From: a virus | Taxonomy: Duplodnaviria > Heunggongvirae > Uroviricota > Caudoviricetes | Strand: one strand, 5' to 3' | Virus record (IMG/VR): IMGVR_UViG_3300037010_001573 | Coordinates: 64,001 to 128,000 of that record | Length of the DNA: 64,000 bases | Shown here: positions 1 through 64,000 of the stretch, one piece after another | Numbering within the stretch: position 1 is the first letter of the stretch | How the letters are laid out: each line of letters opens with the position of its first letter | Notes under the pieces: model-generated | The model's input: only the letters and a program-made list of their open reading frames with translations | Told to the model about the DNA's origin: nothing | Database searches by the model: none | Position numbers and translations under genes: made by a program

Positions 1-968
1 ACTGTTACAACACGAGAAGTACCGAACCATTCAGAGTTAAATGAACTCAGTTTCATCCCTTTTTCAGGTGATACTACAGTTCCCCCGGTTACAGTTGCTA
101 TGTCTTCTAAAACAGCTGTACGTCTATCACCAAAATCTGGAGCTTTAACAGCCGCTACCTTTAACATACCTCTCATTTTGTTTACTATCAATGTAGATAA
201 AGCTTCACCATCGATGTCTTCAGCAATGATTAGTAATGAACTGTCTGTTTGAGATGCTCCTTCTAAAATAGGCAATAACTCTTTAACAGATACTATGTTT
301 CCCTTATATATTAATATAACAGGGTTTTGTAAAACAGCTGACATTGAATTATTATCCGTTACAAAATACATAGATTTATAACCTCTATCAAATTGGATAC
401 CTTCAACAGTTTCTAAAGATGTTTCACCTGTCTTAGATTCTTCTACAGTAACAACACCATCTTGTCCTACCAATTCCATAGCTTCTGCTACTAATGTTCC
501 CATTTCTTCATCATTATTAGCCGAAATAGTAGCTACTTGTCTAATTTGTTCTGGAGAACTGATATCACGCTTAATAGCTTTTAAACCTTCTATTATTTGA
601 TTAGTTCCAGCTTCAATACCTCTTTTAACTAAAACAACATTTGTGTTAGGTGTTATAGCTCCAAAAGATCTTTGAATTAATTCATTGGCTAATACAGTAG
701 AAGTAGTAGTTCCATCCCCTGCTTTATCTGCTGTTTTTATAGATGCTTGTTTTACAATCTGAGCACCCATGTTTTCAATAGGATCTTCTAATTCTTTAAG
801 TTCTTTAGCAACAGTAACTCCATCTTTAGTACTCCGAATACTCCCATATTCATCTTTGAATAATACATTTCTCCCATAAGGTCCTAGAGTAGAACCAACA
901 GCGTCTGCCACTTGTTTTACACCAGATCCTAATTTTTCTTTTGCTTCTTGATTAAAGGCTGTTTTCAT
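1..968 (-). CDS. groEL: Chaperonin GroEL (5' part; runs off the window start)
   Basis: Manual translation from ATG at 968: MKTAFNQEAKEKLGSGVKQVADAVGSTLGPYGRNV...TKDGVTVAKE...AGDGTTTSTVLA, hallmark GroEL motifs; adjacent to groES. Confidence 0.97.
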   Translation of the reverse strand, partial: MKTAFNQEAKEKLGSGVKQVADAVGSTLGPYGRNVLFKDEYGSIRSTKDGVTVAKELKELEDPIENMGAQIVKQASIKTADKAGDGTTTSTVLANELIQRSFGAITPNTNVVLVKRGIEAGTNQIIEGLKAIKRDISSPEQIRQVATISANNDEEMGTLVAEAMELVGQDGVVTVEESKTGETSLETVEGIQFDRGYKSMYFVTDNNSMSAVLQNPVILIYKGNIVSVKELLPILEGASQTDSSLLIIAEDIDGEALSTLIVNKMRGMLKVAAVKAPDFGDRRTAVLEDIATVTGGTVVSPEKGMKLSSFNSEWFGTSRVVT

Positions 969-980
969 ATTTATTTTTAA

Positions 981-1265
981 TTATATTTGTGCTAAAACTT
1001 TATCTTCTGATAAAGCTATATATTCTTGTCCTTCCCATTCTATTTTTGTTATACCAATCTGTGGTAACAAAACTCTATCATTTATTTGGAATGACATTGG
1101 AATTCTGGCGTCACCAGCATCATTCCATCTTCCTGGGCCTACATCAATAACAGTACCAATTATCGCTTTTTCTTGTGTTAAATCAGGAATTATAAACTTC
1201 CCATGCATTTTTTCGCTTTTTTCGTCTGCTTTTACAATAATAGCATCCCATACGGCTTTAATCAT
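981..1265 (-). CDS. groES: Co-chaperonin GroES
   Basis: 94 aa with GKFIIPD mobile-loop-like segment and GTVIDVGPG; directly upstream of groEL. Confidence 0.93.
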   Translation of the reverse strand: MIKAVWDAIIVKADEKSEKMHGKFIIPDLTQEKAIIGTVIDVGPGRWNDAGDARIPMSFQINDRVLLPQIGITKIEWEGQEYIALSEDKVLAQI

Positions 1266-1288
1266 ATTATATAGTGTTAAATTATTTA

Positions 1289-1465
1289 TTATATTTGTGC
1301 TTCTTCTATTTGTGCTTCTTCTATAACCTCACAAAAAAACATTTTGTTATCTTTTTTAAATGATTTGTGAGATAATGACATTTCATTCCATATATGAGCA
1401 AAGGGTTCGTATATTAAACTAGTCATACGTTTTATTAAAAACAACTCATCATTTACTTTTATCAT
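1289..1465 (-). CDS. Small hypothetical protein (58 aa) ending in a duplicated IEEAQ unit
   Basis: Manual translation MIKVNDELFLIKR...EVIEEAQIEEAQI; ATG overlaps the upstream stop (TAATG); 15-bp tandem duplication at the 3' end. Confidence 0.55.
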   Translation of the reverse strand: MIKVNDELFLIKRMTSLIYEPFAHIWNEMSLSHKSFKKDNKMFFCEVIEEAQIEEAQI

Positions 1466-2205
1466 TATAATCTTAATTCTGGTAAGTAATAAACAGTGTG
1501 TCCATTTTCAGCTGTTATAAATTCTAATTTTAGTAACCCTTCAGCACTTAAATACCCCTTGGCACTGGTGTAATCTCCCTTATTAGCATTTAATATTTCT
1601 TTTATGTAAGATGAGTTAAAGGGATGTGAACTTATTTTTAAAGCTTCATAATCAGCAAGACATGTAAATTCAATTTTATTGGCATGTGATGTAGGTTCAC
1701 CCAAAACAAATTTTGCTTGTTTCCCACCATCTTCATGAGCATAACTTGATATTCTACAAATATCACGTGTGTTAGATCCTAAAGCATTTTTAGCTTTAAT
1801 GAAACGTGTTATGAACTCAACATCTATATCAAATGTGATATCATACGTTGGTTCCGAAATACTAGGGGTTGCGGGAACAATATATGGGTCTGCTAAAGAA
1901 TATTGTAAAGAGAAATTAGAATCTTCAATAAGCAATTTAGTCGGAATCTTATACTGTGATTCAACATTTAATAAAATATCTGTTTCTAATATGCTAAGCA
2001 TTTTAAGTAAACCACTAGTATTGTATATTCCTACTGTGTTGTCTCCTATCTTAATACCACAATCTAAATGTCCTACTAAGTCTTGATTAGGTGACACAAA
2101 ATCAATATGGAGTTTATCATTTGATATAATCCATTTTACGCTCTCAATAATACCACCTAAATAGTATTTTTCGATATTCGTTACTAAATCTAATTTTTTA
2201 ATCAT
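1465..2205 (-). CDS. DNA polymerase sliding clamp (T4 gp45-like)
   Basis: 246 aa; size and two-domain beta/alpha pattern typical of phage clamps; next to PolB. Confidence 0.7.
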   Translation of the reverse strand: MIKKLDLVTNIEKYYLGGIIESVKWIISNDKLHIDFVSPNQDLVGHLDCGIKIGDNTVGIYNTSGLLKMLSILETDILLNVESQYKIPTKLLIEDSNFSLQYSLADPYIVPATPSISEPTYDITFDIDVEFITRFIKAKNALGSNTRDICRISSYAHEDGGKQAKFVLGEPTSHANKIEFTCLADYEALKISSHPFNSSYIKEILNANKGDYTSAKGYLSAEGLLKLEFITAENGHTVYYLPELRL

Positions 2206-2208
2206 ATT

Positions 2209-2240
2209 TAAATATAATAATAATTCTTGGGTTTTCCAAA
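2209..2240 (-). promoter_or_regulatory. Bacteroidota-type promoter (example; similar at 8751, 12779, 23650, 25844, 60670, 63421)
   Basis: TTTG-N20-TATATTTA upstream of the clamp ATG; matches the Bacteroides -33 TTTG / -7 TAnnTTTG layout. Confidence 0.7.
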
Positions 2241-2253
2241 TTCTAAAAGTTGT

Positions 2254-3150
2254 TTATTTAAACGAAAAGAATTTATTTATTTTATTATTGAATATAGGTT
2301 TACCCCATTTTAAATCTTTATATAAACTTTCTAATTTATTAGTTAATATTGATTCAAATACTTGAGATTTATCTAAGTATTTCTCAACAAACTCAGTTAT
2401 AAAAGGAGGATCATCATAACCATTGAAACCTATTACATCTATTCGATAAGGGTTATCTTTTAAATAAGCTATAAACATTTTATCACCAATAGATAAAACA
2501 TTATGTTTTTTATCTAATTTTTTAAAACGCAACAAATCATTATAGAAAATAGCAGCTTTCGTATTAATAGGACATTTTAATCCTAAACGTGAAAATATTT
2601 CACCCGCTTTAGGAGGAGACGCAATGTAATCTTGTAAATTTTTTATTCCTGTTGGTTTTAATAATAAACGCCAATCAACAACATCAATACTATCTCTAAA
2701 TTCCAATATTTTTTTATCTATGTTCGGTTTTTTAGCACCAAACATTATATCTTGTAAAAGTTGTTTACTAAATGTTCTAAAATATGGGGGGAAATTAGAT
2801 TTCATCAAGTCTAATCCTTTAATATCTAATTCTTCTACAGGCACCCCTTCTTTATTTACAATATACATAGCATAACGTCGTTTACCAGCAAAATAACCTC
2901 GCTCTAATACTACTTCTTGTTTTAATTCAAAATAATGTGTTCGATCATGTAGATTAAATGCTTCTTGTGAAAAATTACCTATAAAGGTATTTGCTACTTC
3001 TTGTAATTCTGTTGCTATTTCTAAAACTAAAGGTATTACCTTTTCTTTATCATTTATATCTAAATCAGGATATCTATGTAATAATAAATCCTTTACATGA
3101 ATAAACAATGAATCCGTATCACTTGTTATTATTCTATCTTTATCTTCCAT
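2254..3150 (-). CDS. Family B DNA polymerase, C-terminal piece (palm motif C and thumb)
   Basis: Starts MEDKDRIITSDTDS (motif C); contains KRRYA and LDIKGLDLMKS; own ATG 2 nt after the endonuclease stop. Confidence 0.93.
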   Translation of the reverse strand: MEDKDRIITSDTDSLFIHVKDLLLHRYPDLDINDKEKVIPLVLEIATELQEVANTFIGNFSQEAFNLHDRTHYFELKQEVVLERGYFAGKRRYAMYIVNKEGVPVEELDIKGLDLMKSNFPPYFRTFSKQLLQDIMFGAKKPNIDKKILEFRDSIDVVDWRLLLKPTGIKNLQDYIASPPKAGEIFSRLGLKCPINTKAAIFYNDLLRFKKLDKKHNVLSIGDKMFIAYLKDNPYRIDVIGFNGYDDPPFITEFVEKYLDKSQVFESILTNKLESLYKDLKWGKPIFNNKINKFFSFK

Positions 3151-3152
3151 AT

Positions 3153-3782
3153 TTATTTTTTATACACCCATATAAAATTATTTGTTTTTTTCAATATTTT
3201 TCTACATACTTTAGATATGGAAGAAGCATTACTATTTGTTTGTTTTGATGCTTCTTTAATACTATGCCATTCTTTAATAAAATTTCCTTCTAAATCATAT
3301 TGAATGATAGGTTTTTGATTATTTTCGGCTGCTTTTTTATGATTTCTATTTTTAGAAACTTTACATCCCATTCCTTCAGGTTTTGGAACTCCTAATCTGC
3401 ATTGTTTCATTAATTCTCCAAACCCATATGGTTTTTTTTTACCTTTTAATGCTTTGCTTTTTCGTTGTTTTGTTATATCCGATTGTTTTTTTCCTAACAT
3501 TGGTTTTTTGTCTTTTCTCCCTTCTTTAGATTCTTCAGAATGTTTTAAAGGACCACCACCACCTTTATTTTGATTAATCAAATCAAAACCCCATTGTCTA
3601 AATTGTTCAATCCAGTAGCATTCTATCAATTTTTTATCAATAGAATTAGTTATTTCTATATCTAATATTTCAATATCTATACCATATTTTTGCCTATGTT
3701 GGTTTACTCTAGTTTTTAAATTTTTAGTATATCCTACATAAAAAGGTATTTGATTTTTCTCTAAATAATATATATAAATCAT
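3153..3782 (-). mobile_element. GIY-YIG homing endonuclease with NUMOD3/NUMOD1-type DNA-binding tail, intact
   Basis: IYIYYLEK...FYVGYTKNLKTRVNQH catalytic motif, INQNKGGGG, KPIIQYDLEGNFIKEW; lies between the two PolB pieces. Confidence 0.9.
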
Positions 3783-3822
3783 ATTTTATTTTATCATAAA
3801 TATTACATTTACTATACAACGA

Positions 3823-5547
3823 TTAAGTTTTTTTATTCCCACAACCTTTAAGTGTATTTTTTATTTCATTGTTTATATAATTATTCATATTTATTATACT
3901 TTCTTGTAAAAGTCTTTGTCCTGTAAGTGTTATTGCCTTTGATATAAATTTATGCCCATCTGTATACCTCCATCCGTTTATAGCATAACAACCATAAACA
4001 TCGTTAAGTTTAATTTTGTAAGCATGTTGGCGTCTGTTATAAAAATCACCCATAATAGGATCTTTATCCACTTTAAACGCTTTTTTCATTAATACCTTAT
4101 ATTCACTCCTTTTATTAAACCAATCTGTCAATATATCACAAACAACGCTTGGTCTATCTTTTCTAAATAAAACACCCGGAGCTGAAATTGTCCAGTTTTC
4201 TTTTTCTATTAATTCCAATATTTTTCCTGCTTTAACAGTAGAACGAATAACAGATTTAGATGGTGTTAATCTTTCAATTTGTAATTCATATTCTGGATCT
4301 AGTTCTTTAAGTTCTTTAAGAGACCATTGATTATCATATTTATCTCTATTTACAATACGACCTATTAAAGTTTCAATACCTATATTCAATGAACGTATAA
4401 TAGAAGGGTATAAAGATGTAAAATCCAAGTCAATAACCCATTCATACAAACCTGGGACTGGATCTTTTAAATAACCACCTGCATATTCTTCTTTGATATC
4501 CTGTAGAGAAGGATTATAAGTGGTAGGTTTGTTAGGAGAAACAATATTATTACGTTTTAAATATGTTAATATAGCTCCTTCATTTAATACAGTAGACATG
4601 TATATTTGTTCATAAGGAACATGACATAAATGGCAAACAGTAATAGTTAAATCAATAAATTTCAGTTTTTTTTCTAATTCAACAAGAATTTCAACATCTC
4701 GAATATTATAATCGATGAATTTATCAACATCATCAACAAACAGTTTATCTAAAGAACCCAAATATTCGATTTTGCCTAAATTTACGTACTTTTCACCAAT
4801 ATCACCTAATTTGTAAGATGGTTCTTGCGCAGTAACATATTTTTTAAACAACAACATGTAATCTAAATGGTTAAGACCCGCTATTTTTGTTGTTTTAACT
4901 CCTCTAAAATCATTTTCATCGACCTTATTTAACGGTGATAAACGCACGGCCTCTGTTTTTCCGCATATTTTGGCGATTCTAGAGTAAAGATACGGTATAT
5001 CGAAGAATTCGCTGTTCCATCCTGATATTATTGTTGGGTCTATTTCATCCCACATGTCTAAGAAGCGGTTTAATAAATCCGCTTCATCTGAACATGGTAT
5101 TATATGTTTATTTCCTAATATTGAAGATTTTAATTTAGATTTTTCATCTAAAATATAACAATAATATATTTTTGTATTATTGTCATACAAAGCTATGGAT
5201 GTTATTTTTCCTTGTGGGTTTCTAACACTATCTTGTGTAAGAGCACCAGCAATTTCACATTCGATATCTAAATAAACTAAATTTTGAAAAGAAGGAACAT
5301 CATCTGAATCTGAATATGCATCTACTAATACTCTAGTGTATTTGTCTACATCACTTTCAAAAACAGCAATTTCTTTATAATCGTATGTTTTTGTAGGAGA
5401 CACACGTTTACCATCTATCGTCTTGAATTCACCAGCATCATCCAATCTATAACCGGTCGCACGATATGGGAAAGATACCCACCCTTTTTTATCGTCTTTT
5501 AAATGATACTCTTTAGTACCTCTATTGTAGTATATTGATTGATACAA
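3823..5547 (-). CDS. Family B DNA polymerase, N-terminal piece (3'-5' exonuclease, motifs A and B)
   Basis: YLDIECE, GWNSEFFDIPY, YNIRDV, DLDFTSLYPSII, KIKLNDVYG; lacks DTDS, which is in 2254..3150. Confidence 0.95.
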   Translation of the reverse strand: MYQSIYYNRGTKEYHLKDDKKGWVSFPYRATGYRLDDAGEFKTIDGKRVSPTKTYDYKEIAVFESDVDKYTRVLVDAYSDSDDVPSFQNLVYLDIECEIAGALTQDSVRNPQGKITSIALYDNNTKIYYCYILDEKSKLKSSILGNKHIIPCSDEADLLNRFLDMWDEIDPTIISGWNSEFFDIPYLYSRIAKICGKTEAVRLSPLNKVDENDFRGVKTTKIAGLNHLDYMLLFKKYVTAQEPSYKLGDIGEKYVNLGKIEYLGSLDKLFVDDVDKFIDYNIRDVEILVELEKKLKFIDLTITVCHLCHVPYEQIYMSTVLNEGAILTYLKRNNIVSPNKPTTYNPSLQDIKEEYAGGYLKDPVPGLYEWVIDLDFTSLYPSIIRSLNIGIETLIGRIVNRDKYDNQWSLKELKELDPEYELQIERLTPSKSVIRSTVKAGKILELIEKENWTISAPGVLFRKDRPSVVCDILTDWFNKRSEYKVLMKKAFKVDKDPIMGDFYNRRQHAYKIKLNDVYGCYAINGWRYTDGHKFISKAITLTGQRLLQESIINMNNYINNEIKNTLKGCGNKKT

Positions 5548-5654
5548 AACCTTTGTTTTAAATTAATAACCTTTATATAAATAAATATATTATTTTTTCT
5601 TTTTTGGGGTAATATTTTCTTTTTTTCTTAGATAATGCTTCAGTAGCATCTGCT

Positions 5655-5885
5655 TCAAGTTGATTTATCCTCCTTAACATCTGATGCGCGTTCATTGATA
5701 ACAGAAGATTGAGGATGTGTATTATCTTCATCTTGTTTAATATCTGGTTGTTCCTCAACCACCATATCTTTTAAAGCAGGTTGCCCTTTTGTAAGTTGAT
5801 AAGAAATTAAACCAGCCATGGTTACTATTCCTAAAAAAAGCAATATTACTTCAGCTAAATTCATTGTTGAAATTGTGTTTATCAT
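5655..5885 (-). CDS. Hypothetical membrane protein
   Basis: N-terminal hydrophobic helix followed by acidic tail. Confidence 0.5.
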   Translation of the reverse strand: MINTISTMNLAEVILLFLGIVTMAGLISYQLTKGQPALKDMVVEEQPDIKQDEDNTHPQSSVINERASDVKEDKST

Positions 5886-5952
5886 TTTGTTTATTTTATT
5901 AATAATATAAAATTGTGATGCTAAATATAAAAAATCCTAAAATTAATCTATT

Positions 5953-6099
5953 TTACTCTACAAAGTCTTCATCTTTTAAATCTTCACCACCAACACCCAT
6001 AGGTGTCCAAGATGCTTGTATTTTATCTAAATGAATCCCCAATGTTACTTCATAATTAGGATCATTTAAATTTATGAAAATATTATCCGTTATTCTCAT
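5953..6099 (-). CDS. Small hypothetical protein (48 aa)
   Basis: Manual translation MRITDNIFINLNDPNYEVTLGIHLDKIQASWTPMGVGGEDLKDEDFVE; fills the gap below the MazG-like gene. Confidence 0.45.
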   Translation of the reverse strand: MRITDNIFINLNDPNYEVTLGIHLDKIQASWTPMGVGGEDLKDEDFVE

Positions 6100-6598
6100 T
6101 TGATTTTTTTATTTCTTCTTTAGTAAAAAATTGGTTTAGATTTGGGCGAAAATAATTTATACTTTTCATTACTTTTCTATCATCCGTTCTGTAAACAACG
6201 AAAACCTCTCCAACTTTTTCATAATGACAAGCTGCATTTTGTTCGATACTTCTTTTAGAGACTGTTGCGATTGCTTCTTCTTCAGTTTTACAAGTTTTCG
6301 ACAAATTTGAAGCTTGTACTTCTTGATAGGCCGGCCATATCTTATTCTTAAGACCGTGTAACATAGTACCGTTCCCAGTAGCAACATAAGTAATATCACA
6401 TAAAGCATCCAAAACTTCCACGATGTCGCCGTTTTCGCATGCTTCTCTATATTCTTCAAGCTCTTCGAGTATGAAATTATACACAAATTCCCATTCTTTT
6501 CTTTCGGGGATATTGGGTTCATAATTATTGGGTTTGGCCATAACAGCATTAAATTCTTCGACCTCATCTATAAAAGGCACATTTGGTTTTGTAATCAT
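6083..6598 (-). CDS. MazG-like all-alpha NTP pyrophosphohydrolase
   Basis: EELEEYREA...EVLDALCDITYV acidic metal-binding pattern of the MazG/dimeric dUTPase superfamily. Confidence 0.8.
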   Translation of the reverse strand: MITKPNVPFIDEVEEFNAVMAKPNNYEPNIPERKEWEFVYNFILEELEEYREACENGDIVEVLDALCDITYVATGNGTMLHGLKNKIWPAYQEVQASNLSKTCKTEEEAIATVSKRSIEQNAACHYEKVGEVFVVYRTDDRKVMKSINYFRPNLNQFFTKEEIKKSNENNG

Positions 6599-6601
6599 GG
6601 T

Positions 6602-7012
6602 TTATTTTGTTGTTTTTATTAAATAATCGGCAATTGGTTCAGCATTTATATCTTCCCATGGGTAGTATATAAATTCATCACCTGAATGAATAGCAGCATA
6701 TACATTAGGTGTGTATAAGGATGTATGTGGTTTAAAATGTAAAGCACCTGTATAAACACCATGTATGTTCTTTAATGTCTTTCCTGAATCACATATATCA
6801 TCTATAACTAAAGTATTAGGCATCATTATGTTTGTGTATGGTAATTTTAAAATATGAGATACCATAACAGCAGGTATTAATCCTCCTCTTGCAACCCCGT
6901 GGATTGAATCTATATTTGGGTATTGGTTTTGGATATTTAAGCAAAGTTTATTAACCAAATATTCAACATCATCCCAACTTAAAAAGATTTTATTTTGTGA
7001 TTTTAATGACAT
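6602..7012 (-). CDS. Type I phosphoribosyltransferase (Gpt/Hpt-like purine PRTase)
   Basis: GVARGGLIPA and PRPP-binding LVIDDICDSGKTL; C-terminal IYYPWE as in xanthine-guanine PRTase. Confidence 0.88.
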   Translation of the reverse strand: MSLKSQNKIFLSWDDVEYLVNKLCLNIQNQYPNIDSIHGVARGGLIPAVMVSHILKLPYTNIMMPNTLVIDDICDSGKTLKNIHGVYTGALHFKPHTSLYTPNVYAAIHSGDEFIYYPWEDINAEPIADYLIKTTK

Positions 7013-7013
7013 T

Positions 7014-7715
7014 TTATGAATTTAATTTATAATGGGATGCTATTTCTATTGATTTAAAATATTCATCTCTAACTTCAGGTTTGTTTTTGAAAACTCCTGT
7101 TAACTCACTTGTAACCATTGCTGATCCTTTATGATTTGTTCCACGACACGATACACAATTATGTTCTCCTACTATAGAAACGGCTACACCAATATTACCT
7201 TCACACACTTTACTAACTGAGTTATGTATTGCTACTGTAAGTTGTTCTTGGATAGCTCCTCTTCGCCCAAAATGTTCTACTAGTCTATTAAGTTTGCTCA
7301 ACCCAATAACACGAGCATCTTCTCCAGGAATGTAAGCAATATGAACACGTCCTGTTATTGTTTCATGATGATGGCTACACATACTTGTTAAAGGTATATT
7401 TGTTTGTACTACCATTCCTTTAAAACCATCACTAGGGAATGAAGATATTGTAGGGGGAGCATCATACCTTCCTTTCCATTGTTCTAAAACATATTTCTTA
7501 GCAATACGTCTTGGAGTATCAGCACTATTTGGATCATTTTTCCAATCACAACCTAAAGCAGTTAAAAAATTACCATAAGCTTCAGCAGCAGCATCGATCA
7601 TTACTTCTTTATCTTCCTTGCTTAAAGGAAAACCAGGAGCAACCCCATTAGCTAACCCAACAGGAACTACTTCAAGATCATTGTAATTTTTTCGTCTATT
7701 GTCTTCTACGTTCAT
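7014..7715 (-). CDS. folE: GTP cyclohydrolase I
   Basis: DTPRRIAK, SMCSHH, VIGLSKLNR, IQEQLT, HNCVSCRG motifs. Confidence 0.96.
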   Translation of the reverse strand: MNVEDNRRKNYNDLEVVPVGLANGVAPGFPLSKEDKEVMIDAAAEAYGNFLTALGCDWKNDPNSADTPRRIAKKYVLEQWKGRYDAPPTISSFPSDGFKGMVVQTNIPLTSMCSHHHETITGRVHIAYIPGEDARVIGLSKLNRLVEHFGRRGAIQEQLTVAIHNSVSKVCEGNIGVAVSIVGEHNCVSCRGTNHKGSAMVTSELTGVFKNKPEVRDEYFKSIEIASHYKLNS

Positions 7716-7899
7716 AAATTATTGTTTTTTCTTTATTTGAAAATTTATATCCTCTAAATGTAATAAAATCTAATTCAATTTCCAAAAAATTTGCAATTTT
7801 TCTTACATCATCTATGGTAATTAAAGCATTACACCATTGCCACCATATTGAATTTAATATATCATTTATTGATATACCTGTTATTTTTAAATCTATCAT
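7696..7899 (-). CDS. Hypothetical protein
   Basis: ORF fills the gap between queE and folE. Confidence 0.4.
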   Translation of the reverse strand: MIDLKITGISINDILNSIWWQWCNALITIDDVRKIANFLEIELDFITFRGYKFSNKEKTIIYERRRQ

Positions 7900-7920
7900 G
7901 CTTTTTATTCTTGAATATTA

Positions 7921-8709
7921 TCACACACATCTCTCACTCTCAAAGGCAATAATGTGGGGCCTCCAAGTTAATCTATACCCATTATCACGCACCCAATTAA
8001 ATAATCTTGGATATGATTGAAATAAAGCTTCCCTTGTATCCCCACTAGGCATAAACCATACTTTATCTTGTGGTATATCTAACATTCTAATACAACCTAA
8101 TATTTCTTCTAATGTTTGTTGATCTTCACCACTCCATACTGGTTTTAGATGGTAATCAGAATGATACGCAATTGATTTAGACATAGCTTCATAATTTAAT
8201 CTAAATTTATTATGTTGTTTTATCATTTTTTCATCAACAATATATCCTTGCGGTGTTGATACTCCTATTTTTGGATTAGAATTACTAAACTTAGGACTAA
8301 TGCTAAGTAAATTAATAGGCCAATCAGTTTCAAGAAAATGACTCCCTTCCGTTTCCATAGTAATAAAAATTCCTCTTTCATGTGCAAAATGTGTTAGTTC
8401 GTTTACTAATTTAGGCCACATAGTGGGACTCCCTCCTGTAAGCATCATCTCAGTAATGTGAGGGTTATCATCATACATTTTAATGATGTCTTGAAAAGAA
8501 TATTGAGCTTTTTCTGGGTGGATTGATGTATACCAACTATCACACCACCCTCCATCACCAAAAAAACAACGATGAGTGCATCCAGTAGTTCTTATTATCA
8601 CTGTAGGATAACCTGCTCTGCTTCCTTCTGATTGTACGGCCGTATATAATTCAATAATTGCTGACTTTTTATCTTTTTCAACTTCAGTCATTCTTGTTAT
8701 TTGTCCCAT
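7921..8709 (-). CDS. queE: 7-carboxy-7-deazaguanine synthase (radical SAM)
   Basis: ELYTAVQSEGSRAGYP, IRTTGCTHRC...WCDS radical-SAM cysteines, LTGGSP, METEG, SISPK. Confidence 0.93.
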   Translation of the reverse strand: MGQITRMTEVEKDKKSAIIELYTAVQSEGSRAGYPTVIIRTTGCTHRCFFGDGGWCDSWYTSIHPEKAQYSFQDIIKMYDDNPHITEMMLTGGSPTMWPKLVNELTHFAHERGIFITMETEGSHFLETDWPINLLSISPKFSNSNPKIGVSTPQGYIVDEKMIKQHNKFRLNYEAMSKSIAYHSDYHLKPVWSGEDQQTLEEILGCIRMLDIPQDKVWFMPSGDTREALFQSYPRLFNWVRDNGYRLTWRPHIIAFESERCV

Positions 8710-8760
8710 CTTATTCTAAGTGTTGGCTTAATAATTTATTTATATTTTTGTGAAGATACA

Positions 8761-8790
8761 AAAAGGTTGGCGAGAAGCCAACCTATTTTT
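8761..8790. terminator. Intrinsic terminator after the lysis cassette
   Basis: Stem AGGTTGGC/GCCAACCT (8764-8784) flanked by A and T tracts. Confidence 0.75.
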
Positions 8791-8805
8791 AATATTTTTT
8801 TAAAA

Positions 8806-9444
8806 TTATTTATGTAAACTTATTTTCCAATACATTCCTCCTTGAATAGATACGTTTTTATCAGTTCCATAACCAGCTGCTAGAAAAAATATACGATCTT
8901 GTTTTGTTTTATATAATACTGAAGGTCCAACAAAATTAATAATATTTGTTTTATCAAATCCAGAAATACCACCAATATATATTTGGTCTTTAGGTAATTC
9001 TTTTACGATTTTAGTATCATAAATTGTTTTCTGGATGATAGTCGCTTTATAATTTCTACCTTTAATTTGATTTTGAGTAATTGTGTCTGTTATATTAATT
9101 ATCCCCAAATGATTATCCAAAGTTAAAGTATCTTTATAAACATATGTACTATAAAAATCTTCTACTATTTTTAATGTATCCAAATTTTTAGGTGGTTTAC
9201 CAGGTTGTGGTAATGAACGCCATATTGTCTTGCCAGGTTTATATACGGTTGTTATTTTAGGTATATAAATTGTATCAACAGTGTGTTTTACAACTTCATA
9301 TTTCTTTCCATCAATTTTTACAACATTCTTAGATGTTTGGCTATTACAACTATCTGTTATATTAGAAAAAAATAAAAATATCATTAAACCTAGTATAAGT
9401 AAGGTTTTAAGATCTAATTTTTTAAATAATGATTTGTCTTCCAT
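8806..9444 (-). CDS. Putative spanin-like lysis protein
   Basis: N-terminal TM helix followed by SC; C-terminal amphipathic beta strands ending GGMYWKISLHK; last gene of the lysis cassette. Confidence 0.5.
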   Translation of the reverse strand: MEDKSLFKKLDLKTLLILGLMIFLFFSNITDSCNSQTSKNVVKIDGKKYEVVKHTVDTIYIPKITTVYKPGKTIWRSLPQPGKPPKNLDTLKIVEDFYSTYVYKDTLTLDNHLGIINITDTITQNQIKGRNYKATIIQKTIYDTKIVKELPKDQIYIGGISGFDKTNIINFVGPSVLYKTKQDRIFFLAAGYGTDKNVSIQGGMYWKISLHK

Positions 9445-9445
9445 T

Positions 9446-9901
9446 TTATTCTTTTTCTAATTCTTTAATATGTTCTGATATTTGTTCCTCAATAACATCT
9501 TTATGTTTGTCTATTTTATCTAGGTATTTTGTTACTAAGTTGTTTGGGATTAAATCTACTTTAGATGCGTTTTTTAAAATAGAAATAATTTGAAATATTA
9601 AAAAAGGAGGTAATATAGTCGAACTTAACCAATCAACCCCATGGAATCCTTTTTGAATAGAAAGAACTATTGAAAGTAATATTACCCAAAACACAAATGT
9701 TTTTATAACTTTAATAGCTTTATACGTCTTAAAACCTTCTCGTTTTATACCGGCCCACATACCAAAAAAACCATCAGCAAATATAACCAAGGTTATTGCT
9801 AAATATTGATACACATTATCTATAACAAGATGATTAAAATATGATATTACGAATGAGAATAAAGTTGTCAATGATAATGTTATTATAGTTGTTGTTTTCA
9901 T
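9446..9901 (-). CDS. Holin-like membrane protein
   Basis: Several TM helices, IISILKNA-like motif, charged C-terminus; next to the endolysin. Confidence 0.7.
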   Translation of the reverse strand: MKTTTIITLSLTTLFSFVISYFNHLVIDNVYQYLAITLVIFADGFFGMWAGIKREGFKTYKAIKVIKTFVFWVILLSIVLSIQKGFHGVDWLSSTILPPFLIFQIISILKNASKVDLIPNNLVTKYLDKIDKHKDVIEEQISEHIKELEKE

Positions 9902-9906
9902 ATAAC

Positions 9907-10518
9907 CTATTTAACGTATTCGTAATATTTTTTAGTTTTTAATTTTCTATCATCCAAACCAAGTATACCTCCGTTAATTCTTTTTGTAAGAGCTGTAATT
10001 GATTTGTCATCTACACCTTGATCACATATTGACCATAAATTGTTATTCTCAAAGAAAAACAATGCAGATTCAAAAGCATATTGTGTTGCTACCAGATCAG
10101 GATTAGCCATTATTTCTGGGATTGATAAGTATTTTGCCAACATCATATAATTTTCTCTACCCGTTGTTTGAATTGCTCCTCTTCCTTTAAACCTCCATCC
10201 ATCACCCGAAGCTTCGTTCCCATTACCCATTCTATTACAATAGACATGGTTGGCTATCTTTTCTGGTTGTCTAGTATATATTTCTGATATATTTCCAGGA
10301 AAATATTTTGGAAATGTTTCTTTTAACCCTTGTGCATTGTAATTTAAATTTTCAATGAAAATAGTAAAACCACCGGTTTCATGTGATATTTGTCCGAAAA
10401 AATGAGCAGCTCTAAATGGTGTTAATTTAAAGTAACTCATCGCTTTATTCATTGTTGTTGGACCAAAAATACCATCTGGTATTAATCCCAACTTTTCTTG
10501 TAAATTTTTTAAACTCAT
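9907..10518 (-). CDS. Endolysin, glycoside hydrolase family 19 with N-terminal peptidoglycan-binding segment
   Basis: LQEKLGLIPDGIFGPTT, HFFGQISHETGG, ENLNY, FKGRGAIQTTGRENY, KRINGG. Confidence 0.92.
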   Translation of the reverse strand: MSLKNLQEKLGLIPDGIFGPTTMNKAMSYFKLTPFRAAHFFGQISHETGGFTIFIENLNYNAQGLKETFPKYFPGNISEIYTRQPEKIANHVYCNRMGNGNEASGDGWRFKGRGAIQTTGRENYMMLAKYLSIPEIMANPDLVATQYAFESALFFFENNNLWSICDQGVDDKSITALTKRINGGILGLDDRKLKTKKYYEYVK

Positions 10519-10521
10519 GTA

Positions 10522-10779
10522 TTAATCTGGAATGTTTGGTGTATTTGATGATGGTTTTCTAAATGAAGCAAATTTTTCTATTACATCAGGTAAGAAACTA
10601 CCTAAAGTAATATACATAAAAGCATCAAATATATATTCATTTAATTTTAATTCTTTTCCCATAAAATTAGCAACAATATCAGCTGTAAACCCCAATACCA
10701 TTACTATAAAAGCCATGAACCCAATTATAACTTTTTCATTATAATCGTTTGATTTTTTAAAAATATCTGTAAAAGCCAT
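10522..10779 (-). CDS. Small two-TM protein, possible holin or antiholin
   Basis: Two hydrophobic helices; first gene after an ATATTTAT motif in the lysis cassette. Confidence 0.55.
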   Translation of the reverse strand: MAFTDIFKKSNDYNEKVIIGFMAFIVMVLGFTADIVANFMGKELKLNEYIFDAFMYITLGSFLPDVIEKFASFRKPSSNTPNIPD

Positions 10780-10857
10780 AATATATTATAGTTTTAAATT
10801 AATACACATCAGTAATACAAAACAATTAAAAAACAATAACATGTTTATTATAAATAT

Positions 10858-10882
10858 AAAAAAGCTCAGTAATAACTGAGCT
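10858..10882 (-). terminator. Intrinsic terminator
   Basis: Stem AGCTCAGT/ACTGAGCT with 4-nt loop and T tract on the minus strand. Confidence 0.75.
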
Positions 10883-10903
10883 CTCTTTTAAAATATTGTA
10901 TTA

Positions 10904-11152
10904 TTATAACATCTTTCTTATCTTCTGTCCTAAATCAGAATCATTGGGTGTTTGTTTAATGATTTCACGAGAAACTAAAATATAATCATCCATGTTACGA
11001 ATAACATAAAGGGGAGTTATTATTTCTTTTTTAATATCATTTTCTTTTTCAATTAAATCGTCTATAAGATGATGTCCCATTTTATATAGTTTCGTATGTT
11101 TTTTTAAAAATATCTGGTCTGCATGGGTAAAATTCTCCTTGTACTCCTTCAA
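10904..11152 (-). CDS. Hypothetical protein
   Basis: ORF in the operon; the true start may be downstream of the annotated one. Confidence 0.45.
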   Translation of the reverse strand: MKEYKENFTHADQIFLKKHTKLYKMGHHLIDDLIEKENDIKKEIITPLYVIRNMDDYILVSREIIKQTPNDSDLGQKIRKML

Positions 11153-11414
11153 TAATAAAATATCCTATACTAGCAACCATTACTCCTTCTAAAGTATGTA
11201 CATCTAAATAATTTGTTTCAATTGGAGTATTTCCTTCATAAGCAATATGTTTATTTACTTTTCCATTACTAAATATGTAAATATCATTGGTATTACTTCC
11301 ATTCCATTGAATCGCTTTTATTTTTACTGGTTTCTTACGATATATTTTCCAAGGATGGTTATTTCCTAGGAAGTTTTTATCATAATAATTTTGATCTAAA
11401 TTATCTAATCCCAT
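11082..11414 (-). CDS. Conserved phage hypothetical protein
   Basis: YRKKPVKIKAIQW...TLEGVM...GYFIIEGVQGEFYPCRPDIF pattern typical of a widespread phage family. Confidence 0.7.
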   Translation of the reverse strand: MGLDNLDQNYYDKNFLGNNHPWKIYRKKPVKIKAIQWNGSNTNDIYIFSNGKVNKHIAYEGNTPIETNYLDVHTLEGVMVASIGYFIIEGVQGEFYPCRPDIFKKTYETI

Positions 11415-11415
11415 A

Positions 11416-11826
11416 TTAAAATGTAATTGTAGTTATCTCCTTAATTACTATAGTCTCAGGATCAAAATCTTTATCCAATTGTTTAGCTACTGTTAATTCT
11501 AAAGATACTCCTTTTTTAATTTCTACCCATAGTTCTTTTACAAATTTAGAAGAAATTACTTCATTCTTATCATTTCTTTCTACAGTAAAGACTGCTACTT
11601 TTACTTGTTTATCCATATTGTTTGAATGTGTTATTGTTTGTTGTAATAAATAATTTGCTGTATTCCCGAATGCTTTTAAATCTGTTAAATAAGTTTCCCC
11701 ACTTGATGGAAGGTTTATTATATTAGTATTCTCAATATATGGTGTTGTGCTCCAATTATTTGGATCATATACATTCACCCCAATTGTTCTATTAGTTGTA
11801 TTGTTTGTATTTGTTTGATTGAACAT
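11416..11826 (-). CDS. Hypothetical protein
   Basis: 136-aa ORF in operon context. Confidence 0.55.
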   Translation of the reverse strand: MFNQTNTNNTTNRTIGVNVYDPNNWSTTPYIENTNIINLPSSGETYLTDLKAFGNTANYLLQQTITHSNNMDKQVKVAVFTVERNDKNEVISSKFVKELWVEIKKGVSLELTVAKQLDKDFDPETIVIKEITTITF

Positions 11827-11830
11827 AGTC

Positions 11831-12718
11831 CTAATTGTTGTATTCTTTTAATACTTTTTGAACTGCATCTCTTGCAGTCTCCCATGTTACGGGTCCTGTT
11901 TCGTCTGCATAAGCAACGGGATCTTTTCTTCCTAATTTAATAAATGCTTCGATACGTTCTATTGAAGATGCTGACTTATAGTCTGAGAACCAAGTGTAAG
12001 TCTCTACCCAACCTCCTTCGTCTTTATACCCATCAGTAATACAAATTGGCTTATAAGATGTATTAGTTCTTGAATAAACTTCATCAAAATCTAATTCTAA
12101 CTCTTCACATAATACTTCTCCATCTTTTAAGATATCGAATTTATTACCTTCAAGATAGGGAGTAAAATATCCTACTTTTTCGGCTCCCCAATTTCCTAAA
12201 CGGAAAGCATTATCATCAGCATCTCTAAATTCAACTCTACAATCCGGGTAAATCGAAAAATCCCCAGCATGGATTCCTAATGCAATATCACACTGCTCTC
12301 CTGTACGATTTGCAATTGATAATGCTACGGCTTGAGAAATAGAAGCAAACATCTTGTTTCTGTTAGGAACAACTGTTTCTTTCATATTATCTTGCTCGTA
12401 ATGACCTTCTGGTACATCTTTACCTCCTGTTACTAAAGCTGAATCTAATAGATCAACTAATCCATCTAGTTTGATTTGACGGTAATTTACAGGAATATAC
12501 TTACCAAAATCTTCTCCTCTGTGATTAGTTTCGTAAAAGTTACTGTTAACGTAATCTACTAATGATTGAGCTCTCTCTAGCTCTACTCTGTGTTTTTGAC
12601 CATAGTCAAAACTTATGGCCGTAACAGTTGAGTATTCTTTTAAACAACGTAACAATAAGGTGCTGCTATCCATTCCACCTGAAAGTGAAACCACTACATG
12701 TTTTTTTAAATTTTGCAT
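11831..12718 (-). CDS. queC: 7-cyano-7-deazaguanine (preQ0) synthase
   Basis: VVVSLSGGMDS PP-loop, FDYGQKH, TVVPNRN, GIHAGDFSIYPDCR. Confidence 0.95.
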   Translation of the reverse strand: MQNLKKHVVVSLSGGMDSSTLLLRCLKEYSTVTAISFDYGQKHRVELERAQSLVDYVNSNFYETNHRGEDFGKYIPVNYRQIKLDGLVDLLDSALVTGGKDVPEGHYEQDNMKETVVPNRNKMFASISQAVALSIANRTGEQCDIALGIHAGDFSIYPDCRVEFRDADDNAFRLGNWGAEKVGYFTPYLEGNKFDILKDGEVLCEELELDFDEVYSRTNTSYKPICITDGYKDEGGWVETYTWFSDYKSASSIERIEAFIKLGRKDPVAYADETGPVTWETARDAVQKVLKEYNN

Positions 12719-12787
12719 ATTTTTAATTTTTAAAACTTTACTCCGGTATTTACAAATTATGGAGCTTTAAACTTTATTATAATATAA

Positions 12788-13202
12788 TTATTCTTTTTTG
12801 AGTTTCCAACGATTTTTAGCGGCTTCTTGCATCTTTAACCGAATTTCTTCTGATGGTTTTCTCCCTGTAGCAGCTTTACGTATCTTTTCATTTCTCTCTT
12901 CAGTATAAATTTTATCTTTCCAATCTGATATGTCCCTTTCCTTGGAGATAATCTCTAAGTTTTTGGTTTCTTTCTTGGGATGATTCTACATTCCATTTCC
13001 AATTTTTACCCTTATTAGCTCCTTTGTTACCACAATTTGTAGTGTCTTTTAATTTCCAGGTTTTACCTTGAGTGGTACTTTTTCCTATCATTCTTTTAGA
13101 TTGAGATTGTTTCCATTCTATAGTTTGAGATACAGGGTCATAACTTTTGTTTATTTTATTATAAAATAAAGGATTATTAGAGGCATCATAATATCTATTC
13201 AA
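12788..13202 (-). pseudogene. Degenerate homing endonuclease remnant (NUMOD3-type tail; catalytic domain missing; frameshifted)
   Basis: ORF 12912..13202 (YYDASNNPLFYNK...) continues in the +1 frame as ...KIYTEERNEKIRKAATGRKPSEEIRLKMQEAAKNRWKLKKE to TAA at 12788. Confidence 0.7.
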
Positions 13203-13238
13203 TGTAAATATATGAAAAAGTCAAAAGCTGCCATTTAG

Positions 13239-13283
13239 TTACATTCCTCCACTTAAGGATACCACAACATGTTTTTTAGACAT
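13239..13283 (-). pseudogene. Orphan 14-codon copy of the QueC N-terminus (MSKKHVVVSLSGGM-stop)
   Basis: Direct translation; KKHVVVSLSGGM is identical to QueC residues 5-16. Confidence 0.85.
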
Positions 13284-13343
13284 AATTTATAATCTAATTT
13301 GTGCCAGGTATTACTAGGATATAGGCAAATCCTTTTATAACTA

Positions 13344-13571
13344 CTATTTTTTCTCTCCTTCGTAAATCTTATTTCCGAAATATTCATCTAAAAATTCTCT
13401 TCGATAAAGCAATATAGTACCTTTGTAACGAGTATTATTAATTTGTCTTGTACCAATTGTTTCTTTTAGTTTTACAGCAGTATCAGCTACTTGTTTTCCT
13501 AAATCAGAACCTGCTGCTTTTCCTAAATAATCAAAAAGAGACATCATGTATGGGGGTTGTGTTTCTTGCAT
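13344..13571 (-). CDS. Hypothetical protein
   Basis: ORF in operon context. Confidence 0.6.
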   Translation of the reverse strand: MQETQPPYMMSLFDYLGKAAGSDLGKQVADTAVKLKETIGTRQINNTRYKGTILLYRREFLDEYFGNKIYEGEKK

Positions 13572-13699
13572 AACGATTTTATTTTAAATTTAAGTATTGA
13601 AAAATAACCAATAGCACCAGCTATTATTGGGGATGTATTTAATAAATGGGGGTGGCCTTCACCACAAGAACCAAACAAATGTCCTATTATTTCACCCAT
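13544..13699 (-). CDS. Small membrane peptide (51 aa) with CGEGHPH motif
   Basis: Manual translation MGEIIGHLFGSCGEGHPHLLNTSPIIAGAIGYFSILKFKIKSLCKKHNPHT. Confidence 0.45.
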   Translation of the reverse strand: MGEIIGHLFGSCGEGHPHLLNTSPIIAGAIGYFSILKFKIKSLCKKHNPHT

Positions 13700-13700
13700 C

Positions 13701-13844
13701 TTATTTAACCCCTTGAGATTTATAATGCTCTGCTTTTGAAAAATTATATGCAGATTGTTCTCTTCTTTCTAATTTTGCTTTTCCCAATGTTGGTAACCAC
13801 TCCATTAGTTGCATGTATTTACTTTTTGATGATGTTTTACTCAT
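13701..13844 (-). CDS. Small hypothetical protein (47 aa)
   Basis: Manual translation MSKTSSKSKYMQLMEWLPTLG...; tightly packed between neighbours. Confidence 0.45.
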   Translation of the reverse strand: MSKTSSKSKYMQLMEWLPTLGKAKLERREQSAYNFSKAEHYKSQGVK

Positions 13845-13850
13845 ATTTTT

Positions 13851-14639
13851 TTATTTATTACAAAATCTTTTAAATCTTTCTACATTAAATTTAATATCTT
13901 CTAATTGATTCTCCAAATTTAATTCCATAAATTCTTCTATTTTATTAGAGGGTTTTTCTAATAAACCAATATCACTATATCTGATGTTTAAAGCACCACA
14001 TATTATTGGATTTGAAGTATCAACAGAATTAATCATTCCTTTAGGCCAGTTATCTCTATAATGGGTAAATTCTTGAGGAGCAGAACATCCTAACAGATGT
14101 ATATAATGATGATCTTTAATTAAATTTTCATCTTTAAATTGTTCTAATAATAACACACGCCCAACAGCTTGGTTTGCTAATTTATTTTCAGTAGGACATA
14201 ATGTTTGGTATACTATAGAAGAATGATTAAAAGCAAAATGTTTATATCCAAGATCAATACAACTCTGAAATAATAATTTAATATCAGATACAGTTTCACC
14301 TTGTAATACAACCATCAATTGAGTTCTTTCAGGCATTTCATATTGTAACCAATGTTTAGCATTAACAGATGTTGTTATTTTGTCATTCCAAGCATCGGGT
14401 ACAATAAAAATATCAGGTTGAATTAGTTTTATTTTTTCACGTAAATCCGCTATAGTATGTGTTACACCTTCAAACAAACCATTATCCATTATGATAAATC
14501 TACCTTTTGCTCGAGCATCTATAAAATATTCTTTGTAAGTTTCATATTTATCTAACAAATGTGGTAAACAATATTCATAGTCATTCCATCCTAAACTATA
14601 AGGAAGCAAAGATAAAGGTAACTCATGTGAAATTTTCAT
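13851..14639 (-). CDS. TGT/DpdA-like transglycosylase-fold protein
   Basis: IIMDNGLFE (cf. TGT/DpdA DSG/DNG motif), FIVPD, HLLG and SVDTS (cf. catalytic Asp strand); lies between queC and queD. Confidence 0.6.
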   Translation of the reverse strand: MKISHELPLSLLPYSLGWNDYEYCLPHLLDKYETYKEYFIDARAKGRFIIMDNGLFEGVTHTIADLREKIKLIQPDIFIVPDAWNDKITTSVNAKHWLQYEMPERTQLMVVLQGETVSDIKLLFQSCIDLGYKHFAFNHSSIVYQTLCPTENKLANQAVGRVLLLEQFKDENLIKDHHYIHLLGCSAPQEFTHYRDNWPKGMINSVDTSNPIICGALNIRYSDIGLLEKPSNKIEEFMELNLENQLEDIKFNVERFKRFCNK

Positions 14640-14893
14640 TATCCTATAAATATTTTTAAATCACGTTCACTCATTATACCACTTTGTTTTTTAATAGAAC
14701 CATCTGTATTAACAACGACAGTTGTTGGAACATTTCTAATTTGGTATTCTATTATCAAATTGTTGGCTGAATCTACATCTATTGTTTCAAAATCAACATT
14801 CGGTGTTTGGTTAGCTACTTTATCAAAAGTAGGTTTATAAGATTGACAAGGTCGGCACCAAGTTCCACTAAATAATATTATTTTTTTCTTCAT
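14639..14893 (-). CDS. Thioredoxin
   Basis: WCRPC active site, IRNVPT. Confidence 0.9.
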   Translation of the reverse strand: MKKKIILFSGTWCRPCQSYKPTFDKVANQTPNVDFETIDVDSANNLIIEYQIRNVPTTVVVNTDGSIKKQSGIMSERDLKIFIG

Positions 14894-14898
14894 TTTTA

Positions 14899-15735
14899 TT
14901 ATTTTATTTTTCTATCATCGTATTCCAAAACTCCTTTAGAATCAGCATATGCTTTTATTTCATCAAACCGGGATATTCTAAAATTCTCACGTTCTTTTTC
15001 AGTAATACTTGCTGCTTTTACTTCAGTCCAACAGTTTGGGGTTTCATATATAACAACTCTATGAATTTTCAAACCTGTCGTTGAGTTTTTATACACTTCA
15101 TCAAACAATATTTCCATTGCTAAGAATACTTCACGTGAAATATTCTCAACAGAAGGATTACAATATTCTCCACGACCGTTTAAAGACATTTCCCATAATT
15201 TGGTACCGTATTCTTTAGTAGTATCGATAAGTTTTGTGTCTTTTGGGTTAAGAATCATACCATGATCTAATATATCATCAATCCATTGACAACCAACACG
15301 TTTGATTTCTTTAAAATCAATTGCATATCCTATTTCATCCATATTTTCAAAGGAAAACGTTAATTCGTAAAGATAAGTGTGTCCCACTTTATTAACATAG
15401 AGACTCTTTATTCTCTATTTCTTATAGTTTCCTATAAGTTTGGACTATATCATCACCAATTGGTGTTGGGCGCTCGTGGAGGTAGTATTGTTAGGCTCAA
15501 CCTCTAGTCTCTGAACTTTTTTAATCCCTTTATCCTAGATTAAACTTAGCTGCTGATTTACTACTTAGTATACTTAATTTTGTATATACCTTTATGGCTT
15601 TAGTGTTCCAGCAATTCACCCAATTTTATATCCACCGACTCTTTAATGGATATTGAAGCACTTCATAAATTCATTCATTACTCTGTGTCCCGAATCAAAA
15701 TTACCTTTTCTAGATATATATTGAGTTTTATTCAT
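14899..15735 (-). CDS. queD: 6-carboxytetrahydropterin synthase, spliced: exon 1 15735-15646, exon 2 15384-14899 (191 aa)
   Basis: Exon 1 MNKTQYISRKGNFDSGHRVMNEFMKCFNIH joined to exon 2 GHTYLYELTF rebuilds the CxxxHGH active-site motif; also has NPSVENI and YETP. Confidence 0.92.
15385..15645 (-). ncRNA. Group I self-splicing intron, 261 nt, no ORF
   Basis: Exon ends in U with IGS GUGGAUAU pairing to AUAUCCAU; P3 UUGGGUG/CGCCCAA; P4 UUGCUG/CAGCAG; R UCAGAGACUA; S GAUAUAGUCC; P9 CUUAUAG-GAAA-CUAUAAG; terminal G. Confidence 0.93.
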
Positions 15736-15742
15736 TTTAACT

Positions 15743-15988
15743 TTAATTTTTTAATACAGAATGCACAATTAATTTATCCCCAATAAATTGTTTTTGTATG
15801 TTATATTTAATAAATGACAACAATCCAATTCTAACAACAGAAACGCTTTCACCTTTTTTATTATTAGTTAATCTTTGTTTTGTTCTGTTTTTTTGAGAAG
15901 GTCCTTGAATATAAGGGTTTTCTTGTGTAATAGGGTTAACTAAAACACCATTCTCATAAATTTTTACATAAGGTACATTTTTTTTCAT
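15743..15988 (-). CDS. Hypothetical protein
   Basis: 81-aa ORF just upstream of queD exon 1. Confidence 0.6.
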   Translation of the reverse strand: MKKNVPYVKIYENGVLVNPITQENPYIQGPSQKNRTKQRLTNNKKGESVSVVRIGLLSFIKYNIQKQFIGDKLIVHSVLKN

Positions 15989-16170
15989 TATTCTTCTATT
16001 TTAAAATTTATAATTTTTTTTTCTAAATCATCAACAATATTACTTATCTCATCAACTTGAGATTCGGTTATTTCATTTTTATTTGAGTATTTTTCCCTGA
16101 TTGAACGTTCTAGCTCAATCAGGTACTCTTGAAATTTATCCTCTTTTTCCATAACTAAATGTACAAACTT

Positions 16171-16370
16171 TTATTTAGATTTCCAAATATAACCAAAGGC
16201 TGTTTTTTATCTTCCTTTTAAACATACCGTTATACAGGAGTTGTTTATTGATTTATATAAGCTTTTTAAGGCTTCTAATATAGATTTAAATTCTTTAATT
16301 AAATTTCCTTGAAAATCGTATTGCTTAATAGATTTACTAAATCTTTCACTAACTGGTTGGGGTTTTGGTT
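16171..16370 (-). pseudogene. NUMOD1-type homing endonuclease tail remnant downstream of nrdA
   Basis: Manual translation KSIKQYDFQGNLIKEFKSILEA...CITVCLKGR*KTAFGYIWKSK; similar to the C-terminus of 3153..3782, with an in-frame TAA and no start. Confidence 0.7.
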
Positions 16371-16429
16371 TGCTATTGGCTTTACTTATTTGGCTTTATA
16401 TTCATATGTAAAAGATCAAAATATTATGC

Positions 16430-18160
16430 TTAACCCTCACAAGAAGAACAAAGATTTTCAACTGTACGTTGGAGGTTGTCCCCCCTCAAAACAGACTCGG
16501 TTCTTAAATAATATAACGTTTTAATACCAAGAATATGTGCTTCTTTATGAACCATACTTATCCATTTGGGTGTATCATTTGGATCAAATGATAAATTTAA
16601 AGACATAGCTTGGTCAATATATTGTTGTCTAATACCTGCTTGTCTTACAATTTCTAATTGATTTATCTCTTTGAATGTTAAAAATATTTCTTTTTCTTCA
16701 TCTGATAATATGTAATCAGGTAATCCTACTACAGAACCTTGATCTCTTAAGATTTGATCCCAAACACTATCAATATTAAAACCTTTAGCATCTAATACTG
16801 TTTCTAATATTGGGTTTTTCTTGATGAATACACCTTTAGCGGTTTTTAAATTAAAAACATTTGCGGGGATAGGTTCAGTTGATGCTGATACTCCACCAGA
16901 TATATTAGCATTAGATACTGTTGGAGCAGTTGCACAATGGTGTGTGTGTCTTAAACCAGTTCCTTTACACCATTCTGGTTCTCCATATTCTTTTGCTTGT
17001 TCTTTAGAAGCTTTTATTGCTTCTTGTTCTATAAAACCAAAAATCTGTCGCGTGTATGTGTCAGATTGTAACCCAACATAAGGTAAATTTTTAGATTGTA
17101 AAAAAGTATGCCATCCTAATACCCCAATACCAATTGCTCTACCTTTTATGGCAGAACGTACCGTATTTTCAAAGAATTTAATATTTTTTGCTCTATCTAT
17201 AAACTCTTGTAATACTCCTTCTAAAAACCAACATGTTAGTTCAGGTAAAGACATACCATTTTCAAATTTATAATCTTTCCACTCATCCCATCTAGCTAAA
17301 TTTAATGAAGATAAACAACATACAAATGAATGAAGTTCATCGGTATAAAGCGCGATCTCTGAGCATATGTTGGTCATGGTGACCTTTAAGTTATTTTGTT
17401 TATACGCTAATGGATTCGCGTTATTTACATTATCTTCAAACATGATATAAGGCTCTCCTGTCTCTAATCTTGTTTTTAATATTTCACCCCATAATTTTAA
17501 AGATCTTGGATCTCTTTCATCTAATTTAGTCATAAAAGCATTATCTATAACAACACATTGATGTAAATTCAAACATTGTCTGTTAACATCTCCTTTAGGA
17601 CGTCTAATATTAAAAAACTCTTCAATATCCGGGTGGTTTATACTTAAATTTACAGAAGCTGCCCCTCTACGTACAGAACCTTGATTTGTTGCTAATATAG
17701 TTGAATCAAATATTTTAGCCCAAGGTACAACACCCTCACTAATACCATTGTCTTTAATATTTTTTCCTCTACCTCTAATACGAGATATACCGATTCCAAC
17801 CCCACCACCTTGAGAAGATAACCTCATTAATTCAGAATTAGAATGAGCAATTCCTTCAATAGAATCATCAACATCTATTCCGAAACAAGATATAGGCATT
17901 CCTCTTTCTGTTCCCATATTTGAAAATACAGGGGATGCAAGACATAACCAATTTTTAACCATTGCTTCGTAAAAATATGGTTGTAAATCTTTTCTTTTTA
18001 ATCTTTTAGCAGATGCTCTACTTACTCTAGCAAATGCCTTAAACATATCTTCATCATGCATTAAATATCCTTTAGATATAATACTTATCCCGATTTCATC
18101 GGCCCATGTTGGGTAGTTCTTACCCTTAACCCACGTACTGGTATCTACATGTAAACTCAT
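16430..18160 (-). CDS. nrdA: Ribonucleotide reductase class Ia alpha subunit (no ATP cone)
   Basis: ASPVFSN, PISCF, GGGVG, TNICSEI, VCCLSSLN, APTVSN, KTLYY, C-terminal CSSCEG. Confidence 0.97.
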   Translation of the reverse strand: MSLHVDTSTWVKGKNYPTWADEIGISIISKGYLMHDEDMFKAFARVSRASAKRLKRKDLQPYFYEAMVKNWLCLASPVFSNMGTERGMPISCFGIDVDDSIEGIAHSNSELMRLSSQGGGVGIGISRIRGRGKNIKDNGISEGVVPWAKIFDSTILATNQGSVRRGAASVNLSINHPDIEEFFNIRRPKGDVNRQCLNLHQCVVIDNAFMTKLDERDPRSLKLWGEILKTRLETGEPYIMFEDNVNNANPLAYKQNNLKVTMTNICSEIALYTDELHSFVCCLSSLNLARWDEWKDYKFENGMSLPELTCWFLEGVLQEFIDRAKNIKFFENTVRSAIKGRAIGIGVLGWHTFLQSKNLPYVGLQSDTYTRQIFGFIEQEAIKASKEQAKEYGEPEWCKGTGLRHTHHCATAPTVSNANISGGVSASTEPIPANVFNLKTAKGVFIKKNPILETVLDAKGFNIDSVWDQILRDQGSVVGLPDYILSDEEKEIFLTFKEINQLEIVRQAGIRQQYIDQAMSLNLSFDPNDTPKWISMVHKEAHILGIKTLYYLRTESVLRGDNLQRTVENLCSSCEG

Positions 18161-18230
18161 AATTATTTATTGTTTATTTTTATTATATTTTTCCTATTTA
18201 TGATGTTAATAGGATTATAAGTGATTTACT

Positions 18231-19181
18231 TTATAAATCACTCCAATCTCCCGTAGATTTAGAATAATTAGTTACTCTTCCTGCAAAAAAATCTTGATGT
18301 GTTTTACCTGAAGTTAAGTGACCAAACCATTCCATTTGTTTTAATAAATTTGGGTCTACATCATTATAAACAGCATGGTAACCTAATTCAATCATTTTTT
18401 CATTTGCTCGTGCTTTGATAAAGTTTTTTAATTGATCTACATTTAATCCTTCGACAGCACCCATTTCAAACGCTTTATCAATAAAATCATATTCTAATTG
18501 TACTGATAGATTACAGGCTTCTATAACATTGTTTCTCATTTCTGGGGTGTTAAGTTCAGGTTGTTCTTCTAATAATTTATTAAATAACCAACATCCTGCT
18601 CTTGAATGTAAGGATTCATCTCTTACACTCCATTCTACAATTTGTCCTGTTCCTTTCATTAAATTTCTTAATTGAAATGACATTAAAATAGCAAAAGATG
18701 AGAATAAATTTACACCTTCTGTAAACGCTGAGAATATTGCCAATGATACTGCTTGTTCAGCAATATTATTACCTGGTACTTCTAATAAACGTTCAATCTT
18801 TGCTTTTGATGCTTCATCTTCCATAAATGCTTCAAAATCATCTAACCCTAACTCTTCATTTAGGCGGGCATATGCTTCAGCATGTATGCTTTCAAAATCG
18901 GCAAAAACACGGGCCATAGCTTGTATTTCTGGTTTTGGGAACCATAGTGATACTTTAGTAGACCAATAATCATTTACATGTACTTCAGTTTGTGCGAATG
19001 ACTTTAAAATGTTACCTATTAAGTTCTTCTCGGGTTCTGTAAGTTTTTGTTTCCAATCATTTAAATCAGAGGCTAATGGAACTTCATCAGCTAACCAATG
19101 TACCCTGTGTTGGTCTTTATAAAAATCAAAAGCTTCTTGGTATTCGAAAGGCTTATAAAAATGCCTTGGTTGTGTTAACAT
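18231..19181 (-). CDS. nrdB: Ribonucleotide reductase class Ia beta subunit
   Basis: WLADEVPL, ESIHAEAY, EGVNLFSSF, RDESLH, DFFAGRVTNY. Confidence 0.97.
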   Translation of the reverse strand: MLTQPRHFYKPFEYQEAFDFYKDQHRVHWLADEVPLASDLNDWKQKLTEPEKNLIGNILKSFAQTEVHVNDYWSTKVSLWFPKPEIQAMARVFADFESIHAEAYARLNEELGLDDFEAFMEDEASKAKIERLLEVPGNNIAEQAVSLAIFSAFTEGVNLFSSFAILMSFQLRNLMKGTGQIVEWSVRDESLHSRAGCWLFNKLLEEQPELNTPEMRNNVIEACNLSVQLEYDFIDKAFEMGAVEGLNVDQLKNFIKARANEKMIELGYHAVYNDVDPNLLKQMEWFGHLTSGKTHQDFFAGRVTNYSKSTGDWSDL

Positions 19182-19232
19182 AAATTTTATTTTAAATTTT
19201 TAAATCGGGATTATAAATACAGAGAAATTAGG

Positions 19233-20594
19233 TTATTCCGAACTAGATATGAAACTTCTTAAAAAATCTTTTTCACCTTTATCTAAAGCATTGTAATCTT
19301 GAGGTCTATTTTGATTAACTGAAGTGTCTATCTCTAATAAGTCACTAAATATTTCTATTTTACCCATAGATGTGTCTATTTGTGAACCATATGTCATACC
19401 ATCACCACCAAGTCTGTTCTTCATAACGTGCCAACGTCCTGTTCCTTCCAATTTATCCTTTCTATTTCGGGCCAACGATAATACTATATCCCCAATCATT
19501 AATTTAGAATATGAACCAGCTATGTTATCACCTTCGATAATATCACTTTTTGCTCCACTTCTATTAGCTTGAGACGGTGTTACTATAGGTAATTTTAATT
19601 CTCTTGCTAACCCCCTAACACTAGTGTATATATCTTCTGTACCTTCTAGTCTATCACGAGAATTATTTTTCATTAAATCAATATAATCTATGAATATAAC
19701 ATCAGGAACGAAATTATCTTGCATCCTTAAGGATTCAATATGTTGTTCAACTTGATCTAATGTGGTTTTACCTGAGGGGAATTCTTTAATTAGAATATTA
19801 CCAGGTAATTTTTCTACTTCACGTTCAATATCTTTTCTATGTTTTGTCATTTGATCTACAGGAACTCCTAATAGATTAGCATCCATACGACGAGCAACAT
19901 ACGCTTCACTTAACTCTAATGTATAAAACAATACATTAAATCCTAATTTAGCAGCATGTACAGCCATCGCTATAGCACCCCATGATTTACCCCCTCCAGG
20001 ATTACCAAATAATATTACTAATTCTCCTTTTCCATAACCACCTTGTGTTATATCATTAAATACATCCCAAGGAAAAGGTATAGGATTTCTATCATCTTCT
20101 CTATAACGAGTTTCGACATCTTTAGAATATTCATGTCCTATAGATCTAATTTCACCTATTTTAAGAGCATTTAATATTAACTGACGAATAGAATCAAAAT
20201 CATTAATACCTAACAAATCTGTAGAAGCAATAATCGCTTTTTTCATTTGTTGGTTTTTACAAAAACCTAGGAATTCATCTTTAATATACTGAATGTCTGT
20301 TTGTTCTGAATCTCTATAAGCTTGTGTTAATTGTTCCTTAATAGCTATTTTTAAAACATCATTTTCAATCTTTTGTATTTCTACTTTAAGAGCTTCCATT
20401 GAAGGAACAGTATGATATTTATGGAAATATTTAAGAATTTCCTTAATTACCCACTGATGTGATGTGTTTTCAAAATATTCTTCAGTTAATGAATCTGATA
20501 TTGTTATTAAGAAATCTCTATCAGTTAATAAAGCCCCTATTACTTTTATTTGGAAAGTATTACCATATTGCGAAAGCCGTGATAAGGTTGTCAA
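19233..20594 (-). CDS. dnaB: Replicative DNA helicase (DnaB/gp41-like)
   Basis: Walker A GNPGGGKS, YTLELSE, FIDYIDLM, SQANR, KNRLG. Confidence 0.93.
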   Translation of the reverse strand: MTTLSRLSQYGNTFQIKVIGALLTDRDFLITISDSLTEEYFENTSHQWVIKEILKYFHKYHTVPSMEALKVEIQKIENDVLKIAIKEQLTQAYRDSEQTDIQYIKDEFLGFCKNQQMKKAIIASTDLLGINDFDSIRQLILNALKIGEIRSIGHEYSKDVETRYREDDRNPIPFPWDVFNDITQGGYGKGELVILFGNPGGGKSWGAIAMAVHAAKLGFNVLFYTLELSEAYVARRMDANLLGVPVDQMTKHRKDIEREVEKLPGNILIKEFPSGKTTLDQVEQHIESLRMQDNFVPDVIFIDYIDLMKNNSRDRLEGTEDIYTSVRGLARELKLPIVTPSQANRSGAKSDIIEGDNIAGSYSKLMIGDIVLSLARNRKDKLEGTGRWHVMKNRLGGDGMTYGSQIDTSMGKIEIFSDLLEIDTSVNQNRPQDYNALDKGEKDFLRSFISSSE

Positions 20595-20637
20595 TTTTTT
20601 ATTTTATTAAATGAATAATTTTATTTTTCTAAATTTA

Positions 20638-21666
20638 TTATTTTAGAAGGAGAGATCCAAAGTTTTCTACCAACCAATTTTGGGTATTTTGGATAGAATT
20701 TTGTAAACCATCAGTATCATACAATACCATGAATTTACCTACATTTAAAGGTGTTATTTCTTCACATAACAGATTTAAGATAACCTCTTTATCATACTCT
20801 GATATATTAGGTTTACGAATATTCATCAATTGGTAATTAATATTCAGTTGTTGTTTACCTGCTAGTATTTTTTTATAGGATGGGTTTGTTTTTATATTTT
20901 CTTCACTTATATTCATTATATCAACAAATGAATGTTCTTTTTCTGAATTTAGAGGGAATAATTTTATAATTTTTTTATGCCCCACACCAAATATACCAGG
21001 AAGATTATCAGAATTATCACCCAACAAAGTCTTATATATTAAAAAATTATTAGGGTGAACATTGAATTCGTCTAAAACATCTTGTATTTTAAATACTTTC
21101 TTTTTAGTAGGAGAATATATTTGAACTTTATCACTGATTAATTGGTAGAAATCTTTATCAGACGATAATATTGTTACTTTACTACAATCTTCATTGTTTT
21201 CATAATAATCAGCAATAAAACCAATACTATCGTCTGCCTCTATTTTATCTATTGATATTAAAGAAACTGGAAGTTGTTTTAGATAATGAACCAAACGTGT
21301 CATTTGGTTAACCATAGCTTCACTTTCTTCTTCTTTATCATCAAAAGTATCCCAATTAGTCACACGAGAAGTATTTCTATTTCCTTTATAATCAGGGTAT
21401 AAATTTTTCTTATTATGTGAACTTCCAACACCGTCAAAAACAAGAATTATACGTGTTGGGCGAAACATTCGGACAGCAGAACCTAAACTTCTTAAATATC
21501 CAACAAGACCACCTATATGGTGGCCTGTCGGATTTATTAAATTTACAGAAGCAAAATTTCTTATAAACGTATTCATAGAATCTACTACCAATACTCTACT
21601 ATCCTTAGTAGATTTATCGTTTTCTAAGGATGCTAATACTTGATTTAAAAATTTTTTATCAAACAT
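20638..21666 (-). CDS. 5'-3' exonuclease / RNase H (FEN family)
   Basis: VVDSMN, LVFDG, YKGNR, EADD, SSDKDFYQL, GDNSDNLPG. Confidence 0.93.
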   Translation of the reverse strand: MFDKKFLNQVLASLENDKSTKDSRVLVVDSMNTFIRNFASVNLINPTGHHIGGLVGYLRSLGSAVRMFRPTRIILVFDGVGSSHNKKNLYPDYKGNRNTSRVTNWDTFDDKEEESEAMVNQMTRLVHYLKQLPVSLISIDKIEADDSIGFIADYYENNEDCSKVTILSSDKDFYQLISDKVQIYSPTKKKVFKIQDVLDEFNVHPNNFLIYKTLLGDNSDNLPGIFGVGHKKIIKLFPLNSEKEHSFVDIMNISEENIKTNPSYKKILAGKQQLNINYQLMNIRKPNISEYDKEVILNLLCEEITPLNVGKFMVLYDTDGLQNSIQNTQNWLVENFGSLLLK

Positions 21667-22763
21667 TATTCATCTGCTATTTCAATAATAGGAGAAATAT
21701 TTTTACTTTCTTCCCATTCAGAGTTATCTTCAACTATTTGTAAAGTATCAATATCTACAGTTTCTTCAAACCACTCATTTGCATATTGTTTTTTGTATAC
21801 TTTCACAGCATCTGGATCATCAGGTATGAATCCATGTGGTGTAACAATAACAGTTGATGTTGTAGCTATACCACAGTCAGCATGTATTTTATCAATTGCT
21901 ATTTTAGTACGTTTAGCAAATTCAACTTTTTTACCTTTATGCTGCACATTAATTTTAGATGTACCACTATTGGTGACATTACCAAATGTAATAACAATAG
22001 CAGCATCCCAATACATTGCATTTCCCCCTTTATTTGTCATTCTTGGTTGAGACATAGGTGTTAATGCAGGTTGAACACCTGTTTTATTAATAACAAAGAA
22101 AGTATTAGTATATGGGTATTTTTCTTTACGTGAAAGTGGAAACTGTTGGTTAATAAAATTACCAAACTGGGTTGCCATAGCTCCGGCATTCCACATTGGG
22201 TTATTGTTACCTTGTTTAACACTCATTTCGCATGGTATTGAACCTACTGAATCCCATAAAAATAACAAATCATAAGGTAATTTACCTTTTTTCTGTTCAT
22301 TTAGAATATCAGCAATAAAAGATGATACATCTTCTATAGTATTCAACGAAGATCTATCGACATAAAGGAAAAATCCTTTATAATCTACAACCTCACCAGT
22401 TTCATCATCTGCCATAGCTTCTACTTCAAATCCCATTTTTTTAGCATGAGCGAAATCCCATTTCATCTCAGTAATAATGAATATAGGTAAAACTTCATTT
22501 TGTTGAGCAGCAATAGCAGCTTCAATCAATAATGTTGTTTTTCCTGTATCGGAACCCCCACGAGCAATTGTTACTTGCCCCATAGGGATTCCAGGAATAG
22601 AAAGAGCATCTTGTACAGCCGGTGAAAATGGTATCCATCTTTGTTTTTTAAATTTAGAAGATTCTGTTAAATTTTTAGATTTTTTAAAATTTTCTAAACT
22701 AAAACCCTTATCAGATGATTTAATGGCAGATGATACTGCCCCACTTACACTAGGTCTTCCCAT
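21666..22763 (-). CDS. recA: RecA/UvsX-like recombinase
   Basis: Walker A GGSDTGKT, FLWDSVGS, GGNAMYW. Confidence 0.85.
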   Translation of the reverse strand: MGRPSVSGAVSSAIKSSDKGFSLENFKKSKNLTESSKFKKQRWIPFSPAVQDALSIPGIPMGQVTIARGGSDTGKTTLLIEAAIAAQQNEVLPIFIITEMKWDFAHAKKMGFEVEAMADDETGEVVDYKGFFLYVDRSSLNTIEDVSSFIADILNEQKKGKLPYDLLFLWDSVGSIPCEMSVKQGNNNPMWNAGAMATQFGNFINQQFPLSRKEKYPYTNTFFVINKTGVQPALTPMSQPRMTNKGGNAMYWDAAIVITFGNVTNSGTSKINVQHKGKKVEFAKRTKIAIDKIHADCGIATTSTVIVTPHGFIPDDPDAVKVYKKQYANEWFEETVDIDTLQIVEDNSEWEESKNISPIIEIADE

Positions 22764-22765
22764 AA

Positions 22766-23617
22766 TTATTCTTCAAATAAAGCATCAAATTTATCCGCTT
22801 TTGCTTTTTTTACAGGAGCAGCCGATTGTACACCAACATTTGAATTAGCTTTATCATCCCAAGGCATATCATCAAACTTACTATCATCCTTAGTGCTAGA
22901 TTCTGTATCATCTTCATCTTTTGTCACGATTGATTCATTGTCATCTTCATCTTCAGGATTAGCCCATTTTTGAAAGATTTCATTCAAGCTTTCGTAAGTG
23001 TGTTTTTTGTTGATAGACATGATATCTGGTTGATCCTCCAAATACGATGTTAATAAAGTAGCATCCTCTGTTATAGCTGATGTTTTAACTCTAGGAGTTA
23101 ATGTGCATTTTACTACTTTTTTTCCTAGCATTTCACTGTCAATACCTTCAACAACAAAATCACGTCCTTCACTTACATCGGTGAAGTCTCCATAATCTTC
23201 ATTCATTGCGATATTCATCAATTGCGTGTAAATTTCTTTACCAAATTCCCACAAACGCACTCCATTTCCTTCTTCACCACGAACAACAACTGGTGCAAAA
23301 ACTCTCATTTTAGGAGTAATCTTTTTAGCCATAGCCCAATGATCAGGATTGTCAGATTTGCGTAGTTTTTGTGCTGCCTCTACAATAGGGTCAGCTTCAC
23401 CCCAGTTAGATAATGCTAAAATAGGTGCTTTAGTGTAACCATAGTGAAAATAAATCTCACGAAACGGGTTTGACTTGTTAAATTTAGACGGAATTATACG
23501 AACTTGGTGTTTACCCGCTTTCGGTTTCCAAAAAATTTTACTGTAGTCAATTTTTTCTTTTGATTGTCCCTTGTTTTGGAACGAATCTAATTTTGATTTG
23601 ATCAAAGATAAATCCAT
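22766..23617 (-). CDS. Single-stranded DNA-binding protein (gp32-like)
   Basis: FWKPKAGKHQVRIIP, LWEFGK, DFTDVSEGRD and acidic C-terminal tail. Confidence 0.8.
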   Translation of the reverse strand: MDLSLIKSKLDSFQNKGQSKEKIDYSKIFWKPKAGKHQVRIIPSKFNKSNPFREIYFHYGYTKAPILALSNWGEADPIVEAAQKLRKSDNPDHWAMAKKITPKMRVFAPVVVRGEEGNGVRLWEFGKEIYTQLMNIAMNEDYGDFTDVSEGRDFVVEGIDSEMLGKKVVKCTLTPRVKTSAITEDATLLTSYLEDQPDIMSINKKHTYESLNEIFQKWANPEDEDDNESIVTKDEDDTESSTKDDSKFDDMPWDDKANSNVGVQSAAPVKKAKADKFDALFEE

Positions 23618-23668
23618 AACATTAAATAATTTTATGTTTATTAATAAAGTAAATATACAGAAGGAAGT

Positions 23669-24075
23669 CTAGAAAGCCAAATTATATTTGGCAGATTTTA
23701 AAATATCTTCAGGCGAAGAATCCCATTTAATATCTATACATTTAATATTTGATGTGCCTTTATAATCTGAGATCCTAACAGGGATACCATTAAGTTTAAA
23801 ATAGATGGATTGGGTACTTATTGATGGATTGTAATCAGTTATTATACCTTTATTTTGTAACCACTTAAATATTTTTTCTATTTTATAATAAGTTAAATGA
23901 TTTTTAAAACTATTTAAAGTAAAAGAACCTTTATTCTTTTTATAATTTATAAAAAACCTAGGTTTACTTAAAGAATCATAATGAGTAGAAATATTTCTTA
24001 CGGATAAATTAGGAAAATATTTTTTCCTTCATTATACACATTTAAAACATCATTATCTACTTCTCCATGTACCAT
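23669..24075 (-). pseudogene. Frameshifted hypothetical gene
   Basis: ATG overlaps the upstream TAA; a -1 shift at the A6 run (24020-24025) opens ~115 codons containing SIYFKLNGIPVRISDY, ending at TAG 23669. Confidence 0.55.
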
Positions 24076-24530
24076 TACAATTCAATAATATTAAAAATTT
24101 TTGTATGAACTTTTCTAAGTCCACCATCTTGGGTAAGTAATATAACGTTTCGGTGGTCTGACCAGTTTACTTTATAATCAGTATTTAACATCCCACCATT
24201 TAATTCTTTAATCAATGCATTAAGGGCATTGATTGTATATAAAGTATTTGACTCTTTTTTTCTATGTACTAAAATAGTACCAGGAAGTGCATTTTTTGAG
24301 TTAGTATTTATAACATCAAGGTTATACGTAAGAATATATTCGTTTGTATCTGGAGAAGACAAAACAAAGATTTTATTATATAAAATTGAATATTTATTTA
24401 CTAATATATTTATAGTATTATCTAATTTATCTGAATCGATAAAAGTGCAAAAAAGTTTATTTCCTACCATTTCATTTATAACAATGTTGTCGAATTTATA
24501 GCTAGTCATAAATATTGGTTGTTGTATCAT
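24075..24530 (-). CDS. Conserved hypothetical protein
   Basis: HRKKESNTLYTINALN motif; upstream of SSB. Confidence 0.7.
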   Translation of the reverse strand: MIQQPIFMTSYKFDNIVINEMVGNKLFCTFIDSDKLDNTINILVNKYSILYNKIFVLSSPDTNEYILTYNLDVINTNSKNALPGTILVHRKKESNTLYTINALNALIKELNGGMLNTDYKVNWSDHRNVILLTQDGGLRKVHTKIFNIIEL

Positions 24531-24540
24531 AACCTTATTT

Positions 24541-25821
24541 TTATTTTATTATATTATAATTAGTTCCTGATTTGATTTTTGTAGGGTATTTTAATTTTTT
24601 CATAATATTTTTTATTTGTGGTATTTCATCATCAATGGCATCAATTAATATAGAATCATATGTGTATAAAATAATTCTTGATTTTAGATCTATGAATTCT
24701 TCAAATAAGTTATCCATTTGTTCAATATTTTGTGATGTTTCAAAATTTTGCACAATATAATTTAATACTTTTTGTGGGTTCGGTTTTTCTATATCTTTCA
24801 AATGAAATATTTTACCAGAAGGAGCAACAATATAACCCTTTTTAGTTATATCCATCCATATTTCATTAGTTAATTCATTTATTTCTTTAAAAAACGGTTT
24901 ATTTCGTAAATTGTAACTTATACCACCATATAAATTCTGAAATGTTATTGTTTTTACATTATTTATGTCATTTTCTTCCAGAATAAGGGCTATTTGTTCA
25001 TAAACATTTGTGTGAAAATCAAATTCATAACCAACTAATGTTCCTAATAAACGAGGATGATAACCATTAAAATCAAATTCTAAAAACGAACTATTTTCAG
25101 GCACGAAACATGCTCGCTCTCCATTCTCCTTACCTAAAGCCGCGTAATTTATGTTGTTAAATGCATTAGACGGACGCCCAGTTAAAGTATATAAATTGTA
25201 GTTTGTATATGCTCGTCCTTTTTTAATAGAAAATTGTAATGTTTGGTGATTTTTATAAAAATTTAAAAAACACTGTTTATCCAGTTTAATTCCTTTTTTT
25301 TCTATATTAAAGAAAAAATTAATTTTTTTATTTGTAAAATCTGTATTCTTTCTTATATAAGGTTGTATACCATTGTATAAGTTTTCACAATATTCGTAAT
25401 GTTTGGATATAGGAACTAAATGGTTTACATTATATAATGAACCAAAACGTCTATAAAAATCAGACAATATAGTAGGTTCATATTTTTCTGTTTCCAACAG
25501 AATACCTTCCTTATCTATATATTGAAAATTTATATCATTTATATCTTTATTTAAAAAATAACGAGTATATTTAGCATTTAATGCATATATTTCTTTTCCT
25601 AATAAGAATTCTTTAAGAGAACCCCAATCTAAACTAAGAGATTCATTGTGTTTAATACAAAACATATACCCCTTATCGTTAAACGGCTTAACATATATCA
25701 AAGATATTTCAGATATAGCAGGGTGGTAGTTGTTATTATTGGATATTATATGAACAAAACACTCATTAAATTGAGGTATTGAAGATAACTGTGAGTTTTT
25801 TTCTATTATATAAAATGACAT
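24541..25821 (-). CDS. Minimal family A (PolI-like) DNA polymerase
   Basis: TLTGRPSN, motif A EFDFNGYHPRLL, motif B KTITFQNLYG, motif C YTYDSILID. Confidence 0.75.
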   Translation of the reverse strand: MSFYIIEKNSQLSSIPQFNECFVHIISNNNNYHPAISEISLIYVKPFNDKGYMFCIKHNESLSLDWGSLKEFLLGKEIYALNAKYTRYFLNKDINDINFQYIDKEGILLETEKYEPTILSDFYRRFGSLYNVNHLVPISKHYEYCENLYNGIQPYIRKNTDFTNKKINFFFNIEKKGIKLDKQCFLNFYKNHQTLQFSIKKGRAYTNYNLYTLTGRPSNAFNNINYAALGKENGERACFVPENSSFLEFDFNGYHPRLLGTLVGYEFDFHTNVYEQIALILEENDINNVKTITFQNLYGGISYNLRNKPFFKEINELTNEIWMDITKKGYIVAPSGKIFHLKDIEKPNPQKVLNYIVQNFETSQNIEQMDNLFEEFIDLKSRIILYTYDSILIDAIDDEIPQIKNIMKKLKYPTKIKSGTNYNIIK

Positions 25822-25862
25822 AACCTATTTTTTTTAACTTCTATAAAGATATAAAAGTTCTT

Positions 25863-26303
25863 CTAGGATGCCAAAAAAGATTTTAATCCAAACATTTGAT
25901 TATTCAATATATCTAGATTTTGTGTCATTTTATTATAAGATATTACTTGAAATGTGCTAGATAGCACACCAACATATTGATCGTATGTTGGTTTGTCTAT
26001 TTCTTTAATTAATATTTTAGGAGATGTTAAATCTTTATAAAAATATCGGATGTTATTAGAAGTAGATATACCCCCAATCATAGGTATTGATTTAACTTGA
26101 TTATTATTTAAATTTACAGGTAAATTATATATTTCTAAAGGTAAAGAAGAATCATTGTAATTCTTTCCAGTTGAATATGTAACACCATTTATTATATTAT
26201 AAAAACCTATATACGGGGTTTTAGAATTAGGTAATAATAGTATAACATCAACACCATTAGTATATTGATTTTCTAAAATTTTATTTTTTGGTATTTGTCT
26301 CAT
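25863..26303 (-). CDS. Hypothetical protein, end of the baseplate operon
   Basis: Overlaps the stop of the hub/lysozyme gene. Confidence 0.6.
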   Translation of the reverse strand: MRQIPKNKILENQYTNGVDVILLLPNSKTPYIGFYNIINGVTYSTGKNYNDSSLPLEIYNLPVNLNNNQVKSIPMIGGISTSNNIRYFYKDLTSPKILIKEIDKPTYDQYVGVLSSTFQVISYNKMTQNLDILNNQMFGLKSFLAS

Positions 26304-29300
26304 TAATTAAATTCTCCGTTTTGTATTCTTTCTAATAAATCCTTGGTAAATCCTATTCTATTTCCAGTTTCGGATGCTTGTAATACATCTTGGTAAGTGG
26401 TATTAGTTCCTTTAGTTATACCACCAAAACGTTCATAAGAAGCGGCAGCAGCGATGGCATCCTCCAAAGTAGAAGATGTTTTTAGTTTTTTATTTGAACC
26501 AGATGAAGAAGTATTTAATTCTTCTATTATAAAAGATAGTTGTGTATCTATATTTTTGTAATTTGGTTTAGATTGTAAGTTAATTTTTCTATCTCCCAAC
26601 CACTGTGCTATTCCTATAGCCCCTATTCCGTTTGTTATATCAGGCATCAATCGAGATTCTTGAATAAAACCACCAACTAAAGCAGCTGTTTGAAAATCTG
26701 TATATCCTTTTTTTAAGAAAAATTGTACTGCTTTTTTAATATTAACTGGGTTTATATGTTTTGTACTAGCAAATGATATTGTAGCATTACCAATAACTGT
26801 ATCTCCGGATGATGGATATTTATTATTATTCCAGTTTTTTGAAATGTCTTTACCTATAGCTTGTTCAAAAACAATAGGATATGCTTTTATATCAGTAGTC
26901 CAATCATTATCAGTTATATTATGACTAAGTCCGGCTACTATATATGCCATTTTTCTCCCACCAACATTTTTATAACCTTTAGGCACTATATCTTGATTTA
27001 TTTGAAATAAATTTCCTATAATAAACCCACCTAAACCATCCATAGTTATATTTAGTTCAGTAGGGATTATTGTTTTGAATTTATTTCTTCCATCAAATTT
27101 ATCAATATTTGCTAAAAAATCCCTAAAAGCAAAATTTAAACCACCATATATTAATGTATTATCATCTTTTCCTTTTCCTTGTAATGTTTTAAAATATTCC
27201 CACATTTGAGTTAAAAAAGGTAATATATATGTTGTTTCAATATTTGAATTTGGTAATGAATCAGGAGTTATTTTTTTAGGAATTATTCTATCCGATATTC
27301 CTTCATTCCATGCTACTAAAGTAGCATTATCATATCCCAAAGTTGCAACACCTTCAGGATCCTGAGCACTTATTGCTATGATAGAACCCATTTCTGGGAA
27401 TATTTTAGAAGAAAATTTATAATTTCTTACAACTGAATTTAGGTTATGAATTTGTAATGTAAATGGTTCTTTATCTTGACCAGGGTTTCCTGTATAATTG
27501 ATATCTATTATTCTCCCTACAGCATTTCTGCTATCTACTTGAATATCAAAACTATTTATATTTCCTAAACTGTTTTGTGTTTCTCTTAATATACCCTGTA
27601 GATAAGATAATATAGATATGTTATTTTTATTTTGGGTATCGTTAGATGCCATGTTTTTCGATACTGCTTGTTCATAAAGAAAATTCAAATTGATATATAT
27701 GTTACCTATATTACCAAGTTGTTTAGAATTTAATGAAGATGGTACTAAAAACTGTTTAGCATTGTCATTTATATTAACACCAGCAATATTTGATATTTGT
27801 TCTGCTATTTTAGGTATATCTTCATTAAGAGTGGCTTGTAATTCGGGTGTTATACGTGCTTTAGTTAAAGCCAATGTTAAAGCATTCAAAACACTTTGCT
27901 TATCCCATAATTTCCCAGTGTTATCTTTAACAAGTTTAGAATCACCATTTAAAAAAGGATCTTCAACAGCACCAGTGTGTTTTGTCAAATTTATTCCACC
28001 GTTTTTATTATAATCATATATGAATAAACCATTATATATAAACTCAATATTAGAACCAAAATAAGAACTAAAATCTACTGTTATACTGTTTGTATTATCA
28101 AAATTAGTATTTGATTTAAATGAAGTACCATCATAAAAAGTAAAAACAGGAATTAGATTGTTTCCCTGTATTGTGTAGTCCGCTTTTTTTAAAGAATTTA
28201 CTAAATCAACAGATAATTCTGTAATAGTAGATTGTAGATTCCCATTAAAGGTATATTCTGTCTGACCTGGTATTAAAACTGAACCCATTAATGCTGTATT
28301 ACCTAATGCTCTTGTTATACCAGATTGTATATCATGTCTTTGTATGTTACCACCAAATCTTTGAAAAATATTAATAGGATGAACACCCGTATTATAACCA
28401 GATGATTTAGATTCTATAAAAACCTTAATATCTTTACTAATCGGTTTAAGAGATACAGAAGTTTGAGTCTGATCTGTTTTTACATTAATTTTTAAATTAT
28501 TCCAACTATCATTCTGAATGTAGCATATTCCTAAATTTGTAGATAAAGAATAAGGACTTGATATACATTTAAGTAAATCTTTAGTTAATTCACCTTCTTG
28601 ATTTTGTTCATTTGTTGTAATTTGAATTAAAGGATTTTTTTTATCATCTGATATTAAAACATGTTTATTTAATAAATCACAAAAGCTTTTTAATGTAATG
28701 AAATATTCATAATCACTTCCTTTTCCCAATATTTTAGTAAGTCCTCCTCTATTATTTTTTTGGCTATTTTTTACATTTAATTTAAGAATATCATAATAAT
28801 TGATAGAACCATCAGGATTTGGAGTATCTTTAATAACAAAATTGGTAATATTTTTGTCATTTTTAGTACTTGTGTAATTATATATTTCTTGTAACAAACC
28901 TGGGATCATGCCTTTCTTATATGATTCAACAACATTATCTCTAGAAGAATCTGGAATATTTAATATTCCTTTTCCAGAAGAATCTAATGCTTTTGTGTTC
29001 ATTGGAACCCAATTGCATTTTAAAGATTCTAATATTTCACCTAAAGATATTATAGTAGTAGTACAATCATATCCACCATCTTCCCTAGCACTCCAATTAT
29101 AATTTTTGACATACCCAATAAGAGCATCGTAATTCCCACTACTGTTTGTTATTAAAGAATGTATTCCTTTAAAAGCATCATTTAATGATTTAGGAGGGCT
29201 ATTTAAAATATCATATGATGGTAATGCACCGTTTATTTTAGCATAATTCCACCCAAATTCCAAAAGAACAGTATATCCAGGACGCATGTATAAAATTTCT

Positions 29301-29737
29301 AATTCTTCTAATTGTCTAATATCCCATGCTGTAAAAGATACAGTAGCTTCCTGAAGAGACCCATATGCGCTTTTAGATTGGATAGATAAATTAGTAATCC
29401 CAGGCATAGGACGAATTCCTAAACGATTTTTATTACCTCCAGGAGATAAATTATCATATGCTGTACCTCCCGAGCCTAATCCCGCTTTTAATGCGAAATT
29501 ATCAACGATCTTATCACCTACAGTACTCGTGCTGTTATTTAAAACACCGCCTTGTAAAACGTATTTTTTTGCAAGTTCAGAACTATTGTTTACATTAACA
29601 CCAGATGACATTCTCACCCATGCTGAGCGTGAGTTTAGCTGATGTACAAAATTGGGATTGCGTAATAGCATCCCATCTTGTCTTCTTGTTAGTTCTTCTT
29701 TAATAAAATCAGGAAATGATTCTCTGAATATACTCAT
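26303..29737 (-). CDS. Baseplate hub-like protein with C-terminal tail lysozyme domain
   Basis: 1144 aa; C-terminal AALVGGFIQESR...GIGAIGIAQWLGDRK is Phage_lysozyme2-like; baseplate context. Confidence 0.7.
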   Translation of the reverse strand: MSIFRESFPDFIKEELTRRQDGMLLRNPNFVHQLNSRSAWVRMSSGVNVNNSSELAKKYVLQGGVLNNSTSTVGDKIVDNFALKAGLGSGGTAYDNLSPGGNKNRLGIRPMPGITNLSIQSKSAYGSLQEATVSFTAWDIRQLEELEILYMRPGYTVLLEFGWNYAKINGALPSYDILNSPPKSLNDAFKGIHSLITNSSGNYDALIGYVKNYNWSAREDGGYDCTTTIISLGEILESLKCNWVPMNTKALDSSGKGILNIPDSSRDNVVESYKKGMIPGLLQEIYNYTSTKNDKNITNFVIKDTPNPDGSINYYDILKLNVKNSQKNNRGGLTKILGKGSDYEYFITLKSFCDLLNKHVLISDDKKNPLIQITTNEQNQEGELTKDLLKCISSPYSLSTNLGICYIQNDSWNNLKINVKTDQTQTSVSLKPISKDIKVFIESKSSGYNTGVHPINIFQRFGGNIQRHDIQSGITRALGNTALMGSVLIPGQTEYTFNGNLQSTITELSVDLVNSLKKADYTIQGNNLIPVFTFYDGTSFKSNTNFDNTNSITVDFSSYFGSNIEFIYNGLFIYDYNKNGGINLTKHTGAVEDPFLNGDSKLVKDNTGKLWDKQSVLNALTLALTKARITPELQATLNEDIPKIAEQISNIAGVNINDNAKQFLVPSSLNSKQLGNIGNIYINLNFLYEQAVSKNMASNDTQNKNNISILSYLQGILRETQNSLGNINSFDIQVDSRNAVGRIIDINYTGNPGQDKEPFTLQIHNLNSVVRNYKFSSKIFPEMGSIIAISAQDPEGVATLGYDNATLVAWNEGISDRIIPKKITPDSLPNSNIETTYILPFLTQMWEYFKTLQGKGKDDNTLIYGGLNFAFRDFLANIDKFDGRNKFKTIIPTELNITMDGLGGFIIGNLFQINQDIVPKGYKNVGGRKMAYIVAGLSHNITDNDWTTDIKAYPIVFEQAIGKDISKNWNNNKYPSSGDTVIGNATISFASTKHINPVNIKKAVQFFLKKGYTDFQTAALVGGFIQESRLMPDITNGIGAIGIAQWLGDRKINLQSKPNYKNIDTQLSFIIEELNTSSSGSNKKLKTSSTLEDAIAAAASYERFGGITKGTNTTYQDVLQASETGNRIGFTKDLLERIQNGEFN

Positions 29738-29742
29738 AACTA

Positions 29743-30039
29743 TTATTGATTTTCATTATTAAATGTAATAAGGATTTTATTCAAATCCACAGGAATTCTT
29801 AATTGAGTTCCTGGCTCTGGAAATAAAGAACCACGTGTTACATTGTTGTTAACACCTGATATAACCCACCAAAAAGAAGGATCTTTATAATAAGTATAAG
29901 ATAATAGATCTAATCTATCACCACTAGTTGTTACTATGTAGATATCACTTTCAGTGGGTGGGATATTAGGAAATCTTTTAGATTTGTAATATTTTACTCC
30001 ATTTGAATTTGTTAATATGTCTGATGAATTATATATCAT
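29743..30039 (-). CDS. Baseplate LysM/gp53-like protein
   Basis: GDRLDLLSYTYYKDPSFWWVI...PGTQLRIP. Confidence 0.8.
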   Translation of the reverse strand: MIYNSSDILTNSNGVKYYKSKRFPNIPPTESDIYIVTTSGDRLDLLSYTYYKDPSFWWVISGVNNNVTRGSLFPEPGTQLRIPVDLNKILITFNNENQ

Positions 30040-30042
30040 GTT

Positions 30043-31998
30043 TTATTTTACATTTATTGAATTTACAGGTATTTTACCATTACTGTATATATCTGTTAAC
30101 CATTTATTACCTGGTGTTCCTTGATTATTTATAGTTTGTCTATCAGCAACAAAAGCAGGAAGATCAGTCCAGTTTTTCCCATCATATGATTTAGGAAACT
30201 TACGAGGTAAGAAATCATGAATAACACCAAAAGTTATTTGTATAGTCATCACATGAGGTAATTCATATAAAACACCTCCACTTTCAGGTTCATCTATAGC
30301 TATCTCCCATGGTGAATTATCATCTATAGTATATGTCATGCTTTTAATAATCCCGGGTTGTCTAAACATATAATCTCCTAAAGTTAATTTCATATATGGT
30401 GCTCTCATTACATTTCCACCACCATAATCAGGCATTGTATTTGAATAAAGAAAATTTAGTTTTTGATAAATAGGCATTAATTCAGCTTCAGACATTGCTG
30501 CTACTTGAAGAGTAAAAGATACTGTTCTTTCAAATCCTTTGTATATATAAAAAGGTTCCCCTCTACCTACATAATTAACATTGTTCCAGTTTGGATTGGG
30601 GTTATCAGTTATATTTTTTAAATACGCTCTAAATATCATCCAAACACTATCTTCTGGTTTGTCATTATCTACAGCTTCTATTCTAAATTTAATTAAATCT
30701 CGTACATTATGTTCTTTACTATTTATTATAACTTTAGTGCCAGGAGCATTAGAGTCAACATAAAGTGGGGTTAAATTAACTGTATCTTTAGCATTATTAC
30801 CTTCGGCTTGAGCTAATCCTAATCTATGATCTATATTAAACTGCGTTAAATTTAGTTGTTTGTATTTTGATTTTCCTGAATATGTGAACACTATAGGACC
30901 ATCGATTGTATTTTTATCATTTACAATCCCAGGTCCTGATTTATTAGGGATTATAATTTTGTTATATGAACTTGTTCCTAATTTTTTATTATTAGTTTGT
31001 TCATTAATAGCTGAGAATATGTTATCGTATGTTCTCCCACTAGTTGATGAATTAATAGTATTCTGATCAATTTGACTATATTGTGCCAAATCACCATTTC
31101 CTTTTATATTGTTATTTTCAATACTCCCCGAATCACCAAAAGTCTGTAATGATGCTCCTTGAACATTGTGGTAATTGATTTTAGTTAAAGGTCGTTGCCA
31201 TTGTATATCACCATTCTCATCAATATTAGTTAAAACATTACCGTTTTGATCAAGTTGTAAAGGAACACTATTAGAAATAAGAGATTTGTTATTCAACGTA
31301 AAATTATAACGTTGTATAGTAGTAGTTCCTATACCATCTATAGATTCAGGACCACTTACATAACTAGCAATAGTAGTATCAGTATTTCCTTTTAATTTTT
31401 TTCTTAATTGAACTAATCTATTATTCCCACCTTGTGGTTCTTGATTATTAGTAAAAGCAACATTTTCGTATTTTTGGCTATTTGGTAATATTGGAACTAA
31501 TCCATGTCTAGTTATATGCCCACCAAAAGCTTCTAAGGGTATTTGTGCTAATGTATTTATACCTAAATTATAAATACGGGTTGCACCAACATTAGCAAAT
31601 GTTGAATTACTGCCAAATACAGAACTTAAATTTCCTTGTATTATGTTATCTAAAGTAGCACCCGTTCCTTTTTTAGTTTCTAATTGAGGATTAGACAACT
31701 GTAGCCCAACTTGTTTAGCTATAAACAAAGGGCCTCTCGGGGCATCTTTAATAAATTTGTTTATACGAACAAAATCAGTAGCTGAAGCAATAGTTGCTCC
31801 TTTAAAACCTCCTCTAATTAAACCATTATCAGAGTTTAATAAGGATGTTGTATCTACTTGCTGATCTTCTGCTGGTGGGATGTTATTAATAATGAAGGGT
31901 TCTCCACTATCCCCACCACCAGGAGTATCATGTCCATACAGACTACTTCTTAAAGATGTCAAGGATGCTTGCATCCTGATGCTATTAATTATAGCCAT
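30043..31998 (-). CDS. Baseplate/tail tube initiator-like protein
   Basis: FRAYL...VGRGEPFYIYKGFERTVSF...LTLGD...PWE tube-initiator-like C-terminal domain. Confidence 0.6.
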   Translation of the reverse strand: MAIINSIRMQASLTSLRSSLYGHDTPGGGDSGEPFIINNIPPAEDQQVDTTSLLNSDNGLIRGGFKGATIASATDFVRINKFIKDAPRGPLFIAKQVGLQLSNPQLETKKGTGATLDNIIQGNLSSVFGSNSTFANVGATRIYNLGINTLAQIPLEAFGGHITRHGLVPILPNSQKYENVAFTNNQEPQGGNNRLVQLRKKLKGNTDTTIASYVSGPESIDGIGTTTIQRYNFTLNNKSLISNSVPLQLDQNGNVLTNIDENGDIQWQRPLTKINYHNVQGASLQTFGDSGSIENNNIKGNGDLAQYSQIDQNTINSSTSGRTYDNIFSAINEQTNNKKLGTSSYNKIIIPNKSGPGIVNDKNTIDGPIVFTYSGKSKYKQLNLTQFNIDHRLGLAQAEGNNAKDTVNLTPLYVDSNAPGTKVIINSKEHNVRDLIKFRIEAVDNDKPEDSVWMIFRAYLKNITDNPNPNWNNVNYVGRGEPFYIYKGFERTVSFTLQVAAMSEAELMPIYQKLNFLYSNTMPDYGGGNVMRAPYMKLTLGDYMFRQPGIIKSMTYTIDDNSPWEIAIDEPESGGVLYELPHVMTIQITFGVIHDFLPRKFPKSYDGKNWTDLPAFVADRQTINNQGTPGNKWLTDIYSNGKIPVNSINVK

Positions 31999-32001
31999 AT
32001 T

Positions 32002-32277
32002 TTATAAAGGTGGGTTATCCATATATTTTTGCCCAGGAGCATTTCTCCAATGAGCAGTATTAAGTGGATCTGATTCTTCTAAATGTGAAGGGGTTGGTAA
32101 TGCAGGAACAAATCCAGCAGCTGTGACACGAATTGCCGGGGTACCATCAATAGAATATCTATCATGACGAGAACCCGGTGGGTTAGGTGTAACGTTTGGT
32201 TGAAAAGTTGGTGGAACGTTTCCTCCACTCCATCCTAAATGACTTGCACCAGCAAGTAATAAATTTAATAATCCCAT
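32002..32277 (-). CDS. Hypothetical virion-associated protein
   Basis: Pro-rich 91 aa; preceded by an ATATTTAT motif. Confidence 0.6.
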   Translation of the reverse strand: MGLLNLLLAGASHLGWSGGNVPPTFQPNVTPNPPGSRHDRYSIDGTPAIRVTAAGFVPALPTPSHLEESDPLNTAHWRNAPGQKYMDNPPL

Positions 32278-32312
32278 TTGTATATATTTTATGTTTATTA
32301 TAAATATTAAAA

Positions 32313-34640
32313 TTAAGCGAAATTGTAATTACCCATAACTTGAGCTGTACCAAATTTTTGACTGTCTACATTTATTATACTTTGTTTATTATACAATTGA
32401 TTTATACTATTATGTACATTTTTCATTGTATTATTTAACCCTGCAATAGCATCTACTACATTTGAGTTATCTTGTGATATTAATGTATTTTGTGTTGGTT
32501 TATTAATCATATCACCCAATCCAGGAGCAGCAGCAAAATCATCATTCGGGCTTAATTGAAATAATCCTCCTTCAGCTGTAGATACAACTGTATTTCCATT
32601 AGATGAGAAAACATCACCTACTGATTCTGGTTTAACATCTGATTTAAATGATTCGTATAAAGCTGCTAAACCCGCTATAGCAGCACCAACGGCTATTGCA
32701 CCAGCCCCAAAAGTCAAAGCAGACATTGCTACTGTAGAACCAACAGCTAATTCAGAAGCACTCACAGCGGCTGCAGCAATACCACCTATTAATTTAATCA
32801 ATGATACCCCAGCTAAAGCAGTAACGGCTCCAAATAAAACCCATGAGTTATCAGCTAAACTGGCCATCATATCCACAAGTTTTCCTAAAGGTCCACCAAC
32901 TAGACCAGCAAAAACATCTTGCATTTTTTCAACAGCAGCATTTAACTTGTCTTGAGCATTCATTGCTTCTAAACGTTTTGCCACTTCTTCACCAGCTAAA
33001 GCAACAATATCTTCATGAGATTTACCCATATATTGTTGTTTCAATAGTTGATCTGACAGTTCATCTGTTGATAAACCTAACATATCCGCTACTTTTTTCT
33101 GTGCTATAACGTTCATGTTAGAAAATTTATTGAAGTCAAGTCCTTGACTGTTTAATTCTCTCATCTCTGTTGTTATATCCCCAGTTAAAGCAGCAGCACG
33201 TGCTCTCTCAAGATTAAATTGTCTCCCAGTTAATAATTCTGCTTCTAATTCATTTGAGATAGAAGATTCAAAATCTAACAAAGATTCACCTTGTTTTTTA
33301 ACATTGTTTAAATTTGTTCCTAATAATTTTGCTTGAGCAACTGCTTCAGCTAAGGCTTTAGGATTTGCTTTAAGCATAGCAAGTGTTTGACCAGAAGTTT
33401 TACCTATTTCTTCTAATACTTCTTTTTGATCTAATTGTATACCATATTGGGCAGATAAACGTTGTGATGTTTCTAAAGCAACATTTTTTGTTTCTTTTAA
33501 ACTTATACCTGTTACTTTAGATAATTTTGCTAAACCACCAGCCGCTTCTTCGCTTAACCCTATTTCTTTAGTTAATTTTACAAACTGAACATTCATATCA
33601 TTACTAAAATGGGCATTAAAACCTAATTGTTTTCCCAATGCAACATTAGCTGCTATTAAATTATTAGTTGTTACAAAAACATCATTAGTAGTAATTGCAA
33701 GTTCGTTATATTTTTCTCGTAAATCATAAGCCTCATCATTAGATATAACTAAACTTTTTTCTAATTGAGTTGCTTGTGATGATACATCAAACGCTACCTT
33801 TTTTAAAAATGAAAATATTGAAGACAAGGATAAAGCAGATTTAACACTTTCTATTAATTTATTTGCTATGCCTTTTACTTCTTCTTTAGATTGATAAAAT
33901 AAACTATTTTGTTTTTTTAGATTATCATTAATAGTATTTAATTCATTTAATTCCTTTTCATACATATCTGCTAATTTTTTATCAGCATATAGTATGTTTT
34001 CATGATATTCTAATTCTTTTTTCTTCTGAGATATTATCCTTTCAATACCAGCCGATGATCTTTCTAAAACGTTTATGCCTCTATCTTCCTCAAAACGTTG
34101 TGCTTTTAAAGCTTGTATTTCTTTATTTAATAATTTAGCTCTTTCACCACTTACATTATTAAGACGTTCTGCTTTTTGATTTATACTAGCAGATAAAGCA
34201 TCTATTCTAGCATTACTTGCTTCTATATTTGATTGTTTATCAGCGTATTTATTTCTTAAATTTAATATATCTTCATTTAAAATAGTTTCATTTTTTGCAG
34301 AATCCGATATTTGTTTACCTAATTGACTTTGTTGATCTATTCTTTTTGATAAAAAATCTTGATATTTAGCTTGTGCCTTGTTTATTTGAAGGGATATTTC
34401 TTTATCTTTTAACTTACCAGCATTTAATTTGTCCGTTAAAGCTATAGTATTAGATATACTTTTAGACATTTCACGCATGTCCTGAAGAACGTCATTTCCT
34501 TCTTTTCCTACTTTACGATACCCACCTGCTAAATTAACAATGTTATCAGATAATAATTTAGATAAACTAAGAGTTTCCTTTAACGCTTCATTCTGTTCGT
34601 ATAATTCTGCTTTTAAATCGGGTTTATTTTGATCTGCCAT
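32313..34640 (-). CDS. Tape measure protein
   Basis: Long helical/coiled-coil protein with Ala/Gly-rich hydrophobic C-terminal segment; follows the tail chaperone pair. Confidence 0.8.
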   Translation of the reverse strand: MADQNKPDLKAELYEQNEALKETLSLSKLLSDNIVNLAGGYRKVGKEGNDVLQDMREMSKSISNTIALTDKLNAGKLKDKEISLQINKAQAKYQDFLSKRIDQQSQLGKQISDSAKNETILNEDILNLRNKYADKQSNIEASNARIDALSASINQKAERLNNVSGERAKLLNKEIQALKAQRFEEDRGINVLERSSAGIERIISQKKKELEYHENILYADKKLADMYEKELNELNTINDNLKKQNSLFYQSKEEVKGIANKLIESVKSALSLSSIFSFLKKVAFDVSSQATQLEKSLVISNDEAYDLREKYNELAITTNDVFVTTNNLIAANVALGKQLGFNAHFSNDMNVQFVKLTKEIGLSEEAAGGLAKLSKVTGISLKETKNVALETSQRLSAQYGIQLDQKEVLEEIGKTSGQTLAMLKANPKALAEAVAQAKLLGTNLNNVKKQGESLLDFESSISNELEAELLTGRQFNLERARAAALTGDITTEMRELNSQGLDFNKFSNMNVIAQKKVADMLGLSTDELSDQLLKQQYMGKSHEDIVALAGEEVAKRLEAMNAQDKLNAAVEKMQDVFAGLVGGPLGKLVDMMASLADNSWVLFGAVTALAGVSLIKLIGGIAAAAVSASELAVGSTVAMSALTFGAGAIAVGAAIAGLAALYESFKSDVKPESVGDVFSSNGNTVVSTAEGGLFQLSPNDDFAAAPGLGDMINKPTQNTLISQDNSNVVDAIAGLNNTMKNVHNSINQLYNKQSIINVDSQKFGTAQVMGNYNFA

Positions 34641-34673
34641 AATTTATATTATATTGATAAATATAAAAAGCGC

Positions 34674-34925
34674 CTATTTTTTAGACGCTTTCTTTGCTGT
34701 ATATGTTGTGTTATTAGGTTTAACAGTTTGCCCGGTCTTATTTAAACTCTTATTTTGACCTTCATTGTTTGGTTTGTTTTTATTTTCATAATGTGATCTT
34801 ATTTTTTGATAAATAAATTCTCGATACATTATAGGCATATAATAAACAGTATTCCAATCATAACCACCCTGACCATAAAAACATATTTCATGTATTCTAG
34901 TAAATAGATATTCTCTATACTTCAA
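34674..34925 (-). CDS. Tail assembly chaperone, downstream (T-like) frame
   Basis: GQGGYDWNTVYYMPIMYREF; only a TTG start; overlaps the upstream gene in the +1 frame. Confidence 0.65.
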   Translation of the reverse strand: MKYREYLFTRIHEICFYGQGGYDWNTVYYMPIMYREFIYQKIRSHYENKNKPNNEGQNKSLNKTGQTVKPNNTTYTAKKASKK

Positions 34926-35679
34926 AGTCAGGCCAAAAAAAGCTAATCCCTATAGGGATATTAACGCCCTCCTGTACGTATCCGTCTTTTTCTATTGTTA
35001 TTACAGTATCAATATCCGGTGCTATCTCATAAGCATATTTTTTTAGAGCTCTTGAATCAGGAGCCAATAGATAATTATCAACAAAATCATAAATAGATAC
35101 TTTATCACTTTTCCCATTTACAGATAAAATCATATGTTTTAAACGAGTAGTATTTTCATAAGAACCGTTAGCATCTATTTTCTGCATACCTTTGATTTCA
35201 GCATCTATTGCTTTATCATCTTTACCAGTTAATAATTTAAAAGTAATAACATTTCCGGATTTAGGCAAAGTAAACTTAAATTCATTTTTGCCTTTTTCAA
35301 ATAAATTTTCATCTATTCTCTTTTCATCTAATACTGTTAAATCAACAATATAATCATCTGATTGACCGGTTGATGTATTGTTAAACTTGAAAGTGTAATC
35401 TTTACCATATCCCAGAATACGGGCAGCAAATAAAACAGCATTTTTATCACCTGTTATCATATCATCTATATCAATAGGTGTAACAATTAAAGATTTCAAC
35501 AATTTATCAATTGCTGTTCCTTGTTTGATAAAATTGATATTAGTTAAAATATCTTCATCTCTTGCACTCATATAACGCATTTCGATTTCGCCTTTAGATA
35601 ATGGAGATGTTTCAGGATAAACTAAACCTTTTGAAGGTAATGTAATTGTTTCGGTTGGAATTTTAAACGTATTATTCAT
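34915..35679 (-). CDS. Baseplate/tail assembly chaperone (T4 gp26-like)
   Basis: LPSKGLVYP, MSARDEDIL, ends FFWP; between tail tube and tape measure. Confidence 0.75.
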   Translation of the reverse strand: MNNTFKIPTETITLPSKGLVYPETSPLSKGEIEMRYMSARDEDILTNINFIKQGTAIDKLLKSLIVTPIDIDDMITGDKNAVLFAARILGYGKDYTFKFNNTSTGQSDDYIVDLTVLDEKRIDENLFEKGKNEFKFTLPKSGNVITFKLLTGKDDKAIDAEIKGMQKIDANGSYENTTRLKHMILSVNGKSDKVSIYDFVDNYLLAPDSRALKKYAYEIAPDIDTVITIEKDGYVQEGVNIPIGISFFWPDFEV

Positions 35680-35725
35680 AAACTTATATTATTTGTATAT
35701 AAATATATCAAAAAAAAACAAATTG

Positions 35726-36464
35726 TTATTTTTCTTTATCTCTAATAATATTTTTCTTTTGTGAATCATATTAAGGTATGGCAAATTTGGTATTTGGATT
35801 ACAATGCCAAAATCACCATCTACTTCTATTATAATATTTTTTGAAGGAATGTAAAAATCATAAAATGCTTTAATTTCTTTAGCATAGAATCTTTCAGAAT
35901 ATTCTATATTTAATAAATCTAATATGTTTGCAAATGTTTTTTCTAATTTAGACGAATAATGTTTTTATTTCCTATACCTCCATTTTCCTATTTTTCTAAA
36001 GCTGTTTTGCTCATTTTATCTTTAGTTTTCTGAGTGTATTTTATTCCTATTCCAAACCCTTTTGGTTTAGGTTTTGCTACACCTTTTGCTCCTTTAGATA
36101 TTTTTTCTTTGAAATCAGGTTATTGTCTTCCTATTTTAGCTTTCTCTAATATGTAATTATATTCACCTGAAGCAAATTTTTCTTTACGTGTTTTACTTAT
36201 TGCATTAACTCGTTTTTCAGATTTAAGATCACCCCAATGTCCTTTAAGTCTTGATTGATGACCATGTATGAATTTGCTAAAACTAAGTTTACCAGGGTCG
36301 TATTTGGTATTTTCACCATAACCACACCTACATAAAGGGTTTATACCACCATATTGTGTTTGGATAAGGTAATTTGATTTAGTAAGTTTGTGAAAGTATT
36401 ATATATGTTTTGATAATTTTAGCTCACCTTCTACCTCAAAATTACATAGTTTACATTTTTGCAT
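35726..36464 (-). pseudogene. Decayed endonuclease (Zn-finger/NUMOD3 plus Vsr/DUF559-like domain)
   Basis: Manual translation MQKCKLC...HI*YFH...CRCG...FYDFYIPSKNIIIEVDGDF[W]HCNP; several in-frame stops and two 1-nt deletions. Confidence 0.8.
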
Positions 36465-36466
36465 AA

Positions 36467-36522
36467 AAAATCCTTTTAATATTAAATATCTTGTTTAGTG
36501 ATAAACATATTAAAAGGATTTT
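36467..36522. repeat. 16-bp perfect inverted repeat directly upstream of the endonuclease ATG
   Basis: AAAATCCTTTTAATAT (36467-36482) / ATATTAAAAGGATTTT (36507-36522). Confidence 0.85.
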
Positions 36523-36570
36523 AAAATGTGAATGGATTATACTTTCTTTAATCCAATTACAGCATGTTTT

Positions 36571-37062
36571 TCAATAGTTAAGGACCATGTAATCCATTCC
36601 TACTGTCATAGTAAGATTTACAGCTTCTGTATATGTTGACCAATCATAATCATCAAAGTTAGCGGTTTTTATAAACGCTCCTTTTACAACCCATTCTGAT
36701 ACAACATCTCCAACAGGTCCTAAAACATTGAATGTTAAATCTTTTTTATAGAAATCGGAATAACCCGCTCTACCTGTTACTGATTCATATGCTAGACGAG
36801 CCCATTCCATTACAACTTGTGCTCCAGAAGGTGCAATTGGGTCAAATAGTGTAAATGTTAAATCACCCCAAAGTCTTTTACCACTACGTATTTTTCTATA
36901 AGTATTGATGTGATCTAAAATAATCTCTCCATCATCAAAAGTTACGGCACTTACTCCTTTAATGATATATGATGGGATACCATTTACATACATTATAAAC
37001 CTATTTGGTAATTTAGGTTCATATTGAGTAAACATAATTTCATTTGCGTTTAATATAGGCAT
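36571..37062 (-). CDS. Tail tube protein (gp19-like)
   Basis: EPKLPNRF, WGDLTFTLFDP, GYSDFYKKD, LGPVGDVVSEW. Confidence 0.9.
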   Translation of the reverse strand: MPILNANEIMFTQYEPKLPNRFIMYVNGIPSYIIKGVSAVTFDDGEIILDHINTYRKIRSGKRLWGDLTFTLFDPIAPSGAQVVMEWARLAYESVTGRAGYSDFYKKDLTFNVLGPVGDVVSEWVVKGAFIKTANFDDYDWSTYTEAVNLTMTVGMDYMVLNY

Positions 37063-37099
37063 GTTTTCTGTATTATTAATTGTTATTTATAAATATTAA

Positions 37100-39286
37100 T
37101 TAAGACGGGAATGATACACCAGTTGGTAAGATATTGAAATCTAAAATGATGAATTCAGCCGTTTTTGTTGGTTGTATATAAATTTGACCAATTAACTGGT
37201 TTCTGTCTATAACGCTTGGTGTGTTGTTTGAATCATCCATTACAACTTTGTAAGCATATAATCCTTGTTTTTGTACAACACTATCTAAATACGGATTTAC
37301 TTGAGATAAAAATCTATTTCTTGTAGATGCTGTATTTTGCTCAAATACTAATGTACGAGAAACACCTGAGATATATCCTTTTAAAGCTATTAATAATCTT
37401 CTTACACTTACTCTATCCAATGCTGTTGATTTTTGTTGAAGTGTTTTCTGTCCATATACTACTATCCCTTGTCCAGGAAGTGAAGCTAATGGGTTAACAT
37501 TATCAACATATAAATTATTTCTATCAGCTAAAGATAATTTTCTTTCTACTTTTACAACATTAGGAATCCCACCACGTGTAGTACCAGCAGGAGCAAACCA
37601 AGGAGCTGATACTTGATCTGTAAAAGCAAAAACACCACCCATTAATACAGAAGCAGGAACCCATACTAGTTTACCCATAGCAGAGCTAAATATTTGACAC
37701 CATGGCCAGTATGTAGCCCCATAACTTGAATTAGAAGCATTTGCTGCTGTTTTAGTGCTGGTAATAGAACCACCATAAGGAACTGAATCTACTATAGCTA
37801 TCGCATCTGCTCTTCCTTCACATAAAGCAATAGGATCAGCACCATTAGAACCAATGTTTATATTTGGATTGCCACCAGCTAAAAACAAACCAGGAGTTAA
37901 CAATAAATCAAACTGATATTCATCTGTATTGCTTAGTAAATTTAAAGCCGGAGCATAATCTTCAGTTGTAAATCCTTGAGCATTTGTTGCACTTGTAGTA
38001 ATATTTTCAAATAAAAATTTAGGTAAATTTGTATCTACAATACCACCATCAAAAGCACCATTTAAAGAACCACTTCCTAATACAGGTAAACTAGCACTAT
38101 GTGTAGATGCTTGGTAAATCCCATTATTATCAAAAGTACCATGTTGTGCTTGAGGAACATCTGATATTCTTACATATCTAGAAGCATTAGGAAAATCACC
38201 AACATAATCAATATAACCCATACCATCTTCAGCAGAGTATGTATATGTTGGTTTTGAATTACCTAATACTCTAGCGATATAATTAGGTTGATTGACATCC
38301 ATTGATAAATTTGTCCATGTTTCAAGAACATTTTTGTGGTTTTCACTATCATTACCACTTCTTATAGTTAATGTAAATGTACCTAATGTAGTACTTACTT
38401 GACTTACTTCCCATCTAACATTTGAAGCACTACCACTTGGTAAAACTCCATCAATTATAGTACCACCAGAGTTATTCATTTGAGAACCCCAAGCTAATGT
38501 TTCTAATTCAAAAGCAGCAGAATTAACACCGTCTGTACCTCCAACAAAGTTATTATATGTAGGAAAACCAAATCCAAAACTACTAGTTAATTCCCAAGAA
38601 TTACCTGTTGTTCCTGTTTGTAAAGATGTAAATTTAAGTTTACCACCAGCAAAAGAAGCAGAGAAATATGAGTTTATATTACCTGTACTATTATTAACAG
38701 CATTAACTACATAAGAAGCCCAGTTTGTTGTAGATGAAACATCATTTACTCCATTTGTTCCCACACCCACATATAATGTATTAGTACCATCTGAATATGA
38801 TCCCGTTGATACATAAGGATAATTAAAAATTGTATAACTAACTTCACCATATGGTGTATTAGCATTTAAAAGAATTTGACTCCAAGAACCAGTATCGCTT
38901 GCATTTACAGTAAATGAAGCACTAGCTTGGGTACCAGGGATAGATGAAACCTTACTAGGAGCACTTGCTGATGCAAATGACTCTAGAGCGGAACCTGTAC
39001 CTTGGTGTGTTATTCTAGTTACTAATAATGTGTTTCCACCATTATCAAAATAATTTTTTGCAGCTAATGAAGTAAAGTATTCTGTACTACCACTAGTGCC
39101 GTTATTGAAATTAGTCCCGAATTTAGCAACATAATCACTATAAGTAGTAACTACAGTTGGCACATAAGGAATACCATTAACAGTTGGACCCACAATAGCT
39201 GCACCTACGACAATAGGGCCTTGTGTTACTGCACTCTGGTCATTCTCATTTGAATAAACACCAGGGGAAATGATTGCTTCTGCCAT
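37100..39286 (-). CDS. Tail sheath protein (gp18-like)
   Basis: SPGVYSNEND, YGATYWPW, PWFAPAG, YGQKTL, RVSVRRLL, FEQN, TKTAEFI. Confidence 0.95.
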   Translation of the reverse strand: MAEAIISPGVYSNENDQSAVTQGPIVVGAAIVGPTVNGIPYVPTVVTTYSDYVAKFGTNFNNGTSGSTEYFTSLAAKNYFDNGGNTLLVTRITHQGTGSALESFASASAPSKVSSIPGTQASASFTVNASDTGSWSQILLNANTPYGEVSYTIFNYPYVSTGSYSDGTNTLYVGVGTNGVNDVSSTTNWASYVVNAVNNSTGNINSYFSASFAGGKLKFTSLQTGTTGNSWELTSSFGFGFPTYNNFVGGTDGVNSAAFELETLAWGSQMNNSGGTIIDGVLPSGSASNVRWEVSQVSTTLGTFTLTIRSGNDSENHKNVLETWTNLSMDVNQPNYIARVLGNSKPTYTYSAEDGMGYIDYVGDFPNASRYVRISDVPQAQHGTFDNNGIYQASTHSASLPVLGSGSLNGAFDGGIVDTNLPKFLFENITTSATNAQGFTTEDYAPALNLLSNTDEYQFDLLLTPGLFLAGGNPNINIGSNGADPIALCEGRADAIAIVDSVPYGGSITSTKTAANASNSSYGATYWPWCQIFSSAMGKLVWVPASVLMGGVFAFTDQVSAPWFAPAGTTRGGIPNVVKVERKLSLADRNNLYVDNVNPLASLPGQGIVVYGQKTLQQKSTALDRVSVRRLLIALKGYISGVSRTLVFEQNTASTRNRFLSQVNPYLDSVVQKQGLYAYKVVMDDSNNTPSVIDRNQLIGQIYIQPTKTAEFIILDFNILPTGVSFPS

Positions 39287-39348
39287 TTTTTATATTTTTT
39301 GTTTAAGTTTTAATAAATTTTATTCTAACGATAAATATTCTAAAACAT

Positions 39349-39609
39349 TTACAAACTTGGGGTGAGGTTACCTGTTTCTAAATCGATTTGTTGGTTACCA
39401 TATTTATCCCCCAACTGTTTAAAGAATTCATTTTTAGAAGTATTGAATTGTTTTAAAGTATCTGTTATTTTATCTTTTTCAACATTTAATAAAATTAATT
39501 CTGATGATACTGTTCCCAACATGAATATCAAAGTTTGGTATTCTTCCTGAATACGTTTTAAATTGGTTAATTCTTCTGATGTAATTTGTGTTTGTAATTC
39601 TTGTTCCAT
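39349..39609 (-). CDS. Hypothetical coiled-coil protein
   Basis: Heptad-rich, ends KYGNQQIDLETG. Confidence 0.65.
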   Translation of the reverse strand: MEQELQTQITSEELTNLKRIQEEYQTLIFMLGTVSSELILLNVEKDKITDTLKQFNTSKNEFFKQLGDKYGNQQIDLETGNLTPSL

Positions 39610-39622
39610 TTTTTATATATTT

Positions 39623-39856
39623 TTATTTATTCCATTTCTTCTCAGGACATGATTCTTTATCAAGGGCAAATATTTTTTTATCCAATGGACATAAACATAC
39701 ACCACAATAATAAAAATCAACCAAAGTTGTATTTTGTTTTCGAAATTCACACCCATTACATATGGATGCTCTTGATTCTGCTATCTTTTTTTCTTCAAAA
39801 GTAGGGTTGGCTGCTTTTATCCAAGCTTGACTTATTTCCTTAAATTTTTTAAACAT
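39623..39856 (-). CDS. Small Cys-rich protein
   Basis: ICNGC...CGVCLCPL...CPEKKW. Confidence 0.65.
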   Translation of the reverse strand: MFKKFKEISQAWIKAANPTFEEKKIAESRASICNGCEFRKQNTTLVDFYYCGVCLCPLDKKIFALDKESCPEKKWNK

Positions 39857-39869
39857 AACATTTTATTTT

Positions 39870-40745
39870 TTATAACCCACCACTAGATATATCATTTATA
39901 TTTTTCACAATTTCTGATGTTATAGATACTACAGATTTAGAAAAAAATTGTTTTTTCCCATTTGTTGCTAGATTTTTATTTATAGAATCTGGTAGTAGAT
40001 AACCATGTAATGTTATACTTAATGAAGTTTTTGTTATTCTTTCCTCATTAATAGCATATTCATTTGTCGAATCAAATCTATCAATATACGTTCTAAATTG
40101 AAATCTATTTTTATCACCCCAATATGAATCAGATGCAAACTCTATTGCTTCTATTATTTTATTGTTTTCTTCTATATAGTTGGTATTTACTATACATTCG
40201 TATGTTAATGTAACGTAATCAGGAACAGCAGTTAAATAAAACTTATCAGAAGGAATAAAATTATTTAATATTCCAAAATTATCATATTGGTTTTTAGAAT
40301 TATATCTAGCTTTGGATACAACTAAATTATTTACATTATTACCATCTAATTTATTACCAATATTTCTGTCTTTTTCAAACCCCGTTCGACGTACCATTAT
40401 TATAGGGTACATTAAATTACCGTTTTTATCACGATAGTATCCGTTTCTTTGTACTGATACCCAACGTTCTTGAGAACCATATATTACCGGGACTTTTATT
40501 TCGCTCCCATTTTGTATTATAGTTGGTTGGATGATTTTATTAAAATAATAAAAAACAGCATCATCTATATCTTGAAGCCCAACAGTAAACTGTTTTACAT
40601 CATTTTCTATATCAACCGATATTTGATTAGCTCGGTTTATTTGATCTTCTGGTAAGATTGGTTTAGTATCTGGTATAAGTGGGATTATCTGTTCATTCAC
40701 TCTACGAGCCACTGTATTAGGCAGTAATGGAAGTTCTCTACTCAT
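39870..40745 (-). CDS. Tail terminator/sheath stabiliser (gp15-like)
   Basis: VPVIYGSQERW, VPDYVTLTYE; position after neck genes. Confidence 0.7.
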   Translation of the reverse strand: MSRELPLLPNTVARRVNEQIIPLIPDTKPILPEDQINRANQISVDIENDVKQFTVGLQDIDDAVFYYFNKIIQPTIIQNGSEIKVPVIYGSQERWVSVQRNGYYRDKNGNLMYPIIMVRRTGFEKDRNIGNKLDGNNVNNLVVSKARYNSKNQYDNFGILNNFIPSDKFYLTAVPDYVTLTYECIVNTNYIEENNKIIEAIEFASDSYWGDKNRFQFRTYIDRFDSTNEYAINEERITKTSLSITLHGYLLPDSINKNLATNGKKQFFSKSVVSITSEIVKNINDISSGGL

Positions 40746-41242
40746 TATCTAGATAGTGTTATACCAAGACCTTCAGGAGATTGGTAGTTTGTTTTGCATA
40801 TTATAGAAAAACTTCTACCAAAATCAGCTAAGTAAGGCCCATCATAATTATAATCTGGGTTTTTACCTACTATTTGTTGGTTTTCATTTACTAAATTTAC
40901 TTTATAAAAATCATTATTCCATAATATAATATCACCAATTTGAGGAACAACATTTTGTTCTATTAAATCTTTTACTAAAAATCTAAATGAAAAATCTCTA
41001 ACAAAATCGGGACCTGTTGGTGTATAGTTACCTTCATAATCTCCTCTATCTATAAGACACGACAACAATACGGGAGGATAAAACATTTTATTCCCATTTT
41101 TTGCTTCTCCATATATGTTTACAGAAGTTTCATCTAAAGAAATCTGATAATATCCTATTTCTTGTTCAATAATATTGTGAATTAATTCTTTATTTATTAC
41201 ATGAAAAAAAGAAATATCACGAGAAGATCCATATAAAGCCAT
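40745..41242 (-). CDS. Neck/head closure protein (gp14-like)
   Basis: NIYGEA, PQIGDIILWNNDFYKV. Confidence 0.65.
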   Translation of the reverse strand: MALYGSSRDISFFHVINKELIHNIIEQEIGYYQISLDETSVNIYGEAKNGNKMFYPPVLLSCLIDRGDYEGNYTPTGPDFVRDFSFRFLVKDLIEQNVVPQIGDIILWNNDFYKVNLVNENQQIVGKNPDYNYDGPYLADFGRSFSIICKTNYQSPEGLGITLSR

Positions 41243-41243
41243 A

Positions 41244-41576
41244 TTAATAGTTTCTTATTTTTACCAAAGTGTGTGTTCTAACATGAAATTTTATCAATCC
41301 TGGGATTTTTAAGGCTTCATGTTTTATATTTTTTATTGTATCTAAAGCATTCCCCCTAGATAAAAATTTTGTTTCTAACAATGAATAATTATACAAATTG
41401 TTAGAAGCAGAGTCTAATTTATCGTTATCTACTACTTTTACAACAATAACACCATCTATCCCTCTTACCTGGTTATATATTTCAGTAAAATTAAAATCAT
41501 TCTTCATTTTTATAATAATCTGAACGAAAAATGTTTCAAAAGTAGTCTCACTTAATAAATGTTCTAATAATACCAT
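41244..41576 (-). CDS. Hypothetical protein
   Basis: ORF in the neck operon. Confidence 0.6.
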   Translation of the reverse strand: MVLLEHLLSETTFETFFVQIIIKMKNDFNFTEIYNQVRGIDGVIVVKVVDNDKLDSASNNLYNYSLLETKFLSRGNALDTIKNIKHEALKIPGLIKFHVRTHTLVKIRNY

Positions 41577-41577
41577 A

Positions 41578-42753
41578 TTAAAAAATATAAATCCCCATAG
41601 GAATATTACTTAATGTTTTGTTTAGATTATCAGCATTAGCTGCTTGTTTCTCTAATTGTTTTGTTCTTCCAGTTTCTGCTAAATCTAATCTTAATTTTTC
41701 AATTAATGATGATTTTTCATTTCTGGCATCGTTTAATAAGTCCGCTTGGTTTAATGTAACTTCAGATCCTGGAATAGGTACAGTACTATACTTTCCTCTA
41801 ACATACCCTAATGTTTCTCTACATAAAGCCAAAACATATTGAAAAATCCACATTCTACCTACTGAATTTATATAATTGTAATTAGGATTTGTATAAGGAA
41901 CGTTAGATTGATTTGTAATTAAATTGGTCATAACCGACCCACTTGCATCTAAACCTCCTATTGAACTGTCTCTTTCAGATCCTTTGATATATTGGAACCA
42001 AACAACCTGTTTATTTTCTTGTGGGATTGGAAATAATCTTAAATGGTTATTATGTATTTCAAATGTAAAAGCAGCTTTTCTTATCTGATCATTTAATTTA
42101 ATAGCTTGAATTCTTTGTAAATCAAAAAATAAAGGCATTAATAAAAATGTAATAGCAGGTGAATAAGCTCCAAATCCGAAACTATTCAATAAACCCTCAT
42201 AACTATAACCAATACCAACATATGGATCAAAATATCTCATAGAAGCCGGTGGGGCCTCAAAAAATATACGTTTAACTTCAATGTAATCTCCAGGAGCCAA
42301 TGAAGCAGATTGTTGAGCCCATATATTTAAATCATAATCTTGTACACCAGCCTGTAATTGTATAGCTCCACTATACCAAGTAGCGTGTCCACCAACTCCC
42401 GCTTCTTCTCCGTAATTACCTGCTATTCTTACAGTTCCTCCTAAAGAAGGTGTTATTAATAGTTGGTTATATGGTACAGATCCAGTAGTATTACCCTCCA
42501 TTGATAGCATATTTTCATTTATTTGGAACTGATATAATTCATTTCCATAAACAGTAATAGCTTCTTCAAAAGCTGTGTAAATTTGAATAGGTTGTAGTTC
42601 TACAACTTCAATAGGCCATCCTAAACGTCTTGTAACAAAAACAACAACATTATCTGCATCTGTTTGAAAATCATATTGGTAATCATAAAAACCAAATGCT
42701 GTGTCTCCTGGGAAAAACTGTGAGGACCCGTTATATACTGGAATATCTGCCAT
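41578..42753 (-). CDS. Neck/head-tail adaptor protein (gp13-like)
   Basis: RRLGWPIEVVEL, YVLALCRETLGYVRGKYSTVPIPG...LN, PMGIY. Confidence 0.8.
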   Translation of the reverse strand: MADIPVYNGSSQFFPGDTAFGFYDYQYDFQTDADNVVVFVTRRLGWPIEVVELQPIQIYTAFEEAITVYGNELYQFQINENMLSMEGNTTGSVPYNQLLITPSLGGTVRIAGNYGEEAGVGGHATWYSGAIQLQAGVQDYDLNIWAQQSASLAPGDYIEVKRIFFEAPPASMRYFDPYVGIGYSYEGLLNSFGFGAYSPAITFLLMPLFFDLQRIQAIKLNDQIRKAAFTFEIHNNHLRLFPIPQENKQVVWFQYIKGSERDSSIGGLDASGSVMTNLITNQSNVPYTNPNYNYINSVGRMWIFQYVLALCRETLGYVRGKYSTVPIPGSEVTLNQADLLNDARNEKSSLIEKLRLDLAETGRTKQLEKQAANADNLNKTLSNIPMGIYIF

Positions 42754-42784
42754 TATTTATTTTATAATAAATATTAAATTTTAA

Positions 42785-43168
42785 CTAAACATCAATTGAA
42801 TTTAAACAATGGCCTCCTTTAAACCAAAATTCAAAATCTATAAACCAAAGAAGACAAACAATAAACCAACCAACAATAGACAATCCTTTATCTCTTTGTA
42901 ATTTACCTAGAGTTGATGACAACGTTTCACCTTTATGTCCAAAAAGGTAAGTTTTTGGTTTTCGTAACAATGTATTCCATAATATTGGGAACGATTCATT
43001 AGCAAATATATCAATATTTTTTGCGGATGCAAAAAATGTTTTATTAGTTTCTTTATAGAAATATTGGTGTTTTATAGTTTTATATAAAGAAACTAATAAA
43101 TTTAACATTGCAATCGGAAAAAACAAGGCACTAGCTATAATATATAAAATAATACCTATCATACCCAA
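42785..43168 (-). CDS. Hypothetical membrane protein
   Basis: Hydrophobic ends, FGHKGETLSSTLG, GHC. Confidence 0.6.
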   Translation of the reverse strand: MGMIGIILYIIASALFFPIAMLNLLVSLYKTIKHQYFYKETNKTFFASAKNIDIFANESFPILWNTLLRKPKTYLFGHKGETLSSTLGKLQRDKGLSIVGWFIVCLLWFIDFEFWFKGGHCLNSIDV

Positions 43169-43512
43169 TCTTCTATTACTGTTCCAAAATTATCACCGCT
43201 CTCCTGTGTTAATTGGATTATAGTAAATTCCTGAATCCTTTGTTGCATAGCATTCTTTAAATCAATAGTATTTAAAGGACTTAACATATTTTGTTCTATA
43301 TATTGAATCTTTACCCAATCTAATTTTGTGCTAAAATCTTTAAGTTTAACGAGTTGTTCATTAGAGTCTAAATAATAGTAGAAACCATTAGCTGTAATAT
43401 CGTTTTCATTTGCTATCAACTCTCTAATTGTAATATAAAGATAAAAATCTCCTATTACTTTAAACCGTTCATTATAAACAGTTTTTACTTTGTTTGTTTT
43501 AATTACTATCAT
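43159..43512 (-). CDS. Hypothetical protein (possible fibre chaperone)
   Basis: Small ORF directly after a fibre gene. Confidence 0.55.
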   Translation of the reverse strand: MIVIKTNKVKTVYNERFKVIGDFYLYITIRELIANENDITANGFYYYLDSNEQLVKLKDFSTKLDWVKIQYIEQNMLSPLNTIDLKNAMQQRIQEFTIIQLTQESGDNFGTVIEDWV

Positions 43513-43527
43513 AATATTGTTTGTTTA

Positions 43528-45198
43528 TTAATTTATTACCCAAAACTTTATTACTGTTTCTGTTGTTGGTGCTACATAATTTATAGTAAAAAAACCATTA
43601 GCTTCTACTACAGAAATTATTCTACAAGTAGTGTCATTTGTCCCCATTTGACACATTACAATACTTGAGGTTTTTACAAGTGAGTTTGTTACTACTAAAG
43701 ACGTTGTTCCGAATGCAGCATTTACTTTACCCGCTATTTTATGTATAGTTTGATTACCTGTAGTTCCTGGTGCAATGATAGTATTAGAAAAATACAATTT
43801 ACCTGTCTGTACTTCCAATGCTCTATACTCTCCTAATGTAGAAGTAAGAATAGCATCTATTAAAACACCTCTTGTAATACCATTTGCAGTTCCAGTTTGA
43901 TTAATAGTAGGATTTATTCTTAGTGCTGAATATTGACCAGTATTAGTTGTGGGAGAAAATGTTTGTTGTAATTGCATTAAATAATTTGTACTTGCTAATT
44001 GAGCATCAGTAGTTATACCATTAGTAAAAATATGTCCACCTACATAATTATTATAAGCTGTATAAACTATACCAGCATTTGGGTTACTAGATAATGGATT
44101 TGCTTTAACTGACCAAGTAGCAGCACTTAATTGGAAGCCAGATGTAAATAATGCTGATACAAAATTAGATGATGATATACCATTTGCATTTAAGGCAGCA
44201 TTTAGTGTTGCATTACCAGCATAATCAACTGAAAATCTATTCACACCACCAACTTGTAAATCAAGTAATTTTGCTCCAGTACCAACAGAAATGTTTGTTA
44301 TATTTAATTTTATAGCACTTGGTACACCTGTTGTATTCCAAGTTTGTTTTAAATCTAATAAAGATCCAGATAATGAACCGGAAGCTGAGTATGTGTCTGT
44401 TAATATTACTTTTCCATTTGAAGATTCAATACTTATATAATTAGCAGCTGCAGTTAATACTGGGTCAATAAATAAACCTCTTGTAATACCATTAGCACCA
44501 CCAGTTTGGTTAATTGTTGGTACAATATTAAAAGTATTATAAATTCCAGTTCCAGTTATTGGTGCAAATGTTTCAGTTAAATTCATTAATCCAGATATAC
44601 CACTTGTAGTTGTTCTATTTAACATAACACCAAAATAATGAGCATAACCAGTTGATGTTAATGGTTGTGAGATATATCTCATAGCAGTTCCATCTATTGA
44701 ACCAGCACCAGTTGTAGCTAATGCTGGACCAATAATAACGTTATTAGAACCATTACCAAATATTAAAGCAGCACTTAATGCTTGAAATCTAAAAGCATTT
44801 TTATTACCTATAACAAACTTCATAAAGTTAGATGCTGAATCTGAAGCTTGATTATTTATTGCAAGTTTAATAGCATCTGGTTGTCCATTTGTATTCCAAG
44901 TTTGAGATAAATCCAACAATGAACCTGATGCTGATGAACCTGAAGCCGAGGTTGTATTTATAAGAAATGCAGAACCTGTTATAGTTTGATTCCCTATAAA
45001 AATATTTGAACCTGTAGTTGCAAAAGAACCAGTATTTATTTGAGATGTATTTAATGCATATGAAGCTGTTAAACTATTCATAGCATAAGATGAAGTCCCA
45101 AATAAAGAACCTGTTATACCGTTTGTAACAATAAACGATCCTGTTATTATAGAATTATTTTGTGCGATAAGTCCATTACGAATTATGAATTCTTGCAT
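43528..45198 (-). CDS. Fibre-like virion protein with internal duplication
   Basis: GSLFGTSSYA/TGSF repeats; two copies each of SGSLLDLxQTWNT...AIKL and INQTGxANGITRG. Confidence 0.7.
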   Translation of the reverse strand: MQEFIIRNGLIAQNNSIITGSFIVTNGITGSLFGTSSYAMNSLTASYALNTSQINTGSFATTGSNIFIGNQTITGSAFLINTTSASGSSASGSLLDLSQTWNTNGQPDAIKLAINNQASDSASNFMKFVIGNKNAFRFQALSAALIFGNGSNNVIIGPALATTGAGSIDGTAMRYISQPLTSTGYAHYFGVMLNRTTTSGISGLMNLTETFAPITGTGIYNTFNIVPTINQTGGANGITRGLFIDPVLTAAANYISIESSNGKVILTDTYSASGSLSGSLLDLKQTWNTTGVPSAIKLNITNISVGTGAKLLDLQVGGVNRFSVDYAGNATLNAALNANGISSSNFVSALFTSGFQLSAATWSVKANPLSSNPNAGIVYTAYNNYVGGHIFTNGITTDAQLASTNYLMQLQQTFSPTTNTGQYSALRINPTINQTGTANGITRGVLIDAILTSTLGEYRALEVQTGKLYFSNTIIAPGTTGNQTIHKIAGKVNAAFGTTSLVVTNSLVKTSSIVMCQMGTNDTTCRIISVVEANGFFTINYVAPTTETVIKFWVIN

Positions 45199-45242
45199 TT
45201 TATTTTTACTTTAGTTCACTGTCCCTAAAGTGTGGGTTTATG

Positions 45243-46616
45243 TTATATATATGTAACTAATGTTTTTATAGTCCATCCTGATGTTAAAGTCACAGCATTT
45301 ATTTGTATTTGTCCTGTTATTATGGTTGATGTGAATGTAACAGGTGATGTATCTCCCAAATCTGTTGTAGAAACATCTGTATAAGTTGTTCCTAATCCAT
45401 CATTCCATACTGTCATAAATTCTCCGGCTCGTGCATTTAAGCCATTGAATAAAGTATATTTTGTAAAAGCAGCAGTGTATGAACCTGTTGCTTGTGTATA
45501 AATATTGTTTGTCCCAACAATAGAAGACGCTATATTTGAATAATCTGTTAAAGTTCCATCTAATTGTAGTGTGTTTGTTATTATAAAATTAGATGAACTA
45601 ACAGCATATGAAGATGTACCAGCAAATTTAGATGAATTTGAACCGGTATATGCATTAAAAGAGGATGTTGTTACCAAAGACCCAGTGTCTATAGTACTTA
45701 CATTTAAAGCATATGATGCTGTTGTTGAATATGATGATGTACCTATTAAATCTCCAGTAAATGTACCTAAAAACGACCCTGTATTGCTCATGAATTGATC
45801 AATCCTATTTGCCGTTACTATAAGACAAGGAGAAACCGGAGTTGTTGGTGTTGTATTTGCCGGATTTGTTTTAAGTGTTACAGTAGTACTTTCAGCCTGA
45901 TACATTAATTGTACATAATCACCAGTAGCAGCGTTTATGTAATAATTTAAAGATGTTATAAGTTCACCATCAGCCCCCCCTGTTTTTTGAGGAATAACAA
46001 ATTGCGAGTTAGTATATGCTATATCTGATGAACTACCACCATCATTTCCTTTTCGTATCCATATGTTAACTATTTCATTCTGTCCAGAATTATTTGAAAA
46101 CTGGGCTGAGAATTGGTAATTATAAACCCCAGCATTAGTAAAATATACTTTTGTTTTATCCCCATTGGATCCACTTATATAAACACCATTTGATATATAA
46201 GTAGTTCCTAAAGAAGCAGAATAGGCTTCAGTAGTTGATGTTATAGGATAAGATCCAGTATCATAAAAACTTCCATAAGAACCAGTAGTTGTATTTCCTC
46301 CAATCCCACCACCTGCAGAAGTAATAGTTACTTGTCCTACACCACTTGAAGGTGATAAAGATATATTAGGTCCCGCTACTAGTTGAGTTACACCACCATT
46401 TAAAGCAATACTTGCGGTATCAGCATAAGATGCTGTCCCGAATAAAGAACCAGTAAAATAAACAGCTGTTATATTTCCGTTTATATTAAAATCTACAGAA
46501 GACGATTCAGGAAATATACTTGAAGAATAATATTGTAATAATAAAGTACTACCACTTTTTATAAGTTGATATCCATCTTTATCATTAGGTTTTCTAAACG
46601 ATATACTATTTTGCAT
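45243..46616 (-). CDS. Fibre-like virion protein
   Basis: Ser/Thr/Gly-rich, repeated GTxSYA and TGSLVTTSSFN segments. Confidence 0.7.
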   Translation of the reverse strand: MQNSISFRKPNDKDGYQLIKSGSTLLLQYYSSSIFPESSSVDFNINGNITAVYFTGSLFGTASYADTASIALNGGVTQLVAGPNISLSPSSGVGQVTITSAGGGIGGNTTTGSYGSFYDTGSYPITSTTEAYSASLGTTYISNGVYISGSNGDKTKVYFTNAGVYNYQFSAQFSNNSGQNEIVNIWIRKGNDGGSSSDIAYTNSQFVIPQKTGGADGELITSLNYYINAATGDYVQLMYQAESTTVTLKTNPANTTPTTPVSPCLIVTANRIDQFMSNTGSFLGTFTGDLIGTSSYSTTASYALNVSTIDTGSLVTTSSFNAYTGSNSSKFAGTSSYAVSSSNFIITNTLQLDGTLTDYSNIASSIVGTNNIYTQATGSYTAAFTKYTLFNGLNARAGEFMTVWNDGLGTTYTDVSTTDLGDTSPVTFTSTIITGQIQINAVTLTSGWTIKTLVTYI

Positions 46617-46635
46617 ATTATTATATTTATTTATT

Positions 46636-46676
46636 AAAAAAAAATAGTCGCTCCTATTAAAGACAAGAAGCGACTA
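46636..46676 (-). terminator. Intrinsic terminator upstream of the 46616 fibre gene
   Basis: Stem TAGTCGCT/AGCGACTA followed by T9 on the minus strand. Confidence 0.75.
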
Positions 46677-46753
46677 AATAGAACCACCAATTTTAGACCT
46701 GGTGATCTGTAATGGAATACCCAATTATGGACTTGGATGCTCATGTATAAATA

Positions 46754-48379
46754 TCAATAATTCTTGTTTAGCTTAATATAAGATATTGAAGACTTCCCAT
46801 ATTTGTTTAAAATAGGTAATATTGATTTTTCAAATACATTGCATGTAAAATCAGGATAGAAAACTACAACATCTATTGTCTTAATAGTTTTATATTTTTT
46901 ATTATGATATATCAAAGGTGCACCATATGTTGTAATCCCTAAACCATAATCCAAGCGATTTAAGGGTTGGGCAAATGAAATTGTATTTCCTTGTTTATAT
47001 ACAACAAATGACGAATTTTTATAAGCTTCTGATATTCCTGTACTTCTGTGTCCTAGAGGTATTGTTATCTGATCTATAGATATAAAATCAACAGCTAAAG
47101 TTCTATCACCATTACTTGTTTCTATTATATAAACATTAAAAAGACTTAAAATATAGTTATTATTAAAATTACCAGGATTAGATTCATATCCGTAATTTGT
47201 TGTAAAATTTGAAAATGAAACACCATAATCAGATTGATTAAAAGTACATAAAATAGTTCCTAAAATTTTAGATTTATATGGGTTTGATTGGTCTCGAAGA
47301 TCACCATTGGTGTCTACCCCGATCCTATATTCACCAGCATAAAATCTAGAAAAATTTCTTTTGTTATATTTATCTATTTTTAAAAAACGTAAAAGATTAT
47401 TATGTTTTGAAGTACATATTGTGTTTAATTGATTTTGGTTAATGTAGTTTTCAGTAAAATTAGGTATATGCGAACCAACATGTGATATTAAGTTATTTTG
47501 TAATTCATTCATAAGATTAGCATATGCTTTTGAATTTACATCTATTTCAAACCCTCTCTTAGTTGATACTTTCCCATATAATTTTCTAACACCAACACAT
47601 GTCGAGAATAAATTAACACCTCCTACTCTCAGATTATTTGTACTGCTTCTATAACTATATAATATTACCCTACCCCAGATCATTTCTTTATCTTGAATAT
47701 ATATTTCTATATCTTCAATATTATTAAATACTAGTTTAGTATATTTAGTGGAATTTGTAAAATCTAAAATATCAACATATAAGGAAGGCAACATGGTGTT
47801 TAAAACAGTCTCTGTTTTAAAATGTGTCTGTGGGTTTATATTTGTAGATTCAAACCATCTAAGTCTACGTTGTTCTACGGGTGGATCTCCAACTCGACCA
47901 TATTCAAGATTATACATTTCATAACGTCCATCAAATAAAACACCATTTTGATAAAAATCACCAGTTATATCTATACTACCTGTAATTATAACATTTTGAA
48001 TTAATGGATCTACAAAAGAAGCAGTAGCAGTATATGAAGAACTTATAGAATTACCGCTAGTTATTGCGTATGATGCGCTAACTATTCCTTCTAACCCACC
48101 CCCGTCACCTGAAAAAGATCCTGTAAAACTTCCAGTATTATATGATGATGTGAATTCATTAAAAGATGAAGTTGTTACGAAAGAACCAGTATCTACTATA
48201 GAACCTGTTCCTGAAAGTCCAGGTGGTCCTTGAGGTCCTGGAGATACCACCTCAACGATGTTGGTTATTTCTCTAGGTACAACAATTATATTGCTAACGT
48301 CTGAATTAACATCTATATTATTGATGGTGTTTTCTACATTAACATTATTTGTGTTTATATTAATATCTATCTTACTCAT
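46754..48379 (-). CDS. Fibre/decoration-like protein with short collagen motif
   Basis: PGPQGPPG, TGSFVTTSSFN, SASYA repeats, then an unrelated C-terminal domain. Confidence 0.65.
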   Translation of the reverse strand: MSKIDININTNNVNVENTINNIDVNSDVSNIIVVPREITNIVEVVSPGPQGPPGLSGTGSIVDTGSFVTTSSFNEFTSSYNTGSFTGSFSGDGGGLEGIVSASYAITSGNSISSSYTATASFVDPLIQNVIITGSIDITGDFYQNGVLFDGRYEMYNLEYGRVGDPPVEQRRLRWFESTNINPQTHFKTETVLNTMLPSLYVDILDFTNSTKYTKLVFNNIEDIEIYIQDKEMIWGRVILYSYRSSTNNLRVGGVNLFSTCVGVRKLYGKVSTKRGFEIDVNSKAYANLMNELQNNLISHVGSHIPNFTENYINQNQLNTICTSKHNNLLRFLKIDKYNKRNFSRFYAGEYRIGVDTNGDLRDQSNPYKSKILGTILCTFNQSDYGVSFSNFTTNYGYESNPGNFNNNYILSLFNVYIIETSNGDRTLAVDFISIDQITIPLGHRSTGISEAYKNSSFVVYKQGNTISFAQPLNRLDYGLGITTYGAPLIYHNKKYKTIKTIDVVVFYPDFTCNVFEKSILPILNKYGKSSISYIKLNKNY

Positions 48380-48759
48380 TAACTAAATGTAGTAACTTCT
48401 TTACTTAATCGTACTTTTCCTTCTAAAATTCTATTCACTACAGGACAATCCCCACTTCCCGATATAATATCTAAATCATAAACAGCAGTATCAAAATCAA
48501 ATAATGAAGATGTACATGACGCTATGTAAATTCCTATAGAACCTGAAGATGAATTAGTCATATTTAATCCGGTTCCATCATTATTTAATACATTTGTTAA
48601 TGTAACTATAGGAGGATTAACACCTAATGCCGATCTAATCTGCATTTTAGAATTATATGTAGATAAATCAACAGGAATACCATTAGCATCCTTGTAAATT
48701 ATAGAAAAATCAACAGTTGAACCTTGTTCAATTGTAAAAGAGTATTTGCCTGCACCCAT
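48379..48759 (-). CDS. Virion structural/adaptor protein
   Basis: FTIEQGST...AVYDLDI...RILEGKV beta-sandwich pattern often found ahead of fibre genes. Confidence 0.6.
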   Translation of the reverse strand: MGAGKYSFTIEQGSTVDFSIIYKDANGIPVDLSTYNSKMQIRSALGVNPPIVTLTNVLNNDGTGLNMTNSSSGSIGIYIASCTSSLFDFDTAVYDLDIISGSGDCPVVNRILEGKVRLSKEVTTFS

Positions 48760-48787
48760 ATCAGTAGTTTATTTATTATAAATATGA

Positions 48788-48814
48788 TAAAAAAAGCCTA
48801 GCTTTCGCTAGGCT
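48788..48814 (-). terminator. Intrinsic terminator after the major capsid gene
   Basis: AGCCTAGC-GAAA-GCTAGGCT followed by a T tract on the minus strand. Confidence 0.85.
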
Positions 48815-48837
48815 CTTTATTTTATTTCAGGTATTAA

Positions 48838-50511
48838 TTACACACCAAGTGTATTTAAACCATGAACGAATATTCTACCATAGAATTCTGGTCTTAACAT
48901 TTTCTTAGCGTATCTTGTCATTATTCCTTTTCTTGGTACGAAAGTATTAGGATCGTAAACAAGTGGAGTCATTAATAATGGAACGTAAGGAGCATAAACA
49001 GCACCTGATTCTAAGAATTGAGCACCTTTATAACCAGTTAAAATTACGTTATCACTAAAATATGGATTAACATATACTTTGAAACGTGAGTTTAATGTAC
49101 CAATTTTTTGGCTACCAAAATTAAATACTTTATCTAATTCAGCACCTGCATCAGAAGCATATCCTGGAATAGATTGCATAATAGTTGCTACAGCTGGTGA
49201 TATTACTAAGAAGTTAGCTTGACCACGAAGTGTTTTTTGTAAAATTTTATTACTTACACCTTGAAGAACAGTACCTAAAGTAGCGAACCAAGCACCTTGG
49301 TTATTGTAAAATCCTGTATTTGCTGTAGTTGATGTTTGGGCAAATGAAGAACCATTCCAGAATGTATTATTTTGTGCTGACCAGTATCCAGTTGTTGCTG
49401 CTTCTTCAGTTAACATAGCTAAGATTTCTAAATCGATTTCCATAGCAATATATTGAGAAAGAAGACCTGTTAATTCAGCTTCAGCATCAATGTTTTGGTA
49501 AGCGTTAAGATCCTGAGCCATCTCTGGTGTCCATTGTGCTTTTAATTTTCTTGTTTTAGCAACAATAGCTTCAGATTTCATCTGAATGTTGATAGATGGG
49601 ATCTCAATTTGAGAAGCATTTAATGAGTTAGGTACAGAAACGTCCGTTCTATCAGCTTCAAAATCACCACGAGCAGCAGGAGTTGTTTGTTTATTATAGA
49701 ATAATACTGTAGAAGTACCACCTACGTTAGGAGCAGCATTTGTAATAAATGTTAAACCTGAACCACTTGCATAAGATGTAAATTGAGATAATACGTTTGC
49801 TGGTGTAACACCTGAACCACTAATTGTAAAAGCTGTAGAAGCTAAGTAATCAGCAGAATCAAGAGCAGCTAATTGTGCATCTGCAATTGTTACTCTATAA
49901 AGAGTAGTTGCAGTACCAATAAAACGAGAATCATAGTTTACATAAGGAGCTAATGAATCAGAAGCAGCAGTAGCATAAGAAGCAGTAGTTAATGTTGTTA
50001 CAGAAGCTGAGAATTGGTTCATTGAATAACCATATCTTCCTCTACCATAAAGACCACCAGTTGGATCAACATTAGTAATATCAACATCACTTGCTTGAAC
50101 GTCTGCTAATGAACCGTATAATGATTTACCAGCTTGGAATGGGTTTTTATTATTACCATATTGGAAATCTAGATAAAATACAAGACCAGAAGGCATAGAC
50201 ATTGGTTGTACAGAAACGAAATCTTTAGCTACGATTTCTGCAAATACTCTACGTACTAATGGTAAAGCAATACCAGCCCAGTTTTCACCAGTACCACCTA
50301 ACATTGAATTTTGACCAGATGTTGTGTTAGTTTCAACAACTAATTGTTTAGCTTGGTTTTCAAGAATAACAGCCATGTTGTTCTTTTCAACTTCGCTAGT
50401 AATATTTTTAAGAAGTCCACTTCTTTCCCATTTAGCAGCTGTTTTAGCAGCTTCTGCTTGTTGGCTTTTCCATGGATTTGCTCCTTCTAAAAGCATGTTT
50501 AAATTTTCCAT
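48838..50511 (-). CDS. Major capsid protein (T4 gp23-like)
   Basis: SVQPMSMPSGLVFYL, AKTRKLKAQWTPEMAQDL, EIDLEI, YAPYVPL, TRYA. Confidence 0.96.
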   Translation of the reverse strand: MENLNMLLEGANPWKSQQAEAAKTAAKWERSGLLKNITSEVEKNNMAVILENQAKQLVVETNTTSGQNSMLGGTGENWAGIALPLVRRVFAEIVAKDFVSVQPMSMPSGLVFYLDFQYGNNKNPFQAGKSLYGSLADVQASDVDITNVDPTGGLYGRGRYGYSMNQFSASVTTLTTASYATAASDSLAPYVNYDSRFIGTATTLYRVTIADAQLAALDSADYLASTAFTISGSGVTPANVLSQFTSYASGSGLTFITNAAPNVGGTSTVLFYNKQTTPAARGDFEADRTDVSVPNSLNASQIEIPSINIQMKSEAIVAKTRKLKAQWTPEMAQDLNAYQNIDAEAELTGLLSQYIAMEIDLEILAMLTEEAATTGYWSAQNNTFWNGSSFAQTSTTANTGFYNNQGAWFATLGTVLQGVSNKILQKTLRGQANFLVISPAVATIMQSIPGYASDAGAELDKVFNFGSQKIGTLNSRFKVYVNPYFSDNVILTGYKGAQFLESGAVYAPYVPLLMTPLVYDPNTFVPRKGIMTRYAKKMLRPEFYGRIFVHGLNTLGV

Positions 50512-50529
50512 TGTTTAAATTTTGTTTTT

Positions 50530-51555
50530 TTATTTAATATTTGCTAATTTTTGCATTCTAGTAATGAAATCATTACCTTCTACAATTAACGGTTTTGTTG
50601 CAACACCCGCAGATTTTGAAGCAAAACCTAATGATTCTTTAAGTGGAGATTTTTGAGTAACTGAATTGAATGTTTCAAAAAGTGATTCATATATCAATTT
50701 AGCATCTTTAGCTGTCCCCGCTTTATCGAACGCTCTTACAACTTTTAATTTTTGAGATTCGTTAAGATTTTTAGCTTTGAAAATTTTGTTAACGTATAGT
50801 AATTTAGCATTTAATAAATTTACTTCGTTTAATTCAGTACGTAAAGTATTAACCGTTTCTAAAGCAAGTTTTAAATCTTCTTCGATTTTTTTCTTGTCTT
50901 CATCTTCTACTTTGTTTTTAGCTTCTTCGATTTCATCTTTATCATCGGCCATTAACTCAGCAAGAATAGCGTCTAATTCTTCTTCTAAATTTTCTTCTTC
51001 ACTACCAAAATCCTCACTACCCATATCACCACTTAAATCAACTCCGTCTCCGGTTTCATCTTCATGGTTTTCAATCTCATCTCCAGCACCACCAGTTTCC
51101 TGATCTATAATGCTTTTAATAAGATCTTCTAATTCATCCATTGATAAATCTTTAACTTCTTTTTCGTCTTCGTCTTCGATTTCTTCAGCTTCTTCTGTTT
51201 CTGCTTCAGCATCTTCTGCTTCTTCATCTTCATTTTCTGCTTCATTTAATTCATTGTCTAATTCTGCAAGAATTTCATCAAGATCGATTTCGTCCATACT
51301 GTCAGTATAATCTGTATTATCAGTGAAATCATCAATACTTCTTTCTGTTGTGTCTCCTTCGTAATCCATACCAGTTGTTTCGTCTAATTCTTCTTCGTTT
51401 TCATCATACGCTTCTTTCAGTCTAGCTGAAAACATAGATTGCAACTTAGGAGTAAAAGCTTCTTCAAGAGCAAGTTTGGCTTGTTGTAGAGCAGTTTCAC
51501 GAACAGCTTTAGCATCAGCAATAGCCTCCTTTAAAAGGTCTTTTGTGTTTTTCAT
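50530..51555 (-). CDS. Prohead scaffold protein
   Basis: Highly acidic, coiled-coil, LNEVNLLNAKLLY, RMQKLANI; directly upstream of the capsid gene. Confidence 0.85.
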   Translation of the reverse strand: MKNTKDLLKEAIADAKAVRETALQQAKLALEEAFTPKLQSMFSARLKEAYDENEEELDETTGMDYEGDTTERSIDDFTDNTDYTDSMDEIDLDEILAELDNELNEAENEDEEAEDAEAETEEAEEIEDEDEKEVKDLSMDELEDLIKSIIDQETGGAGDEIENHEDETGDGVDLSGDMGSEDFGSEEENLEEELDAILAELMADDKDEIEEAKNKVEDEDKKKIEEDLKLALETVNTLRTELNEVNLLNAKLLYVNKIFKAKNLNESQKLKVVRAFDKAGTAKDAKLIYESLFETFNSVTQKSPLKESLGFASKSAGVATKPLIVEGNDFITRMQKLANIK

Positions 51556-51676
51556 TTTTGTCCTAAAATTAATTTGTGGAAATAAGCTTATTGAGTAAAA
51601 GCTTAATAGAATTGTTTATATAATGACGAGTTATATGAGATAACTCATTAGTCAAGGATAAATATGTTAGGGAAAA

Positions 51677-51708
51677 CCAAAAATGCATCTCCTGTAAAGG
51701 AAATGCAT
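51677..51708 (-). terminator. Intrinsic terminator
   Basis: ATGCATTTCCT/AGGAGATGCAT stem followed by TTTTGGTTTT on the minus strand. Confidence 0.65.
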
Positions 51709-51731
51709 CATATTTTTGTAAAATATTATTA

Positions 51732-51866
51732 TTATCTACCTTGCCCAGCATAAGATTTATCACTTACATGTTTATTTACATGTTTTGTGTGTTTGCCTGT
51801 CTTTTTAGAACCAAACGTTACTTTGAGACCATTTGAAGATGGTTTAGTGTTTTTAACTTTTGCCAT
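51732..51866 (-). CDS. Small basic peptide (44 aa)
   Basis: Manual translation MAKVKNTKPSSNGLKVTFGSKKTGKHTKHVNKHVSDKSYAGQGR. Confidence 0.65.
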   Translation of the reverse strand: MAKVKNTKPSSNGLKVTFGSKKTGKHTKHVNKHVSDKSYAGQGR

Positions 51867-51868
51867 TA

Positions 51869-52240
51869 TTATTGTAAATTAACTAGTTTGTATTTTGTTG
51901 AATAAAGTAATTCAGCGACATTATCTATTTGATTTTGTAACCAACTATCTGACAATTCTGGTGCTTTTCTTAATGTTTCTACTATAGCGCATATTTTTTC
52001 AAAATATTTCACAATGTTAGAAACATCACAATTGTTATCTATCCCTAAAACTGATTTAAATTGTATTAAACCGTTTTTTCCTTGATATGATTCAACCAAA
52101 CCATCAGTTAAACCTACAATTTCTTCGTAATATCCTTCTAGAGCTTTATGAGCAGCATATGCTCCAGGTCCATTTACTCCTAAGTGGAAAACATGAACTT
52201 GTGTTCTAGAATGAAATAATATTGATGCTAATTCTTCCAT
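51869..52240 (-). CDS. Ferritin/Dps-like four-helix protein
   Basis: HVFHL...AHKALEGYYEEI...DGLVE pattern. Confidence 0.6.
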   Translation of the reverse strand: MEELASILFHSRTQVHVFHLGVNGPGAYAAHKALEGYYEEIVGLTDGLVESYQGKNGLIQFKSVLGIDNNCDVSNIVKYFEKICAIVETLRKAPELSDSWLQNQIDNVAELLYSTKYKLVNLQ

Positions 52241-52242
52241 TT

Positions 52243-52872
52243 TTAATTAGGTAACTCACAAGAACAAAATCCTGCTCGATTACATAAAATTTCTGTTATT
52301 AATTCGTTTATCTTATTCAATTTTGTTTGTTCTTGGTGGTATGGGTTAAGAGATTCGTTTACTATCTCCATAAAAGCACCTTGTGTTGATGGTGTTGATA
52401 CAAAATCCCAACATACAATATCTAAATCATCTTGTACTTCAACTGTTTCTCCTATTTGTTTTACGGATCCCATAGCACGTGATGAAATACCAACAGTAAT
52501 TCCAGCTAAAAGTAAAGCTTTTAATATGTTTCCAGAAGGTGTTGGTAATATTTCAATCTTACCTTTAACATCATCTCCTTCCCACCATAAATCTAAAATA
52601 TTGTGGCCTACATTTTTTAAATTAATGATAGGTGATTCAGGATGATCCAACTCACCCAAAGCTCTATTTTCTTTAATATATGTTCCTTTATATTTTTCAA
52701 TTTCACGTTCAAGAGTATCTTTAGGGTACACACGACCATTACCATTTTTGGTATCGGCTCTTTGTACTATACCCTCAACTATAAGGCGACCATTATTATT
52801 CCTAGCCGATTCTTGAAGTAATTGAGGAGTTATTGAAAGAGTAGATATACGCTCTATTAATAATTCTTTCAT
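52243..52872 (-). CDS. Prohead protease (gp21-like)
   Basis: NGNGRVYP, ALGELDHP, GISSRAMGS, WDFVSTPS. Confidence 0.95.
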   Translation of the reverse strand: MKELLIERISTLSITPQLLQESARNNNGRLIVEGIVQRADTKNGNGRVYPKDTLEREIEKYKGTYIKENRALGELDHPESPIINLKNVGHNILDLWWEGDDVKGKIEILPTPSGNILKALLLAGITVGISSRAMGSVKQIGETVEVQDDLDIVCWDFVSTPSTQGAFMEIVNESLNPYHQEQTKLNKINELITEILCNRAGFCSCELPN

Positions 52873-53714
52873 TATTTTTTATTTTTTTCAGCTAATACTT
52901 CTTTAAGCAATTTTTCAACTACTTTATTTAATTTTTGTTCAATTCCTTCTTTATGAAGTACTTTATTTAAAATAGAACCAGCAACACGTTGTCCCGCTTC
53001 TTTAGAACCATATTCTTTCGCCCCAGCTTTAGCAACAGCAGCAAACCCAGATTTTCCAGATACGTTTTTCTTACCAATATCAGTACCTTTTTTAAAACGA
53101 GCTTCATCCAGATCAACTTTCATTAATTTTGCAAATTTAATACGACCCTGACCATGTAGTGTTTTTACTTTTTCTTTTAATTTAGATAATGCTTCTTTCC
53201 CTTTAGCTTTAAGAAAGGCCTTTAATTCAGTTGAATCGTCTGTATCCAAACAACGTTTCAATATATTATCTAATTCATCTTCATTAAGTTGTAAGGCCTC
53301 CTTAACTATTTTAACTTTTTTCATTTCGTTTTTAGTATCTTTGTCTTTAATAGGTTCTAAACCATCCGAAGTGTTCTTAACTTTTTTATTTACTTTATTT
53401 TTAGGAATATCAGTTAATGTAGTTGCAGGATACACACCATTTTGTTCATCTATTTCAGGAGATTGTTCAACTTTTTTATATTTAGTTTTAGAATCAGGAG
53501 TTGGTGACTCATAAGTTGGTTCTTTATCAGGAGTACCTTTAACAGCATCACTTTCCGTTAACATACCATGTTGTTTTAGAATACTTACTGAATCTTGTAA
53601 AGAATTTTGAGTTGTTACTAGATTAGGGAACATTGTTCTCACATTTCTTAGAAACTGTGATTGTTCCATTTTACCTTCCTTAAGGTCTTGATATTGTCCA
53701 CTAATGTTTTTCAT
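52872..53714 (-). CDS. Hypothetical head-module protein
   Basis: Charged, low complexity; in the portal-protease operon. Confidence 0.65.
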   Translation of the reverse strand: MKNISGQYQDLKEGKMEQSQFLRNVRTMFPNLVTTQNSLQDSVSILKQHGMLTESDAVKGTPDKEPTYESPTPDSKTKYKKVEQSPEIDEQNGVYPATTLTDIPKNKVNKKVKNTSDGLEPIKDKDTKNEMKKVKIVKEALQLNEDELDNILKRCLDTDDSTELKAFLKAKGKEALSKLKEKVKTLHGQGRIKFAKLMKVDLDEARFKKGTDIGKKNVSGKSGFAAVAKAGAKEYGSKEAGQRVAGSILNKVLHKEGIEQKLNKVVEKLLKEVLAEKNKK

Positions 53715-54211
53715 TATTCTTTAGTATTTTCTTTATTTCCTGTTAATTTTTCTAAAATACTTGTTAAAGTATCTTTCATTTCTTCAGTATTATGAACAAC
53801 AGCAAATGAGTTTGGATTATCTTTATAATATTTTTCAGTTTCTTTTTTAGCTTTAGGTAAAGCCATTTTAATCTTAGAAGCTAGTTCAATAAGATCAGCA
53901 AAAGAATCAATTCTATTTTTATGAAGTTCTTCTCTTTCTTTGGCTTTTTTAGGATCTTCTTCTTTTTCTTCAGCTAAATTGGATAATATATCTTCGAGTT
54001 GTAATGAATCTTGTTCTGTTTGTAATACTTTCCCATAAGTTTCTTTTAGATTTCGGTATCCTTTCATTAATTCTCCAATATCTGTCTTATGAGCATCACC
54101 AGTACCACCACCTTTTTTAGCTTCAGCCGCTCTATATTTAATTTCTTCTCCTAAAGTATCTAACTTTTTCTTAAGTTGGTCTTTAGTTAATTTTGGTTTT
54201 TCATTTGTCAT
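53714..54211 (-). CDS. Hypothetical head-module protein
   Basis: Charged helical ORF. Confidence 0.65.
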   Translation of the reverse strand: MTNEKPKLTKDQLKKKLDTLGEEIKYRAAEAKKGGGTGDAHKTDIGELMKGYRNLKETYGKVLQTEQDSLQLEDILSNLAEEKEEDPKKAKEREELHKNRIDSFADLIELASKIKMALPKAKKETEKYYKDNPNSFAVVHNTEEMKDTLTSILEKLTGNKENTKE

Positions 54212-54807
54212 TGTGATAGTTTTTGTATATTTTCTGCTAAATTGTTTAGTCTTTCAGATAAAGCATCTAATTCATCCATTTTAGATTCCCAAAAAAAATG
54301 CTTTTTAACAGTATTTTCAGTTTTTAATCTATTAGAATATTCAACAACCTTTTCAATTTCTGAAATATGTTTTTTTACTTCTTTCAAAGCTCGTGTTATT
54401 TTTCTTTCTGGTGCTATTTGAGAAACATTTTCATTAAAACGACGATATGATATTTCATTTAATATTTCGTGTTTTATTTCTTCTTTAAATTGCATGATAT
54501 CAAATGTTTTATGTTTTTTACTGTTTTTTACTTTAGTAAAACCATCTTTAATATATGAGTCGATGTTTGTTTTTCCTAAAAAATATTTAGATGTATATTC
54601 ACCACCAGAAGCCGTAGTACCAGTACCTCCCTCTTCAGATAATATTTTTATCTCACCGTCTTTATTATATATGTTAGAAGCTTTAGTACGACCATTCCCA
54701 GCATTGTAAATAACACTATAATATGTTCTACCTATTTGATCAATACCAACAAAAATTATCTCACCTGGGTGTCCTAAATAAGTTACTTTATCTCCTTTTT
54801 TAAACAT
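54208..54807 (-). CDS. Hypothetical head-module protein
   Basis: ORF in the portal-protease operon. Confidence 0.65.
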   Translation of the reverse strand: MFKKGDKVTYLGHPGEIIFVGIDQIGRTYYSVIYNAGNGRTKASNIYNKDGEIKILSEEGGTGTTASGGEYTSKYFLGKTNIDSYIKDGFTKVKNSKKHKTFDIMQFKEEIKHEILNEISYRRFNENVSQIAPERKITRALKEVKKHISEIEKVVEYSNRLKTENTVKKHFFWESKMDELDALSERLNNLAENIQKLSQ

Positions 54808-54808
54808 A

Positions 54809-55660
54809 TTATAATGATTTTATCTCATGTATTAATTCATGAAATTGAAGTATGTTTAGGATGTCTTCGTCCTTTACATTTTCATGTTTATCTAAAGGTT
54901 TTATTATAGAAGATAATTCTTGTAATTTAATTTGAGTTCGTTTATCTTTTACTTTAACTTGAAGTAAATCTATTGATTTTTTAATACCCGATAGATTTTG
55001 ATTTATAAATTCTTTTAAAGAAACAGTATTTGATATTTTATTGATATATACCTTTAATACTTCACGTTGTTCTGGTATTAAATCAGCATATTTAGTATTA
55101 AATTTTTCAATCATTATTTGTGAAATCATAGCACGTGTAGCTTTATCTTGAGAAGAATATTCAGCCATTACTTGATTTTCTACTTTATCTTTATCTATAT
55201 CTTGTTTTGTTAAGAATTCAAGTAAAGTTACTTTATTATCAATAATAAAAGAAGGATCAACAAATTCCAAAGTAGTTTGCGCTTCAATTAGATTATAAAC
55301 AGAAGCATATGCTTTGTAATTATGAATCTTCGCTTGAAAAAATTCTTCTAAATCATAATGGCTTTTTATTTCTTTAATTAAGTTATATTTCTCTTTACGC
55401 AATACCGTTCGATTTAAACGTTCAGACAGTTTAATAGTAGAGTTAATAATACTCTCAGCCTTAACTTCATTTAATGAAGTTGCTTTTGTTAATGCCTGGT
55501 ATATTTTATACTCTTTCGCTAATTCTCCTTTAGAAAAATATTTTTTTACAATACCAACAGCAGCAGAGTCTTTATTAGACATTATATCTGCTGTTATCTG
55601 TCTTGTAAGAAGTTCAAAGAGTATACCAGAATTCTTGAATTTATTATGTTTCAATTTCAC
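54809..55660 (-). CDS. Conserved hypothetical head-module protein
   Basis: KHNKFKNSGILFELLTRQI; GTG start preceded by an ATATTTAT motif. Confidence 0.7.
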   Translation of the reverse strand: MKLKHNKFKNSGILFELLTRQITADIMSNKDSAAVGIVKKYFSKGELAKEYKIYQALTKATSLNEVKAESIINSTIKLSERLNRTVLRKEKYNLIKEIKSHYDLEEFFQAKIHNYKAYASVYNLIEAQTTLEFVDPSFIIDNKVTLLEFLTKQDIDKDKVENQVMAEYSSQDKATRAMISQIMIEKFNTKYADLIPEQREVLKVYINKISNTVSLKEFINQNLSGIKKSIDLLQVKVKDKRTQIKLQELSSIIKPLDKHENVKDEDILNILQFHELIHEIKSL

Positions 55661-55694
55661 AATATTAATTTACTAGTTATAAATATGTATTTTA

Positions 55695-57557
55695 TTATAT
55701 ATCTTTAATATTATTTTCATCCAGCAATGAAGAACCTGTATTTTCGTCATCAAAAACATTAGATTTTTTAAACATCTCTTGAAGCATTTGTTTATTTTGT
55801 AACCACACTGCTCTTGTACTTTCAATAGCTAATGGAGAACCACCATGAGGCTCAGGAGCATGTATTGTATCTGGTTTGATATCGATACCTTTTCCTAATG
55901 GGTCTTTCCCTAAAACACGTTTTTGAGTATTATATATTGATGTTTTTTCCTGTGGTCTTCCTAATGGTTCAGCTTCATTATAAGCTGGTGGAACACCAAC
56001 ATCATTTCTTCCTTTACCATATAATGATGCTAAGTCATGAGGCGTACCATAAGATTGACCACTTACAACCGGGTCATTTCCTTCATTTTCGATTTGAGAT
56101 AATCTAAATTGACGTTTTTTATCTTCTACTACTAAATCCCGCATATCACTATACTTGTCTTCACTCATATGGAAAATATAATCATATATAAAGTCAGTAG
56201 GGAATAAACTAGCATCCATTATTTGTTTAGCTAAATCTACTTTTTCCTTCATCAAAGCTACTCTTTCCTGATCGTAAACAATAGAGGGAGTAGTTAATTC
56301 TAATTCAAAATTAGTTAAATTTTCATCATTAAAACCTTGAGCATATAAATGGACTAAAGCTATTTTTGTTAATTCAGAAACAACAATACGTTGAATACGC
56401 TCGATTGTACGAGCAAAACGAATATCTTGTTGAGCTAAAGTTGATTTACCTTCTACATCAGCCTCATATCCTAAAAACGCTTTAGGTACTTTTAAAGCTG
56501 ATAGCATTTTATCTCTTAAATAAACAACATCTTCTATAGCATTGTATTCTAAACCAGGTAAAGTATCAATTTGAGTAGAAGTATTTCCCCCTCTTCTAGG
56601 TACCCAAAAATCTTCATTTACACTCATCATGTTATATCGAAGATTGTATTCCCCTGTTTTAGGATCCACAAATGGAGTACGTTGAGTTTGATTTTTAAGT
56701 TTTTCCATATATGCAGGTATCTCATTTGGTGGGATATTACCTGTATCTACATAATACACTCTACGTTGCGGTGCCCTTAATATACGGTGAATTAACATAG
56801 CATCTTCCATCAATGCTAATTGTTTAAAAATTTTACGAGCAGGTTCAATATAACTTCTCCCATATGGTAGGAAATTATAATCACCTAATAATCTAAAATT
56901 AGCTACTTCATAATTTTGAAATACTAAATCATTCCTATCAGTTGGGCCTAATACACCCGTGTATGAAGCATTTGGTTCTACTCTAAATTGAACATATGAT
57001 GGGTTTTTAGGATCTAAACCTTCTTCTCTTAAAACATTATATACATTAAGAGGAATTACTTGATAAACCCCATATTTTTCAGCTATATGTAAATGTAAAT
57101 AAAAATCTCCATATTTACACATTGAGCGAATCCACCCCCATAAATTAAATTCAATGTTCAGAACATCGTAAAATAAATTATATAAAATGCGTTGTATATT
57201 TTCGTCAGATGATTTAATAGCTAAAACTTCACCAGCGCCGTTTTTTAAAGTAGATTCATCAGCAACTATATCTAGTGTAGAAGCAATAATAGGATCACCA
57301 TCCATTACTTCATAATCATTATATAATTGTGGTCGTAATACTGTAAAATTAGAATAAGGTGCATTACCTACATAAGTTCCTAACCCTCCAGTATAAATTC
57401 GTTGATAACGTTCAGGGTACATATTTGTTTGTACAGCTCCAGAAGCCTGGATGTGATCGCTATCTATAACTTTAATTTGACTTCCTCCAACATTTCTAAT
57501 AATAACGTCGTTTGAGAATAATCGTTTTAATCTACCAAATAAAGATGTATCTATCAT
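55695..57557 (-). CDS. Portal protein (T4 gp20-like)
   Basis: YGRSYIEPARK, LMEDAMLIHR...RAPQRRVYYVDTGN, EDFWVPRRGG, ALKVPKAFL. Confidence 0.96.
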   Translation of the reverse strand: MIDTSLFGRLKRLFSNDVIIRNVGGSQIKVIDSDHIQASGAVQTNMYPERYQRIYTGGLGTYVGNAPYSNFTVLRPQLYNDYEVMDGDPIIASTLDIVADESTLKNGAGEVLAIKSSDENIQRILYNLFYDVLNIEFNLWGWIRSMCKYGDFYLHLHIAEKYGVYQVIPLNVYNVLREEGLDPKNPSYVQFRVEPNASYTGVLGPTDRNDLVFQNYEVANFRLLGDYNFLPYGRSYIEPARKIFKQLALMEDAMLIHRILRAPQRRVYYVDTGNIPPNEIPAYMEKLKNQTQRTPFVDPKTGEYNLRYNMMSVNEDFWVPRRGGNTSTQIDTLPGLEYNAIEDVVYLRDKMLSALKVPKAFLGYEADVEGKSTLAQQDIRFARTIERIQRIVVSELTKIALVHLYAQGFNDENLTNFELELTTPSIVYDQERVALMKEKVDLAKQIMDASLFPTDFIYDYIFHMSEDKYSDMRDLVVEDKKRQFRLSQIENEGNDPVVSGQSYGTPHDLASLYGKGRNDVGVPPAYNEAEPLGRPQEKTSIYNTQKRVLGKDPLGKGIDIKPDTIHAPEPHGGSPLAIESTRAVWLQNKQMLQEMFKKSNVFDDENTGSSLLDENNIKDI

Positions 57558-57561
57558 ATTT

Positions 57562-57570
57562 ATAAATATT
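57562..57570 (-). promoter_or_regulatory. Putative late promoter AATATTTAT (example; recurs before many structural and lysis genes)
   Basis: Same ATATTTAT core at 3796, 10850, 32300, 34657, 35699, 37089, 39331, 42767, 46747, 48778, 51658, 55679, 59167, 59706, 63992. Confidence 0.7.
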
Positions 57571-59154
57571 TTAACCTAATAACCAAGTAATATCTTCATT
57601 ACCATGATCCGAAGGCATTTGCCAGGCTGTGTTATTGTTATAGCCCCTGGCTAGCATTGGGTTATACGTTCCTACATCTATAGAAAACGCACTTAAATTT
57701 GCTTTATCTGATTCTATACCTGATTTTCTAAATCTTAAAGCTGTATCTCTTAAATACAAACCTATACCATAAGACATTACTAAATCATCATTATAACCAT
57801 CTTGAGCTTGTGCTTTGCTATTTTTCCAAATAAACACCTTCATTTCTTCTACTAAACGTTTTGAACGAATAATACAAACTCTTTCACGTGTGTACTCTCT
57901 AAATTTTTCAATAATCAAAGGACGTGTTTTAACAGATGTTGTAAAACCAGCTACTAAACTATCTAAATTTTCAGACCGTCTACTCCATTGATCCGAAGTA
58001 TATGCTTCAGTTTTGGGAGAATAATATAGATTTTTATATCCTCTGTCTATTGCTGTTTGTACAGTGTCCCAACCAACATTAGCGTTTTCAATAGCTAACA
58101 AACCATCATTGTATTCAGATGCTAATCCTACTAATAAATGTCCATAATCTCTGGTTCCAATTTGTCCTCTATACTCAGCCACTTGTGTTGAAGTTTCAAC
58201 ATCAAAAACATGACATGCCGAATAATCTTTCCCATCACCTCTAGCAACATCCGCTGTTATTAGATAAGATTTATTATAGTCTGGTTGTTCCCAAATCCAT
58301 AAATTACCATCTATACCTCTTTTTTCAATAGGTTGCATGATATTAGCTTCATACCAATCCATAATTTCAGGTTCAAATACAGTATCCCCAGATGTATTAA
58401 AATCACAATCACATTCTTGAGCGGCTAGTCTAAGTCCTAAATCAGAATCTTGCGTATCTCTCCATGATTGGCTTCTTTCAGGATGTACATCCCATTTTAA
58501 CCTAATAGGAACAAAGGAGTTATCAGATGTTTCTGCTTTTTGCCATGTTTTATGAAACCAATTTCCAGTACCATTGGGTGTTGATAATGCAATACAACCA
58601 CCACCCGTTGCTAATGTTTGTTGAGCAGAAGCAAATATTTCATCTATACTATCAATAAAAGCAGCCTCATCTATGATAAGTAAAGATACAGCTTCTGAAC
58701 GACCAGCATCACCTGCTGCTGAAACTGCTTTTACTTGAGAACCATTTGGTAATTTAAGTAGAAGCTTGTTGTTCTCCAAGGGTTTTTCATTTCCTTTTAA
58801 CCAAGAAGGTAAATTATCGTACATAAATCGTACTTTAGTAACCATATTCTTAGCTGTATCTTGTTTTGTGGCAATACAAAGTATATTTTTATCTTTATGG
58901 AATAACATTAACCAAATAGAAAAACCAGCTACCAAAGTAGATATCCCAAGCTGTCTTGATTTTAAAACAATATTGTAGTTATTTTTCTGAAATTGGTGTA
59001 ATACACCTTCCTGAAAATGGTATAGATTGAAGGAAATCCTACCACGAGTAGGATGTTGAATCATACAATATTTTTTCATAAAATGTGCAGGATCCGTCAT
59101 GCATTTTAGGTATTCCTGCTTTATAATTTCTTTTATATCGGGTTGGTTACTCAT
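57571..59154 (-). CDS. Terminase large subunit (gp17-like)
   Basis: KSRQLGIST, IIDEAAF, STPNG, ADVARG, NDDLVMS. Confidence 0.96.
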   Translation of the reverse strand: MSNQPDIKEIIKQEYLKCMTDPAHFMKKYCMIQHPTRGRISFNLYHFQEGVLHQFQKNNYNIVLKSRQLGISTLVAGFSIWLMLFHKDKNILCIATKQDTAKNMVTKVRFMYDNLPSWLKGNEKPLENNKLLLKLPNGSQVKAVSAAGDAGRSEAVSLLIIDEAAFIDSIDEIFASAQQTLATGGGCIALSTPNGTGNWFHKTWQKAETSDNSFVPIRLKWDVHPERSQSWRDTQDSDLGLRLAAQECDCDFNTSGDTVFEPEIMDWYEANIMQPIEKRGIDGNLWIWEQPDYNKSYLITADVARGDGKDYSACHVFDVETSTQVAEYRGQIGTRDYGHLLVGLASEYNDGLLAIENANVGWDTVQTAIDRGYKNLYYSPKTEAYTSDQWSRRSENLDSLVAGFTTSVKTRPLIIEKFREYTRERVCIIRSKRLVEEMKVFIWKNSKAQAQDGYNDDLVMSYGIGLYLRDTALRFRKSGIESDKANLSAFSIDVGTYNPMLARGYNNNTAWQMPSDHGNEDITWLLG

Positions 59155-59187
59155 ATATTTTTATATATAAATATTACCTTACATACA

Positions 59188-59219
59188 AGAAAGGCCTAAC
59201 TTAATAAGTTGGCCTTTTT
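59188..59219. terminator. Intrinsic terminator-like hairpin
   Basis: AAGGCC(T)AACTTA/TAAGTTGGCCTT with flanking A and T runs. Confidence 0.65.
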
Positions 59220-59240
59220 ATAATAAATAAAAATATAATA

Positions 59241-59684
59241 TTATTTTTTATCTTCTAATTGTTTTTGAAAATATTCATAAATATCAGCATAATCAGTAAA
59301 ATCATCTTGAATAGAACTCACATCATCATCATCTATGTAATCTTCTTCATTTATTTCATGTTCATTTGAATCATCTGCTAATTGACGAGCAGCTCCTTGT
59401 AATTGAGTATCGGACCATTTCGCTGCTTCCTCTCGAGTTAATCCTAAAAAACTAATTAATTCAGATCTACCCATTTTTTTAATTTTATCAACAGAATATT
59501 CATTTTCTTTAACAAAATTAACAGGATTAGATAATGAACCTGCTGTTTGATCACCTGTTGTTCTTTTTATTTGATCTATTTGTTGACTTTGCTGTTGTGG
59601 AGTAAGAGTTCTACCTCCGGTTTTAACAGTCAATGATTCACGTACTTTAGTTCTAATAGTTTCTTTTAATTGAGATACTTTCAT
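59241..59684 (-). CDS. Hypothetical protein
   Basis: 147 aa, acidic C-terminus; upstream of terminase. Confidence 0.6.
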   Translation of the reverse strand: MKVSQLKETIRTKVRESLTVKTGGRTLTPQQQSQQIDQIKRTTGDQTAGSLSNPVNFVKENEYSVDKIKKMGRSELISFLGLTREEAAKWSDTQLQGAARQLADDSNEHEINEEDYIDDDDVSSIQDDFTDYADIYEYFQKQLEDKK

Positions 59685-59703
59685 AAATTAGTAATTGTAT
59701 TTA

Positions 59704-60234
59704 CTATAAATATTCAGAAATTGCATTTAACACAATTTTAATTCTATCTTCTGTTGTACCTGATATTTCAACTAAACGTTTAGGTGGGTATGTTTTTAAC
59801 AAATCAACAATTGTTCGATCAATCAGTAATCTATAATCTGGATCTATTGTACGAACTCCATTATCTTCTATCTCTACACCTATTGGTGATATGTAAAATA
59901 TGATATCATATTGATCAGATAAACAAGAAGCCAATTCTATATATCGTTTTTTCGCATTTTCATCAATGGATTTTGCATTATCTGTAAATGAGCATACATC
60001 CCATATGGTTCTATCAGTCAATACGTTATCTCGCAAAATTTCACTAGATCTTTCAGCTAAAAATATAATCTGTCCTGGTAAAGTAGAATCTGTATTTAGA
60101 GGGATACCTAAATCTCTTAAATATTTACTACGTTCAGTTGCTATAAAATAGTCTTTAAATTCTGGTAATTCAGATAATGCTTTGACTAATGTTGTTTTTC
60201 CACATGACATTGTGCCCGTAAATCCTATTTTCAT
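59704..60234 (-). CDS. P-loop kinase/ATPase (AAA_28/NadR-like; possible nucleotide kinase)
   Basis: GTMSCGKTT Walker A, LTDRTIWD, YDIIFY, EDNGVR. Confidence 0.8.
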   Translation of the reverse strand: MKIGFTGTMSCGKTTLVKALSELPEFKDYFIATERSKYLRDLGIPLNTDSTLPGQIIFLAERSSEILRDNVLTDRTIWDVCSFTDNAKSIDENAKKRYIELASCLSDQYDIIFYISPIGVEIEDNGVRTIDPDYRLLIDRTIVDLLKTYPPKRLVEISGTTEDRIKIVLNAISEYL

Positions 60235-60235
60235 A

Positions 60236-60520
60236 TTATCGCATTGTATTTTTAAATAATGGGTTTTTTGCTGGTGGTAAACCTGTGTGATTACGTTTTA
60301 ATTCTTTAATTACTTCAGGTGTGTTTCCTTGATATATTCCCCAAAAATAGTATTCTTTTTTCCCATCTGGTTTTATTAGAGCAGGTCCTTCTGTATTATG
60401 TAGAACCCATTCTTCTTTATATGAATTGGGATCATTTTTGTCTTGGGCGCCCTCTTTTAGGCGTTTCGTTTTGGATAAGTGCATTACTTGTCCGTCCGGG
60501 GTTTTTAGTTTTCTTTCCAT
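60236..60520 (-). CDS. Hypothetical protein
   Basis: LHNTEGPALIKPDGKKEYYFWG repeat-like unit. Confidence 0.6.
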   Translation of the reverse strand: MERKLKTPDGQVMHLSKTKRLKEGAQDKNDPNSYKEEWVLHNTEGPALIKPDGKKEYYFWGIYQGNTPEVIKELKRNHTGLPPAKNPLFKNTMR

Positions 60521-60665
60521 TTTTTTCTATTTTAATTTTTTGTATTTCTCGTTTAGTTTTAATATCTACAGAAACAGGCCCATATGTGTTAAAATCTAAA
60601 TCATAAACCCATGTTACTTTTTCATCATCGTCTTCATAAATTCTTGTAAATTGTCTTTCACCCAT
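60432..60665 (-). CDS. Hypothetical protein
   Basis: Follows a Bacteroidota-type promoter; overlaps the next ORF. Confidence 0.45.
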   Translation of the reverse strand: MGERQFTRIYEDDDEKVTWVYDLDFNTYGPVSVDIKTKREIQKIKIEKNGKKTKNPGRTSNALIQNETPKRGRPRQK

Positions 60666-60684
60666 TTTATAAAGATAATAAAAA

Positions 60685-61485
60685 TTATTGGTTTTTCAAA
60701 ATATATTCGGATACATAAACCCCATGTGCACCACTTACAGTAATACCACGTGCTGATAAAGCATCACCCACAAAATGAACATTTGGGTATGTGTTAAGAG
60801 ATAAATTATCGTAATTAACTAAAGGTTCTGGTGATAAATATTTTACTTCTGGTATATACATTCCCCAATCGTCTCCGAATTTAAATACTTTATTCATTTG
60901 TTCGATAAAGTTAAGAATATATTCTGCATATTCACCAAATGCTTCTTTGAAGGGTTGTAAGTCTTTTACGCGAATGGTTTTAATCAATTCATTTTCAGAT
61001 GTTTTGGAAGGTTCTCTTGAAGGTGAATAATAAATTCCTCTTAAAGATTTCATCCCTACTAAGTATTTAAATTGACATTTTCTTACTACCTCTCGACTCC
61101 ACTCAAATGGATTTTCAATGCCTTTGATTTCCATTAATATACCAAAGTTGGTCATATCATTTCTAAATTCTTCTCCTTTTTTAGCATGACCATTATAACT
61201 AATATCACCATATGTTTCTTCTACAGCAACATAAGCAGCATTGTTATTAGTGCAAAATGATCTTAAAGATACTTGTTCGTTTGGTTTTTGATATAATTTG
61301 AAATCATAAGATACATCAATCAATTTTTGGAAATATTTTTGTGGGCTTTCAAATCTACAGCCTATTTGAACTGATTTAGGTTCAGTTGATAAGTCATATT
61401 CTTCAGCTAAAGATTTACCAAAATCAATACCTGATTTACCTACTGCGAATATTAATGAGTCGTATTTAATTTTATTTGTTTCCAT
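60685..61485 (-). CDS. FAD-dependent oxidoreductase (COG2509-like), C-terminal piece
   Basis: YDSLIFAVGKSG, VQIGCRFE, VRSFCTN-like SLRSFCTN, PEVKY, HFVGDALSARGI. Confidence 0.85.
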   Translation of the reverse strand: METNKIKYDSLIFAVGKSGIDFGKSLAEEYDLSTEPKSVQIGCRFESPQKYFQKLIDVSYDFKLYQKPNEQVSLRSFCTNNNAAYVAVEETYGDISYNGHAKKGEEFRNDMTNFGILMEIKGIENPFEWSREVVRKCQFKYLVGMKSLRGIYYSPSREPSKTSENELIKTIRVKDLQPFKEAFGEYAEYILNFIEQMNKVFKFGDDWGMYIPEVKYLSPEPLVNYDNLSLNTYPNVHFVGDALSARGITVSGAHGVYVSEYILKNQ

Positions 61486-61735
61486 CTGTTATTTTAATTG
61501 TACTGTAAAAATTTGGGTAATAGTTTTTTTGAGAATATTTAGAAATAAATTTGCTTTTTAAATATTTTGGTTTGATAAAGAAATGCTTAATTTTTAATAA
61601 GAAATTCTTAAATTTATTTTTATACCAAACTGTTTCTCCATTTATTTGAGTAGCAACAGTAACACAAATATATGGAGCCCAAACATATCCTTTTTCTAAA
61701 CTTCCTTTATCTATTTTTATATCTTTATTTTCCAT
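61472..61735 (-). CDS. Small protein resembling the C-terminus of the major capsid protein
   Basis: LEKGYVWAPY vs capsid LESGAVYAPY; SKYSQKNYYPNFY vs capsid TRYAKKMLRPEFY. Confidence 0.55.
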   Translation of the reverse strand: MENKDIKIDKGSLEKGYVWAPYICVTVATQINGETVWYKNKFKNFLLKIKHFFIKPKYLKSKFISKYSQKNYYPNFYSTIKITDGNK

Positions 61736-62387
61736 CCTTTATATGTTTTTGCTTTGTTTGTGACTAAATTATATATTCCTTTATAAGTTAAATTATATTG
61801 ATTTTGAAAATCATATCTAATACCTTCAAATTCTTCATTAGTATTTATATTAATAAAAATATATATTTGATTATTTACAAATTTATATTTTCCTTCTTCA
61901 GTATGTTTAGGTTTACCTTTTTGTTTTAAATTTTTAGATAATTTAGCTTCTTCATTCATTTTAAAACCTTTAGGTGCTCCTATCTTTATACCAGGAGTTT
62001 TAATATGATTTAAACCTTTATCTTTTCTAATTTTTATTCTATTTTGTTTTACTCCTATTTTTTAGATCTAATTTTTTCAATAGTTTCATCAGAGTGTTTA
62101 TTCAATCCTCCTCCACCTTCATTTTGATTGATTAATTGGAATCCCCATTGTTTAAATTGTTGAATCCAATGGTTTTCCCAAAATTTCCAAATTTCTTTTA
62201 TATTATCACATTCATCGATTAAATTAAAAATAATATCTTCTCCAAATTCTCTCTTCCAATCCGCTTCTCTAGATTTAGGATTTTTTGTTTTTCCTATATA
62301 AAATGGAATATTGTTTTTTTCTAAATAATATATAAAAGCTTTATTTTTTATCTTCAATTGGTTTGTATTCGACTTCATTAGTTTCAA
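61717..62387 (-). pseudogene. GIY-YIG homing endonuclease, frameshifted (paralog of 3153..3782)
   Basis: IYYLEKNNIPFYIGKTKN, WIQQFKQWGFQLINQNEGGGG; a -1 shift at the A6 run near 62058 joins ORF 62055..62387 to ORF 61717..61959. Confidence 0.8.
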
Positions 62388-62883
62388 AATTTATATTGGT
62401 GACCTCATGCTGCCATAAGAAATTAATACCCTTATCAACTAAATATTGATACCAAGCAACTGCTATAAGAGAAAGATAATTACTTCCTATATGCCATACA
62501 GGAAATAAACGTAATCCAAAGTATGGTTTAATAAATTCAGGTTCTTCAACAGGATCAGAACAAAATATTTCTTCTGGTTTAGGGTGAAAGCGTCTAAAGT
62601 TACTAATAACTTGATCCATCAGTTGCATTGCTTTGTCTTCACCACAATACTTGGATAATTGACCCCCAATGGCTGTATGGTATGTGAGTTTACCATCAGA
62701 GTATCCTCCAGCTCCTGCAAACCCACACATAACCTCTTCTGGTTTTCTTTCATAAGGGTCCTTGCCTTTATCTATAATTGTTATAAGTTCACCGGGATAA
62801 CCCCCATCTACTAATTTTAATGCTGCGTTAATCCCAGCTACTCCACTTCCTACAATTACAATTTTCTTTTCGTATTTACTCAT
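62341..62883 (-). CDS. FAD-dependent oxidoreductase (COG2509-like), N-terminal piece
   Basis: IVIVGSGVAG Rossmann motif, GFAGAGGYSDGKL. Confidence 0.85.
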   Translation of the reverse strand: MSKYEKKIVIVGSGVAGINAALKLVDGGYPGELITIIDKGKDPYERKPEEVMCGFAGAGGYSDGKLTYHTAIGGQLSKYCGEDKAMQLMDQVISNFRRFHPKPEEIFCSDPVEEPEFIKPYFGLRLFPVWHIGSNYLSLIAVAWYQYLVDKGINFLWQHEVTNINFETNEVEYKPIEDKK

Positions 62884-63082
62884 TTTTACATTTCCATTTA
62901 TAATTTAATGCTGTTTTTTGTCTTCCTAATATACAATCTTTAATTTGTGAAGTTAAATTACTATTTTTGCCTGTTAATTCTTTAAAATATTTAGCAGCTA
63001 ATCCTTTACTCTCCCATTCTTTAATAAAATTACCTTCTAAATCTAACTGTAATACAGGTTTAGCACACTTTAATTTAGCCAA
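62876..63082 (-). pseudogene. NUMOD1-type endonuclease tail remnant
   Basis: KPVLQLDLEGNFIKEWES...ILGRQKTALNYKW; no catalytic domain; upstream in-frame stops. Confidence 0.65.
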
Positions 63083-63156
63083 ACCCGTATTAATAGTATG
63101 TTCTGATGGAAATGGTTTTTAGTATTAGTATACTAAAGAACCATCAGACCAAAAAC

Positions 63157-63468
63157 CTATTCATCCGTTAGTTTTTTATCAAATTTATTAAATCTGTATT
63201 TTGCTTTTTCTTCTATTTTTCCAGGACTACACATAATACAACTACATGGTTTACCTGTTGTTCTGTAACAGTTAAAATTTATTAATTTATTTCTTGGATT
63301 ATTTCCCCAACCATTATCAAATATATCTTGGATAATACCGTAATTTTTTAAACGTTTTTTAAATTTTGCCTGACCTTTTAATTTTCGTTCTTGCTTATTC
63401 ATCTTAAAAATTTTAACTATTAAATATACGAAAAAAAAATGTGAACTCAAAATCTTTTTTGAATCCAC
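63157..63468 (-). CDS. Hypothetical protein with CSCxxC motif
   Basis: TGKPCSCIMCSPGK; the real start is probably MNKQERK. Confidence 0.6.
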   Translation of the reverse strand: MDSKKILSSHFFFVYLIVKIFKMNKQERKLKGQAKFKKRLKNYGIIQDIFDNGWGNNPRNKLINFNCYRTTGKPCSCIMCSPGKIEEKAKYRFNKFDKKLTDE

Positions 63469-63495
63469 ATCTCTTATAATTTTAAATGACTTATA

Positions 63496-63969
63496 TTATC
63501 CGTAAATACTTTCACACATCATTTCATCTTCCTCTCTACTTTCAGCAATAGCACCAAGAACTGTATATTTTTTACCTCCAATATTTAAAGCTTGTATAGT
63601 CTTTGTATTAATCATTCTATATCCTTTAGCTTGGATATCATAAACAGGAATAAGACCCATTTCAGCAGCATTATATTTTAATTCTCCTCCTTTTAGATAT
63701 TTTTTAACACCTAAACGAGCATTCATAGTACGTTCAGAACCATCTTTTTTAATAAATACTACTGTAAATATTTTACCTTTAGTATTGAATATAAGTTCTT
63801 TAGCAGTGTCCAAATCAATCTGCCCACTAGGTTCAGCAGGTGCCGGGGCTGGTTCAGCAGGTGCTCCTAAGAAATCATCTGTTGGTTCTTCATTTTCTTC
63901 GTTGATAAGTCTCGAGTTTTTAGTCATTTTATGTTCAACTAGAAATTGTTTTAAATCGAATTCTTGCAT
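63496..63969 (-). CDS. Protein with WYL-like/SH3-fold domain
   Basis: IFTVVFIKKDGSERTMNARLGV...PVYD...GYRMIN. Confidence 0.65.
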   Translation of the reverse strand: MQEFDLKQFLVEHKMTKNSRLINEENEEPTDDFLGAPAEPAPAPAEPSGQIDLDTAKELIFNTKGKIFTVVFIKKDGSERTMNARLGVKKYLKGGELKYNAAEMGLIPVYDIQAKGYRMINTKTIQALNIGGKKYTVLGAIAESREEDEMMCESIYG

Positions 63970-64000
63970 TTTGTTTTCTTTTAATTTAATAATAAATATT

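Follow-up and report, generated by a model that had tools for sequence, protein, structure and literature searches.

A predicted DpdA3-type system for 7-deazaguanine DNA modification, with a linked purine phosphoribosyltransferase, in an uncultured aquatic phage

According to our sequence analysis, this uncultured aquatic phage is a carrier of the known DpdA3 gene set that replaces guanine in DNA by a 7-deazaguanine. The genes lie in the window (the whole analysed stretch of 64,000 nucleotides), which belongs to a 97%-complete genome of 161.7 kb, and they are surrounded by genes for replication and dNTP synthesis (Table 1). FolE, QueD, QueE and QueC are all encoded within 8.7 kb. A preliminary description had listed a MazG-like protein, a Gpt-like phosphoribosyltransferase (PRTase), FolE, QueE, QueC, a DpdA-like ORF and QueD, and all of them were recovered on the minus strand where it had placed them. 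PRTase and MazG directly follow folE, as had been noted, with gaps of only 1-3 nt separating the three genes. Both the gene set and the assignment of the DpdA-like ORF to the DpdA3 family support the earlier reading of the module as a phage system for 7-deazaguanine DNA modification, which we consider very probable. We give an even chance to our best explanation taken as a whole, namely a DpdA3 system with preQ0 as the final base and the PRTase as a recycler of guanine. The same span also holds holin, GH19 endolysin and DUF6808 genes (8806-10518), which lie outside the pathway.

Table 1. Features of the predicted 7-deazaguanine module and the associated kinase, with positions counted from the first nucleotide of the window.
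Feature	Position	Strand	Evidence or remark
MazG-like all-alpha NTP pyrophosphohydrolase, last of the folE-PRTase-MazG trio	6083..6598	-	PF01503 39.5 bits; phrog_671 E 2.8e-28
Gpt/archaeal-type purine phosphoribosyltransferase, 136 aa, without flexible loop	6602..7012	-	phmmer to 1VDM; phrog_8995; PF00156 25.5 bits
FolE, GTP cyclohydrolase I	7014..7715	-	PF01227 E 1e-42
QueE, radical-SAM 7-carboxy-7-deazaguanine synthase	7921..8709	-	weak Radical_SAM match; 82% identity to immuto QueE
QueC, 7-cyano-7-deazaguanine synthase, 295 aa	11831..12718	-	PF06508 E 8.5e-36; TIGR00364 E 2e-36
DpdA3-family transglycosylase (predicted), minimal TGT/DpdA barrel, 262 aa	13851..14639	-	homology, fold, motifs
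Thioredoxin	14639..14893	-	PF00085 E 1.6e-14; 1-nt overlap with dpdA3 start
QueD exon 2	14899..15384	-	PF01242 E 2.2e-17
Group I intron, 261 nt	15385..15645	-	RF00028 88.1 bits
QueD exon 1, 30 codons	15646..15735	-	joined with exon 2
dNK/TMPK-superfamily P-loop kinase, phrog_2107	59704..60234	-	45 kb from que cluster

FolE, QueD, QueE and QueC would together convert GTP into preQ0, QueD after splicing of its intron. The two exons of QueD (15735-15646 and 15384-14899) join to a protein of 191 aa, and the group I intron between them, which interrupts the Cx3HGH motif, covers the full RF00028 model (1-253; E about 2e-23) and passes its gathering score of 50 bits. No such interruption is present in the QueD homologs of L078 and L051. 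The queC gene shares 78% nucleotide identity with queC of phage immuto and its product is without a GATase domain; the earlier remark was that no gat-queC is visible in the window. The absence of queF, previously noted for the window, holds for the entire 161.7-kb genome, where the sole PF14489 match is FolE itself because the T-fold is common to both. Neither a formyltransferase, DUF6884 or second PTPS gene nor DpdN, DpdC-like or DpdL-like genes were found in this genome, and QueF or DpdN occurred within 10 kb in 0/80 related loci. Since QueF, DpdN, DpdC-like and DpdL-like genes are all missing, preQ0 is predicted as the final base, an assignment that we regard as fairly likely.

The ORF between queC and queD had been described as TGT/DpdA-like, and it proved to be genuine: by sequence, modelled fold and motifs it is assigned to the published DpdA3 family. 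While a Pfam search returned no match, the ORF is 33.5% identical to the 'DNA guanine transglycosylase' of immuto, 36% to CP220 gp056 and 24% to the DpdA3 of phiST, and tblastn against the founding members of the family (immuto DpdA, CP220 gp056 and phiST CGPG_00065) gave E 3e-29 to 7e-30. A profile built from the clade of the window's protein recovered the family members of both immuto (E 2.4e-55) and phiST (E 2.2e-11). The ORF also matches phrog_19058 (E 3.6e-34). The top Foldseek matches of its AF2 model (pLDDT 94.5) were all TGT, and the model aligns with TGT and the bacterial DpdA 7UI4 at Z 16.9 with an rmsd of 3.2-3.4 over ~230 residues (VIA). Residues D52-N53, D82, Q113-G114, H181xLG184 and D207 are invariant in six divergent DpdA3 members and may correspond to TGT D102, D156, Q203, G230 and D280. 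The protein consists of the barrel core only, with 262 aa versus 413 aa in DpdA 7UI4 and no CxCxxC...H motif; its mildly acidic pI is uninformative. In 44 of 80 related loci a thioredoxin gene adjoins DpdA3. Complete G replacement has already been credited to DpdA3 (Cui 2023), and three isolates link the family to full substitution of the DNA, namely immuto (100% fdPreQ1), phiST (100% dDG) and CP220 (100% dADG). Attempts to demonstrate its activity, including assays on E. coli DNA, are reported to have failed (Cui 2023), and this lack of a demonstrated activity for any DpdA3 counts against our best explanation.

In the mechanism that we propose, DpdA3 would swap guanine for preQ0, with phage DNA taken as the substrate after the published model; we lean slightly towards DNA, and not free nucleotides, as the place of the exchange. 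The PRTase would combine the released guanine with PRPP to GMP, thereby removing the base that competes for re-insertion and regenerating GTP for FolE, and such recycling would account for the position of the PRTase gene beside folE. MazG and the phrog_2107 kinase would act as nucleotide-pool helpers.

The closest isolate is immuto (2023, PMC10516641), which has QueD, QueE, PRTase, FolE, MazG, DpdA3, QueC, Trx and the phrog_2107 kinase in common with the phage described here. In contrast to immuto, however, our genome is without QueF or DpdN, so that preQ0 is the predicted base, its polymerase is PolB and not PolA, its QueD belongs to a different type and contains the intron, its DpdA3 is only 33% identical and its kinase is not located beside DpdA3. 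Campylobacter phage CP220 and Cellulophaga phage phiST share the DpdA3 family, and both encode a dNTPase and a kinase in its vicinity. In CP220 a PRTase is missing and an HD protein takes the place of MazG, whereas phiST resembles our phage in a FolE-MazG pair and a PRTase, but is without QueC, possesses DpdL and encodes its PRTase 17 kb away, where a dNMP kinase adjoins it. The bacterial Dpd system (DpdA 7UI4, DpdB, DpdC) also inserts preQ0 by means of the same barrel fold, and the PRTase also occurs on a Lachnospiraceae contig that encodes a ParB/DpdA-like/DUF6884 set. Bacterial Dpd modifies <0.1% of G, and differs from the phage system in that DpdA3 is 150 residues shorter, has no ParB-like partner beside it and is accompanied by no DpdC-like gene in the genome.

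The linkage of PRTase and dNTPase to these genes is conserved beyond the window. A purine PRTase is present in 6/6 near-complete DpdA3 relatives, and the pairing recurs in immuto, phiST and a Brevundimonas phage. Pairing of the PRTase with que/DpdA was further observed on contigs with other DpdA types, where it lies in que clusters beside a TGT-like DpdA plus QueF (L111) or beside a ParB/DpdA-like/DUF6884 set (L155). Purine PRTases are otherwise nearly absent among 50,697 phage records. In G009, the enzyme in the PRTase-FolE-MazG arrangement is of the Hpt type (E 2e-25 to a solved HGXPRT), an unrelated, non-orthologous replacement that fills the same folE-MazG slot in this clade. A PF00156 search of CP220 gave no match. 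Synechococcus phage BUCT-ZZ01 encodes FolE, QueD, QueE and the PRTase, with neither DpdA nor QueC detectable, and some short contigs that carry no que genes encode remote members of the PRTase family; both observations count against our best explanation.

Complete replacement of a base is typical of pre-replicative pathways, which speaks for an alternative in which DpdA3 acts on the nucleotide pool. Here dGMP would come from the action of a dNTP pyrophosphatase, be it MazG, DCD-like or HD, and DpdA3 would exchange guanine for preQ0 on a free deoxynucleotide or deoxynucleoside. The product would be rephosphorylated by the dNK/TMPK-like kinase for incorporation by the polymerase, and the PRTase would recycle guanine into GTP for FolE. 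The complete-replacement systems of T4 (dCTPase, dCMP hydroxymethylase, dNMP kinase) and S-2L (MazZ, PurZ, DatZ) would then follow the same logic of dNTPase, base-changing enzyme and kinase, although their base is altered chemically, with no transglycosylase exchange and no free base released. The dNTPase slot near DpdA3 is filled by the unrelated MazG, DCD-like or HD families, which speaks for this alternative; G013 and G014, however, are without this MazG, and the DCD-like gene found there in its stead may have no role other than in the synthesis of dTTP. In CP220, the neighbours of DpdA3 are an HD/P-loop protein and the phrog_2107 kinase; in immuto and L105, they are MazG and this same kinase. 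The kinase of the window belongs to this PHROG, is found in 5/5 complete relatives and has deoxynucleoside and thymidylate kinases as its nearest folds, but it lies 45 kb from DpdA3, and kinases of this family are also encoded by Streptomyces phages that have no que genes. The salvage model has no need of the dNTPase slot and the kinase that accompany DpdA3, which counts against our best explanation. The MazG itself passes the Pfam cut-off (21.3 bits) and is 82% identical to its immuto homolog, and a sequence search yielded no relative of solved structure; its metagenome homologs far outnumber those of DpdA3 (6403 versus 1855), which counts against this alternative. The reduction of DpdA3 to a barrel core, the ADG nucleoside in the cytoplasm of infected cells and the failed E. 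coli DNA assays (Cui 2023) would fit a nucleotide substrate, but all characterised TGT or DpdA enzymes act on a polynucleotide, and we consider the alternative unlikely.

The PRTase scores just below the PF00156 cut-off of 26.3 bits and below that of NF006613 (45.5 versus 138 bits), and matches the P. horikoshii purine PRTase 1VDM at phmmer E 1.9e-10. With the archaeal-type enzymes (1VDM; S. solfataricus GpT-1 and GpT-2) and E. coli XGPRT it shares the PRPP motif (LVIDDICDSGKT, invariant), the N-terminal RGG loop and the C-terminal PWE motif, but the flexible catalytic loop that should precede the PRPP motif is missing (7 residues versus 33 in 1VDM), with ~26 residues absent between residues 56 and 64. 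Such a loop-less form is unusual for a salvage enzyme and counts against a role in guanine salvage. D71, D72, D75, K94 and W119 are invariant, and the enzyme keeps the DDxxD, Lys and Trp motifs known from 6-oxopurine PRTases. The cellular homologs are stand-alone archaeal and Chloroflexi enzymes that look like housekeeping enzymes. We posit that recycling of the released guanine is a more probable role for the PRTase than synthesis of a modified nucleotide, because DpdA accompanies it in all cases but one, because CP220 replaces all G without a phage PRTase, and because the 6-oxopurine motifs are kept and the cellular relatives resemble housekeeping enzymes. Guanine is thus its probable substrate.

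The preliminary description had instead proposed that the PRTase loads preQ0 or a derivative onto PRPP, that a kinase and the phage RNR make the modified dNTP, and that MazG removes dGTP while the polymerase incorporates the analogue. In the form of this route that we weighed, the base loaded would be preQ0 or CDG, and DpdA3 would be a back-up only. The tight packing of FolE, PRTase and MazG, the adjacent RNR and thioredoxin genes, and BUCT-ZZ01 with its CDG genes and PRTase are in keeping with this route, and a loop-less active site could admit 7-substituted bases. Asp75, the third Asp of the 6-oxopurine motif, nevertheless presumably contacts N7, an atom missing in 7-deazaguanine, and the route would also supply a deaza-GTP analogue to RNA polymerase. 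The precedent is TubE/ToyH of the tubercidin and toyocamycin pathways, likened here by gene context, in which a purine-type PRTase shares its cluster with FolE, QueD, QueE and a nucleotide hydrolase, TubE being specific for CDG plus PRPP (PMC6112128); the sequence family alone therefore does not settle the substrate of the phage enzyme. Those pathways, however, involve no transglycosylase, employ GMP-reductase-type tailoring and end in free nucleoside antibiotics, whereas no GMP-reductase or PurA/B-type tailoring enzyme is encoded among the ORFs of 3823-18160. No Streptomyces locus appeared among the 80 cellular PRTase loci listed. DpdA3 is universal in these phages and the PRTase is not, as CP220 illustrates, and the ordinary Hpt-type stand-in of G009, the co-occurrence with other DpdA types and the stand-alone cellular kin further disfavour loading of preQ0 as the main route, which we regard as quite improbable. 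The DNA-modification module, the DpdA-like ORF and the PRTase/dNTPase linkage of the earlier interpretation were upheld.

That the genes boost queuosine or preQ0 for host or phage tRNAs and leave virion DNA unmodified, which was the customary reading of que genes until DNA modification came to light, is hardly credible in view of the three fully substituted DpdA3 isolates, the location of the module among replication and dNTP-synthesis genes and the lack of an encoded bacterial-type TGT, DpdA3 being the only TGT-fold protein.

The DpdA3 system itself is of an already known kind. No discussion of the conserved association of a PRTase and a dNTPase with que/DpdA clusters was found in the literature searched. 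Replacement of guanine by 7-deazaguanine in virion DNA is a known means of restriction evasion. The pre-replicative idea had been proposed for Campylobacter phages and was then set aside in 2023; if exchange at the nucleotide level were true, guanine would be replaced before replication in DpdA3 phages.

According to our analysis, the locus is a further system of the DpdA3 kind. The IMG/VR virus record carrying it is 161,676 bp long and 97% complete; the window, its bases 64001-128000, has a GC content of about 30% with nearly all genes on the minus strand. Every gene listed in the preliminary description was found at the locus by gene calls and profile matches (see table), between RNR alpha upstream and an N-terminal piece of PolB downstream. 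Identity to Flavobacterium phage immuto, the closest isolate, varies from gene to gene (MazG and QueE 82%, FolE 55%, PRTase 50%, DpdA3 33%), and judged by this spread the module is a mosaic.

Features of the deazaguanine span, in transcription order
Feature	Position	Strand	Remarks
QueD exon 1	15735-15646	-	
QueD group I intron	15385-15645	-	261 nt; RF00028, 88.1 bits, E 2e-23
QueD exon 2	15384-14899	-	
Thioredoxin	14893-14639	-	
DpdA-like ORF (DpdA3)	14639-13851	-	followed by small ORFs
QueC	12718-11831	-	followed by two unknown ORFs
GH19 endolysin, holin and DUF6808-like gene	10518-8806	-	
QueE	8709-7921	-	
FolE	7715-7014	-	
PRTase	7012-6602	-	
MazG-like	6598-6083	-	last gene of the span

A lysis cassette thus sits between queC and queE. 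Neither its DUF6808-like ORF (8806-9444), which adjoins the holin and endolysin genes, nor ORF 11416-11826 showed any supporting sign of being a pathway gene. ORF 11082-11414 (minus strand, 110 aa), found in 11 of the 80 related loci, has a match to phrog_419, a family with no assigned function, and a weak one to the N-terminal part of a PHROG of nucleotide pyrophosphohydrolases. The thioredoxin gene and the start of dpdA3 share 1 nt. The two genes are neighbours in 44/80 loci, and the thioredoxin may serve the adjacent RNR only.

The ORF between queC and queD yields no match in Pfam or NCBIfam. It shares 33.5% identity with the 'DNA guanine transglycosylase' of immuto and 36% with gp056 of Campylobacter phage CP220, and matches CGPG_00065 of Cellulophaga phage phiST through a profile; DpdA3 was founded on these three proteins (Cui et al., 2023; PMC10516641). 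Its AlphaFold model (pLDDT 94.5) gives Foldseek alignments solely to tRNA-guanine transglycosylases, and VIA-align matched about 230 residues, at Z 16.9, with both TGT and the DpdA of PDB 7UI4, a DNA preQ0 insertase of 413 aa compared with 262 aa here. The window's enzyme is a bare barrel core without the zinc-finger motif, and D52-N53, D82, Q113-G114, H181xLG184 and D207 are common to six divergent DpdA3 members. Homology, fold and motifs bear out the initial assignment as TGT/DpdA-like and place the protein in the DpdA3 subfamily. Sequence-only PDB searches returned no match for DpdA3, its profile, MazG or the phrog_2107 kinase discussed below, and DpdA3 and this kinase were identified by fold search instead. 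The pI of DpdA3 (5.2-6.5) is uninformative on DNA binding. Among the six members is STASHLEY_00090 of Brevundimonas phage StAshley (L102:6975-7775), a 'hypothetical protein' encoded between QueE and DNA polymerase. It is missed by both pairwise searches and the clade profile, keeps all invariant motifs, and seems to be a highly divergent DpdA3 that has escaped annotation.

The intron interrupts queD within the Cx3HGH zinc motif; an Rfam scan of 11 kb at E 0.01 misses it, while a 371-nt scan detects RF00028 at 88 bits. Because it is a group I intron and the homologs on contigs L078 (71% identity) and L051 (63%) are uninterrupted, the split queD is probably functional once spliced. Its product (191 aa, HGH motif, C-terminal extension) is of another type than the immuto-like QueD, which has an HGY motif. 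This was seen on comparing window 14899-15735 with L006, L010 and L075. The immuto-like type was found in 44 of 80 relatives and the window's type otherwise only in L051 and L078.

The absence of queF, reported earlier for the window, holds across the whole record, where the sole match to PF14489 is FolE, through the common T-fold. The whole genome also lacks a formyltransferase of the DpdN type, DUF6884 and a second PTPS paralog of the DpdL type, and neither QueF nor DpdN occurs within 10 kb in any of the 80 related loci. The window's QueC is close to that of immuto, which must make preQ0 because the immuto QueF needs a preQ0 feed. Given these absences and this QueC, the predicted base is dPreQ0, and the locus probably specifies fully dPreQ0-substituted DNA; further modification by an unrecognised tailoring enzyme may occur. 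Immuto DNA carries fdPreQ1 in place of every G (Cui et al., 2023; PMC10516641).

The PRTase (136 aa) is related to archaeal-type purine PRTases (1VDM, E 1.9e-10; Sulfolobus GpT-1 and GpT-2; E. coli XGPRT) and scores just under the curated family cut-offs. It retains the PRPP motif with the third Asp, the conserved Lys and the PWE tryptophan, and its flexible loop is shorter by about 26 residues. The association of the PRTase with deazaguanine genes, whose survey across phages had been suggested earlier as a check, proved robust. Of six near-complete genomes carrying this DpdA3, five encode the Gpt-like PRTase. The sixth, G009, a complete relative with terminal repeats, encodes an Hpt-type HGPRT instead (174 aa, E 2e-25 to a solved HGXPRT), in the order QueE, small ORF, Trx, PRTase, FolE, MazG (G009:124957-128349); a non-orthologous enzyme has here taken over the slot. 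The Gpt-like PRTase was found in only 13 of 50,697 phage records, most of which have que genes (immuto, the phiST group, StAshley and BUCT-ZZ01); the 13 also include MaInes, a near relative of StAshley, and an unannotated 4-kb faecal contig. Hpt-type matches in the same set were mostly to unannotated records, MAG-derived contigs or a bacterial record. The PRTase adjoins FolE in immuto, forms a FolE-PRTase pair in StAshley, and adjoins a dNMP kinase in the phiST group. On a Bacilli-MAG contig (L111) it lies within a que cluster with a TGT-like DpdA and QueF; a 592-aa QueE with Hint/intein domains (L111:435-2213) adjoins these genes and FolE. On a Lachnospiraceae-MAG contig (L155:3053-7557), ParB-like, DpdA-like (303 aa) and adjoining DUF6884 genes are followed by QueC, QueD, PRTase, QueE and FolE. 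Other cellular homologs are stand-alone genes in archaea, Chloroflexi and CPR bacteria. The family is not exclusive to que clusters, since three distant representatives come from short contigs that carry no que genes; the neighbour of one of them is a DCD/dUTPase-like gene. CP220 reaches 100% dADG without any PRTase.

FolE and PRTase are followed by a MazG-type gene in the window and likewise in immuto, G009 and phiST. In the relative G013 the corresponding stretch (L075:13595-15334) runs FolE, PRTase, dCTP-deaminase/dUTPase-like gene. The PRTase-DCD pair of G013 recurs on an unrelated contig, L089. In CP220, the gene before DpdA3 encodes an HD/P-loop protein. The candidate kinase of the preliminary description (59704-60234), whose predicted structure resembles deoxynucleoside and thymidylate kinases, belongs to phrog_2107, a family that includes the 'thymidylate kinases' which adjoin DpdA3 or lie close to it in CP220, in immuto and on the immuto-like contig L105, and is present in all five complete relatives. 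DpdA3 is repeatedly accompanied by a purine PRTase, by a dNTPase slot and by a kinase. Because unrelated families occupy two of the three slots in different clades, the three activities probably belong to the DpdA3 pathway.

The combination of dNTPase slot and kinase is what would be expected of a T4-like or S-2L-like pre-replicative pathway, in which DpdA3 would exchange the base on a free nucleotide. We therefore retain this idea as a serious, if unlikely, alternative. Caution is called for: Streptomyces BE-cluster phages have kinases of this family but no que genes, MazG homologs outnumber those of DpdA3 more than threefold, this MazG is absent from two complete relatives, and no TGT-family enzyme is known with a mononucleotide substrate.

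For the PRTase itself, the most likely role is guanine recycling rather than nucleotide loading. It occurs with several DpdA subfamilies, is replaceable by an ordinary HGPRT, keeps its 6-oxopurine contacts and is not needed for full replacement in CP220, all of which fits a guanine-handling enzyme. TGT enzymes catalyse guanine-for-guanine exchange. Guanine would be the one metabolite released in bulk by the transglycosylase alone, and its removal by the PRTase would block its re-entry into DNA. The GMP formed, converted to GTP, would resupply FolE, which would explain why the PRTase gene adjoins folE.

The rival reading, raised in the preliminary description as a possibility, is that the PRTase loads preQ0 or CDG onto PRPP. 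This route has experimental precedent in TubE (PMC6112128), and a bulkier base could fit where the flexible loop is missing. Loading is also the most economical explanation of Synechococcus phage BUCT-ZZ01 (ON615601.1, about 69.8-72.6 kb), whose gene set resembles the tubercidin cluster: QueE-PRTase-x-QueD-FolE, flanked by two glycosyltransferases, with no QueC and no DpdA detectable in the genome by repeated searches, a weak negative since most of them also miss the StAshley homolog. The several DpdA types, the HGPRT swap in G009 and the lack of a PRTase in CP220 disfavour loading, and we regard it as improbable. The preliminary interpretation is partly supported, in that the gene module and the association of accessory genes stand.

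A modified-dGTP route was once put forward for Campylobacter phages, according to a passage in Hutinet et al. (2019; PMC6884629), and was dropped once DpdA3 had been found. Cui et al. (2023; PMC10516641) concluded that all such modifications are post-replicative, and could not make DpdA3 work in E. coli. The term 'phosphoribosyl' is absent from both papers, and no link between a PRTase and phage deazaguanine DNA was found in the literature searched. The conserved accessory enzymes of DpdA3 clusters are real and unexplained in print, and the locus sharpens a testable point, namely whether their part is to recycle guanine or to supply a pre-replicative route. Replacement of every guanine by a 7-deazaguanine is known from DpdA3 phages only, and the family, with at least 1855 related metagenome proteins, represents a large lineage. 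Full preQ0 substitution is a combination so far unreported for DpdA3, and the locus adds such a predicted lineage.

Follow-up and report, generated by a model that had tools for sequence, protein, structure and literature searches.

The queC locus of this tailed phage probably arose when a free-standing GIY-YIG nuclease cassette was copied into queC at its PP-loop together with a substitute gene start, giving a complete hybrid gene. The locus lies on the minus strand of the analysed window, a stretch of 64,000 nt belonging to a 161.7-kb virus record, and the evidence comes from the organization of the locus, from related loci with and without the nuclease and from the nuclease family itself.

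Two gene starts at the queC locus

A sequence-only reading of the window had described a short copy of the queC start, an endonuclease and a full queC in succession, and this layout was present as follows, listed in the direction of transcription of queC:

13344..13571, minus strand: 75-aa upstream gene, in synteny with the queC-upstream gene of the nuclease-free loci L041 and L046
13284..13343, minus strand: native queC upstream region, common to the nuclease-free loci L001, L041, L046, L047 and L050
13239..13283, minus strand: stub, codons 1-14 of the resident queC (13283-13242), with a TAA supplied by the inserted block
13195..13238, minus strand: left end (leader) of the inserted block, in which the conserved GTGACAGCT motif is present in mutated form
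12788..13194, minus strand: dead GIY-YIG (SegE-like) homing endonuclease gene, start ATG 13189-13187, stop 12790-12788
12719..12787, minus strand: intergenic segment travelling with the replacement start; promoter-like hexamers overlap its 5' edge (12809-12781)
12605..12718, minus strand: 5' end of queC (codons 1-38) of foreign origin, which replaces the resident start and has an ATG of its own and an extended N-terminus
11831..12604, minus strand: rest of queC, mostly of the resident lineage and mosaic in places

The 75-aa gene served as a marker of the resident backbone, given its synteny in L041 and L046. It was followed by the native upstream region, with a small hairpin and then, some 30 nt ahead of the ATG, the conserved AATACCTGGCA motif, and by the stub, consisting of an ATG (13283-13281), 14 codons in total (MSKKHVVVSLSGGM) and a TAA (13241-13239). 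The junction at the end of the stub, near 13242/13241, followed the GGAGGAAT(G) motif, and the leader beyond it also held a mini-ORF of 11 codons (MAAFDFFIYLH). The full queC (12718-11831, 295 aa) began with MQNLKKHVVVSLSGGMDSS, its ATG lying 520 nt downstream of the stub and its PP-loop codons at 12688-12665. The predicted QueC matched Pfam PF06508 (E=8.5e-36, residues 8-222), displayed the SGGMDS motif and aligned with uninterrupted QueC proteins along residues 1-295, of which the stub duplicated only residues 5-16. As had been claimed, the codons of the 12 shared residues differed between both copies (9 of 36 bases) without any change of residue. The presence of two such 12-residue copies within 560 nt is far beyond chance. 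No second queC was found in the 161.7-kb record. The stub, its junction and the joint of the nuclease deletion described below were crossed without any difference by contigs of two further runs (X3 record 16 and X4 record 24), which indicates that the layout was not an assembly artefact.

Comparison with insertion-free relatives identified which codon version was ancestral. The closest cultured relative, Flavobacterium phage vB_FspM_immuto, has an uninterrupted queC that starts with the residues of the stub; identity with this phage was 86% along 13329-13242 (native upstream region plus stub) and 74% along 12731-11803. In the window's own lineage, the naive alleles L046, L047, and L050 presented the codons of the stub bar one or two bases, along with the upstream region and the upstream gene of the window. 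All of the 80 nearest queC loci in IMG/VR had a single PP-loop and lacked a GIY-YIG nuclease of this type at the site, one of them (L054) carrying an unrelated HNH nuclease in the same slot without a stub. Since the stub and its upstream region match nuclease-free alleles, the comparison identifies the stub as the original queC start, still joined to its native upstream region; the stub version of the codons is thus the resident one in immuto, L046, L047, and L050.

The start of the working gene showed a different affinity. Along codons 7-38 the window differed from the naive allele L046 in 35 of 96 bases (64% identity) with only two amino-acid changes, whereas identity rose to 94% in codons 39-60. 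Naive alleles compared among themselves gave 89-92% and 85-91% for the same two intervals, and the comparison of the window with L003, a locus with an intact nuclease, gave 92 and 85%, respectively. The right-hand boundary of the tract was located between codons 38 and 41, where the break in identity shows the co-transferred donor tract to end on its right side. The imported tract resembled common queC alleles of more distant phages, so that the most plausible reading of the "recoding" is import from a diverged lineage. From the earlier proposal that the element brought, or selected for, a replacement 5' end, the first part held, as judged by the 64%/94% break and the 92% identity to L003; a selected recoding was not demonstrable. 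We also searched for a single diagnostic "immunity" base, and none divided nuclease-linked alleles from naive, presumably cleavable ones; GGAGGA was kept, as in the stubs, by 6 of the 12 GIY-YIG-linked queC copies.

Four states of the locus were found within the lineage. It was naive and nuclease-free in immuto, L001, L046, L047, and L050; L003 and L004 had been invaded and carried an intact nuclease, the window had been invaded and carried a dead one, and L041-L045 and L098 lacked the nuclease but had the foreign tract, to which the native promoter and the first three codons were fused. This last allele would be the product expected from recombination between stub and new copy, with loss of the nuclease, or from conversion of the flank without insertion, and by either route it should be resistant to the nuclease. 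Presence/absence polymorphism at one locus together with a co-converted flanking tract (codons 1-38) was thus found, as is characteristic of a free-standing nuclease.

The nuclease and its recurrence upstream of queC

The endonuclease between stub and queC, recognized beforehand as decayed, proved to be real, but its demonstration needed full-length relatives, as the remnant in the window was recognized by neither Pfam nor PHROGs. A search for longer proteins retrieved 15 full-length homologues (202-238 aa, the best 85% identical), and intact genes of this kind, which the sequence-only reading had suggested looking for, were located upstream of queC, for example in L003. Alignment of the window with L003 revealed two lesions: 220 nt are missing between direct repeats of 10 nt (joint at about 13194-13185), and with them residues ~1-72, that is, the whole catalytic domain, and one extra A at 12937 causes a frameshift; the remainder was ~93% identical to L003. 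With the catalytic domain deleted and the frame shifted, the nuclease of the window is a pseudogene of the GIY-YIG family and not an active member, its catalytic residues being gone. A 254-nt contig from an RNA library (X23), which is not proof of transcription, covered positions 12745-12999 in a relative without the frameshifting A. Mapping of reads and contigs yielded no transcript start, and the gaps in the coverage by X4 and X23 carry no meaning.

Intact relatives matched PHROG 314, "homing endonuclease" (E=6e-17), and the N-terminal 95 residues retrieved 1107 relatives by phmmer (E<=0.001), 55 of 68 sampled ones matching Pfam PF19835 (SegE_GIY-YIG) and 35 of 68 PF01541 (GIY-YIG). Pfam on the intact protein P0001 (from L003) gave only sub-threshold NUMOD matches, and no match was obtained with the nuclease in a profile search of PDB sequences or by tblastn against GenBank phages. 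The GIY-YIG signature comprises the Tyr of GIY, the Tyr and Gly of YIG, a catalytic Glu and an Asn on a beta-beta-alpha-beta-alpha fold, and the catalytic residues Y10, Y21, G23, E67, and N84 (P0001 numbering) were invariant in the alignment of 68 sequences. As the full-length model (pLDDT 41) was too poor for use, the structural comparison was based on an AlphaFold model of residues 1-100 built with a deeper alignment (pLDDT 88). Its top PDB match was 1mk0, the catalytic domain of I-TevI, the homing endonuclease of the T4 td intron (Foldseek E=3e-3, TM 0.65/0.67, rmsd 2.9 A); UvrC GIY-YIG domains ranked next. By its family matches and its modelled fold, the intact relative is thus a predicted GIY-YIG homing endonuclease of the SegE/I-TevI type. 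No second copy of its catalytic domain was found in the same genome. Elsewhere in the window, the ORF 3153-3782 corresponded to a GIY-YIG/NUMOD protein according to Pfam; when it was aligned to the nuclease by hhalign, only the C-terminal NUMOD1-like part aligned.

An intact nuclease was found directly upstream of queC in 14 loci besides the window (L003-L010, L121-L124 and two lookalike contigs counted from the listing). Eight different types of stub occurred, one common to the window, L003, and L004, and one each in L006, L007, L010, L121, L122, L123, and L124, and they sat in different gene neighbourhoods and phage backgrounds. All ended after GGAGGRAT in the PP-loop codons, with the exception of L122, where the junction was decayed, and the conserved GTGACAGCT motif followed within 4-13 nt of the stub ends. 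In the L006/L007 subclade the GTG of this motif was the start codon of the nuclease, 4 nt after the stub stop. The proposal of an insertion at the PP-loop was thus extended to a recurrent event, as the eight stubs share their end motif. In three loci (L005, L008, and L009) this nuclease and its leader were likewise located upstream of queC, but a stub was absent. The queC-associated nucleases formed one clade (100/100 support), in which L008 and L009 were basal, the tree being unresolved there, and L005 nested beside L003. Given the basal position of L008 and L009, stub-free intergenic residence may perhaps be original and the layout with a stub derived. The sister group (~45-50% identical) was located upstream of a GroEL-like gene, and no stub layout was found in these GroEL-like-gene loci of distant nuclease relatives.

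Expression of the hybrid gene and alternative explanations

A new queC promoter had also been proposed, and this part was not supported: the hexamers TTGGAA-17-TATATT exist at 12809-12781, but they are only one of 10 sigma-70-like matches in 850 nt of AT-rich DNA (4.3 ± 2.0 in shuffled sequences) and, being no better than chance, are no evidence for a promoter. The nuclease stop lay only 12-28 nt from the ATG of queC in L007, L009, and L010, which leaves no room for a promoter there. A conserved segment of ~70 nt accompanied the replacement start in the window, L003, L005, L006, L008, and L054, the last one keeping this segment and the queC start with the long N-terminus while an HNH nuclease fills the slot. 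The segment contained a weak hairpin (12765-12761 pairing with 12744-12740) around the TAAATACC motif. Paired changes were observed in its stem between L003 and L005/L006, and also between relatives in the hairpin stems of the native upstream region; folding energies of the hairpins upstream of queC were no better than those of shuffles. Both the ~70-nt segment and the native upstream region displayed GTTTG ... AATACC[TG]G about 30 nt before the ATG. The ~70-nt segment may be the upstream or control region of the donor queC itself; transcription from the native promoter through stub and nuclease is an equally good reading. AATACC was tried as a genome-wide promoter motif and rejected, being common and with no tie to gene starts.

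Repair of the gene without splicing, as had been anticipated, agreed with the absence of intron matches and with a downstream ORF of full length that has its own start codon. As an alternative, a group I or group II intron carrying the nuclease could separate two exons, one ending with the stub and the other beginning at the DSS codon, with the second queC start incidental; the nuclease family is often intron-borne, and a T precedes the stop codon of the stub. This explanation is extremely unlikely, because no Rfam intron (Intron_gpI or group II) was detected at E<=10 in positions 11500-14500 of the window or at E<=0.1 in five intact-nuclease loci (L003, L005, L006, L007, and L010), the ~110 nt outside the nuclease ORF are too little for a ribozyme core, and the distance from nuclease stop to queC ATG is only 12-28 nt in L007, L009, and L010. 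In addition, nothing is missing from the downstream ORF, whose ATG is its own and whose longer N-terminus is conserved, and the stub-free loci do without any "exon 1". The nuclease ORF, with its own start and stop and out of frame with queC, is on these data free-standing and not part of a group I intron, and with a downstream ORF that is full-length by itself the arrangement is not a split gene either. That the same 12 residues appear twice, 560 nt apart, could also reflect a queC start doubled within the genome that drifted before the nuclease landed between the copies, or, as a variant, two paralogues of which one decayed. We consider this very improbable: the stub is one or two bases from the naive alleles while the other copy shares 64% identity with those and 92% with nuclease-linked alleles, an asymmetry that points to import and not to drift in place, and no trace of a paralogue follows the stub, the nuclease leader starting 7-15 nt on.

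A more serious competitor, still unlikely, is that the nuclease simply resides upstream of queC and moves by intronless homing, the stub being inherited debris of a rare illegitimate join with no role in mobility. T4 Seg and Mob nucleases move in this way (PMC2988022), the stub-free L005, L008, and L009 exist, two of them basal in the nuclease tree, and in L054 this slot, again without a stub, is taken by an HNH nuclease. However, eight stubs with differing resident sequences and neighbourhoods share the same stop position and left-end motif, and the window stub equals the naive allele of its own lineage bar one or two bases. Repeated accidents would not share a junction, and one inherited accident would not carry the codons of each recipient.

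Proposed mechanism and significance

The reading that we favour is therefore copying of the cassette with its spare gene start. The gene of a free-standing SegE/I-TevI-like nuclease would be copied into queC at the PP-loop (SGGMDS) codons as a block comprising the nuclease gene, a short intergenic segment and foreign queC codons 1 to ~38 with their own start. The resident promoter and the first 14 codons would be stranded upstream as the stub, closed by the stop codon of the block, and the rest of the resident queC would be read from the imported start, so that a complete hybrid QueC would be made without intron, intein, splicing or splitting of the gene. From where the stubs end we infer that naive queC is cut by the nuclease there or close by. 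Of the resulting break, the left end would then prime on the donor stub and the right end pair with downstream queC, with the result that the block would be copied as in intron homing and the recipient would keep its own stub. The imported tract would stay uncut, as its many synonymous differences should shield the invaded genome from its own nuclease; the sequence-only suggestion that the cleavage site may be removed is in this respect a sound one. The window would represent a later stage, with the nuclease inactivated and only hybrid gene and stub left. The first stub may have been made by an illegitimate join, at a guess through microhomology. At somewhat less than an even chance, these elements form a class of their own among phage mobile elements, an "exon-replacement" homing cassette, where the stub acts as left homology arm and as promoter and start donor for the nuclease, the imported tract is the immunity determinant, and the repeats formed by stub and new copy allow clean loss of the nuclease, leaving a permanently resistant allele of the L041 type.

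Hybrid genes of this kind have been described in fungal mitochondria, where mobile endonuclease ORFs carry a gene end in Glomus atp6, atp9, cox2, and nad3 (Beaudet et al., 2013, PMC3630166), where the same kind of hybrid is reported for atp6 of Allomyces macrogynus (Paquin et al., 1994, cited in PMC3630166), and where C-terminal duplications of cob and atp6 lie beside GIY-YIG and LAGLIDADG ORFs in Endoconidiophora (PMC6279837). As in the fungal cases, a free-standing nuclease ORF lies inside a conserved gene, a foreign terminal segment forms one reading frame with the resident core, and the displaced native segment persists as an adjoining remnant. The inserted copy has ~60-65% DNA identity with a nearly unchanged protein, here 64% vs. 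94% or more and in Glomus atp6 63.5% for the inserted copy vs. 91.2% for the native remnant (PMC3630166). In contrast to the fungal hybrids, where the 3' end is replaced, the phage queC has its 5' end replaced, and the block must therefore supply a start codon, translation signals and possibly a promoter. The host is a bacteriophage, the target is a gene of a DNA-modification pathway, and the stub keeps a native promoter and start codon that may drive expression of the nuclease. The phage locus shares the working principle of the fungal hybrids and not their lineage of elements.

In T4-like phages, free-standing Seg (GIY-YIG) and Mob (HNH) nucleases spread by "intronless homing", in which flanking markers are co-converted (PMC2988022; SegB, PMC2330249; mobE, PMC2790892). 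The present elements resemble them in being phage-borne and free-standing, in the GIY-YIG domain shared with Seg and the NUMOD-like C-terminal modules, in presence/absence polymorphism, a co-transferred flanking donor tract and decayed copies, and in that another nuclease family can fill the same slot, here in L054. T4-type elements sit between genes; for those inside genes (mobE in Aeh1 nrdA, mobA at gene 60, and seg in gene 43) the review describes only split genes with reassembling products (PMC2988022), whereas queC is unsplit, its downstream ORF being complete and the upstream piece a leftover of 14 codons. Nucleases borne by introns or inteins are similar in their insertion in a highly conserved, functionally critical coding motif, in having homology arms to the left and right of the cut, here the stub and downstream queC, which would allow homing, and, for I-TevI, in the predicted fold of the catalytic domain. 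They differ in that no self-splicing RNA or protein element is present here, queC being rescued at the DNA level by the carried segment. No phage precedent for a duplicated or replaced gene start beside a homing endonuclease was found in the literature searched; as its coverage was incomplete, this is weak evidence of novelty. The locus is the mirror image (5' instead of 3') of the mitochondrial phenomenon, in a phage and at a new target gene.

Homing endonucleases persist in conserved coding sequence only where the host gene still works. The textbook routes are introns and inteins, and split genes in some T4-like phages; the phage queC locus represents a fourth route, that is, to carry a spare gene start. 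Public data hold the naive, invaded, decayed, and nuclease-free stages with the foreign tract in one phage lineage, which makes the cycle directly testable, aided by the cultured naive relative Flavobacterium phage immuto. The locus also explains a trap in annotation: short "orphan" ORFs duplicating a gene start can be footprints of a past nuclease invasion, and abrupt synonymous-site mosaicism at the 5' ends of genes is another possible footprint. If true, an "exon-replacement" cassette would let a free-standing nuclease colonise the coding region of an essential motif. As queC belongs to the 7-deazaguanine DNA-modification pathway, nuclease elements of this type would shuffle anti-restriction alleles between phages.

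The queC slot and mosaicism within queC

One and the same site is used by two nuclease families, HNH in contig L054 and GIY-YIG in the cassette found at other queC loci. The L054 features are:

L054:1780-2445, HNH-motif endonuclease of 221 aa, between a 75-aa upstream gene and queC
L054:2501-3394, queC

No stub, the stranded resident 5' end of queC, accompanied the HNH-motif endonuclease of L054; 3' of this gene lay the conserved intergenic segment and the queC start with a long N-terminus, as in the GIY-YIG cassette. The queC gene of the window was also mosaic outside its 5' tract, at 12238-11999 (alignment columns 161-240). Columns 161-200 were 87-97% identical between the window and L054 but only around 73% identical to the relatives otherwise closest, and this preference for L054 suggests additional recombination tracts within queC.

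Native upstream region and neighbouring gene

Sequence upstream of queC was kept among the relatives compared (the window, L001, L003, L041, L046, L047, and L050), as was a neighbouring gene in some loci:

13284-13343, minus strand, native queC upstream region
13851-14639, minus strand, 262-aa ORF adjoining the queC locus

The upstream region contained a hairpin of 4-5 bp with paired changes in the stem between relatives and a constant loop, TTGCCTAT, followed on its 3' side by AATACCTGGCA, around 30 nt 5' of the queC ATG. Such a pattern may reflect a promoter specific to the phage, or a site of regulation; elsewhere in the genome this motif was not a general feature. The 262-aa ORF, also kept upstream of queC in L003 and L005, matched PHROG 19058 (E = 4e-34), a family of unknown function, and gave no match in Pfam searches. 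The sequence-only reading had labeled it DpdA-like.

Related and additional nuclease genes

Other viral contigs (L011-L017) carried a sister clade of the queC-associated nuclease, around 45-50% identical, with a GroEL/Cpn60-like gene directly downstream (L011:2989-3705 and 3727-5346, for example) and no duplicated stub beside the nuclease. Further nuclease sequences occurred in the window:

16174-16374, minus strand, C-terminal part of a NUMOD1-like endonuclease, interrupted by an in-frame stop (tblastn, query protein P0007, E = 1e-10)
3153-3782, minus strand, 209-aa ORF between two PolB pieces (Pfam GIY-YIG, E = 4e-6; NUMOD1; NUMOD3)

The former lies close to the gene for ribonucleotide reductase and has the appearance of a further decayed nuclease gene; similar C-terminal modules were found at 3162-3356 and 62882-63070.

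Run X23, a metatranscriptome library from freshwater, yielded a contig of 254 nt that spanned window positions 12745-12999 and is evidence of sequence presence, not of transcription. The contig came from a close relative, in which it took in the 3' end of the nuclease gene plus the intergenic segment, and it lacked the frameshifting A at 12937, which indicates that relatives with an intact frame are present in that habitat.

Follow-up and report, generated by a model that had tools for sequence, protein, structure and literature searches.

Among the closest described counterparts of the element reported here are the collaborative homing systems, in which an intron without an open reading frame (ORF) occurs with a nuclease gene beside the interrupted gene. 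In 2009, Zeng, Bonocora and Shub reportedly described the ORF-less psbA intron of cyanophage S-PM2 together with the free-standing F-CphI. A T3-type phage provides another case of collaborative homing (Bonocora and Shub 2009, PMC2856452), and in T4 the nrdB intron is driven by a free-standing nuclease, mobE (PMC2790892). Collaborative homing is an established process, as is the insertion of introns at critical codons (PMC3984707).

The second point of comparison is the subgroup IA introns of phages, i.e., those of T4 td, nrdB and nrdD, Staphylococcus phage Twort orf142, and the DNA polymerase genes of SPO1 and the Bastillevirinae. The 261 nt intron at 15385-15645 of the window (the whole 64 kb stretch of viral DNA that was analysed) has the ribozyme core and P7.1 hairpin in common with these, and is likewise small, located in a highly conserved codon block of a nucleotide-metabolism gene, and supplied with an early in-frame stop. 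It differs from them in its host gene, which is queD of the 7-deazaguanine pathway, in lacking an intron-encoded endonuclease and a P2 helix and, compared with IA1 and IA2 introns, in having one hairpin where those carry P7.1 plus P7.2. The DNA polymerase intron of Herelleviridae is among its best DNA matches in cultured phages. With the collaborative homing systems (S-PM2 psbA/F-CphI, T3-type and T4 mobE) it shares the ORF-less intron and, in five relatives, a nuclease gene beside the interrupted gene. Unlike in those systems, the nuclease of the relatives, a candidate homing enzyme, is of the zinc-finger plus PD-(D/E)XK type, not HNH or GIY-YIG, and the genome carrying the 15385-15645 intron is without it.

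No paper that places a group I intron in queD or another deazaguanine gene was found in a literature search, in agreement with the initial annotation of this DNA, which named no earlier intron in a deazaguanine biosynthesis gene. The reading preferred here, with a probability of about 0.9, is that of a functional, ORF-less, IA-type group I intron that is spliced from the queD pre-mRNA and that acts as selfish mobile DNA without a regulatory role.

The queD Gene and Its Genomic Context

Throughout this region the genes are on the minus strand. Exon 1 of queD (15646..15735, minus strand; ORF list) consists of 30 codons, beginning with the ATG at 15735 and ending in ...MKCFNIH, with CAT (15648-15646) as the last codon. 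It contributes the catalytic Cys, the His that serves as first zinc ligand, and the opening His of HGH. It matches positions 1-25 of the Pfam PTPS profile and shares 82-97% identity with the uninterrupted N-termini found in intron-less homologues. Exon 2 (14899..15384, minus strand; ORF list) has 161 codons plus a stop and starts GHTYLYELTF, the opening codons from 15384 being GGA CAC ACT TAT (GHTY). It matches PTPS positions 26-119 (E 2.3e-17), its PHROG match is QueD-like, and its best NCBIfam match is TIGR03367 QueD, at a score below the cut-off of that family. Because PTPS positions 1-25 and 26-119 abut, the 30-codon and 161-codon pieces together make up a single gene for QueD (6-carboxytetrahydropterin synthase), in which the C-x3-HGH motif is split after His30 and before Gly31. 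Joining the exons restores C-F-N-I-H-G-H, and across the join both the PTPS whole-domain profile match and the C-x3-HGH motif are present, giving a predicted QueD. The exon ends originally proposed (CFNIH and GHTY) and the 30-codon length of exon 1 hold in coordinates and sequence on the minus strand.

The junction is uninterrupted in 31 of 32 related viral queD loci in IMG/VR, reading ...MKC(F/Y)N(I/V/L/M)H-GHTYL..., so that the two exons, treated from the outset as parts of a single gene, are not normally separate proteins. The sole exception (L019) has its own RF00028 match of 91.6 bits at the same codon boundary. A two-chain QueD, encoded by separate genes with a structured spacer between them, would be compatible with a possible GTG start at 15387, which opens a 162-aa ORF. 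However, the pieces are contiguous in the PTPS profile and fused in those 31 relatives, the GTG is a false start within the 3′ tail of the intron that ORF callers have used, and the supposed spacer is an 88-bit group I intron, making this arrangement scarcely conceivable.

Downstream of queD is the preQ0 (7-deazaguanine) pathway region (7014..14893, minus strand), as identified by Pfam and NCBIfam. It includes genes for a thioredoxin (14639-14893), a conserved 262-aa neighbour of unknown function (13851-14639, PHROG 19058), queC (11831-12718), a queE-like radical SAM gene (7921-8709) and folE (7014-7715), all on the minus strand. Since folE, the queE-like gene, queC and queD share this strand, the phage is predicted from its genes to be able to make preQ0. 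The gene order queD, 262-aa gene, queC is repeated in relatives. A DpdA identity for the 262-aa protein is not adopted here, as it has no Pfam, NCBIfam or PDB-sequence match and is placed only in PHROG 19058. Between nrdA and queD exon 1 are two small ORFs of 81 and 54 aa (15743-16152, minus strand), for which no homologues were found in the related loci or the libraries searched. The host group of these uncultured phages is probably Bacteroidota.

Identification of the Group I Intron

An Rfam search of nt 15200-15850 assigned 15385..15645 (minus strand, 261 nt, phase 0) to the group I intron family RF00028, with a score of 88.1 bits (E 4e-23) over the full model (1-253). The gathering score of this family is 50 bits, and the Infernal result upholds the initial identification of the intervening 261 nt: 15385-15645 is a real ORF-less group I intron. 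It opens with UAA, an in-frame stop, and closes with the omega-G at 15385. No endonuclease ORF is found inside it, the longest intron ORF being 29 aa (ORF list), and nhmmer with the intron alignment detected a single copy in the virus record (161,676 bp, 29% G+C).

When Rfam was searched with the whole 64-kb window, at either gathering or E-value thresholds, the 88-bit intron was not reported, and a genome-wide search with the RF00028 family likewise did not report it. These misses occurred because the speed filters of Infernal drop the AT-rich match in long input; the intron was recovered once the input was cut to 651 nt (15200-15850).

Introns at the Same Site in Related Phages

Nine further ORF-less introns were located at the same queD codon boundary in contigs of uncultured phages (L019, L103 and L156-L162). 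L103 was found by a core-motif scan, and L156-L162 by a search of IMG/VR with a pattern joining the J8/7-P7 core to the start of exon 2. Two other matches of the pattern scan (L153 and L155) were discarded as chance matches after translation. Applied to 185,579 prokaryote genomes, the pattern of core and exon-2 start gave zero matches and so, at its stringency, no sign of the intron in cellular or prophage queD. GenBank phages contained only two distant QueD relatives (36-38% identity), neither of them intron-bearing.

All ten introns are 234-261 nt in length, ORF-less, inserted after a U and ended by a G, and all (10/10) carry an in-frame stop at intron codon 1 or 2. The U.G splice pair, the omega-G and the J8/7-P7 core are also invariant in 10/10. 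The L103 intron (241 nt) resembles the 15385-15645 intron in insertion site and architecture, with an exon 1 that ends KCFHVH, and the two are 74% identical over shared columns. It comes from a different phage, the exon 2 of L103 QueD being 60% identical to that at 14899-15384, and its P1 guide (GUGGAC) differs and is complementary to the exon of L103 itself.

Predicted Secondary Structure and Covariation

The fold was drawn by hand on A2, the alignment of the ten same-site introns; all coordinates given here are on the minus strand. The P1 hairpin (15628..15653) has 8 bp, with the exon strand 15646-15653 (AUAUCCAU) paired to the internal guide 15628-15635 (GUGGAUAU), and the 5′ splice site is marked by the U15646.G15635 pair. 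P10 consists of 3 bp between the guide GUC in the P1 loop (15637-15639) and GAC of exon 2 (15381-15383). Both guides are complementary to the exons of their own phage. P3 (15617-15623 with 15466-15472) encloses the P4-P6 domain (span 15466..15623), which contains P4 (15608-15613 with 15551-15556), P5 (15601-15604 with 15560-15563), P6 (15548-15550 with 15515-15517) and P6a (15538-15544 with 15520-15526). The P7 pseudoknot (15505-15511 with 15442-15447, span 15442..15511), the guanosine-binding helix, pairs GAGACUA, with a bulged A15510, to UAGUCC; within it lie the P7.1 hairpin (15479-15504), P3′ and P8 (15454-15465). P9 (15421-15438) is capped by a GAAA tetraloop (15428-15431) and is followed by P9.1 (15397-15418). 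P2 is absent from the fold. An extension of P5 by about 26 nt, private to the 15385-15645 intron among the ten, forms a self-contained hairpin in a peripheral loop.

The minimum-free-energy fold of the 15385-15645 intron (z = -2.9) recovers P1, P3, P8, P9 and P9.1, and RNAalifold independently finds each non-pseudoknotted helix of the hand-drawn structure. All elements listed in the initial annotation, i.e., P1 with its U-G splice pair, P3, P4, P7, P8, the GAAA-capped P9 and the terminal G, are present in the fold, to which P5, P6/P6a, P9.1 and the 3-bp P10 can be added.

In the hand structure on A2, standard pairs occupy 95% of cells, compared with 35-44% in a control in which the partners were slid by 1-3 columns. 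Compensatory changes, affecting both sides, occur in 32 of 69 pairs, and none of 500 shuffles reached the observed values. P4 and P7 are paired in 100% of cells and P3 in 98%, and the outer pair of P7 changes from G-C to A-U in three sequences. By helix, compensatory pairs number 7/7 in P6a, 4/5 in P7.1, 4/6 in P8, 3/7 in P9 and 6/7 in P9.1. P10 (2-4 bp across the ten) survives changes of A-U to U-A and U-A to G-C, and the P1 guide covaries with wobble bases of the exon (AU, GC and CG at column pair 7/37). Together with the seamless PTPS coverage at 25|26 and the 31 uninterrupted homologues, the nine same-site introns and their covariation substantiate the claim that the intron splits the H|GH motif of QueD.

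The initial annotation had also suggested subgroup IA, on the basis of extra helices between P7 and P3. A covarying P7.1 is indeed present between P7 and P3′, as a single 5-bp hairpin with a conserved loop of 16-20 nt in which four of the five pairs covary, and to this extent the suggestion stands. Several extra helices were proposed, whereas only one hairpin is defined: a second helix (P7.2) in the P7.1 loop had no consistent definition across the ten sequences. A number within subgroup IA is left off because P2 is missing and there is one hairpin where IA1/IA2 have P7.1 and P7.2.

Could the intron be a decayed, splicing-dead relic, with queD a pseudogene and its function provided by a host QueD or by none? 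The private P5 insertion of about 26 nt might be taken as a sign of decay, and the lack of a partner endonuclease in the genome would fit an element past selection for mobility. Against this, the insertion is a self-contained hairpin in a peripheral loop, the core helices and junctions are all intact in a sequence that conforms to the covarying consensus, the splice-site U and the omega-G are present, and the P1 and P10 guides match their own exons. Both exons are also open and 89-93% identical to intact homologues, so loss of function is improbable.

For the preferred reading, a functional intron, the standard group I mechanism predicts the following course of splicing. The guide GUGGAUAU would pair with the last 8 bases of exon 1 to form P1, and an exogenous guanosine bound in P7 would attack on the 3′ side of U15646, the U of the splice-site pair. 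Exon 2 would then be held by the guide loop through P10, the omega-G15385 would enter the same site, and the exons would be ligated. The expected junction joins exon 1 ...AATATCCAT to GGACACACT..., and removal of the intron would thus link His30 to Gly31 and rebuild the zinc and catalytic motif C-x3-HGH. Because the intron opens with UAA, unspliced RNA gives only a 30-aa peptide.

Mutual Constraint of Intron and Exon

Synonymous differences in exon 1 (AUAUCCAU, CUCCAU, GUCCAU and GUGCAU) are tracked by the guide. The final codon of exon 1 is CAT, which supplies the U of the U.G splice pair, in all ten intron-bearing alleles; among 17 intron-less alleles, 5 have CAC instead. Where the codon before it encodes Ile, all six intron-bearing alleles use ATC; in intron-less IMG/VR contigs ATC occurs twice and ATT 26 times. 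This CAT/ATC bias indicates either that P1 constrains the exon, through selection for G-C pairs, or that flanking exon DNA was co-converted in homing. The only two intron-less IMG/VR queD alleles with an ATC-CAT junction are L166 (IMGVR_UViG_3300009702_000588) and L167, which may have lost the intron precisely or may offer ready-made targets for homing.

Distribution of the Intron and Related Elements

A maximum-likelihood tree was built from 39 QueD exon-2 sequences. Mapped on this tree, intron presence requires 8 changes, of which well-supported branches force 4 or more, and it is clustered no more than with shuffled labels. The nearest kin of the queD studied here (L001-L003, 89% identical) are intron-less. 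Such scattered presence, with intron-less close kin, is the pattern of a mobile element gained and lost repeatedly. Intron and exon distances were uncorrelated (Mantel r 0.17, p 0.25), in a comparison of 9 sequences that has low power. The intron-bearing and intron-less loci came from different searches, and their numbers therefore do not give comparable intron frequencies.

A near relative of the intron core lies inside a ribonucleotide reductase gene (L056:300-1250, minus strand) and has an HNH-like ORF inserted in one of its peripheral loops. BLASTN of the core matched, at 79% over 90 nt, the intron that separates the two pieces of the DNA-polymerase CDS in Bacillus phage Hakuna, and further matches fell in unannotated gaps in Clostridium and Staphylococcus phages. 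In each of three other viral contigs (L132, L085 and L069), the 3′ half of the core is matched at three separate places that lie within a few kb, which suggests genes with several related introns.

A different arrangement was seen at L014:2026-3483. A 5′ fragment of queD is present here as an 89-aa ORF, which resembles QueD over about 66 codons and has 86-87% identity to the queD at 15646-15735/14899-15384. Next come a 215-aa ORF with an HNH-like motif at its end and, after it, a complete queD that is more diverged. The arrangement resembles a homing-nuclease cassette that carried in a gene copy of its own and left the old queD start stranded.

A Nuclease Gene beside queD in Relatives

Five of the nine relatives (L019, L158, L159, L161 and L162) have a nuclease ORF directly upstream of queD (L019:2043-2717; L158:2269-2904, minus strand; L159:5839-6591; L162:6269-6550, minus strand). 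It is 212-250 aa in L019, L158 and L159, and in a short form in L161 and L162. No such ORF is found upstream of queD in any of about 30 intron-less loci. The introns and exons of L157 and L162 are identical and the nuclease ORF is present in L162 only.

The encoded proteins have a Cys-rich N-terminal region and a C-terminal domain, a layout of the zinc-finger plus PD-(D/E)XK type, and E105, D135 and E144 are invariant over 58 family members. PHROG matches are weak and are to endonucleases and Holliday-junction resolvases. Some family members match T7 endonuclease I, DUF790 or DUF1064 in Pfam, the L158 nuclease itself having no Pfam match, and a search of PDB sequences with the relatives' nuclease gave no match. 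Models of the C-domain have pLDDT values of 76-91, and their best fold matches are the Bax1 nuclease and the catalytic domain of the homing endonuclease I-Bth0305I, with Foldseek probabilities of 0.98-0.99 and weak E-values of about 0.007-0.02. At E <= 0.001 the family comprises 1,095 cluster representatives.

The presence of the nuclease gene next to queD in five relatives and its absence from about 30 intron-less loci suggest homing by a free-standing endonuclease, the link between nuclease and intron being visible in 5 of 9 loci that are not phylogenetically independent. Judged from these sequences, the odds that the relatives practise collaborative (trans) homing with this nuclease are about even.

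In the 161.7-kb genome that carries the 15385-15645 intron no member of the nuclease family was found, nor was one found in the record of L103. The place of the relatives' nuclease gene is filled by the 81-aa and 54-aa ORFs, which are without nuclease signal, so that this genome has no free-standing endonuclease next to queD. The 81-aa ORF gives no sign of being a nuclease remnant: its Pfam and PHROG matches are spurious, and its Atlas model has a pLDDT of 0.36 and no usable match. As the family is absent from the genome, mobility of the 15385-15645 copy remains a proposal.

For the selfish element favoured here, the following history is proposed. The intron occupies the gene's most strongly conserved codons and, within a clade of uncultured phages, is present in some lineages and absent from their close kin. 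In the relatives it would probably have spread with the free-standing PD-(D/E)XK nuclease encoded directly upstream of queD. The 15385-15645 copy may be due to vertical inheritance, or to co-conversion from other nuclease cassettes nearby.

Selfish Element or Regulator

A link between splicing and guanine-nucleotide status was raised, as speculation, in the initial annotation. Splicing of queD might respond to levels of guanine nucleotides or 7-deazaguanines and exert feedback on the pathway. Cellular GTP is normally far above the concentration that such ribozymes need. Group I splicing does require guanosine or GTP, the pathway begins from GTP, and in ten diverged phages the intron has stayed in one and the same gene of the pathway; there is also a known precedent in an allosteric group I ribozyme coupled to a riboswitch (PMC3984707). 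However, the Rfam search of nt 15200-15850 found no riboswitch aptamer, or any other family beside the intron, at E up to 10, and the gap between the start of exon 1 and the upstream ORF is only 6 nt. Most relatives are intron-less, among them the closest (89% identical), an intron closely related to this one occupies a ribonucleotide reductase gene and has an HNH-like ORF, and an adjoining nuclease gene is a signature of selfish spread. With no aptamer, a sporadic distribution and a nuclease beside queD in relatives, the suggested link finds no backing, and the evidence points to a selfish element rather than a regulator; feedback control of this kind appears very unlikely.

A selfish intron could, alternatively, have been co-opted, with 7-deazaguanine nucleosides or nucleotides competing with GTP in the guanosine pocket and splicing thereby acting as a valve on DNA hypermodification. 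The sole basis for this is the coincidence of cofactor and pathway, and we regard it as highly improbable.

Implications for Phage queD Genes and Their Introns

As a kind of element the intron is textbook; what is new is queD as the host gene, together with a candidate nuclease partner. The zinc-finger PD-(D/E)XK family adds a further candidate case of collaborative homing and is a possible source of rare-cutting enzymes, and the ten natural variants (234-261 nt, no P2) form a compact ribozyme set rich in covariation. Default Infernal filters lose an 88-bit intron in 64 kb of AT-rich input, and a blank Rfam scan of a long contig therefore does not equal absence; other introns in long AT-rich phage contigs may go undetected in the same way. 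Gene callers overlook the 30-codon exon and return a truncated QueD of 162 aa with a false GTG start, so that surveys of the deazaguanine pathway in phages would count queD as broken. The intron, together with the HNH cassette and duplicated queD start of L014, makes the queD-queC cluster in these phages a hot spot of selfish DNA.
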